32,000 nt of DNA from Coprobacillaceae bacterium. Its GTDB lineage: Bacteria > Bacillota_I > Bacilli_A > Erysipelotrichales > Coprobacillaceae. The stretch lies in contig OY776328.1 of NCBI GenBank assembly GCA_963675515.1, positions 2,010,001 to 2,042,000 on the forward strand, given 5' to 3'. Both the position numbers and the translations under genes were made by a program. How positions within the stretch are numbered: position 1 is the first letter of the stretch; every line of letters begins with the position of its first letter. This document shows positions 1-32,000 of the stretch, piece after piece. Below the pieces are notes generated by a model. It did not search any database, was not told where the DNA came from, and saw nothing but the letters and a program-made list of their open reading frames with translations.

Positions 1-9
1 TAGAAGATA

Positions 10-20
10 TTTCTAACCAC
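10..20. repeat. Left terminal inverted-repeat core of the IS (TTTCTAACCAC)
   Basis: Exact reverse complement of 1544-1554. Lies 15 nt upstream of the transposase ATG. Confidence 0.6.
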
Positions 21-34
21 GAAGGGAGAAAACC

Positions 35-1540
35 ATGTTTATCGCTTATGATATCAAAAACGGAATTGAATATGGCAAGGTTTGCACCTCGATCCGTGAG
101 GGAAAGAAAGTCAAGAAAACGTATACTAATCTCGGACGAGTTCTTGATAAAGAGCGCGGAATCTTTCAGAACCGGTCACTTGGTGTGTTCACCTATTCCG
201 TTGAAAACGGCTATGGCAAATCACCTGTGGATTTTGTACCCGATTCAAACGGAGACAGAGGAAAGATGAAACTTATCCTGGACTTCGGAGACAGCTTCTT
301 CATCAATGAATATCTGAAGCAAACAGGCTTGGATAAAGTAGTAGATGAGATCGGATACGGAAATCCGGATACCCTAAAAGCGATGCTTTCCTACTATATA
401 TTGTGTAACATGGCTAACTGCAACGCCATTGACTGGTTCGAAGGCAACTATGCGAGAATCCTGTATCCAAAGGCAAACCTTACCAGCCAGCGGATTAGTG
501 ATTTTCTCACCGCTATCGGGGATGAATACTCGGAGCGTGAATTCTTCAAGGCATATTTGGAATTCCTGTTCAGTAAAGACAACACAATCAAGGAAACCGG
601 GATACTGATTGACAGCACTGGACTTCCTAACGATATCCACTTTCCCTTGACGGCCATCAGTAACCATAACGGTCATATAAGCAATGAGGTAAGGCTGATC
701 TATGTGACCCAGCAGGATACCGGAATGCCGATATACTTCCGTTATTGTCCAGGCAACGTCATCGATACACCCACATTGGTCAGAACCATAGCTGAGTTGA
801 AGGAAAGTGGCGTCAACACTAAATTTGCCATTCTTGATGCCGGATACTATTCGGATGGTAATCTCCTGCACCTATATGAGAACAAGATATCATTCGTCAC
901 AAGACTTAAGGAAAACCTGAAGCTATACAAGCACCTGGTAAACAACCATCTCGATGGCATCCAGGATAAAGAGAATTTCGTAAGCTATAACAGCCGTTAT
1001 GCCTATATCAAACGGGTTGAGTGCGAACTTGTTGAAGGTTACACCGGATATGCCTACATCGGTCTTGACCTTGATCGGAAATCGAGCGAAAGCCATAAGT
1101 TGTTCCAGAAGGCAAAAGATCAAAAACTCAGTGATGAAGACGTTTACGAGAAGATGAAAAACAAAGGAATATTCATTTTGGTCTCATCGAGACGCATAGC
1201 GAAGGATAAAATCCTGCCGCTTTACTATACCCGGCAACAGGTTGAACAAATTTTCGACATCAGCAAGAACTATGCGGATCTATTGCCCTTGCGAGTGCAA
1301 AATGAGAACACCTTCAGAGGCCACCTGTTGTTAACGTTCATCGCAACTGTGTTCTGTAAGATGGTTCAAGACAAGCTGAAGGGTACCAAAATGAATCCTC
1401 AATCCTTGTTCCTGAACCTGCGAAACCAAAAATGCAAAGTATATGATAATGCTGTAATCACTCAAGAAGCTTTCAAGAAGGCGAATGACTGTTACAAAGC
1501 ATTCGGTATTGAATGCCCGGTCAGAATACCGAAAACCTGA
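35..1540 (+). CDS. IS1634-family DDE transposase
   Basis: 501-aa ORF with RBS GAAGGGAG upstream. N-terminus has the IS1634 pattern (YGKVCTSIREGKKVKKTYTNLGRV). Candidate DDE positions are LIDSTGLP, ILDAGYYS and the C-terminal Y-x2-R-x3-E-x6-K signature (YYTRQQVEQIFDISKN). Confidence 0.8.
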   Translation: MFIAYDIKNGIEYGKVCTSIREGKKVKKTYTNLGRVLDKERGIFQNRSLGVFTYSVENGYGKSPVDFVPDSNGDRGKMKLILDFGDSFFINEYLKQTGLDKVVDEIGYGNPDTLKAMLSYYILCNMANCNAIDWFEGNYARILYPKANLTSQRISDFLTAIGDEYSEREFFKAYLEFLFSKDNTIKETGILIDSTGLPNDIHFPLTAISNHNGHISNEVRLIYVTQQDTGMPIYFRYCPGNVIDTPTLVRTIAELKESGVNTKFAILDAGYYSDGNLLHLYENKISFVTRLKENLKLYKHLVNNHLDGIQDKENFVSYNSRYAYIKRVECELVEGYTGYAYIGLDLDRKSSESHKLFQKAKDQKLSDEDVYEKMKNKGIFILVSSRRIAKDKILPLYYTRQQVEQIFDISKNYADLLPLRVQNENTFRGHLLLTFIATVFCKMVQDKLKGTKMNPQSLFLNLRNQKCKVYDNAVITQEAFKKANDCYKAFGIECPVRIPKT

Positions 1541-1543
1541 TAT

Positions 1544-1554
1544 GTGGTTAGAAA
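1544..1554. repeat. Right terminal inverted-repeat core of the IS (GTGGTTAGAAA)
   Basis: Exact reverse complement of 10-20. Lies 4 nt after the transposase stop. Confidence 0.6.
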
Positions 1555-1556
1555 AA

Positions 1557-2620
1557 CCACCCGGGAACTAAGGTTCATTGGTTCGAGTCTGGAATGGATC
1601 ATCCATGAGCACAGTTTTTTGAGTCCTCTGGTTGCCTCTTCAACGGTGTCGCTGGATTCATAAACGTCTTGTAGTGCGGAGCGCATATTGTAGGCTCTGG
1701 CTGTCTTTAGGTTTAACTTGGCTAAATCAAATTTCTTCTGCTTTTGATTATCGGTCAAGTTACTCTCATTATTTAGCCAGATGTATTTGTTTTCTTTAAT
1801 AAGAAATTGGTGCGGACTTCTTTTTTGCGGACTTTGTCTACTGCCTCGTTGGCTTGTTTTACTCCATGTAATTTATCGAAAACAGTATGGCTGTTTTTGA
1901 AATTTCCTCTGATGCCTTTTTTGAAGCCTAACGACATGTCGCAGGTAATGATGTTGATAAGATCGGGATCACCGCCATGTTATTTGAAGTCCACGACGAA
2001 ATTATCCACTGTTTTAGAGTCTTTTCCTGGGGTAACGTTGATTACCTTGCGCTTTGCAAGATCAACACCAAGAGTGATGTCGTTGTGGCATTTCTTGTTT
2101 GTTTGTCGATACCGACGGCTGTAACATCCGAATAATCTTCTAGTTTCCAAACCTCATTGGCGTAATGCTTGATAAAACACCACAGCCGTATATAATGCTC
2201 ATCGATCATCTGAGCAATGCGAAAAACCGGGAGATGCTTGGACAACTCCACTACCCAACCTTCAAAAAGCAGGGTAAAACCCGATCCCGGTCTTGCCTAT
2301 GGCACTTGAACAGTTTGAGGCCCGTGATAATCGCAATGTACTTGTGGCAAGTCAGCATGGATGAATGTCTTGCATTGGAAGAAATTAAGATGTCTCCGGG
2401 TCCGTTTGGTTGTATCATATGCGGTTTCGCTTTCATTACAACCATCAATCGGACAGTGGAATTTACCACCATTGGTGAAACCGATATTCATATCCAATTC
2501 CATGCCCTTGTCGGTATCCATGAAATTGACATCAAAAACAGTCCAAGGTTCACCTAAGTTAAGAGCTTTTGTGAATAAGTCAAAATTAACTCGAAAAAAA
2601 ACGACTTAGAGAAACTCATT
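1557..2620 (-). pseudogene. ISL3-family transposase, decayed (several frameshifts and an in-frame stop) and 3'-truncated by the IS1634-like insertion
   Basis: Three minus-strand ORF fragments in different frames carry consecutive ISL3 pieces. 2297-2521 has the zinc-finger N-terminus (HCPIDGC...AYDTTKRTRRHLNFFQ...LPQVHCDYHG). 2042-2251 has VTAVGIDKQT, matching the IGIDE catalytic region. 1492-1758 has the C-terminal LTDNQK...LKTARAYNMRSALQDVYE...LKKLCSWMIHSRLEPM. An in-frame stop lies near 1985. Homology ends where the other IS begins. Confidence 0.7.
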
Positions 2621-2633
2621 GTTTCACTAAGTC
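2594..2633 (-). terminator. Rho-independent-type hairpin plus U-tract downstream of the PTS/cyclase operon
   Basis: On the minus strand, GACTTAG-17 nt-CTAAGTC (2633-2603) is followed by G + T8 (2602-2594), about 10 nt after the cyclase-family stop. Caveat: it overlaps the presumed 5' end of the ISL3 remnant, so it may be IS-derived sequence. Confidence 0.45.
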
Positions 2634-2642
2634 TAATTTGAT

Positions 2643-3302
2643 TTATTCATTTTTCACAAAGACTCTAGCAGCGAAGCTGGCCATTTCTACCGGAGCTGGA
2701 ACCGCAGTCAATGTTCCCGACACCCCAGCCAGGGCATCCAGATTGGTCATATCTTCACATATCACACCACCTGCCGACAATATCTCATCATGTACAGTGC
2801 AGCCAATTGTCCCGAGTGTCTCCATATTATCAATCAAAGGAGAGTCGATTCCGATAAAGACAACCCCTTTTGCAACAAGTGCTTTAGCCGCCTCCAAGGT
2901 CAGGTATGGCGGATTTTGGGCATATGCATCAGTTCCGAATTTTTTATAGTGGCCGCTGTTGAGGATTACCGCCCCGCCTGCCTGCCCGATATTTTCAATA
3001 TCTCCGGCATCAAAGCAGTCACTTCCCTCTTTCATGGTTACCACATCAAATGGCAGGTCAACCAGTTTTTCAAGCGGAATATCCGCGATTGAATAACCAT
3101 CTGGAGATCTGTGCAACGGGGCATCAAGATAGGTCCCATTGATGTTGACCATTTCAATGCGGTCAAGCAAGGCTCCGGCATTGGCTCCAAATTCCTTGGC
3201 ACTTGATTCCATATCCATGTATGTATCGATCTTAACAGCCGGGACGCCCGGAAAAGTTACCATTCCGTTGGAGATCCGGTGACTCAATTCGACAAATTTC
3301 AT
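2643..3302 (-). CDS. Cyclase-family protein (kynurenine formamidase-like fold) with a divergent metal motif
   Basis: 219 aa. N-terminus LSHRISNGMVTFPG, and motif INGTYLDAPLH aligned to the family signature HxGTHxDxPxH. Typical size for PF04199-type proteins. 30-nt gap to the upstream gene. Confidence 0.7.
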   Translation of the reverse strand: MKFVELSHRISNGMVTFPGVPAVKIDTYMDMESSAKEFGANAGALLDRIEMVNINGTYLDAPLHRSPDGYSIADIPLEKLVDLPFDVVTMKEGSDCFDAGDIENIGQAGGAVILNSGHYKKFGTDAYAQNPPYLTLEAAKALVAKGVVFIGIDSPLIDNMETLGTIGCTVHDEILSAGGVICEDMTNLDALAGVSGTLTAVPAPVEMASFAARVFVKNE

Positions 3303-3332
3303 TGTTTTCCCTCCAGTCTTTTCCCAAATATT

Positions 3333-4193
3333 TTATTCAAATATCGACAGCGACTCCATGAACTCCTTGAGGTTCATGCAATCCCATGGGAAATATTCCG
3401 CAATAGTCAATCCGACAATTTCCGTGTTCGCCGACACATCCTTGAAAATACGGGCAAGCTCTTCAAAGCGCATTTTCCCTGATGGTGCGGGGATTTCCCA
3501 GTGGTCAGGTTCCGGTTTCGAGAACATAAGCGACCGGAAGCATGTCACATCCATGACATCAAGGTCAAGATGAACAGCCAAATGCTCGATATTGTTTTGT
3601 TTGATCCAGCCGATGATAAGATCGCTGTTTTCTTTAAGCGCTTCAGGGCCACAGTGACGCAAATCAAGCTTTTCAATCCACTGCGCCTCTTCAGGAGTAG
3701 TCTCCATCAAACCCCCATACATCACTTTTTCCGGTTTGATTTTCACCTCGACAGTTGAGCCAAGCCCCTTGTCACCCGCACCCATCAGATTTCCCAACAC
3801 CATGGCGTGGCCGTGATAATACATATCCGTATTCGACAGGTCAGGATGGGCATCAAGCCACAGCACACCCAACTTTCCGTTGTATTTCTTGTTGAGGTAG
3901 GCAAATGGGGCTTGGGATACCAGACAGTCACCACCGAACACAACGATCCGGTCAGGCTGTTCTTCGTCAAGAACCCTGTTGGCAGCAGCAATATTATCCA
4001 TCAGGATTGATCTGGCTACCAGACCATCCTCTTTTTTTAGAGGATTTCCATCCGGTTTTTGGATCAGAACTTCTCTTTCAATGGTATTGTCATTTTTTGG
4101 TGCAAGAAATGACAATATCTGAGGTCCCAGATAATATTCAGGCAGATTGCCGCCTTGCCATTGGGCCATTTTCAAGCGTAATGTCTTTTTCAT
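3333..4193 (-). CDS. Arginase/ureohydrolase-family protein
   Basis: 286 aa. Family motifs appear in order: FGGDCLVS (canonical GGDHS), LWLDAHPD (DAHxD), VHLDLDVMD (SxDxDxxDP), IAEYFPWD. Confidence 0.8.
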   Translation of the reverse strand: MKKTLRLKMAQWQGGNLPEYYLGPQILSFLAPKNDNTIEREVLIQKPDGNPLKKEDGLVARSILMDNIAAANRVLDEEQPDRIVVFGGDCLVSQAPFAYLNKKYNGKLGVLWLDAHPDLSNTDMYYHGHAMVLGNLMGAGDKGLGSTVEVKIKPEKVMYGGLMETTPEEAQWIEKLDLRHCGPEALKENSDLIIGWIKQNNIEHLAVHLDLDVMDVTCFRSLMFSKPEPDHWEIPAPSGKMRFEELARIFKDVSANTEIVGLTIAEYFPWDCMNLKEFMESLSIFE

Positions 4194-4258
4194 ATTAATC
4201 CTTCTTTCATTATCAATTAAAATATATGTAATAAATAATCGGAAATTATCATGCGATA

Positions 4259-5680
<1,422 letters not shown>

Positions 5681-5690
5681 TTACACCTCA

Positions 5691-7526
5691 TTATATTTTA
5701 ATCAATAGTTCTTTTGTAGAAACTTTACCAAGTTTAAGTTTATCAATATTTGAATAATTTTTTGAATTGGTGATGATCACCGGAGTGATTGTCTCGTATC
5801 CGGCTTTTTTGATCGCATCAAAATCACATTTGACGATCAGATCGCCTTTTTTGACTTTGTCCCCGGCTTTTTTGAAAAGTTCGAAGTGTTCTCCTTTTAG
5901 ATTGACTGTATCGATACCGATATGGATCAAAACCTCTACTCCATTGACACTTTTAAGACCGATGGCATGTTTGGTAGGAAAGATTGAAACGATTTCACCA
6001 TCGAACGGCGCCACCACTTCATTTGAATCCGGCTTGATGGCGATTCCTTCACCCATCATGCCCTGAGCAAATGTTTCATCAGGCACTTCACTTAAGTCAA
6101 CCACCTCACCTGAAAGTGGGCTGAAAATGCCAGATTCTTCATGACTGAATGCGACAACTTCTTCAGTTCCTTCCAGATCTTTATAACCCCAGACAAATAC
6201 CAAGGCAAAAGTCGCAATAAAGGCAATGATCATTGAGATGATGGCGTTGGTCACGTTGGTCCATCCCTCAGGTCCTACAAATGCGGGAAGAGACAATAAT
6301 CCCGGCGCACAAAATGCATATCCTTTTACACCTGTGATCCCATTGTATAAACCACCCAGGGCCCCACCGGCCATAACACAATACAATACTTTTCTCGATT
6401 TCAAAGTGACTGCGAACAATGCCGGCTCGGTAATCCCCAACAAAGCCGTAGCTCCGGTTGTGAAACCAGTCTTTTTCATAGTTGGATTTTTTGTCCGCAA
6501 AGCAACTGACAATGCATCTGCCCCTTGGGCAATATTGCTTGGCAGGTTACCAGGAGTGGCAATCACTTCATAACCTACAGTAGCGTAACCTTGAATCATG
6601 AACGGAACAAGACCATAATGCATTCCTGTGGTAACCATCAATGGGAAAATTGCCCCGATAATTGTCGGTACGATCCAGCTGTTGTAAGATGTCAGCATAT
6701 CCAATCCGGTAGATATTCCTACCCCGACAATAAATCCTAAAGGTCCTAAAACTACGAAGGTGATCAGTGAAACAATCAGAATGGTGAATAATGGTTTAAA
6801 GAAGAATTTTAACATCTGGGAAATGACTTTTTCCAAAATCATATCCACATATTTCATCGCAAATACCATGAACAGTACCGGCAATACACTTGATGTATAA
6901 GTTGCCAAAGTTACCGGCAACCCTAAAAATGATGTGAAGTTGATGTTGAAAGCATCAGTAACCAGGGCTACATAGCTTGGGTGAATCATCGCTCCGGCAA
7001 CCGCAACTGCCAGGAACTGATTGACGTTCAATTTCTTCGCCGCTGTAAAAGCCAACATGATCGGCAAGAAATATAGTGGTGCATCGCCAATGAAGTTGAC
7101 AAAATAATAAGTGTTTCCGGTTGTATCAATCCCCAGAAGAACTCCAATTGCCAACACCGACTTGATCAGACCCGCTCCAATGATTGCCGGCAATATCGGG
7201 GTGAACACCTCTGATACGAAACTTAACAGTTTTTCCACGAATTTTTTGTTCGATCCATCTGACGATTCACCTTCAGCAGCAAAATCTCCTTCACTGGTGA
7301 TGGCAGCATACACCTTGGGAACTTGGTTTCCAATTATGACCTGGAAAACTCCGCCTGCATTGGCAGTACCCAAAACACCTTCAGTACTTTTAAGAACTTC
7401 CTCGTTTAACAGACTTTCGTCTTTCAAAGTGAATCTCAGTCTTGTCGCACAGTGGGTCAGATTTTCAACATTTGATTTGCCACCGACATTATCAATTATT
7501 TCTCTAGCTAATTTATTTACATCCAT
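5691..7526 (-). CDS. PTS beta-glucoside-family transporter, fused EIIB-EIIC-EIIA
   Basis: 611 aa. EIIB active-site CATRLRF at the N-terminus, a multi-TM EIIC core, and a C-terminal EIIA(Glc-type) domain with HIGIDTV. 13-nt gap to the GH1 gene. Confidence 0.92.
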   Translation of the reverse strand: MDVNKLAREIIDNVGGKSNVENLTHCATRLRFTLKDESLLNEEVLKSTEGVLGTANAGGVFQVIIGNQVPKVYAAITSEGDFAAEGESSDGSNKKFVEKLLSFVSEVFTPILPAIIGAGLIKSVLAIGVLLGIDTTGNTYYFVNFIGDAPLYFLPIMLAFTAAKKLNVNQFLAVAVAGAMIHPSYVALVTDAFNINFTSFLGLPVTLATYTSSVLPVLFMVFAMKYVDMILEKVISQMLKFFFKPLFTILIVSLITFVVLGPLGFIVGVGISTGLDMLTSYNSWIVPTIIGAIFPLMVTTGMHYGLVPFMIQGYATVGYEVIATPGNLPSNIAQGADALSVALRTKNPTMKKTGFTTGATALLGITEPALFAVTLKSRKVLYCVMAGGALGGLYNGITGVKGYAFCAPGLLSLPAFVGPEGWTNVTNAIISMIIAFIATFALVFVWGYKDLEGTEEVVAFSHEESGIFSPLSGEVVDLSEVPDETFAQGMMGEGIAIKPDSNEVVAPFDGEIVSIFPTKHAIGLKSVNGVEVLIHIGIDTVNLKGEHFELFKKAGDKVKKGDLIVKCDFDAIKKAGYETITPVIITNSKNYSNIDKLKLGKVSTKELLIKI

Positions 7527-7592
7527 ACATCTATCTCCTCTCTTTGTTTTGATGATTAGAATATACCAAAACAGGAAGAGCGATTAAATATT

Positions 7593-7608
7593 ATGAAAGC
7601 GTTATGAT
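7593..7608. promoter_or_regulatory. cre-like (CcpA) operator candidate upstream of the PTS operon
   Basis: ATGAAAGCGTTATGAT versus the consensus WTGNAANCGNTTNCAW (2 mismatches; 1 mismatch to the looser TGWAANCGNTNWCA). About 70 nt upstream of the PTS ATG. On the minus strand it sits immediately 5' of a CATAAT -10-like hexamer. Confidence 0.35.
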
Positions 7609-7689
7609 CCGTTGGTCCATAAAAAGACTGAAAACTTTTTGTCATTTGATCAGTTTGGACCAAATAGGGCCCATGAACGCATTACGGGC

Positions 7690-7740
7690 AAAAAAATCTT
7701 CCCGATACAGTTTCGATAACTATATCGGGAAGATTTTTTT
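7690..7740. terminator. Bidirectional intrinsic terminator
   Basis: Perfect 13-bp stem AATCTTCCCGATA / TATCGGGAAGATT (7695-7707 / 7723-7735) with a 15-nt loop, flanked by an A-run on the left and a T-run on the right. It lies immediately after the stop (7746) of the eroded minus-strand ORF. Confidence 0.65.
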
Positions 7741-7745
7741 AACTG

Positions 7746-7935
7746 TTATTTGTCATTATGGTGAAAACACATTTTCCAAGTTTGCCAACACGTCATATTG
7801 AAGAGATTTGAGATCGTTGTTTTAGAAATCCAGCCACCGCCTTCAACAGGTATGACTGGCCGTTGATATAGAAGCCATATTACTTGCAGGTACAGCAAGA
7901 CTTTGGCTGATATCCGCGAAATTGTCGCCTGGTCA
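7746..7935 (-). pseudogene. Short-chain dehydrogenase/reductase (SDR) 3'-terminal remnant with frameshifts
   Basis: The SDR C-terminal signature (P-x-DIA...FLAS..ASYITGQ.I.VDGG) is recoverable only by joining three minus-strand frames: ADISQSLAVPASNMAS / FYINGQ / IPVEGGGW. No N-terminal Rossmann part is present upstream. Confidence 0.35.
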
Positions 7936-8024
7936 TTCAAATGTAACCATTTATCGTTAGGATGATTGTTCAGTTAGAAATATCAAGGTCATTTTGACCA
8001 CTTATTGACAATTCACTTTCCTGG

Positions 8025-8216
8025 TTATTTCGCCTTATCATTCAGAAGTGGAATCAAGAAGAAAATGCAGCCAAACAGAAACAATATTCCACCGAAAAGA
8101 CTGATCATGTCTCCCGCTTTTAAACTTGCGGTAATGTATACCAAACTGCACAAGACAAACATCGTCCATCCTATGATATGAAAGTGTCTTTCTGTCTTCG
8201 GTAAAATCCGTTTCAT
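8025..8216 (-). CDS. Small two-TM membrane protein (63 aa), function unknown
   Basis: ORF with AAGGAG 11 nt upstream of the ATG and two clear hydrophobic helices (IIGWTMFVLCSLVYITA; ISLFGGILFLFGCIFFLIPLL). Confidence 0.45.
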   Translation of the reverse strand: MKRILPKTERHFHIIGWTMFVLCSLVYITASLKAGDMISLFGGILFLFGCIFFLIPLLNDKAK

Positions 8217-8371
8217 TACAATACAAACTCCTTATCTATGATATTTATAATCCATTAATATTTGTATCCTGAATACTCAGGATAATTGCTTTCGAACATA
8301 ACCCAACTAGCGCACCATGAAAATCATAGCACAATCTTAAAAGGTCTGTCCAAAAAATATCTTACAACCCC

Positions 8372-9207
8372 TTACTTGGTTTTCAAATCAAGAATTTCTT
8401 TTGCCGCATCGATGGTGGTCTGGTAGTTTTTCACCAATAAGGCGGAAAAAAGAATATCAAGGACATAGTTTACCGAAATGAAAGCATAGACCACCTCAAG
8501 ACCAGGGGGAAGTTTTTCAAATCAAGTTCGATGTACTCGCTGCAATGGGGTTTCAATTCAAGCTGGTCGTTCCCTCCGATACCGATGACAACATTCTTCT
8601 GCCCTTTCATGTATTTGGCGACTTCGACAGCGTGCTTGTTGCCTCCGGTAAATGAGATGACCACGATTGTTTCCTCAATGTTTTCTTTTTTTGACACCAC
8701 ATAATGTTCATTGATTCCCGCATAGGCCTGGCTTTCGATACCAAGCGTCATGAATTTGAATGCGGCCGCCCGGGCCAGGGTGTGGGTTATACCGATTCCA
8801 TAAAGACTTATCTTGCTCGACTTGCTTAGCTGGTTGATTACCCTGACCATCACATTGTGATCGAGATTAAGCTTTGTCTGGGTCACCGCAGTTTCGTAGA
8901 TGCTGGGAACAATATTGATGATTTCCTTATAGGTGCTGTTTGCCTTGATCGGGATGTCGTCGACCATCCCGGAAATGCGATACAGCTCAGTGATTTCGGA
9001 TTCCAAAATCCTTTTGAAATCTTTATAGCTATTCGCCCCCACCTTCCGAGTCAGCCTGATTACTGAAGCCTTGGATGAGAAAGTGTTATTGGCAAGACTT
9101 TGAGCTGAAAGTTCATGAATTTCTGAAATGTTTTGGAGGATATATTCAGCTATGGAGCGTTCGATATCCGTAAAATCTTCCATTTCCTTCAATTGATTGA
9201 TAATCAT
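8372..9207 (-). pseudogene. RpiR/MurR-family transcriptional regulator (HTH_6 + SIS) disrupted by a 1-nt frameshift near its 3' end
   Basis: The true start is the ATG at 9207 (GGAGGAGG RBS), not the track start 9324. The HTH region is SAQSLANNTFSSKASVIRLTRKVGANSYKDFK and the SIS region is ISLYGIGITH...VISFTGGN. The track frame stops at 8470. The family-typical C-terminus (LEVVYAFISVNYVLDILFSALLVKNYQTTIDAAKEILDLKTK*) continues in the -1 frame to the TAA at 8372-8374. The shift maps to the G5 (8505-8509) / T5 (8513-8517) homopolymers. Confidence 0.8.
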
Positions 9208-9274
9208 TACTTCGCCTCCTCCACCCTGACTTCTCTTCGATTCATTTTTGGCATTCCTGAAAGAATGATTTATG

Positions 9275-9598
9275 TCATAGATCGATACGTTCGATTTTGA
9301 AAACAACCGGTCTGGTTCCGTCATTGCAGCAGGCGATCATCATTTTATCATCATTGGTCCACCCATTCATGATCGAACCGCCTTGTAAGGCCGCATAGAC
9401 ATAACGGCTGATGGCATCCCAGGCTTCACTGCAAAATTTACCATCCATCATATGGAAGAAATCCTTGTTGTCGATAATGAATTCATCACCTTCCTTGAAC
9501 AGATTACAAGGTCCCAATTGTGGGTCGGCAAGATATTTTTCCTGGAGATCCTTGTAACATTCCCTTTTCAATACAGTTATTTTACATTTGTATGCCAT
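9275..9598 (-). CDS. TIGR04076-family small Cys-rich protein
   Basis: 107 aa matching the family pattern as I recall it: KITVLKRE.Y.DL...YL.D...GPC.L.KEGDEF....FC..AW.AI....AL.GG....W.....I.CC.DG.RPVVFK.ERI. RBS AAAGGATGGG. Confidence 0.8.
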   Translation of the reverse strand: MAYKCKITVLKRECYKDLQEKYLADPQLGPCNLFKEGDEFIIDNKDFFHMMDGKFCSEAWDAISRYVYAALQGGSIMNGWTNDDKMMIACCNDGTRPVVFKIERIDL

Positions 9599-9753
9599 AA
9601 TGTTTGCCCATCCTTTTTCATAACTCGATTATATCACAATAGTGAAGCCGACATCATCAAAACACAGGCAAATTCGTTACAATTATTAATAATTTAAATT
9701 TTATGGTAGCTATCGGACCAACCTAAAGTTTTCATATGCATGATCGTAGCAGA

Positions 9754-12700
9754 TCACCCTTCGACTATCTCGATCACACTTTTTTCATTGTCCTTGCGCA
9801 CCAGGATCTTGTTGTCGATTCGCTCTTTAAGAAGGTTGACATGGGAGATGATTCCGATCATCTGGTCTTCAAGTCTGATTGACTGGAGCGTATTGATGGC
9901 GGTATTCAAGGAGTTGTCATCAAGCGTTCCAAATCCCTCGTCAATGAAGATCGAATTGAGCTCGACACTGCCCGATTTGTCCTGGACAAGCCGTGACAGG
10001 CCGATTGCCAGCGACAAGGCTGCCTTGAAAGTCTCCCCTCCTGAGAGCGTCCGGGCCAGCCGGGTCTTCGAATTTTCCCGATCAAGGATGCCAAGAACGA
10101 ATCCCGACGTGACTTTCTTGTTGTCCGGTTCGCTTGCGACAAACTGATACCTCTCGTTGGTCAGCTCCCCGAAGATCACATTGGCGTATTCAAGCAGCTC
10201 CTCGAAATAGGAGTAAACCAGGTATGTTTCAAAGGCCAGTTTCTTCTGACCGGCAAGACTCCCTTTGGCAGTCTGGTAAAGGTCATAGTATGTATGATGT
10301 TTCTCCTGGGCCTCGTTGCGGTTTTGCAGCCATGACCTGAGTTTGCCTGTGTCATTGACTATGGTCAGAAGCTGGCTTGTCACCTGTGTCAGGCGGTCCT
10401 TGATATCGTCCAGCGTTTCTTTCTTGATGGATGTCTGTTCATTCAGTGGTGCCGGGTCACCAACTTGCTTGTCCTTGGTCTGTTGTTTGTAGAACTCGAT
10501 TGTCGATTCGATCTTGTTGAGCGTCTGGTCGTATTTTTCTTTCTCCATTTCAAGCTGGTCGATAAGTCCGATCTGGGCGAAAGCGGCTTCCACGGATTCC
10601 GTTGGGAAAGCCAACAAGCTCAAAGCTTGTTCATATTGGGAACGGTTCTTGGCATTGGCTATTTCCAATTGATCCTTCCGGCTGGCTTTTTCTAGCAATG
10701 ATGTTTCAATCCGGGTAATCTGATTTTCTGCCAGGTGGTAATTGTTCTGGTTGGAAGCGATTCTGTCTTCGAGTGATTTTGCCGCCGCGAGGCATTCCCT
10801 GATTTCATTTTCAAGCTCTTCTGGTGTTTTCAAAATACGTGGCAATTCGTCAAGTTGGCCCTGCAAGGATGAAATGACTCCGTTGAGTCTTTCGACCTCG
10901 CTGTTGTGACTTGTCAAAGTGGCTGAGTCCTGCTCCATTGCCTGTTCGAGTTTTCCAAGTTTTTCCTTCATGGCATCAAGCCCCCTGAAGTAGGATTTGA
11001 CATCTGCCAGCCTTTCATTGGCTTTCTTGAGTCCGGCCCTGTTTTTTTCATCGAGTGCGTCATAATCGTCCGGCTTGCCCAGCTCCAGTTCGAGCGTTTC
11101 AAGCTTTTCTTGAGCGTTTTTCAAACTGGCGTTCAAATCGCTTCCTTTTGATATCGCCTTGTTGAGCTCGCCTTGGATTGCATCCTGTTTTTGCAGTAGC
11201 GAATCCAGATTTTCCTGGGAGATGTCGCTTTCAAAAACGGGCGCCACATCGGGATGGGACAAAGAACCACATACCGGGCAAGGCTCGTTGTCTTTCAACG
11301 AGGCGGCGATATACCCGATTGCATAATCGTTTTTCCTTTTTTGCGCCTGATTGAGTGCCTGCTTGGCTTGACGAAGCTCATTTGCGAGCGATTCATAGTG
11401 GCTCAAGGCTTCAAGGTGCATCTCGCGGATTGTTTTCTCGTTCGCTTTTTCCCTGAGGCGGGATTGGATTGTGTCCGCCTGATTGCGTAGCCGGTCGATC
11501 TCGTTTTGCCAAGTGATCTTGCTTGTAGCCATGGCAGTCTCTTTTTCAAGATACTGCTTCAAGGCGACAAGGCTTGTCTGGTTATCCTTTTGAGCCTGCA
11601 ACAGGAGTTCGATCTTTCCACAAAGCCCCTTGTTTCTCTTAGTGAAATTGGCGATATCGCCTTCAAGGGAGCGGATCTTTTCGAGCTGGATTTTTTGTTG
11701 CTCAAGATCGTTGGCACTTTTCTGGTGAACCTTTGTCTGTTCGAGATAGATGTCCCGGCGGTCCACTTCCTTTTTGAGCTCGATGATGGTCTTCCTGTTT
11801 TCTTCAAGTTCACTCTTAAGGTTGGTGATTGCTGCAGTCAGGGTGGCTATTTCCCGGTCGTTGCTTTGGATCAGTTCATATTCCGGTTTGACTTTGGCGG
11901 CAGCCTTGTAAAGAGACAACCGGTCCTCAAGAGTGATGTCCCGACTTGCCATCAGCTGGCTTTTTCCTTCCCCGGCTTTGGCCAGGGCTTCAAAAAGGGC
12001 ATTGGTCTCATTGATCTCACGAACCTGTCTGTCAATTATGGCAAGTTCCTCTTCCAGCTTAGTCACCTGGGTCTCAAGAGTGTTTTTGTCATTTTCATAT
12101 TCGCCTTTTTTATGTTCAAACTGTTCGACTAAGATTTCATCCTCGCCCCGGTTTTCAAACTGGTAAAGTTCAAGGATATCGACGATATTGTCATTGAAGC
12201 GGTCCAGATCGGATCTTGCCTCCTGATAATTATCGGAAAGCATCGTTGTGAAAGAATTCATGTTGGGAATCTTGAAGATCTTCTTGAGAATGTCGGTCCG
12301 CTTTGAATCGCTCTGGGTGATCAGGGCCATGAATTCATTCTGGGCGATCATCACTATCTGGGTGAACTCGTCATAGGTTACCCCGACAATCGATGATATG
12401 TCATTGCCCCCCTCGAACTTCATTTCCTTGTCATCGAGGAAAAATCGGTAGCTCGCGGCTATCTTCTTGTCCTTTTCGGCCAGCTTTTGGATCTGGGCGG
12501 GGACCCGCCTGATCCGGGCGATGGAAGAGTTGATTTTGAAGGTGTAGTCGACGTATGTGAGCTGGTCGGTTGCCATCACATTGCGCAGATCCTTGCTGGT
12601 GCGGTTGTTCCCGCTGGTCTTGTTGTAAAGGGCGAAGGCGATCGCGTCGAAAATCATCGTTTTCCCCGATCCGGTGTCGCCGCTGACCAGATAAAGACCG

Positions 12701-12783
12701 TTGCCGTCGAGGCGGGTGAAATCGATTTCCACCTTGTCAAGATAAGGCCCGAAGGCGCTCAGTTCCAATTTCAGCGGTTTCAT
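9754..12783 (-). CDS. sbcC: SbcC (Rad50-like) exonuclease ATPase subunit
   Basis: 1009 aa. Walker A GDTGSGKT, a long coiled-coil with zinc hook CPVCGS, ABC signature LSGGETF, and Walker B IFIDEGFGTLD. The start overlaps the sbcD stop (ATGA). Confidence 0.9.
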   Translation of the reverse strand: MKPLKLELSAFGPYLDKVEIDFTRLDGNGLYLVSGDTGSGKTMIFDAIAFALYNKTSGNNRTSKDLRNVMATDQLTYVDYTFKINSSIARIRRVPAQIQKLAEKDKKIAASYRFFLDDKEMKFEGGNDISSIVGVTYDEFTQIVMIAQNEFMALITQSDSKRTDILKKIFKIPNMNSFTTMLSDNYQEARSDLDRFNDNIVDILELYQFENRGEDEILVEQFEHKKGEYENDKNTLETQVTKLEEELAIIDRQVREINETNALFEALAKAGEGKSQLMASRDITLEDRLSLYKAAAKVKPEYELIQSNDREIATLTAAITNLKSELEENRKTIIELKKEVDRRDIYLEQTKVHQKSANDLEQQKIQLEKIRSLEGDIANFTKRNKGLCGKIELLLQAQKDNQTSLVALKQYLEKETAMATSKITWQNEIDRLRNQADTIQSRLREKANEKTIREMHLEALSHYESLANELRQAKQALNQAQKRKNDYAIGYIAASLKDNEPCPVCGSLSHPDVAPVFESDISQENLDSLLQKQDAIQGELNKAISKGSDLNASLKNAQEKLETLELELGKPDDYDALDEKNRAGLKKANERLADVKSYFRGLDAMKEKLGKLEQAMEQDSATLTSHNSEVERLNGVISSLQGQLDELPRILKTPEELENEIRECLAAAKSLEDRIASNQNNYHLAENQITRIETSLLEKASRKDQLEIANAKNRSQYEQALSLLAFPTESVEAAFAQIGLIDQLEMEKEKYDQTLNKIESTIEFYKQQTKDKQVGDPAPLNEQTSIKKETLDDIKDRLTQVTSQLLTIVNDTGKLRSWLQNRNEAQEKHHTYYDLYQTAKGSLAGQKKLAFETYLVYSYFEELLEYANVIFGELTNERYQFVASEPDNKKVTSGFVLGILDRENSKTRLARTLSGGETFKAALSLAIGLSRLVQDKSGSVELNSIFIDEGFGTLDDNSLNTAINTLQSIRLEDQMIGIISHVNLLKERIDNKILVRKDNEKSVIEIVEG

Positions 12784-13898
12784 CTTTTATCGCTCCTTTC
12801 AAAGAAATCATTGACGATCTTGCTTTGTGTGTCGTCCATGGCCAAGCCATCGTGCATCTGGGCGTAGAAATCGCCAAAAAGCTCAGTCACGCTCGCTGAT
12901 TTTTTAGGCTTTTTCAAGACAGCCTCTTTGTCAAGGGCGATCGGATTTGCGTATTTTACCTGCATGATGTTGGGATAGATCAGTTTCAGCCGGTCCCGGG
13001 CATTGAGGATCAGCCTTTGGTCCTCCAGGACGACCGAAACAAAATCATCAGCGTTCGCCAACTCCAAGCGGTTGAGCTGATCGAAAGTCCCGCTGATTTC
13101 AACCAGGTTCTGGATCGGTTTGAGCGACACAAACTCGATATCCACCTTCTTGTTTGCAATGGTCACCACCGGCACCGATTTGACCTGGTTGATTTCGTCA
13201 AACGACAGCGCCATCAGGCTCGAGCCATAGCGGCATTCCTGCTTCTTCAATGCCATGGAGCCATGGAGATGGCCAAGAGCGCAGTAATCGAAGTTTTCAA
13301 TCAGGTCAACCCCGATCATTTCACTGTTGCCAACACTGAAGGCTCCAGCCAGGTCGTTTTTTTGAAGCGATTCAAACGAGCTGCCAAAAAACTGATGGGA
13401 CACCAGAACATTGTCCCTGGTGTAGTCTATTTTTTGGGCCGTAAGGTAATGCCTGTAGGCATCATTATAGCTGTGGACATCGGCTTCGCACAGCAGGCGG
13501 ACATCGATCGGTTTTAAAAACGGCAGCAGGTAGAAGTCCACGTCCTTGATGGTTATCTTCGCTATTTCCCTGGTCAACTCACCCACGAGATGCACGCCGC
13601 TGATAGCCACCAGCTCGCTGAGGTATTCCAGCCGGGCCGGACCATCATGATTTCCGGCGATAACAAGCACTTTCAAATCGGCGCTTACCGCCCTGACCAG
13701 AAAATCCTTGAAGACCCGCAAGGCCTCGCTTGGTGCGATGGCCCGGTCGAAAACATCACCCGCAACCACAATCGCGTCTATTTCCCTCTCCCTGGCCAGG
13801 TTCAGGACCTGGTCAAGCAGGTCTTTCTGGATGTCAAGCAGGCTTGTATTGAACAGATATTTGCCGATATGCAAATCGGCCAGATGAATAAATTTCAT
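12780..13898 (-). CDS. sbcD: SbcD (Mre11-like) nuclease subunit
   Basis: MKFIHLADLHIGK, AGDVFD and GNHD calcineurin-like phosphoesterase motifs. The preferred start is the ATG at 13898 (GGAGG 5 nt upstream), 4 codons inside the track ORF. Confidence 0.9.
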   Translation of the reverse strand: MKFIHLADLHIGKYLFNTSLLDIQKDLLDQVLNLAREREIDAIVVAGDVFDRAIAPSEALRVFKDFLVRAVSADLKVLVIAGNHDGPARLEYLSELVAISGVHLVGELTREIAKITIKDVDFYLLPFLKPIDVRLLCEADVHSYNDAYRHYLTAQKIDYTRDNVLVSHQFFGSSFESLQKNDLAGAFSVGNSEMIGVDLIENFDYCALGHLHGSMALKKQECRYGSSLMALSFDEINQVKSVPVVTIANKKVDIEFVSLKPIQNLVEISGTFDQLNRLELANADDFVSVVLEDQRLILNARDRLKLIYPNIMQVKYANPIALDKEAVLKKPKKSASVTELFGDFYAQMHDGLAMDDTQSKIVNDFFERSDKR

Positions 13899-14293
13899 TG
13901 CAACCTCCATAAATATATTTCTTTGACTTTTTCATCCCGGTTGAAGAATTTCTTCAAGCTTTTGGGAACCGGTGCGGTTTCGAGATGCTCCGCCCCCAGT
14001 TTGGCGATTATTTTCCTGCTGGCGACATTGTCCGGGTCACAGGTGAGAATCACCTTTTCATAGCCAGCTTCAACCATCAGTTTTTTTAAAAGCTTACAAG
14101 CTTCAAGACTTTTGTTTTTTCCCTGAAACTCCGGATCAATCGTGTAGCCCACATGACCGTCGTACCGATGGTCTTCTAAAGTTCCCAGCCTGAAAACGAT
14201 CCGGCCGATTTCCCGGTTTTTTTCCTTGATAAGATATATATAGTAGCTCCCCAGGTCAAGGTCCTGGACAAATTCCAAAAGTTCTAATTCCAT
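13895..14293 (-). CDS. GNAT-family N-acetyltransferase (short)
   Basis: About 132 aa from the ATG at 14293 (the track ORF extends to 14371). Contains GHVGYTIDPEFQGKNKSLEACKLL, a Q/R-x-x-G-x-G/A-like CoA loop. The stop overlaps the sbcD ATG (ATGA at 13895-13898). Confidence 0.65.
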   Translation of the reverse strand: MELELLEFVQDLDLGSYYIYLIKEKNREIGRIVFRLGTLEDHRYDGHVGYTIDPEFQGKNKSLEACKLLKKLMVEAGYEKVILTCDPDNVASRKIIAKLGAEHLETAPVPKSLKKFFNRDEKVKEIYLWRLQ

Positions 14294-14385
14294 TAGTCGC
14301 CTCGCGCCCTCCTGTTTTCCATTATAGCACATAAAAGATGCGATAATCCCCAACTTGAAATAGAGGTGCAAAAAAAGACCTCTAT

Positions 14386-14413
14386 CAAAAAAAAATCATC
14401 TTTTCAGATGATT
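14386..14413 (-). terminator. Intrinsic terminator of luxS
   Basis: On the minus strand, AATCATC-TGAAAA-GATGATT starts at the stop codon and is followed by a T-run (plus-strand A-run 14386-14395). Confidence 0.6.
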
Positions 14414-14865
14414 CATTGGTCCAGATAATGATATTCGAATTCCCACTCGCTATCAAGATAATGCGCGATGGCTTCCTTGCCTGAAATCAGGTCCATATAA
14501 GTGAAGTTGCCACACTCGCTGGCGCTTGCTCCGGGAATTTCACCATCCCAGGCCACAATCTTTTCACAGACATCCCTGACCAGATCAACTACCTGTTCAA
14601 GGCCAAGATCGCGGACAATAAGGTAAAATCCGGTCATGCATCCCATCGGGCCAAAGTAGATGATCTTGTCCTTTTGATCCCCGTTGCGCAGGATTGTCGC
14701 TCCCAGGTGCTCGATTGCATGGGCTCCCTTGGGGTCGATGGCCTTTTCCAGGTTGGGAATCGTCATCCGCAAATCATAGGTTGTGATATCCCCGTCGACC
14801 CGGGATACATAGACTCCCTGGCGCAGTTTTTCGTGGTCCACACTGAAGCTGGTTATTCTTTCCAT
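14413..14865 (-). CDS. luxS: S-ribosylhomocysteine lyase
   Basis: 150 aa. Metal motif HAIEH and conserved GPMGCMTGFY. RBS AAGGAGA overlaps the stop of the upstream gene. Confidence 0.93.
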   Translation of the reverse strand: MERITSFSVDHEKLRQGVYVSRVDGDITTYDLRMTIPNLEKAIDPKGAHAIEHLGATILRNGDQKDKIIYFGPMGCMTGFYLIVRDLGLEQVVDLVRDVCEKIVAWDGEIPGASASECGNFTYMDLISGKEAIAHYLDSEWEFEYHYLDQ

Positions 14866-14876
14866 TCTTTTCTCCT

Positions 14877-16211
14877 TCAGACATTTTTACCAATTATATT
14901 ACGATAAGTAAAAAATATCAATTCAATAAAGTCCAAAGGTTTAGGAAAACCTGGATTGATCCCGATTGGCCAAAGCGGTTTGAAAACCCGCTCCAATCTG
15001 GTGATTGTGGTGTTGAAATCGCCTTCTTCAACGAAGATGTCGTATTGGTTTTCAATGCTGCCGCATGTCACAATGCTTTTTGCCTTGATCAGAACTTGGA
15101 GATATTCAAGCATCGCGCTTTTCGAGACATCATGGCGGTAGACTTTCAGAAAACTGTAACCCGGATAACCAGGAGCGGGATGGAACAGAACTTTGATCTG
15201 TCTTGCGAATGGGGCGTTTTTCAACGCGTCTACCGCCTTGTCCAACTTTTCGGTCTTGTCGATTGCCATATAGTAAAGGGGCTTTGATGCATCAAGATAG
15301 TGGCTTTCATGGACGTAATTGCGATAAGGCGAAGTCTTGCATTTATCGAATATTTCTTTTTCCACCGGGTTGTTGAACTCGCCATAATAGATAAGCAAAA
15401 CATCATCTATCAGGCAGTTGGTAAAAACATGGATGCCTTGTGACTTCAAAAGACAGCTTACAATATGACCAAGTTCCCTGCCAATGGGCATCGACTTGAG
15501 ATATTTGTTTTTCTTGATGTCGTAAAGGATCGCCCCGTTGCAGGCGACAACCGGCAAATCCAGGTTGATGCCCGGGGTAGCCTCGATAATCGATGCCGGG
15601 GTGCGCAAAGATGCGACGGTGAACAAGGCCCCCTGGTCGATCATCCGGTTGAGCATGATCCGGGTCGAATCGCAAATCTTCTCGCCGGTTTTGAAGAGCG
15701 TCCCATCAAGGCCCGACACAAGCAAAACGTCCTTTTGCTTGATTCTTGGCAGTTCGAACGAATTGACCCCGATGCCAATGGCAACGCCGGCCAGGGTCGC
15801 CACAACCCGGCTCAAGACAAATTCCAGCAGGCTATTGTCGCCGCGATGGACCGCGGTGATTGAAAGGAAGACAACCGCACTGAAATAGGCGGAATTCTTG
15901 AATCCCATCCTTGAGGCGGTGTAGAGAACCATCATCGTGATAAAGGCGACAACCAGATAATAGATGTAGCTTTCATTGGAAAACTGTCCGGTTTGCGCCA
16001 ATAACTGGACACCCAGGCCATAGAACGCCCCGATGAACGTCCCCATGGTCCGCTGCATCGCCATCGACTTGGTTGATTTCTGGTCAATCTGGAGACACTG
16101 CAGTGCCGAGATGGCACTGTAAAACAACGCCCCCTGAGGCAGCAATGGTGCAATTGCGAAGCAAAGCAGCGTGGATATAAGCGACTTGATCAATCTTTTG
16201 CCGATTTTCAT
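14877..16211 (-). CDS. Fusion protein: FUSC/ArAE-like (aromatic acid exporter family) membrane domain plus Cof-type HAD-IIB-like domain with degenerate catalytic motifs
   Basis: The N-terminal ~165 aa is polytopic (QRTMGTFIGAFYGLGVQLL, as in ArAE/FUSC_2). The C-terminal ~270 aa aligns to Cof-type HAD, but motif I reads GLDGTL (canonical DxDGTL) and motif IV reads GSIENQYD (canonical GDxxND). Preferred start is the ATG at 16211 (GGAAGGGG 9 nt upstream); the track starts at TTG 16220. Confidence 0.7.
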   Translation of the reverse strand: MKIGKRLIKSLISTLLCFAIAPLLPQGALFYSAISALQCLQIDQKSTKSMAMQRTMGTFIGAFYGLGVQLLAQTGQFSNESYIYYLVVAFITMMVLYTASRMGFKNSAYFSAVVFLSITAVHRGDNSLLEFVLSRVVATLAGVAIGIGVNSFELPRIKQKDVLLVSGLDGTLFKTGEKICDSTRIMLNRMIDQGALFTVASLRTPASIIEATPGINLDLPVVACNGAILYDIKKNKYLKSMPIGRELGHIVSCLLKSQGIHVFTNCLIDDVLLIYYGEFNNPVEKEIFDKCKTSPYRNYVHESHYLDASKPLYYMAIDKTEKLDKAVDALKNAPFARQIKVLFHPAPGYPGYSFLKVYRHDVSKSAMLEYLQVLIKAKSIVTCGSIENQYDIFVEEGDFNTTITRLERVFKPLWPIGINPGFPKPLDFIELIFFTYRNIIGKNV

Positions 16212-16240
16212 AATCATCAACCCCTTCCGGATTTAAGATG

Positions 16241-16268
16241 ATTATAACATCATTCATCAATAAATCAA
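16241..16268 (-). promoter_or_regulatory. Sigma-70-type promoter for the FUSC-HAD/luxS transcription unit
   Basis: On the minus strand: TTGATT (16268-16263), 16-nt spacer, TATAAT (16246-16241), about 30 nt upstream of the start codon. Confidence 0.5.
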
Positions 16269-16317
16269 TAACTTTTTATCACTGTGATAGAATATTATTA
16301 AATGTGGAGACGACCAG

Positions 16318-16782
16318 TTACTGGCCGCCGTTGCTTTTATTCAGGTATTTCGACAGGGCATGGATGATCACCTGATGGTCTTCATTGTGTTCCAGACCGG
16401 AAACGCAGATGGCTCCGGTGACTTCTTTTTGCTCGATGATCGGGAATCCGCCTCCGCAAATCGCGTGCGTATCGTCCGATATCCAGTTTTCATATTCTTC
16501 ATTGTCCGCGTTCAAGGCGACGTAAAGGGAACTGTGTCCACTTGAGATCGTGGTGTTCTCCTTGCGGACCAGCCATGTCGCTTCCCGTTTGCGCTCGTTC
16601 ATCAGGAAATGGAAGACAAGCAGCCCGTGATGGACGACCCGGATTCCCACCGGCAAGTCAAAGTTGTTTTTAACATAATCGTTGATGATAAGTCCCAGAT
16701 TCAAGGCATCGTCATGTTCGAATTTTTCAAATTGAAGTGTCTTTTCGTGTTGGATCACTTCTTCCAAAGTAAAAGGTTTCAT
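16318..16782 (-). CDS. UPF0303 / heme-degrading (GlcG/HbpS-like, DUF336) domain protein
   Basis: 154 aa. Pattern F..F....A..LG.......N..PV.I.V...G...F.... and ICGGGFPI...V.GAI.VSGL..NEDH, typical of UPF0303. 9-nt gap to the upstream gene. Confidence 0.7.
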   Translation of the reverse strand: MKPFTLEEVIQHEKTLQFEKFEHDDALNLGLIINDYVKNNFDLPVGIRVVHHGLLVFHFLMNERKREATWLVRKENTTISSGHSSLYVALNADNEEYENWISDDTHAICGGGFPIIEQKEVTGAICVSGLEHNEDHQVIIHALSKYLNKSNGGQ

Positions 16783-16791
16783 TGTAACTCC

Positions 16792-17817
16792 CTATTTCAA
16801 ATTTTTAACACCAGTTTCCAGTATTTCCAGTTGCGCCAATGTCTGTTCTGGTGTTATTGTCGGCGCTTTGTTGTTGACTATCGCCTCGTAAAGGTCATCG
16901 TAGACCCGGCCATAATCTCCCTTTTGAGAGATGACCTTCTCTTCGTGGTATATCCCTAGATCGTCGTAGTAAGTCATGGTTCCATAATGTTCAGGCAGAT
17001 CAGCTCCAAAATCAGGATTGTCAGGCAGGAAGAACATCTTGAGATGTTCTTCCTGTCGGTCTTTTTTCTCCTTGACAAAGCAGCCCTTTTTGCCGTAGAC
17101 GACAAAGCTGGGCCGTTCCTTGACCCGGAAATAGCTGGATTTGACCGAGATTTTCAACACCCCGTAATAGAGGTCCAGATCGAAATAGTCATTCATCCGC
17201 CCTGGGCCTAGCAGCTGACGCACATCGTAATTGATCCTGTCGGGTGTCCCGAAGTGGCTGATCACCTGGTCGATGGTGTGGCAGCCATGGCCATAAAGAT
17301 ACGAAAGGGAGGGACTGAAACAGTCCACGCTTTCGGGAATCTCGGGCCGGTAATAGTCGAAGTGCATTTCGATTTCCAGCAGTTCGCCAAGTTTGCCGCT
17401 TTCAATCACATCGATTGCGGTAAGAAAGTCGCTGTCGAAGCGGCGGTTCTGGTAGGCCTGGACGATCTTGCCTTTTTGTCTGGCCAGCTCGAAAATCTCC
17501 CGGGCCTGTTCACCTGTTTCCATGAACGGCTTTTCAACCAGGCAGTGTTTGTCGTGTTGAAGAACCAGTTTGGCATAATCGTAATGGAGGTTGTTGTCAT
17601 GGCGGGTGCATATCACGATCAGATCGATGTCCTTGTCGAGAAGCAGATCATCAAGATTGTCGGTGTATTCGACCCCCTCGACCCGCTCCCATTCTTTTTT
17701 TGCCAGGTTGCGGGCGTAGATTTTAGAGACATTGATCCTGTCTTTGCGTTGGACCACGAATGGCAGGTGATAGCGGTTGGTGCTCTTGCCATTTCCGATA
17801 TAGGCGATATTGATCAT
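16792..17817 (-). CDS. Gfo/Idh/MocA-family NAD(P)-dependent oxidoreductase
   Basis: 341 aa. N-terminal Rossmann IAYIGNGKSTNRYH, EKP motif (LVEKPF), and a C-terminal alpha/beta domain. RBS AAGGAGA. Confidence 0.85.
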   Translation of the reverse strand: MINIAYIGNGKSTNRYHLPFVVQRKDRINVSKIYARNLAKKEWERVEGVEYTDNLDDLLLDKDIDLIVICTRHDNNLHYDYAKLVLQHDKHCLVEKPFMETGEQAREIFELARQKGKIVQAYQNRRFDSDFLTAIDVIESGKLGELLEIEMHFDYYRPEIPESVDCFSPSLSYLYGHGCHTIDQVISHFGTPDRINYDVRQLLGPGRMNDYFDLDLYYGVLKISVKSSYFRVKERPSFVVYGKKGCFVKEKKDRQEEHLKMFFLPDNPDFGADLPEHYGTMTYYDDLGIYHEEKVISQKGDYGRVYDDLYEAIVNNKAPTITPEQTLAQLEILETGVKNLK

Positions 17818-17859
17818 GGGATTTTCTCCTTGGTTTCTTTAGATTGTCTTTTCATGTCA

Positions 17860-18807
17860 TCAGCTTTCAAAGCTGGCCCGGATATTCCCGATCAGCTTGG
17901 CATTTTTCAGATGGGCCTCCAGGTTATAGACCCCGCTTTCTTTTCTGCCTTGGGCCACGTCATCGATCACCGCCTGGATTTCCATGGTCATGTCATCACC
18001 CTTGATTGTGAAATCACGGCTGATGAATGTACCGTCTTTTAAAGTTATCCGGTATTGGGTGATCCGGTTGAACATCGGAATCATGATCTGTCCCTTTTCC
18101 CCGGTCAACAGGGCATAGCGATCCTTGGTCTGGTCGATGGCCCCCTCCAAAACGACGCTTACCCCATTGGCGTAACTTACCGTCGATTCAAAGTAGGTGT
18201 CGATATTGCCGTCCTTGCGAAATGCCGATTCCACATTGACGATTTCATGAGGATTCAAGGCATTGGCAAAGCCGATAAGATACGGCCCGACGTCATTGAG
18301 CGCGCCCCCTTGTTTCTGGTCGAAAAGGTATGAGGAAGTACCCTTCATGGCAGTGGCATCGAAACAGAAGTTCGCCTCGATCTTATCGAGTTTGCCGATC
18401 ATTGGCAGATCCCCGATAAGCTTTTGCATTCCCTCATTGAAAAGGGTCTTGAGCGCCTCAAGAAAATAAGTCTGATTGTCCTTGGCAGTTGCCACCACTT
18501 CTGCCATATCCTGGCTGGACAATACTGCCGGTTTCTCGCACAGCACCGGAACCTTCTTTTCCAATGCCTTGATGATCCACTCGAAATGCATGGCATGGGG
18601 CAAGGCGATATATACGGCTTCTACCTGGGGATCGTCAAGGAGCAACTCATAGTCGCAAAACAGTTTTACAGATGGATTGTTTTGAAGATATTTGTCATCT
18701 TCACTTAGCGAGTACGACCCCACCGCAACAACCTCGCCTGAAGTCGAGTTGATGCTGTTGGCAAATTTGCGGGCGATTCTGCCAAATCCGATAATTCCAA
18801 ATTTCAT
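17860..18807 (-). CDS. Gfo/Idh/MocA-family oxidoreductase
   Basis: 315 aa. MKFGIIGFGRIARKF Rossmann start and LCEKP motif. RBS AAGGAGA. Confidence 0.85.
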   Translation of the reverse strand: MKFGIIGFGRIARKFANSINSTSGEVVAVGSYSLSEDDKYLQNNPSVKLFCDYELLLDDPQVEAVYIALPHAMHFEWIIKALEKKVPVLCEKPAVLSSQDMAEVVATAKDNQTYFLEALKTLFNEGMQKLIGDLPMIGKLDKIEANFCFDATAMKGTSSYLFDQKQGGALNDVGPYLIGFANALNPHEIVNVESAFRKDGNIDTYFESTVSYANGVSVVLEGAIDQTKDRYALLTGEKGQIMIPMFNRITQYRITLKDGTFISRDFTIKGDDMTMEIQAVIDDVAQGRKESGVYNLEAHLKNAKLIGNIRASFES

Positions 18808-18958
18808 ATAGTCTCCTTCTAGATTATTCTTTACGTCCCTGTTGATAGGTCTTTTGATTCCTCATCATTATATCACGTTATTTTGATTTAACCGGTTTAA
18901 GGCAACTAGGAGAAACTAAAGTTCCAAAATTGTCATCGGATCCTGAAAAATTCGGACT

Positions 18959-19750
18959 TTAGTTTCTTTTTTTTGTGAACAACAATGCGTAAAGAGAGTT
19001 GAATATGAAGTTTATGGTGATCTGCGAATAGAAAGTGGCAACCTTGTCATCGATCGATTCCTTTGGGGGAAATGATATGGTGCAGTCGAAGTGGCTGCTT
19101 GGCTGTTTCGAGGTGATCATGATGAACTTGCAGCCCCTCTTGCGGGCCTGGACAATCGAGGAAATCGGGTTGTTTATGTTGCCTGAGTATGAAACTATTA
19201 TTCCCGCATCGCCGCTTTTCATGCTGTCAAGATGGGTCGTCTGTTCCCCATACATGTTGGCGATAATGGCCGGTATCTTGAGTTTGACCAGGCGGTTGGA
19301 GAAGCCGATCGCGTTGATCAGGGAATCGCCGATACCATAAAGATAGACCCGCTGGGCCTCCATGATGATTTTGATGGCGTCTTCAAGCTCGTGAAAGTCG
19401 ATCGACTCGTAGCTCACATCAATTGACTCCTTGGTAAGATCTGCCATGGTCTTGATGATCTCCTGGGATGTCTGGTCCGGGTCGAAGGGATAGTCCATGT
19501 CCACTTCCCTGTGGAGCTTGCGGGACCGTTCAAGGTCCTTGATCAACTGCAGCTTGAAGTCCCTGAAGCCCTTGAGACCGAGTTTCTTGCACAGGCGGAT
19601 GATTGTGGCGTTTGAGGTATAGGTCACATTGGCCAGATCGAGGATAGTCAGATCGATTATCTCATCCTTGTTCGCCAGGATATAGGCAACTACTTCCTGC
19701 TCGACATTGGTGAAATCCTTTGAAGTCTGAAGTTTATCTAAAATGGTCAT
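18959..19750 (-). CDS. RpiR/MurR-family transcriptional regulator (HTH_6 + SIS)
   Basis: Start moved to the ATG at 19750 (AAGGAGA RBS); the track ORF starts at 19819. HTH is LANVTYTSNATIIRLCKKLGLKGFRDFK. SIS is VYLYGIGDS...IIVSYSGN. Confidence 0.85.
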   Translation of the reverse strand: MTILDKLQTSKDFTNVEQEVVAYILANKDEIIDLTILDLANVTYTSNATIIRLCKKLGLKGFRDFKLQLIKDLERSRKLHREVDMDYPFDPDQTSQEIIKTMADLTKESIDVSYESIDFHELEDAIKIIMEAQRVYLYGIGDSLINAIGFSNRLVKLKIPAIIANMYGEQTTHLDSMKSGDAGIIVSYSGNINNPISSIVQARKRGCKFIMITSKQPSSHFDCTISFPPKESIDDKVATFYSQITINFIFNSLYALLFTKKRN

Positions 19751-19824
19751 CTGTTTCTCCTTTGTAGTTTGTACAATCATTCTAACACATTTCGCCATAC
19801 AATCATGGCAATTGTCCAATATTG

Positions 19825-19852
19825 AAAAACTCGCAAGCCATAAGCCGCGAGT
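19825..19852 (-). terminator. Candidate intrinsic terminator after the AI-2E permease gene
   Basis: On the minus strand, ACTCGC-12 nt-GCGAGT is followed by TTTT, about 8 nt after the stop at 19860. The stem and U-tract are short. Confidence 0.4.
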
Positions 19853-19859
19853 CTCACAT

Positions 19860-20924
19860 CTATTTTTTTATTAAGCGGATAATGCCCTCGTCATCAAGCT
19901 TGACAAGAACCGTCGCCAATATCGGCATGATCAACAAGCCATAAAGCCCCATCAGCCGGGCCCCGACATACATCAGTATCAAGGTGATAAGCGGATGCAA
20001 TCCGATCTGATGACCGACGATCTTCGGTTCGATGACCTGACGGACAACGGTGATCACCCCGTAAAGGATCCCGATCACGATACCCATGTAGGTGTGGCCG
20101 TTGACCAGGGACACAATCATCCACGGAACCAGAATCGTACCGGTTCCAAGTATCGGAAGAATGTCGACCAAAGCGATCAATGCCCCGAAAAGGTAAGGAG
20201 TCGGAACTCCGGCGATCCACAAGCCGATTGTGACTTCGATGAATGTGATCGAGATGATTGTTGCGTAGGCCTTGAAAAACTGGGTCAAGGTGACCATCGT
20301 ATGCCTTCCGACGCTGCTTACCAGCACCTGGCGGTCCGCCCCGAATTGCCTTGTTACAAAATCGATGATCTTATAGTAATCGATGGTGAAGAAAAAAGAT
20401 GCGACTATCGTGAAGACGAATTTTATGAGAAACGAAGGAACCTGTTTCAATACCCCGGTAAGCATCCCGACAACGCTTGAAGAGACACTGGAGATCACAG
20501 TGAAAATCGACTCGTCGAAGTTGGTCAGAAAATCGTTGATCATCGGAGCGAGTCCCGGCAGGCGGGAGGTGAAGTAGCTCGCAATGGTGTTGATGGCCGG
20601 CACCACCCTTTGAGTGTATATATCCGGAAGATCACGGAACAGCACAGCTGTAAAGGAGACCACCTTCAAACCGGCCATTGCGATGGTCAAACCGATCAGC
20701 ACATAGAAAACTAGCAGCACCGCGATCGAGACCGTCGCCCGCTTGATCTTGAATTTGGCCTGGATCATGTCGATGATCCTGCGAAAAACCATTGCGATAA
20801 ACATCCCGATGATAAACGGCATGATAAACGAGAGGACATATTTGATTCCAACATATACCAAAAACAGTAAAATAGCCAAATATATAAAGCGGATGACAAA
20901 CGCTCTTTGTCTTTCCAGATTCAT
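19860..20924 (-). CDS. AI-2E family transporter (YtvI/PerM-like integral membrane protein)
   Basis: About 354 aa and polytopic. The C-terminal conserved block is ILPILGTG..LVPW...........G.......V....RQ..EPK..G...GLHPL.TL. The ATG at 20924 has better RBS spacing (AAGGA 9 nt upstream) than the track start 20933. Confidence 0.85.
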   Translation of the reverse strand: MNLERQRAFVIRFIYLAILLFLVYVGIKYVLSFIMPFIIGMFIAMVFRRIIDMIQAKFKIKRATVSIAVLLVFYVLIGLTIAMAGLKVVSFTAVLFRDLPDIYTQRVVPAINTIASYFTSRLPGLAPMINDFLTNFDESIFTVISSVSSSVVGMLTGVLKQVPSFLIKFVFTIVASFFFTIDYYKIIDFVTRQFGADRQVLVSSVGRHTMVTLTQFFKAYATIISITFIEVTIGLWIAGVPTPYLFGALIALVDILPILGTGTILVPWMIVSLVNGHTYMGIVIGILYGVITVVRQVIEPKIVGHQIGLHPLITLILMYVGARLMGLYGLLIMPILATVLVKLDDEGIIRLIKK

Positions 20925-21081
20925 TTTCACCATTCCTTTTCATAATCCCGAATGTTTTTGGGAAACAATTACTGATCCTATACTGAAATTGTACTTAGAA
21001 ATAGGAAGAATTGCAAGTTAAGATGTCATACTGACAATCAATCGGGCAAAAAACTGCCGGCGTTTTCAATTACGGAAATTG

Positions 21082-21111
21082 TTGCAATAATAAAGAAAAG
21101 TGGTCTATAAT
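21082..21111 (+). promoter_or_regulatory. Sigma-70-type promoter for the yczE-like gene
   Basis: TTGCAA (21082-21087), 18-nt spacer, TATAAT (21106-21111), 20 nt upstream of the GGAGG RBS/ATG at 21132. Confidence 0.45.
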
Positions 21112-21131
21112 GGTTAGACACGGAGGTATCT

Positions 21132-21794
21132 ATGATAAAAAGAATTTTCTTCTACTTTGCCGGAATCCTGATTTTGGGACTGGGCATCGTCTTGAACACG
21201 AAGACCGGGCTGGGTGTTGCCGCCATAAACTCATTTCCTTATGCCACAGCCCAGATGAGCGGTCTTACCCTGGGCAATGCGACCACCATCCTTTATGTCG
21301 CCTTCATTCTCGCCCAGCTGCTTATCTACCGCAACGTGGCCATCAAGGTCCTGCTGCAGATCCCTTTTTCATATTTCATGGGAATGATCATCGACTTTTA
21401 CGACCGGCTTATTGTCATCGAAAACCCGGAAATGGCATGGGCGCTGGCCTTGCTTCTTGGAGCGATAATGCTTACGGCTCTTGGAGCATATATGGTTGTG
21501 GCCATGGATTTTGTGCCCAATCCGGCAGACGGGCTGGTCAACGCCATTGCCAAGAAAATCGACAGGGAGTTTGGAAAGACCAAGCTGATGTTCGACTGTG
21601 TCATGATCATGACGACCATAACCGTCTCCCTTATGTTCGCAGGACATCTTATCGGGATCGGAATCGGTACGATCGTTTCAGCAGCAATGATTGGCAACAT
21701 CATCGTCCTTTACAGCCGATTATTCAACAGCTACTTCAAAAAAGTTGTCGATGATTCCATCAAGAATAGCGAATTTGAAAAAAGTGAGGCCTGA
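21132..21794 (+). CDS. YczE/YyaS/YitT-family membrane protein
   Basis: 220 aa. Family-typical N-terminus FFYFAGILILGLGIVLNTKTGLGVAAINSFPY and about 6 TM segments. GGAGG RBS. Confidence 0.7.
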   Translation: MIKRIFFYFAGILILGLGIVLNTKTGLGVAAINSFPYATAQMSGLTLGNATTILYVAFILAQLLIYRNVAIKVLLQIPFSYFMGMIIDFYDRLIVIENPEMAWALALLLGAIMLTALGAYMVVAMDFVPNPADGLVNAIAKKIDREFGKTKLMFDCVMIMTTITVSLMFAGHLIGIGIGTIVSAAMIGNIIVLYSRLFNSYFKKVVDDSIKNSEFEKSEA

Positions 21795-21875
21795 GCGTTT
21801 CACTTTTTTATTTATCACTATTTTGATTGCAATCTCCATCTCAAAAATAAATGTTTCAGTTGAGTCATTTTTTTG

Positions 21876-21904
21876 TTGAAATATTTTTACGATTGTTCTA
21901 TAAT
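21876..21904 (+). promoter_or_regulatory. Near-consensus sigma-70 promoter for tRNA-Thr
   Basis: TTGAAA (21876-21881), 17-nt spacer, TATAAT (21899-21904), 8 nt before the tRNA 5' end. Confidence 0.6.
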
Positions 21905-21912
21905 GTTCTTAC

Positions 21913-21988
21913 GCCGTTGTAGCTCAGCTGGTAGAGCAGGCCCATGGTAAGGGTCAGGTCGCAGGTTCAATTCCTGTCATCGGCACCA
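21913..21988 (+). tRNA. tRNA-Thr, anticodon GGU, CCA encoded
   Basis: Hand-folded cloverleaf. Acceptor GCCGTTG/CATCGGC (one U-U mismatch), D arm GCTC-AGCTGGTA-GAGC, anticodon stem GGCCC/GGGTC with loop AT-GGT-AA, T arm GCAGG-TTCAATT-CCTGT, discriminator A + CCA. Confidence 0.9.
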
Positions 21989-22002
21989 TTTTTTGATATT
22001 TC

Positions 22003-22030
22003 GAGCCTCCCATTTCAGGGGGCTTTTTTT
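22003..22030 (+). terminator. Intrinsic terminator after tRNA-Thr
   Basis: AGCCTCC-loop-GGGGGCT (G-U wobble included) followed by T7. Confidence 0.6.
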
Positions 22031-22121
22031 AGTGTTTCAAAAATGGCGACCCCATCAGTGACTTTGTTATAATCGCACTGGCTTAATTCTTTTTGACTGC
22101 ATATCAAATTTAACAATCATT

Positions 22122-23366
22122 TCATCTGACAATTCTGCGAAGCAAGGTTCCTGCGGTCACAGTCATAAGCAAACCGCCAAAAAACATCTGAACGAAACTG
22201 AAAAAACTTGAGGCGAATCCGATTGCCTGCATATTGCCATATCCAACTGTCGTAAATGTCATCATTGAAAAGTATAGACAATAACCATAATCACTTATCA
22301 ACTCGACCAGGTTTTCCTTTCCCATAAAAATGGAAAGCAGTTCGTACCTTATGGTATGGATATGCGACAGGCCCGGCCCGCTGACCTGCAAGCCAGTCAG
22401 ATAAATGATTCCAAAGATGAAAATTGTCCCCAGTGACCAGAAAAGTCCCCTATGCCACTTTTCTCCATACCCATTCAACATTTTGATGAAGATTGAAAAC
22501 AGACGCGCTCTTCCTTCCAGGGTGAAATACAGCAAGGATTTGTATATGTAATAATAATCGCCTACCAGGTTCGCATCGAAATCATTACTGTTATAGTAAG
22601 AATATATTTCTTCATACGATTTGAGCAACCCGAAAAAATCGTGATTGTCATCCCTGTTTTTTACCAGAAATTTGATTTCTTTGTACTCGGGGAATTTTGT
22701 GTGTTCATCCAGACTTACTTTAAAATTATTGATTGTTTCATCGTAGTAAGAAAGTCTTACTCGCTCTTCGCATCGGAATTTGATTGCGAATTTCTTTATT
22801 ACATTTTCAAATTTTGCGAAGTCCAGTTTGGTCCTGTTGTAGAACTCAACATTATCGAATTGGCATCGGTCAAATATTGCATATTTCAAGTTCACATCAT
22901 TGAAATCCACAATGAAAAATTGGACTTCATCGAAATTGATATCTGATTTGACTTCCCTCGGTCCACCCCTTAATCTATGCAGGCTCCCTCTATTTTTACT
23001 TATTATATCTGTGGGGGCTAACGGATTTTGATTGCAACTTATGAATTGGGTGGTAGTCAATTTGCTTCGATTGAAATGCACATCCAATGTGGATTTAGAA
23101 AAAATACCTGCGGTAATTTGACAATTATCAAACAATCCCTCCTGGATATTGACATTTTTGAACTTGCATCCATTGAACACACATCCACTGAAAGAAACAT
23201 TTTTGATATCGATTTTCTCAAACGTGCATTTATCAAATTTCAAATCCACAAACTTCGCATCAAAGAATGGCCTGTCGAACACCATATTTGTATGAGTTCC
23301 AGTACTGCAGATTTGCCCGATAACCTCACCTGAACATTCAATTAATTCATCACTAATGTCGCTCAT
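22122..23366 (-). CDS. Pentapeptide-repeat domain fused to a two-TM potassium-channel pore (TVGYG filter)
   Basis: 414 aa with RBS GGAGGA. Two blocks of 5-residue repeats are present (CTFEK IDIKN VSFSG CVFNG CKFKN VNIQE GLFDN CQITA; INFDE VQFFI VDFND VNLKY AIFDR CQFDN VEFYN). The C-terminus has TM1 LFWSLGTIFIFGIIYLTGL, pore helix plus filter FSMMTFTTVGYGN, and TM2 FFSFVQMFFGGLLMTVTAG. Confidence 0.8.
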   Translation of the reverse strand: MSDISDELIECSGEVIGQICSTGTHTNMVFDRPFFDAKFVDLKFDKCTFEKIDIKNVSFSGCVFNGCKFKNVNIQEGLFDNCQITAGIFSKSTLDVHFNRSKLTTTQFISCNQNPLAPTDIISKNRGSLHRLRGGPREVKSDINFDEVQFFIVDFNDVNLKYAIFDRCQFDNVEFYNRTKLDFAKFENVIKKFAIKFRCEERVRLSYYDETINNFKVSLDEHTKFPEYKEIKFLVKNRDDNHDFFGLLKSYEEIYSYYNSNDFDANLVGDYYYIYKSLLYFTLEGRARLFSIFIKMLNGYGEKWHRGLFWSLGTIFIFGIIYLTGLQVSGPGLSHIHTIRYELLSIFMGKENLVELISDYGYCLYFSMMTFTTVGYGNMQAIGFASSFFSFVQMFFGGLLMTVTAGTLLRRIVR

Positions 23367-23434
23367 TTACAGTCCTCCATCAAATCCAGGTAGTCTCAAA
23401 ACCATTAAGTCATTATAATTTACAGGACAACCGC

Positions 23435-23443
23435 ATTCTACCA
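23435..23443 (-). promoter_or_regulatory. Extended -10 promoter candidate for the channel-fusion gene
   Basis: On the minus strand, TGGTAGAAT (TGn + TAGAAT) lies about 70 nt upstream of the ATG. No good -35 was found. Confidence 0.3.
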
Positions 23444-23539
23444 TGGTTCTATCTATTATTGGTTTGCCCACGGGGGAGTTGGCATATGACCTGGCCGTTA
23501 TCCCATAGCCAAATTTTTGCACCGAAATAGCCAAGGTTG

Positions 23540-24262
23540 TCAATCTGACAATATCTTAACTTCTATGCCTTCGTCAACCAATTGCCTGAACTCATCCGCT
23601 TTTCTGGCATTGATGACATAATGCATCGGGATCACCATCCTTGGTTTAATCATGTTTGTCAGCTTTGCCGCTTCCTGGGTGCTCATTGTAAGATTACCAC
23701 CGTCAATAGGCACCAGGAGCACATCAATTCCATCCAGCTTTTCCATCTCCACTATCAAATCGGTATCCCCGGCATGGTAAATTCTGATTCCGTCGATTGT
23801 AATTACATATCCGACGTTTTCATTACCTCTGGAATGGGATGGAAAACCGATGCTGTAGGCATTTACCGTCTCAATATTCAAGTCACCATATTCAAGGTAC
23901 TCGCCTGGTTTGACAACTTCGGTTTTGTATCCGGACAATTTTTTGGCAACTTTTTTGGGGCAGATTATTACTGTGTTATCATCGCTCAGTTCCCCGATAT
24001 CCTCCAGGGAGAAGTGATCGGGATGGCCATGGGTGATCAAAACGTAATTCGCAATTCTGCCTGATTCCACTTTCAACGGGTCAATGTAAATGACACAATC
24101 ACCATTCTCGAGACAAAAACTTGAAGGGAAAAAGTCGGCATTTACAAGCGACATGTACACGGCGCCCCAGGATGACAATTTCACATTCTTTGAAATCATT
24201 ACATGTTGAACCTTTGGATTCCTTTTTTCGCTTATCGATATCTTGATATTGAAAAGACCCAT
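23540..24262 (-). CDS. MBL-fold metallo-hydrolase (UPF0173 / Lactamase_B_3-like)
   Basis: 240 aa. HxHxDH motif LITHGHPDHFS, later IYHAGDTD, and LLVPIDGGNLTMSTQEAAKL...VIPMHY, typical of this subfamily. RBS AAGGAGG/GAGG upstream of 24262. Confidence 0.8.
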   Translation of the reverse strand: MGLFNIKISISEKRNPKVQHVMISKNVKLSSWGAVYMSLVNADFFPSSFCLENGDCVIYIDPLKVESGRIANYVLITHGHPDHFSLEDIGELSDDNTVIICPKKVAKKLSGYKTEVVKPGEYLEYGDLNIETVNAYSIGFPSHSRGNENVGYVITIDGIRIYHAGDTDLIVEMEKLDGIDVLLVPIDGGNLTMSTQEAAKLTNMIKPRMVIPMHYVINARKADEFRQLVDEGIEVKILSD

Positions 24263-24389
24263 ATTGCCTCACTGCCTCCTTCTGTTTCGATTGACAAGCC
24301 CAAAATTCCTGTTGCTTTGCTTTCGATTAAGGATTTCTCTGCTTGGATTTGGGCGGCCATCCTGATATTGCTTGATCCATCACTTGCCA

Positions 24390-25394
24390 TTACGGTCGAT
24401 TGCGTTGTTTCCTTTGCCTGGTTTTCATTCTTGCAATGATGATTATCCCCACAACAACACAGATACCAGTGGCAATGACCGCCGCCTTTGCCAGTGTGAA
24501 TCGCAGTTCAAAACTTCTATAGGCTTTGTCTCCGGCCGCAACTGTCACATCACTGAACATTTCCCTCATCGATACGACCCTCTCCTCTTTTTTGATTTGT
24601 TCATATATATTGAACCGGGCCGCCTCGTCGAATTGTGACATGTAGTAGAACACCGAATCGCCGCTGCTCAAGTCAGTGACCGATGAGATCATGGTATAGG
24701 TTGTCAGGGTATTGAGACTGACCTTGTTTAAAATATCCGACGCCTTATGTCCCAGGTCTTGCGTATCAAGATCTTCAAGCATTTCTTCCACCGTTTCATA
24801 TCTGCCATCCTGATATCCGCTGGTAGGATTGGCCAGATTGAAATTCGTGGAAATCAGATGGCCATCGCCGCTTGGCTTCCAGCTGTAAACCAGCTTTCCT
24901 TGCGCGCCCGGGCTGATGACAACAGCCACGCCCGACTTGTCGGCGATATGGATCTGCATCTTCATATCGGCCCAGAACTCGAACTTCTCCGCAAGTGCCA
25001 CCGCTTCTTCTACCGATGCGACCTCATGCTCCAGCATGGAAAAATAGTTGTCCTCATCAATATTGTATTGCTTGTCTTGTTCGTATGTCATTTTTGTGGC
25101 TGGGATGCTGTTTATCGCCCAGGCCAGGCCCTGATCGTTGATTGCCGATTGGAACCCCAGCACTCCATCAACCATGTAGCCGATTTTCATCACCCCGTAA
25201 CTCCCGCTGGTGCCCGGTGAAAAGCCCAGGTAAAGGTCGCCGGAATGCCAGTCTTCATTGCTTGCAAAGTAAACCTGCTCGCCTTTTTGCACTGTGAATA
25301 TCGTACAGGAATCGCCAGGGCTGGACAGCCGATTGAAAACAAGTCCTGCAATCAGACCGACAGCAATCACGGATATCGCCAATGGTTTGTCCAT
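24390..25394 (-). CDS. Cys-Ntn hydrolase of the choloylglycine hydrolase/penicillin V acylase (linear amide C-N hydrolase) type, with N- and C-terminal membrane anchors
   Basis: Start set at the ATG at 25394 (GGAGGTG RBS). An N-terminal TM (AISVIAVGLIAGLVF) precedes CTIFTVQKGEQVYFASNEDW (compare BSH/PVA CT....YFGRN.D) and AINDQGLA. The C-terminal TM is AAVIATGICVVVGIIIIA followed by a basic tail. Confidence 0.6.
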   Translation of the reverse strand: MDKPLAISVIAVGLIAGLVFNRLSSPGDSCTIFTVQKGEQVYFASNEDWHSGDLYLGFSPGTSGSYGVMKIGYMVDGVLGFQSAINDQGLAWAINSIPATKMTYEQDKQYNIDEDNYFSMLEHEVASVEEAVALAEKFEFWADMKMQIHIADKSGVAVVISPGAQGKLVYSWKPSGDGHLISTNFNLANPTSGYQDGRYETVEEMLEDLDTQDLGHKASDILNKVSLNTLTTYTMISSVTDLSSGDSVFYYMSQFDEAARFNIYEQIKKEERVVSMREMFSDVTVAAGDKAYRSFELRFTLAKAAVIATGICVVVGIIIIARMKTRQRKQRNRP

Positions 25395-25571
25395 GAAGTC
25401 ACCTCCAAAAAATCTTAGTTTACTTATATTTAAACAAGTCGCCAATAGAAGGCATTTTCTATGGACCGAAATTCAATCCTTTCCTGGTCTGATGTAGTCG
25501 TAACACTTTCAGGAACACCGTACCTTTGAGATTTGGATGACAAATCACATCATTATCTGCAAGCCGATTTA

Positions 25572-25793
25572 TTATCTGGACAGAACTGCTCCAGAAAGTA
25601 TACGTCCCATCACCAGAAGAAGCAACAGGCAAATGCCAAGATACCCAAGAATGAATGCCAGAAAGACTACGTCATCACGGCTGATCGAATGGAGGTCGAG
25701 ACCATTTGTGATTTCTATGGCCAGATTAAAATATGCATAGGTTCAAGCCAGGACAACTGCCGCATTGATGATATATTGTTTTGCCCGTCTCAC
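25572..25793 (-). pseudogene. Small (73-codon) two-TM membrane ORF interrupted by an in-frame TGA at codon 17
   Basis: GTG start at 25793 with AAGGAGGG 7 nt upstream. Reads VRRAKQYIINAAVVLA-TGA-TYAYFNLAIEITNGLDLHSISRDDVVFLAFILGYLGICLLLLLVMGRILSGAVLSR-TAA. There is no alternative start after the TGA. Confidence 0.3.
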
Positions 25794-26009
25794 TTCTTTA
25801 CCCTCCTTGATCATAGCGCTTTGGAAAATTTGAAATTCCCCCAAAAAATAGAATCCATTATTCAATATCATTATCGCCCTTTATGGCAAATCATGCAAGT
25901 AATCATTCAAAAAGGAAGATATTTGGAGTGGATAATGGTAAAATTAAGTTACAAGGCAAACATCATGTGTTGCCTGCAGCAACATCAGCTAACCAAGGAG
26001 GATTTTACC

Positions 26010-26258
26010 ATGTTGAAGACAAATAAGATTGCCGATTTCCAGGAAAAAGTCGATTTCGAAGAAGATGTAGTCAGTGCCATCACCGAGAACCTCAAAGATA
26101 TCAGTCATCTCCAAACCATGCTCGACCAGTCACTCGAAGAAGGCGAATCCGACTACCGGGTCCGCCTGCTGGAATCCCATATGAGCGTGCTTATCAACCA
26201 GAACTGGCTGATAATCGACCAGCTGGCCAAACTAAACAAGAAACTGGAAGACAAATGA
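26010..26258 (+). CDS. Hypothetical 82-aa acidic coiled-coil protein
   Basis: ATG at 26010 preceded by AAGGAGG (7-nt spacing). The rest of the 241-aa track ORF upstream has no coding character. Confidence 0.5.
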   Translation: MLKTNKIADFQEKVDFEEDVVSAITENLKDISHLQTMLDQSLEEGESDYRVRLLESHMSVLINQNWLIIDQLAKLNKKLEDK

Positions 26259-26503
26259 TTCCTTTGCCAATACCAAGATATTGGTTCGACTGGCTCAAAA
26301 AAACTCCCAAATCACAGACGAAAACCGTCTTGGATAGAGGGATTTTTTTATGTTTTTTTAACGTTAATCATTTATCGTTAAGGATACCTTTGCCCCTTCA
26401 GAAAATTTTCAAATCCTGAAAGCAGGCTTAAAAATAAGAAATTGTTGCCCACAACTCACTTAGAAGTGCTATTATGAAACAATAGAACTTGGGAGGGACA
26501 TTT

Positions 26504-27880
26504 ATGATAGCTAAACTGATCGAACCGAAAATCCAATTAAGCAAGGAAAGGCAGATATTCACCAATATCAAATTGAGGAATCTCATCATTCCCCTGGTGA
26601 TCGAGCAGCTCCTCGTCCTGCTTGTCGGGGTGGCCGACACCATGATGGTTTCCTATGCCGGACCGGCTGCCATTTCCGGGGTTTCCCTGGTCAACCAGCT
26701 CAATACCCTGTTCATCATGATCTTTGCCGCCCTTGCGGCCTGTGGCGCCGTTGTGGCCAGCCAGTATTTGGGCAAGAAGGATCCTGAAAACAGCGTGCTG
26801 GCGGCCTCTCAGCTGGTTCTTGTGACTACCCTTATCAGCTTCGTCATGATGGTCATCATCCTTTTGTCCAACCGTTTCCTTTTGAATCTGGTCTTTGGCC
26901 GGGTCGAAAGTGATGTAATGAGCGCATGTGTGACCTATATGGCGATCTCAGCCTTTTCATTTCCGGCCCTGGCAGTCTATAACAGCTGTGCCGGGTTGTT
27001 TAGGACGATGTCCAAAACCAAGACGATAATGTATGTTTCCATCCTGATGAACATCATCAACGTTATCGGGAACTATTTCGGGATTTTCGTCTTCCATGCC
27101 GGGGTGGCCGGGGTGGCCTACCCTTCGCTGATTTCACGGTGCATCGCCGCAATCATCATGCTCGCATTCATGTTTGATTCGAGAAACGTCATCCATATAA
27201 GAATGTCCGGGATGAAACAATGGAACCAGAAAATGATTTCCAGAATCACCTCCGTGGCCATCCCCAACAGCATCGAAAACGGACTCTTCCAGCTGGCCAA
27301 GGTCGCCTTGAGTTCGATTGTCGCCCTGTTTGGAACAAGCGAGATTGCCGCAAATGGAGTTGCCCAAAGTTTCTGGGCCATGGCAGCCCTGTTCATCATC
27401 TCCATGGGGCCGGCCTTCATTACCGTCATCGGCCAATGTGTCGGAGCCAACGATTACCTTGCGGCGACGTATTACATGAAAAAACTGCTGCGGATTACCT
27501 ATCTTGGCGGAATTGCCTGGAACGCTTTTTTCCTGCTTGCCATCCCCCTGGTGCTTAAACTCTACAGCCTCCCCCAGGAAACGATAAATCTGGTCATACT
27601 CCTTTGTCTGATCCACAACACCTTCAACTCGCTGCTGTGCCCGACTGCATTCGCCCTGTCTACAGGCTTGCGGGCTGCCGGGGACGTGAAATACACGATG
27701 TATGCCTCGATTTTTTCCACAGTCATCTGCCGGGTCGCCTTTTCCCTGTTTTTCGGGGTGTACCTTGATTTTGGGGTTACGGGCATCGCCATTGCCATGG
27801 TGGGCGACTGGTCGGTCAAAACCATCCTGATAATGAAGCGTTACCGCAGTCTCAAGTGGCAGGAATTCCGGCTTGTCTGA
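26504..27880 (+). CDS. MATE-family efflux transporter
   Basis: About 458 aa with 12 predicted TMs. Typical N-terminus L..L..P...EQLL..LVG..DT.MV. ATG at 26504 with GGGAGGG RBS; the track starts at TTG 26489. Confidence 0.9.
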   Translation: MIAKLIEPKIQLSKERQIFTNIKLRNLIIPLVIEQLLVLLVGVADTMMVSYAGPAAISGVSLVNQLNTLFIMIFAALAACGAVVASQYLGKKDPENSVLAASQLVLVTTLISFVMMVIILLSNRFLLNLVFGRVESDVMSACVTYMAISAFSFPALAVYNSCAGLFRTMSKTKTIMYVSILMNIINVIGNYFGIFVFHAGVAGVAYPSLISRCIAAIIMLAFMFDSRNVIHIRMSGMKQWNQKMISRITSVAIPNSIENGLFQLAKVALSSIVALFGTSEIAANGVAQSFWAMAALFIISMGPAFITVIGQCVGANDYLAATYYMKKLLRITYLGGIAWNAFFLLAIPLVLKLYSLPQETINLVILLCLIHNTFNSLLCPTAFALSTGLRAAGDVKYTMYASIFSTVICRVAFSLFFGVYLDFGVTGIAIAMVGDWSVKTILIMKRYRSLKWQEFRLV

Positions 27881-27905
27881 CATGCCAGCCCTGTATCCAG
27901 GAAGT

Positions 27906-27934
27906 AAAAAAGATGGAAAAGTTCCATCTTTTTT
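27906..27934. terminator. Bidirectional intrinsic terminator between the convergent MATE and hyd operons
   Basis: AAAAAAGATGGAA-loop-TTCCATCTTTTTT: an 8-11 bp stem flanked by A- and T-runs. Confidence 0.65.
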
Positions 27935-27963
27935 ATTGCAATCAGAAACCGGTAAAGCCCAGA

Positions 27964-29304
27964 TCAGTTGTTTTGGTCTTCCTTTTTATTCGCCAGATCA
28001 TCTATTATTTCCCTGGCTTTTTGCGGGTTGCCCCCGGCCTGTTCGATAATTGAAGCAATTCTTTCATACCCCAGTTTTGCCACATGGCCAAAGGCGAATG
28101 CGAATGAACGGTCGAGCAGTTCCTGACAACGTCTTTGATCCGGTTGGATTCCTTCGATACACCTTGTCTCGAAAAGATAGACTGCGTTGATCAGGATATC
28201 CAGGTTTTCCAGCAGGGAATCGGCAATCAAAGGCAAAAAGGCATTGAGTTCGAATTCCCCATGGCTACAAGCCATTGATATCGCCTGGTCATTGGCCATG
28301 ACCTTCATGGCCACCTGGATCACCATCTCCGGAATGACCGGGTTGACTTTTCCGGGCATGATTGTGCTGCCCATCTGCATTGGCTTCAGGATGATTTCAC
28401 CGAGGCCCCCATGAGGTCCGGAGTTCATCAGCCGCAGATCATTGGCTATTTTCATCAGGTTGACCGCCAACGCCTTCAACAGGCCCGAAACCTCGACAAA
28501 GACATCGTTGTTCTGGGTTATGTCGAGGGGATATTCGGCTACTGCCAGTCCGATGCCGGTGATGGACCTGAGCTGTTCGATCACCCCGAAGCGGTATTTT
28601 CGTGAAGCATTGGACCCGACACCCACCGCCGTACCACCAAGGTTTACCTGTCTTAAACGTTCCTCGACCTTGTAAAGGCGCCAGCGGTCCCGGGCGATGG
28701 CCTGGCCGTAAGCCCCGAATTCCTGACCTAAGGTGATGGGAATCGCATCCATAAGTTCGGTCCGGCCCAGCTTGGCGATATGGTCGAACTCCTGCTCCTT
28801 GTTTTGCAGGGCGCTCTGGAGTTTTTCGCAGGCACCGCTAAGAATGCGGAGCTTTTCGATAGAAGCGATCCGCAAGGCGGTCGGATAGACATCATTGGTC
28901 GATTGGCCCTTGTTGACATCATCCAGGGGATGGATGATGTCATATGATCCGGGCTTGTGGCCCATGGAGACCAGTGCGAGATTGGCAAGCACCTCGTTGA
29001 CATTCATGTTTGTCGAAGTCCCGGCCCCGCCCTGAAGAGCATCCACCACAAAGGCATCATCATGTTTTCCTGTCAGTACCAGGTCGCAGGCTGAGACGAC
29101 GGCTTGATAAATGTCCGCTTTGACATCGAGGCTGACATAGGTCAAGGCTGCCGCTTTTTTGACTTTGACTAACGCATGGACAAGGTCGATATTGGTTGGC
29201 TTGCAACCCAGGGCGAAGTTCTCCCTGGCCCTGGCGCTCTGGATGCCATAAAGACAATCGTCATCCAATTTCAGTGAACCCAGGCTGTCATTTTCAGTGC
29301 GCAT
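27964..29304 (-). CDS. Aspartate ammonia-lyase / class II fumarase superfamily lyase
   Basis: 446 aa. N-terminus RTENDSLGSLKLDDDCLYGIQSARARENF, TSTNMN, the SS-loop signature GSTIMPGKVNP (canonical GSSxMPxKxN) and GEFELN. The RBS GGAGGA lies inside the last codons of hydF. Confidence 0.85.
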   Translation of the reverse strand: MRTENDSLGSLKLDDDCLYGIQSARARENFALGCKPTNIDLVHALVKVKKAAALTYVSLDVKADIYQAVVSACDLVLTGKHDDAFVVDALQGGAGTSTNMNVNEVLANLALVSMGHKPGSYDIIHPLDDVNKGQSTNDVYPTALRIASIEKLRILSGACEKLQSALQNKEQEFDHIAKLGRTELMDAIPITLGQEFGAYGQAIARDRWRLYKVEERLRQVNLGGTAVGVGSNASRKYRFGVIEQLRSITGIGLAVAEYPLDITQNNDVFVEVSGLLKALAVNLMKIANDLRLMNSGPHGGLGEIILKPMQMGSTIMPGKVNPVIPEMVIQVAMKVMANDQAISMACSHGEFELNAFLPLIADSLLENLDILINAVYLFETRCIEGIQPDQRRCQELLDRSFAFAFGHVAKLGYERIASIIEQAGGNPQKAREIIDDLANKKEDQNN

Positions 29305-29307
29305 TCT

Positions 29308-30513
29308 CTAGTCCTCCAGCTCCATCGCTATTTCCGGGAACATCGCCACACTTCTTTCAAGGATGCCCTGCATGTAGGCGATCAAGGTCCCGTAGTTGGT
29401 GAATGGGATGCCCTGGTCCTGGGCGCACTTCTGGCGGTAGATGACCTCCCGCTCGTTGAGCATGCAGCCCCCGCAATGGACGATCAGCGCATAAATGCTT
29501 AGATCCTCGGGGAATTCGCCTCCGGAAGTGAATTCGAAGTTGAAACTGGCCTGGCTGTAATTTTTTATCCAGCGGGGCAGTTTGACTGTTCCGATATCGT
29601 CGCACTGGCGATGATGGGTGCAGCCCTCGCTTATCAGGATGGTCGCCCCGTCGCTGAGCGAATCGAGCGCTTTCGCCCCTTTGACAGCGGTCTTGAGCAC
29701 TCCCTTGAAGCGGGCGAAGAGAATCGAAAACGAAGTCAAGGCGACATCGGTAGGCGTGTCGGCGGCAGCCTTGGCGAACACCTGGCTGTCAGTCACCACA
29801 AGTTTGGGCTTTTTGCCAAGGTTTTCCAAAGTCGCCCGCAGCTCATGTTCCTTGACGACAATCGCGGTCGCATCAGCTTCGAGAATGTCGCGGATTGTCT
29901 GCTGCTGAGGCAGGATAAGCCGGCCCTGTGGCGCAGCTTTGTCGATTGGGGTCACCAGGACCACGAAATCGCCCGGGTTGATTATGTCCCCTACTATCCT
30001 GAGTTTGGTCTGGTTATTCAAAGGCATGGCGGCTATCCGTTTTTTGAGCTGTTCGATATTCGCACCGGTCAAGGCGCTGACCGCCATGGAATGTTCATCG
30101 TCTATTTCCACGATGTCCATCAGATCTGTTTTGTTGTAGACAACAAGATAACCGATTCCCTTTTCATTGAAAAGTCCGATCAACTCCTTGTCGTAATCGT
30201 CAAGACCAATGGTGCCATCAACGACGAGAATCGCGATATCGGTCTTGTTTAACACCTGGCGGCTTTTATCGACCCGAAGCTTGCCAAGGGCCCCTTCGTC
30301 ATCGATTCCGGCCGTGTCGATGACGACAACCGGACCGATGGGCAGCAGCTCCATCGACTTGTATACCGGGTCGGTTGTGGTACCCTTGACATCGGATACA
30401 ACCGCCAGCTGCTGGCTGGTGAATGCGTTGACCAGGCTCGATTTGCCCGAGTTGCGCTTGCCAAAAAATCCGATATGGACCCGGTTGGCTCTGGGCGATG
30501 AATTCATACTCAT
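29308..30513 (-). CDS. hydF: [FeFe]-hydrogenase H-cluster maturation GTPase HydF
   Basis: 401 aa. G1 GKRNSGKSS, G3 DTAG, G4 NKTD. C-terminal FeS ligands are EGCTHHRQC and VHCGGCM. Confidence 0.9.
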   Translation of the reverse strand: MSMNSSPRANRVHIGFFGKRNSGKSSLVNAFTSQQLAVVSDVKGTTTDPVYKSMELLPIGPVVVIDTAGIDDEGALGKLRVDKSRQVLNKTDIAILVVDGTIGLDDYDKELIGLFNEKGIGYLVVYNKTDLMDIVEIDDEHSMAVSALTGANIEQLKKRIAAMPLNNQTKLRIVGDIINPGDFVVLVTPIDKAAPQGRLILPQQQTIRDILEADATAIVVKEHELRATLENLGKKPKLVVTDSQVFAKAAADTPTDVALTSFSILFARFKGVLKTAVKGAKALDSLSDGATILISEGCTHHRQCDDIGTVKLPRWIKNYSQASFNFEFTSGGEFPEDLSIYALIVHCGGCMLNEREVIYRQKCAQDQGIPFTNYGTLIAYMQGILERSVAMFPEIAMELED

Positions 30514-30525
30514 TCCAATTCCTCC

Positions 30526-31944
30526 CTAGAACCGGAAATCCCGGCTTCCTTTGGCTATCTGATTGAGGTTGTCCAAGGCGATTGATTTGACCTTTTCGTT
30601 TGGCACCTTTTCGATTTCCTGTTCGATCAGCTTTTCTCCGGTTGCTTTGGTTTCCGGTGATGCGTAGTCCTCGAGATATTCCTTGAGGGTCATCAGGGCA
30701 TTTGGATGGCAGCAGTTCTGGATCTGACCGCTTTTGCACAGGCTCATGAACCTATCCCCGGTCCGCCCTTCGCGGTAGCAAGCGGTGCAGAAGCTTGGAA
30801 TGTAGCCAAGATCCATCAGCCATTTGACGATCTCGTCAAGGGTCCGCTTGTCGCTGGTGTCAAACTGCTGCGAGTTTTCCTCCTCAGGTTCGGGATCGGC
30901 ATAACCCCCGACGCTTGTTTTCGAACCGCCGCTGATCTGGGAAACCCCAAGTTCAAGCACCTTTTCTCGGCATTCCTTGCTTTCCCTGGTCGACACGATC
31001 ATCCCGGTGTAAGGAACGGCGATCCTGATGCAGGCGACAATCTTCGCGAATGTCTCATCATCGATTCCGTTTTCAAACTCGGTCGGGTCGATATCGTCAG
31101 CCTGGCGGATCCGCGGCACTGAAATGGTGTGCGGTCCGACCCCAAAAGCTGCTTCAAGATGCTGTGCATGCATAAGCAAACCGGCGAATTCATAACGGTA
31201 AAGCTCCAGTCCAAAAAGAACACCAAGCCCGACATCGTCGATGCCACCTTCCATTGCCCGGTCCATCGCTTCGGTATGGTAGGCGTAGTTATGCTTAGGT
31301 CCGGTCGGATGAAGCTTTTCATAGCTTTCCTTGTTGTATGTTTCCTGGAAGAGGATATAAGTCCCGATTCCGGCGTCCTTGAGCTTGCGGTAGTCCTCAA
31401 CTGTCGTTGCTGCAATATTCACATTGACCCGGCGGATGGCCCCGTTTTTATGTTTGATGCGATAAATTGTATCGATGCACTCAAGGATATATTCGATCGG
31501 GTTGTTTACCGGGTCTTCCCCGGCTTCAAGGGCGAGCCGCTTGTGGCCCATGTCCTGGAGGGCGATCACTTCCTTCTCGATTTCCGCCTGGGTCATCTTC
31601 TTGCGGGCGATTGTCTTGTTTTTGAGATGGTACGGGCAATAGACACAGCCGTTGATACAGTAGTTTGAAAGATAAAGCGGTGCGAACATCACGATCCGGT
31701 TGCCATAGAAATCCTGCTTGATTTGTCTGGCCAGGTCGTAGATCTCCTGGTTTTTCTCTTCAATTTCGCAATCGAGCAGAACCGCCGCCTCGCGGTGGCT
31801 CAGGCCCTTGCGAAGTCTTGCTTTGGCGATGATGGCATCGATCAGCTCGGCATTGTTTTTGTTTGCCTTGGCATATTCCAAGGTGTCCAGGATTTCCTCA
31901 TGGGAAATGAACTCCTGGGCTTTGGGTGATAATACGTCGTACAT
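30526..31944 (-). CDS. hydG: [FeFe]-hydrogenase H-cluster radical SAM maturase HydG
   Basis: 472 aa. Radical SAM CINGCVYC (CX3CX2C). C-terminal auxiliary cluster motif CTACYREGRTGDRFMSLCKSGQIQNCCHPN. Confidence 0.93.
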   Translation of the reverse strand: MYDVLSPKAQEFISHEEILDTLEYAKANKNNAELIDAIIAKARLRKGLSHREAAVLLDCEIEEKNQEIYDLARQIKQDFYGNRIVMFAPLYLSNYCINGCVYCPYHLKNKTIARKKMTQAEIEKEVIALQDMGHKRLALEAGEDPVNNPIEYILECIDTIYRIKHKNGAIRRVNVNIAATTVEDYRKLKDAGIGTYILFQETYNKESYEKLHPTGPKHNYAYHTEAMDRAMEGGIDDVGLGVLFGLELYRYEFAGLLMHAQHLEAAFGVGPHTISVPRIRQADDIDPTEFENGIDDETFAKIVACIRIAVPYTGMIVSTRESKECREKVLELGVSQISGGSKTSVGGYADPEPEEENSQQFDTSDKRTLDEIVKWLMDLGYIPSFCTACYREGRTGDRFMSLCKSGQIQNCCHPNALMTLKEYLEDYASPETKATGEKLIEQEIEKVPNEKVKSIALDNLNQIAKGSRDFRF

Positions 31945-31959
31945 AGTTGGTTTCCTTTC

Positions 31960-32000
31960 TTAACGGGTCAGACTCTTCTTCCCCTTCAGTCTCTGGTTTA
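31960..32000 (-). other. 3' end of an upstream minus-strand ORF running off the window (identity unknown; hydE or a hyd-associated gene is possible)
   Basis: An open frame ends ...NQRLKGKKSLTR-TAA at 31960-31962, 15 nt before the hydG ATG. Only 13 codons are visible. Confidence 0.2.

Follow-up and report, generated by a model that had tools for sequence, protein, structure and literature searches.

A pentapeptide-repeat domain fused to a two-transmembrane K+-channel pore in a Coprobacillaceae bacterium, and the genomic settings of its relatives

Described systems with a related design

The closest characterised analogue of the protein described here is HalA, the channel effector of the anti-phage Hailong system (PDB 9nyi). 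According to a review (PMC13434031), which draws on Tan et al. (2025, Nature 643:794), four identical HalA subunits assemble into a channel gated by its cytoplasmic crown, oligo-dA is bound by the crown and gates the channel, and the pore is reported to conduct Na+, letting Na+ in. No description of HalA as a DNA mimic was found. The protein is arranged like HalA, its N-terminal part being a cytoplasmic pentapeptide-repeat-like domain and its C-terminal part a transmembrane channel, and its relatives, like Hailong, occur in defence islands. Unlike HalA, it has no HalB nucleotidyltransferase partner, either among the 20 neighbouring ORFs scanned in the window (the whole 32,000-nucleotide stretch of DNA that was analysed) or conserved across loci, and its pore is a canonical K+ P-loop (TTVGYGN) matching KcsA, KirBac and plant Shaker-type channels. 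Set against the Na+ conduction reported for HalA, this pore carries a K+ signature. An earlier note on this DNA knew of no characterised member of the architecture; HalA has been characterised and its channel bears a pentapeptide-repeat-like crown, and that statement no longer holds.

The pentapeptide-repeat (PRP) domain itself is shared with the soluble proteins Qnr, MfpA and AlbG, in which pentads with a central F or L likewise build a right-handed quadrilateral β-helix. Those proteins are acidic dimers that bind gyrase, whereas the PRP domain here is near neutral and fused to a membrane pore. Known pentapeptide-repeat DNA mimics are markedly acidic, and those that mimic B-DNA are rod-like dimers.

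The channel half follows KcsA and KirBac in its order of TM1, pore helix, TVGYG filter and TM2, with a conserved glycine about 20 residues past the filter, and a cytoplasmic interfacial segment ahead of TM1 recalls the KirBac slide helix. KcsA carries a C-terminal helix bundle and KirBac an Ig-like domain, whereas the present protein is without any C-terminal cytoplasmic domain. Eukaryotic KCTD9, in which a BTB/T1 tetramerisation domain is combined with pentapeptide repeats, also pairs a K+-channel-related oligomerisation theme with a PRP, but it is a cullin adaptor that has no pore and shows no kinship in either sequence or function; the parallel is superficial.

Architecture of the fusion protein

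The product of the open reading frame (Table 1) is 100% identical to a database protein, P0001, encoded on a 2.88-Mb contig. It was confirmed to be a PRP domain fused to a C-terminal 2-TM K+-channel pore. The Pfam profiles proposed as a check all passed their gathering cutoffs: Pentapeptide_4 (PF13599) at residues 34-108 (E 8e-13, 48.7 bits, cutoff 38), Pentapeptide (PF00805; 28.1 bits, cutoff 20.2), Pentapeptide_3 (PF13576; 28.2 bits, cutoff 27) and Ion_trans_2 (PF07885) at residues 350-413 (E 3.1e-8, 33.8 bits, cutoff 22.5).

Table 1. Positions of features in the window and the evidence for each.
Feature	Position	Strand	Basis or remark
Whole ORF, PRP / K+ channel fusion	22122..23366	(-)	ORF list; 414 aa + stop, ATG start
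PRP block 1, residues 29-113	23028..23282	(-)	17 pentads, ~4 right-handed β-helix coils
Insert separating the repeat blocks, residues 114-142	22941..23027	(-)	Short helix and lower-confidence loop (AlphaFold2)
PRP block 2, residues 143-202	22761..22940	(-)	Repeat register; AlphaFold2 strands
Cytoplasmic helical linker, residues 228-297	22476..22685	(-)	Four helices from β-helix to TM1 (AlphaFold2)
GYGEKW motif, residues 299-304	22455..22472	(-)	Family signature; cytoplasmic start of TM1
TM1 (outer helix), residues 304-324	22395..22457	(-)	AlphaFold2 helix; hydropathy
Pore helix and selectivity filter, residues 353-378	22233..22310	(-)	Sequence; Ion_trans_2; phmmer
TTVGYGN filter, residues 372-378	22233-22253	(-)	Read from sequence
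TM2 (inner helix), residues 384-413	22128..22217	(-)	AlphaFold2 helix
Shine-Dalgarno GGAGGA	23373..23378	(-)	6 nt upstream of ATG; read from sequence
Candidate -10 hexamer TATAAT	23412..23417	(-)	Perfect hexamer; no TGn extension, weak -35
MBL-fold hydrolase, 240 aa, upstream on same strand	23540..24262	(-)	Pfam Lactamase_B_3, E 6e-30
tRNA-Thr(GGU)	21913..21988	(+)	ARAGORN; Rfam tRNA 61.6 bits; context, not part of the gene
tRNA-Thr promoter	21876-21904	(+)	Consensus match at 11/12 positions
tRNA-Thr terminator	22003-22025	(+)	Terminator scan

The division of the N-terminal half into two repeat blocks, already seen in the earlier note, is borne out by the repeat register and an AlphaFold2 model (pLDDT 82), in which two β-helix blocks come first, then a linker of helices and finally TM1, the pore helix and TM2. 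A central F, I, L or V occupies 15 of the 17 pentads of block 1, whose strands were modelled at residues 24-109 (pLDDT 89-96); block 2 comprises 12 pentads in a shifted register, with strands at residues 143-196 (pLDDT 88-95). The insert between them, which is of variable length or missing across homologues, was modelled with a helix at residues 116-124 and at lower confidence (pLDDT 62-75 across residues 111-140). AlphaFold2 and Foldseek agreed on a right-handed quadrilateral β-helix for the PRP region. AlbG, MfpA and QnrB1 were among the top Foldseek matches of the full model, and AlbG, Qnr and MfpA were the best PDB matches of the N-terminal half by profile as well as by fold. The linker helices (residues 228-236, 241-260, 265-281 and 286-297 in the full model) recurred when the C-terminal part was modelled alone.

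The KcsA-like 2-TM pore with an intact TTVGYGN filter was upheld in the same way, by Ion_trans_2, AlphaFold2 (helices at residues 304-324, 353-373 and 384-413) and Foldseek; the hydropathy peak of TM1 lies at residues 316-324. Foldseek matches of the C-terminal domain model were canonical K+ channels, including KirBac3.1, SKOR and GORK, and KirBac3.1 was superposed on that model with an rmsd of 3.5-3.7 Å over 104-111 columns. In phmmer, plant KAT3 and further K+ channels align with the protein through the filter, and a PDB profile search matched the pore region to KcsA, KirBac and Lmo2059. By its position about 20 residues past the filter, G397 may be a gating-hinge glycine, taking KcsA G99 and MthK G83 as the positional reference.

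The chain terminates at the membrane face (RRIVR), with R414 as the last residue directly past TM2. The Ig-like domain that follows TM2 in Kir and KirBac channels is absent; KirBac-like channels from the same scan are about 310 aa long and have a long C-terminal domain. Because the chain ends where TM2 ends, the inner-helix gate would sit directly against the N-terminal module, and with no cytoplasmic domain at the C-terminus, regulation has to come entirely from that PRP module and the family-specific GYGE(K/R)W motif.

Family, composition and genomic neighbourhood

The earlier note called the gene an orphan, but 12 close homologues were found, along with over 100 clusters of more distant family members. 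A word-index profile search added nothing past the first 13 proteins and an exhaustive HMM profile search was needed; it returned 111 cluster representatives at E ≤ 1e-30, most of which align end to end and are 340-460 aa long. Most members share one layout, in which the PRP is followed by GYGE[KR], TM1, the TVGYG filter, TM2 and the end of the protein. A GYGE-like motif is present in 101 of 112 full-length members. Residues G299, G301, E302 and W304 are invariant among 13 sequences, and G299, G301 and E302, together with G397, are at least 90% conserved among 110; within the close family Y273 and K276 of the linker are invariant as well. GYGE(K/R)W may be the element coupling the PRP module to the gate. 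TVGYG was found in 91 of 160 collected proteins, and TVGYG or a near filter variant in 126, the set of 160 including giant PRP-only matches. Database entries for members, for example those of Terrisporobacter, carry the name "pentapeptide repeat-containing protein" or "ion channel". PRP-channel fusions are a widespread, database-annotated family.

The channel gene and the tRNA gene are convergent, as had been noted, with a gap of 133 bp, and the tRNA was identified as tRNA-Thr(GGU) by ARAGORN and matched by the Rfam tRNA model; nothing besides the tRNA was found in the Rfam scan. The suggestion that tRNA-Thr had served as an integration hotspot was not borne out: no integrase was found in the window, the channel gene is not flanked by copies of the tRNA 3' end, and only 14-25 nt repeats at chance level were seen. 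A tRNA-targeted island was rejected on these grounds. The ribosome-binding site described earlier is present ahead of the ATG. The proposed extended -10 did not survive, as the TATAAT hexamer is perfect but lacks TGn and has a weak -35; no promoter was called there by a consensus scan. No terminator was found between the MBL gene and the channel gene, so co-transcription of the two is possible. The MBL gene is not a conserved partner of the PRP-channel family: its closest homologues (66% identity, in an Erysipelotrichaceae MAG) have neither a channel gene nor a tRNA alongside and show no synteny with the window.

The channel gene has 38.0% G+C and a GC3 of 0.439, the lowest G+C and the second-lowest GC3 among the 26 window ORFs, in a window of 46.2% G+C with a typical GC3 of about 0.6. 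The gene had been described as AT-rich at 33-35% G+C beside neighbours of 45-53%. The profile showed the anomaly to be real but overstated, as 33-35% is reached in only some 100-nt windows inside the gene; the hyd genes have 52-54% and the MBL gene 42.6%. The window proteins tested were singletons at 90% identity. In 16 of 18 loci the family gene has a lower G+C than its flanks, and members on conjugative elements lie 15-18 G+C points under theirs; part of the low G+C is therefore a trait of the family and, to that extent, no sign of transfer. The channel gene has the look of a single-gene insertion, acquired horizontally from a low-G+C donor of Clostridia type and now lying between the MBL-fold hydrolase gene and tRNA-Thr.

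A comparison of homologues for proximity to defence genes had been proposed. In an uncontrolled hand count, 12 of 19 independent contexts contained defence or mobile-element genes within about 8 kb, the kinds seen being Lamassu, SIR2, TIR, Lit, KAP/NACHT, type I R-M, a prophage lysis module, conjugative elements and recombinases. Individual contexts contained HNH, SIR2_2, Lit peptidase U49 and IS91; HD-CE, DUF4231, a KAP NTPase and NACHT; Lamassu LmuA/LmuB with an integrase; TraG, TopoIII, RelB/YafQ and IS66; a giant SNF2/Eco57I protein with a relaxase; and a DDE transposase. SIR2_2 directly adjoins a relative, with Mrr-TIR and an NTase, and a Bacteroidales relative has a TIR neighbour.

No partner gene conserved across lineages was detected by all-against-all BLAST of the neighbours, and no genomic position or synteny is conserved among the relatives overall, whose distribution is patchy. 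Co-occurrences of MBL, DUF6198 and SIR2 genes did not represent homologous pairs, and the MBL gene near one relative (L042) is unrelated to that of the window. In PADLOC-DB v2.0.0, a 2023 library that may not include Hailong, no model matched this protein (E ≤ 1) or 110 members (E ≤ 1e-3). For the flanking genes, neighbours of KirBac-like channels from the same scan served as the control; the control neighbours matched 112 raw PADLOC models and the family neighbours 59, the control count being higher because housekeeping helicases, IscS and MotB match many models. Raw counts were rejected as too noisy for an enrichment statistic, and only the nature of the matches was used.

Readings of function

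The reading we favour, at a confidence just short of even, is that the PRP-channel works alone as both sensor and effector when the cell is in conflict with phages or other mobile elements. The gene product would be one subunit of a KcsA-type 2-TM K+ channel, presumably tetrameric, whose sole cytoplasmic part would be the two-block N-terminal β-helix, joined to TM1 by the four-helix linker and GYGE(K/R)W. Four PRP domains would form a cytoplasmic crown, as in HalA, and the crown would keep the gate closed until a cytoplasmic cue altered its conformation; a candidate cue would be a nucleic acid or protein, made or destroyed in infection, that the crown binds or loses. On opening, K+ would run down its electrochemical gradient and the membrane would be clamped near E_K, and with control of K+ and of the proton-motive force lost, the infected cell would be arrested. 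The earlier note had envisaged a K+ leak that collapses the membrane potential. On electrophysiological reasoning such a collapse would not be expected, since opening a K+-selective pore holds the membrane close to E_K and does not do away with the potential. Its broader proposal, an abortive-infection-like sensor-effector logic, is plausible, since homologues are found repeatedly in defence islands, a prophage and conjugative elements.

It is possible, though less probable, that the protein is a housekeeping K+ channel in which the PRP serves for gating or assembly, like RCK/KTN or the Kir C-terminal domain, and tunes K+ homeostasis or membrane potential to a metabolite or host protein, defence neighbours being incidental. 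Seven of the 19 contexts look ordinary. They include that of the window, where the neighbours belong to ordinary metabolism and transport (an AI-2E transporter, RpiR, DUF6198, the MBL hydrolase and MatE) and annotation of the window ORFs gave no defence or mobility genes within 20 kb of the channel gene. Four further contexts (L001, L003, L025 and L042) are not overtly defensive. Terrisporobacter contributes 29 members in one 90% cluster, with identical neighbours in three contigs and a place conserved across species, and the place is likewise conserved across two Intestinibacillus species, as would be expected of a core-like gene. The canonical filter is that of physiological channels, and the absence of PADLOC matches points the same way. 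Against this stand the patchy distribution, varying position and lack of synteny among relatives, the atypical composition in higher-G+C hosts, the defence or mobile-element hallmarks of the 12 contexts (conjugative cargo and a prophage moron position among them), and the fact that, among models of characterised PRP proteins, the one matched best belongs to an anti-phage effector.

That model is NF051894, for HalA, and it raises the question of a true Hailong-like channel, held closed by a short nucleic acid bound to the crown and made by a synthase encoded elsewhere in the genome. NF051894 was the top NCBIfam match of the protein and the commonest among the family (73 of 110 members, best E 2.9e-15). 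A PDB profile search matched the HalA crown (chain residues 77-154, E 2.7e-9), and in Foldseek the full model gave 9nyi_A as second match, with an alignment of 430 columns to the 333-residue chain (E 3e-5, TM 0.33/0.39) that was by far the longest among the 50 matches listed. The near-neutral PRP domain, with 30 K/R, would be compatible with ligand binding rather than with DNA mimicry, and at the locus of one relative an NTP_transf_2/Polbeta gene occurs at a distance of 4.5 kb, behind a transposase. We nonetheless consider this improbable. Judged by sequence, membership of the HalA family fails: the score was 29.1 bits against an equivalog cutoff of 250, the alignment was confined to the PRP region (query residues 26-112 against profile positions 54-146 of 338), and no HalB-type NTase adjoins the channel gene among the 20 neighbouring window ORFs scanned. 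No adjacent NTase was found at the other loci examined, nor a conserved partner. The family profile matched HalA in one stretch only and left the pore half unmatched, and HalA was not among the best 50 Foldseek matches of the C-terminal domain model. Na+ conduction is reported for HalA (PMC13434031), unlike the K+ signature of the pore here.

About as unlikely is that the channel is a tool of mobile elements, with which a prophage or conjugative element alters the host membrane potential for superinfection or entry exclusion, lysis timing or addiction. Some relatives are suitably placed. In one prophage (L009), which encodes a baseplate, tail fibre, endolysin, holin and SocA, the relative lies just past the endolysin, holin and SocA genes, in a moron position; two others (L004 and L043) are cargo of a pair of related conjugative elements and have TopoIII and a giant SNF2/Eco57I protein as neighbours; and a fourth (L002) lies beside three serine recombinases. 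Viral K+ channels also exist, an example being the putative potassium channel of Rhizochromulina virus matched in BFVD. Searches of 50,697 phage records, IMG/VR and BFVD gave no family relatives, however; the plasmid collection gave a single match, on an archaeal plasmid, most contexts are chromosomal islands, and no mobile element surrounds the window copy. Element-borne exclusion is itself a form of defence, so this reading overlaps with the sensor-effector preferred above.

The proposal of the earlier note that the PRP is a DNA mimic, here a membrane-anchored protein of Qnr/MfpA type that gates the pore on binding gyrase or another DNA enzyme, draws on the fold shared with AlbG, Qnr and MfpA, the top PDB matches, and on type IA topoisomerase genes adjoining two relatives (L043 and L010), but is very unlikely given scores of 27.4 bits against a cutoff of 240 (penta_rpt_Qnr) and 19.6 against 360 (MfpA) in NCBIfam, a net charge of about -2 over residues 1-225 (30 K/R, 32 D/E; -7 to +8 across the close family, all as sequence proxies) where known mimics are acidic, a presumably tetrameric geometry unlike the rod-like B-DNA-mimicking dimer, and topoisomerase neighbours that are type IA enzymes in conjugative-element cargo regions and not gyrase.

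The stand-alone sensor-effector reading can be taken further, to the doubtful proposal that the PRP-K+ channel family is a previously unrecognised, widespread single-gene anti-phage system, in which the crown senses a phage-derived or phage-depleted ligand and gates a K+-selective pore. It would then be a K+-selective counterpart of HalA that works without a partner, and no K+ channel gated by a β-helical repeat domain would have been known before it.

If the protein is merely a housekeeping channel, it is of modest interest. If it is a defence effector, it would be a compact one-gene sensor-effector that uses the crown-gated tetrameric channel principle of Hailong without the signal-making enzyme, and would raise directly the question of what the crown senses. 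For the study of ion channels it would, if the reading is true, add a new cytoplasmic gating module on a canonical K+ pore, and the very small scaffold, with nothing past TM2, should suit structural work. A functional hypothesis would also become available for more than 100 sequence clusters whose present label is just "pentapeptide repeat-containing protein" or "ion channel".

Architecture of the channel protein and its family

Pfam profiles placed Pentapeptide_4 at residues 34–108 of the channel protein (E 8e-13; 48.7 bits, cutoff 38) and Ion_trans_2 at residues 350–413 (E 3.1e-8; 33.8 bits, cutoff 22.5), with Pentapeptide and Pentapeptide_3 likewise above their cutoffs. Read in register, the pentapeptide-repeat (PRP) region was divided into residues 29–113 (17 pentads; F, I, L or V at the central position in 15/17) and residues 143–202 (12 pentads), and the selectivity filter TTVGYGN was located at residues 372–378, bearing out the PRP blocks and K+ pore proposed in the earlier note. 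The AlphaFold2 model, built from 13 homologues (mean pLDDT 82, pTM 0.72), predicted an N-terminal helix, beta-helix block 1 (24–109), a short helix with a lower-confidence loop, block 2 (143–196), four cytoplasmic helices (228–297), TM1 (304–324), a short external hairpin, the pore helix (353–373) and TM2 (384–413), with the C-terminal residue, R414, immediately past TM2. An N-terminal signal or TM segment was absent from the sequence and both TM1 (KWHRG) and TM2 (RRIVR) are flanked by basic residues on their cytoplasmic side, so the PRP module is cytoplasmic; it is the sole regulatory domain.

With residues 226–414 modeled alone (pLDDT 82), every PDB match listed by Foldseek was a canonical K+ channel (SKOR, GORK, Kv4, GIRK2 and KirBac3.1, the last with an rmsd of 3.5–3.7 Å over 104–111 columns). 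E-values were weak (0.01–0.1), as small helical domains tend to give, yet the matches were uniform and consistent with Pfam. The family profile matched Lmo2059, KirBac, KcsA and NaK-type chains of the PDB through the pore. Taking sequence and model together, the pore is assigned to the K+ type.

The gene had been called an orphan. That label was dropped: a word-index search returned 12 homologues at 26–48% identity, besides a database entry of identical sequence from a 2.88-Mb contig, and an exhaustive HMM search returned 20,099 proteins when the E-value limit was set to 1e-3. At E≤1e-30 the HMM search gave 111 cluster representatives, the majority matching end to end at 340–460 aa. Full-length relatives in the genome collection were nearly all from Clostridia (Sedimentibacter first at 48%, then Wukongibacter, Clostridium collagenovorans, Ruminococcaceae, Intestinibacillus and Marinisporobacter), and more distant PRP-channel fusions were found in Bacteroidales, an unclassified MAG and a Haladaptatus plasmid. 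A G[YFH]GE motif was present ~108 residues ahead of the C-terminus in 101/112 members of 300–500 aa; within the last 90 residues, 91/160 proteins carried TVGYG and 35/160 a close variant, the 160 including giant PRP-only matches. Conservation across 110 sequences was at least 90% at G299, G301 and E302 (motif), T370, T373, G375 and G377 (filter) and G397, which lies in TM2 ~20 residues past the filter, where KcsA and MthK have their gating-hinge glycine, and is probably its counterpart. The GYGE(K/R) motif, at the TM1 junction, is family-specific and nearly invariant. Degenerate filters were observed in one homologue, P0012 (TFMVGNYSD), and in a PRP-less 225-aa protein that keeps GYGEK (TCTTFGHVEA; locus L012), so K+ selectivity is impossible for some members.

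Public annotation already recognizes the PRP-channel architecture without explaining it, Terrisporobacter members being entered as "pentapeptide repeat-containing protein", "ion channel" or "Potassium channel domain-containing protein". The architecture is catalogued in databases. For the family marked by the GYGE(K/R)W signature, K+-selective and partner-less, a literature search found no experimental characterization.

Composition and neighborhood of the channel gene

The channel gene had 38.0% G+C and a GC3 of 0.439, the lowest and second-lowest values among the 26 window ORFs (window, 46.2% G+C; most genes, GC3 0.5–0.69; MBL gene, 42.6% G+C; hyd genes, 52–54%). The AT-richness noted earlier was upheld, its figure of 33–35% G+C being reached only in some 100-nt stretches. 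Amino-acid content has little influence on GC3, so 0.44 against ~0.6 argues for a foreign origin. Family genes were AT-richer than their own flanks or the rest of the locus in 16/18 loci (mean gap ~-0.05), so the bias is partly intrinsic to an F/N/K/I/Y-rich protein and not only a sign of recent transfer; the gap was largest in higher-G+C hosts and on two conjugative elements (-0.15 to -0.18), with the window intermediate (-0.085). Close relatives of the source genome were absent from the collections: every window protein tested was a singleton at 90% identity, and the nearest homologue of the MBL protein (66% identity) was not syntenic with the window.

On one side of the channel gene lie genes for a GFO/IDH/MocA oxidoreductase, RpiR, an AI-2E transporter and DUF6198, and then tRNA-Thr. 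On the other, 173 bp upstream, the same strand carries an MBL-fold hydrolase gene, no terminator intervening, followed by two ORFs without Pfam matches, MatE, a Lyase_1 enzyme and HydF; SbcCD and a PTS operon lie farther off. No nucleotidyltransferase, integrase or repeat of the tRNA 3' end was found in the window. The strong ribosome-binding site attributed to the gene stood, and the -10 proved perfect but not extended. The two ORFs beyond the MBL gene had no exact counterpart among a 15-billion-protein collection, and the AT-rich stretch at 7527-8469 had no ORF ≥66 aa and no Rfam match. A DUF6198 membrane protein lies within 1–2 kb of the channel gene both in the window and in Terrisporobacter (L039); the two proteins are too distant for a tblastn match at 1e-8, and their proximity to the channel gene may be a coincidence or may point to a weak functional link.

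Coordinates of features in the window and in loci of relatives
Locus	Position	Strand	Feature
Window	35-1540		DDE_Tnp_1 transposase, 501 aa; left end, 20 kb from channel gene; sole mobile-element gene seen in window
Window	7527-8469		940-bp stretch, ~36% G+C, between PTS EIIBCA and RpiR regulator genes
Window	21132-21794		DUF6198 membrane protein
Window	21913-21988	+	tRNA-Thr(GGU), convergent with channel gene; own strong promoter and terminator
Window	22122-23366	-	Channel ORF, 414 aa, ATG start
Window			Shine-Dalgarno GGAGGA, 6 nt before channel-gene ATG, read from sequence
Window	23412-23417		Candidate -10 TATAAT, without TGn extension or good -35
Window	24390-25445		ORF, 351 aa
Window	25533-26258		ORF, 241 aa
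L006	7855-9450		Solute symporter gene
L007	8606-9609		Solute symporter gene
L010	11746-13431		Type IA topoisomerase
L012	9716-10393		PRP-less protein, 225 aa
L030	12676-15693		SIR2_2 protein, ~1000 aa
L036	4934-7429		SIR2_2 protein, 831 aa
L039	6274-6960		DUF6198 membrane protein
L042	6473-9296		DUF4062 / UPRTase / 44-aa ORF / PRP-channel
L043	5196-7481		Type IA topoisomerase

Genomic contexts of relatives

Hallmark genes of defense or mobile elements were counted by hand and were found within ~8 kb in 12 of 19 independent contexts, the window being one of the 19 (11 of the 12 are itemized below). PADLOC was run as a control on neighbors of KirBac-like channels from the same scan and matched 112 models there but 59 among neighbors of the family, an excess due to UvrD-, IscS- and MotB-like proteins; raw PADLOC counts are therefore unspecific, and the association, which is suggestive, rests on the hand count. 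All-against-all comparison of neighbors at 15 loci gave no partner conserved between lineages.

Hallmark genes near family members
Locus	Source	Neighbors
L002	Wukongibacter	three large serine recombinases, DUF234 ATPase, Fic
L004	Ruminococcaceae	giant SNF2/Eco57I protein, relaxase
L009	Eubacteriales MAG	prophage baseplate, tail fiber, M15 endolysin, holin, SocA
L010	Marinisporobacter	AAA_2 ATPase, topoisomerase
L014	Bacteroidales	TIR protein
L030	C. tagluense	HNH, SIR2_2 (996 aa), Lit peptidase U49, IS91
L031	metagenome	HD-CE, DUF4231, KAP NTPase, NACHT
L032	metagenome	Cap4-nuclease-like and SMC_N, matching LmuA (1e-108) and LmuB (1e-200); integrase
L033	metagenome	DDE transposase
L036	metagenome	adjacent SIR2_2, Mrr_cat-TIR, NTase, transposase
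L043	metagenome	TraG, RelB/YafQ, TopoIII, IS66, giant SNF2/Eco57I

The channel protein is read, tentatively, as a conflict effector. A regulated channel with a housekeeping role is possible but less likely. An ordinary look was shared by 7/19 contexts (the window, L001, L003, L025, the Intestinibacillus pair L006/L007, Terrisporobacter L039 and L042), with downstream synteny common to the Intestinibacillus pair and the Terrisporobacter gene kept in place across species. In the Intestinibacillus pair the upstream symporter gene is whole in one genome and broken into fragments in the other; the channel gene and downstream genes are conserved in both. The genes of the L042 string overlap or are separated by <50 nt, which suggests an operon, possibly a multi-gene system in that lineage. 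SIR2_2 proteins adjoin two family members and share no similarity at E<1e-5; two neighbors in the set matched PADLOC ThsA. A function serving the carrying element is unlikely. Type IA topoisomerase genes adjoin two members, one on a conjugative element (L043) and one on what may be another (L010). Known PRPs target topoisomerases; these neighbors probably reflect cargo position on the element.

Relation to HalA and predicted gating

The top NCBIfam match of the channel protein was the Hailong anti-phage effector HalA (E 5.3e-7; 29.1 bits against a 250-bit cutoff), in the PRP region only. Among family members, 73/110 matched the HalA model (best E 2.9e-15) and 16/110 the Qnr model. The family profile matched HalA (9nyi_A) in a PDB search over chain residues 77–154 only (E 2.7e-9). 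Foldseek with the full model returned 9nyi_A second (E 3e-5; TM-scores 0.33 and 0.39), its 430-column alignment by far the longest among the 50 matches listed; HalA was not among the best 50 for the pore-only model. According to a review, HalA forms a homotetrameric channel in the membrane, and its cytoplasmic crown binds, at subunit interfaces, 5-nt oligo-dA made by the adjacent nucleotidyltransferase HalB; once a phage exonuclease removes this DNA the channel opens, Na+ enters and the cell is depolarized (PMC13434031). HalA (2025) is the closest characterized analogue in architecture and PRP sequence, which makes the earlier statement that none was characterized out of date, but the low score, the missing HalB and the K+-type pore rule the channel protein out as a HalA. 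A Hailong-like channel with its signal synthase encoded elsewhere is improbable.

The PRP region carries a net charge of -2 (30 K/R, 32 D/E), which speaks against the B-DNA mimicry envisaged earlier and is compatible with ligand binding. Action as a Qnr-like topoisomerase binder is very improbable.

As a conflict effector, the protein would assemble four PRP domains into a crown under the pore, by analogy with HalA. Since nothing lies past TM2, control of the inner-helix bundle crossing would have to come from the N-terminal module, by way of the linker helices and GYGEKW, a segment that probably sits where KirBac has its slide helix. A cytoplasmic cue would gate the channel by this route, K+ would move down its gradient upon opening and the membrane would be clamped near E_K. 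A pore strictly selective for K+ leaves a membrane potential in place, so the collapse proposed in the earlier note would not be expected here; such a pore can nonetheless deplete the cell of K+ and shut down processes that need energy, as this channel might. By its predicted architecture and by guilt by association, the family is a concrete candidate, open to testing, both for a defense channel encoded by one gene and for a gating domain new to K+ channels.
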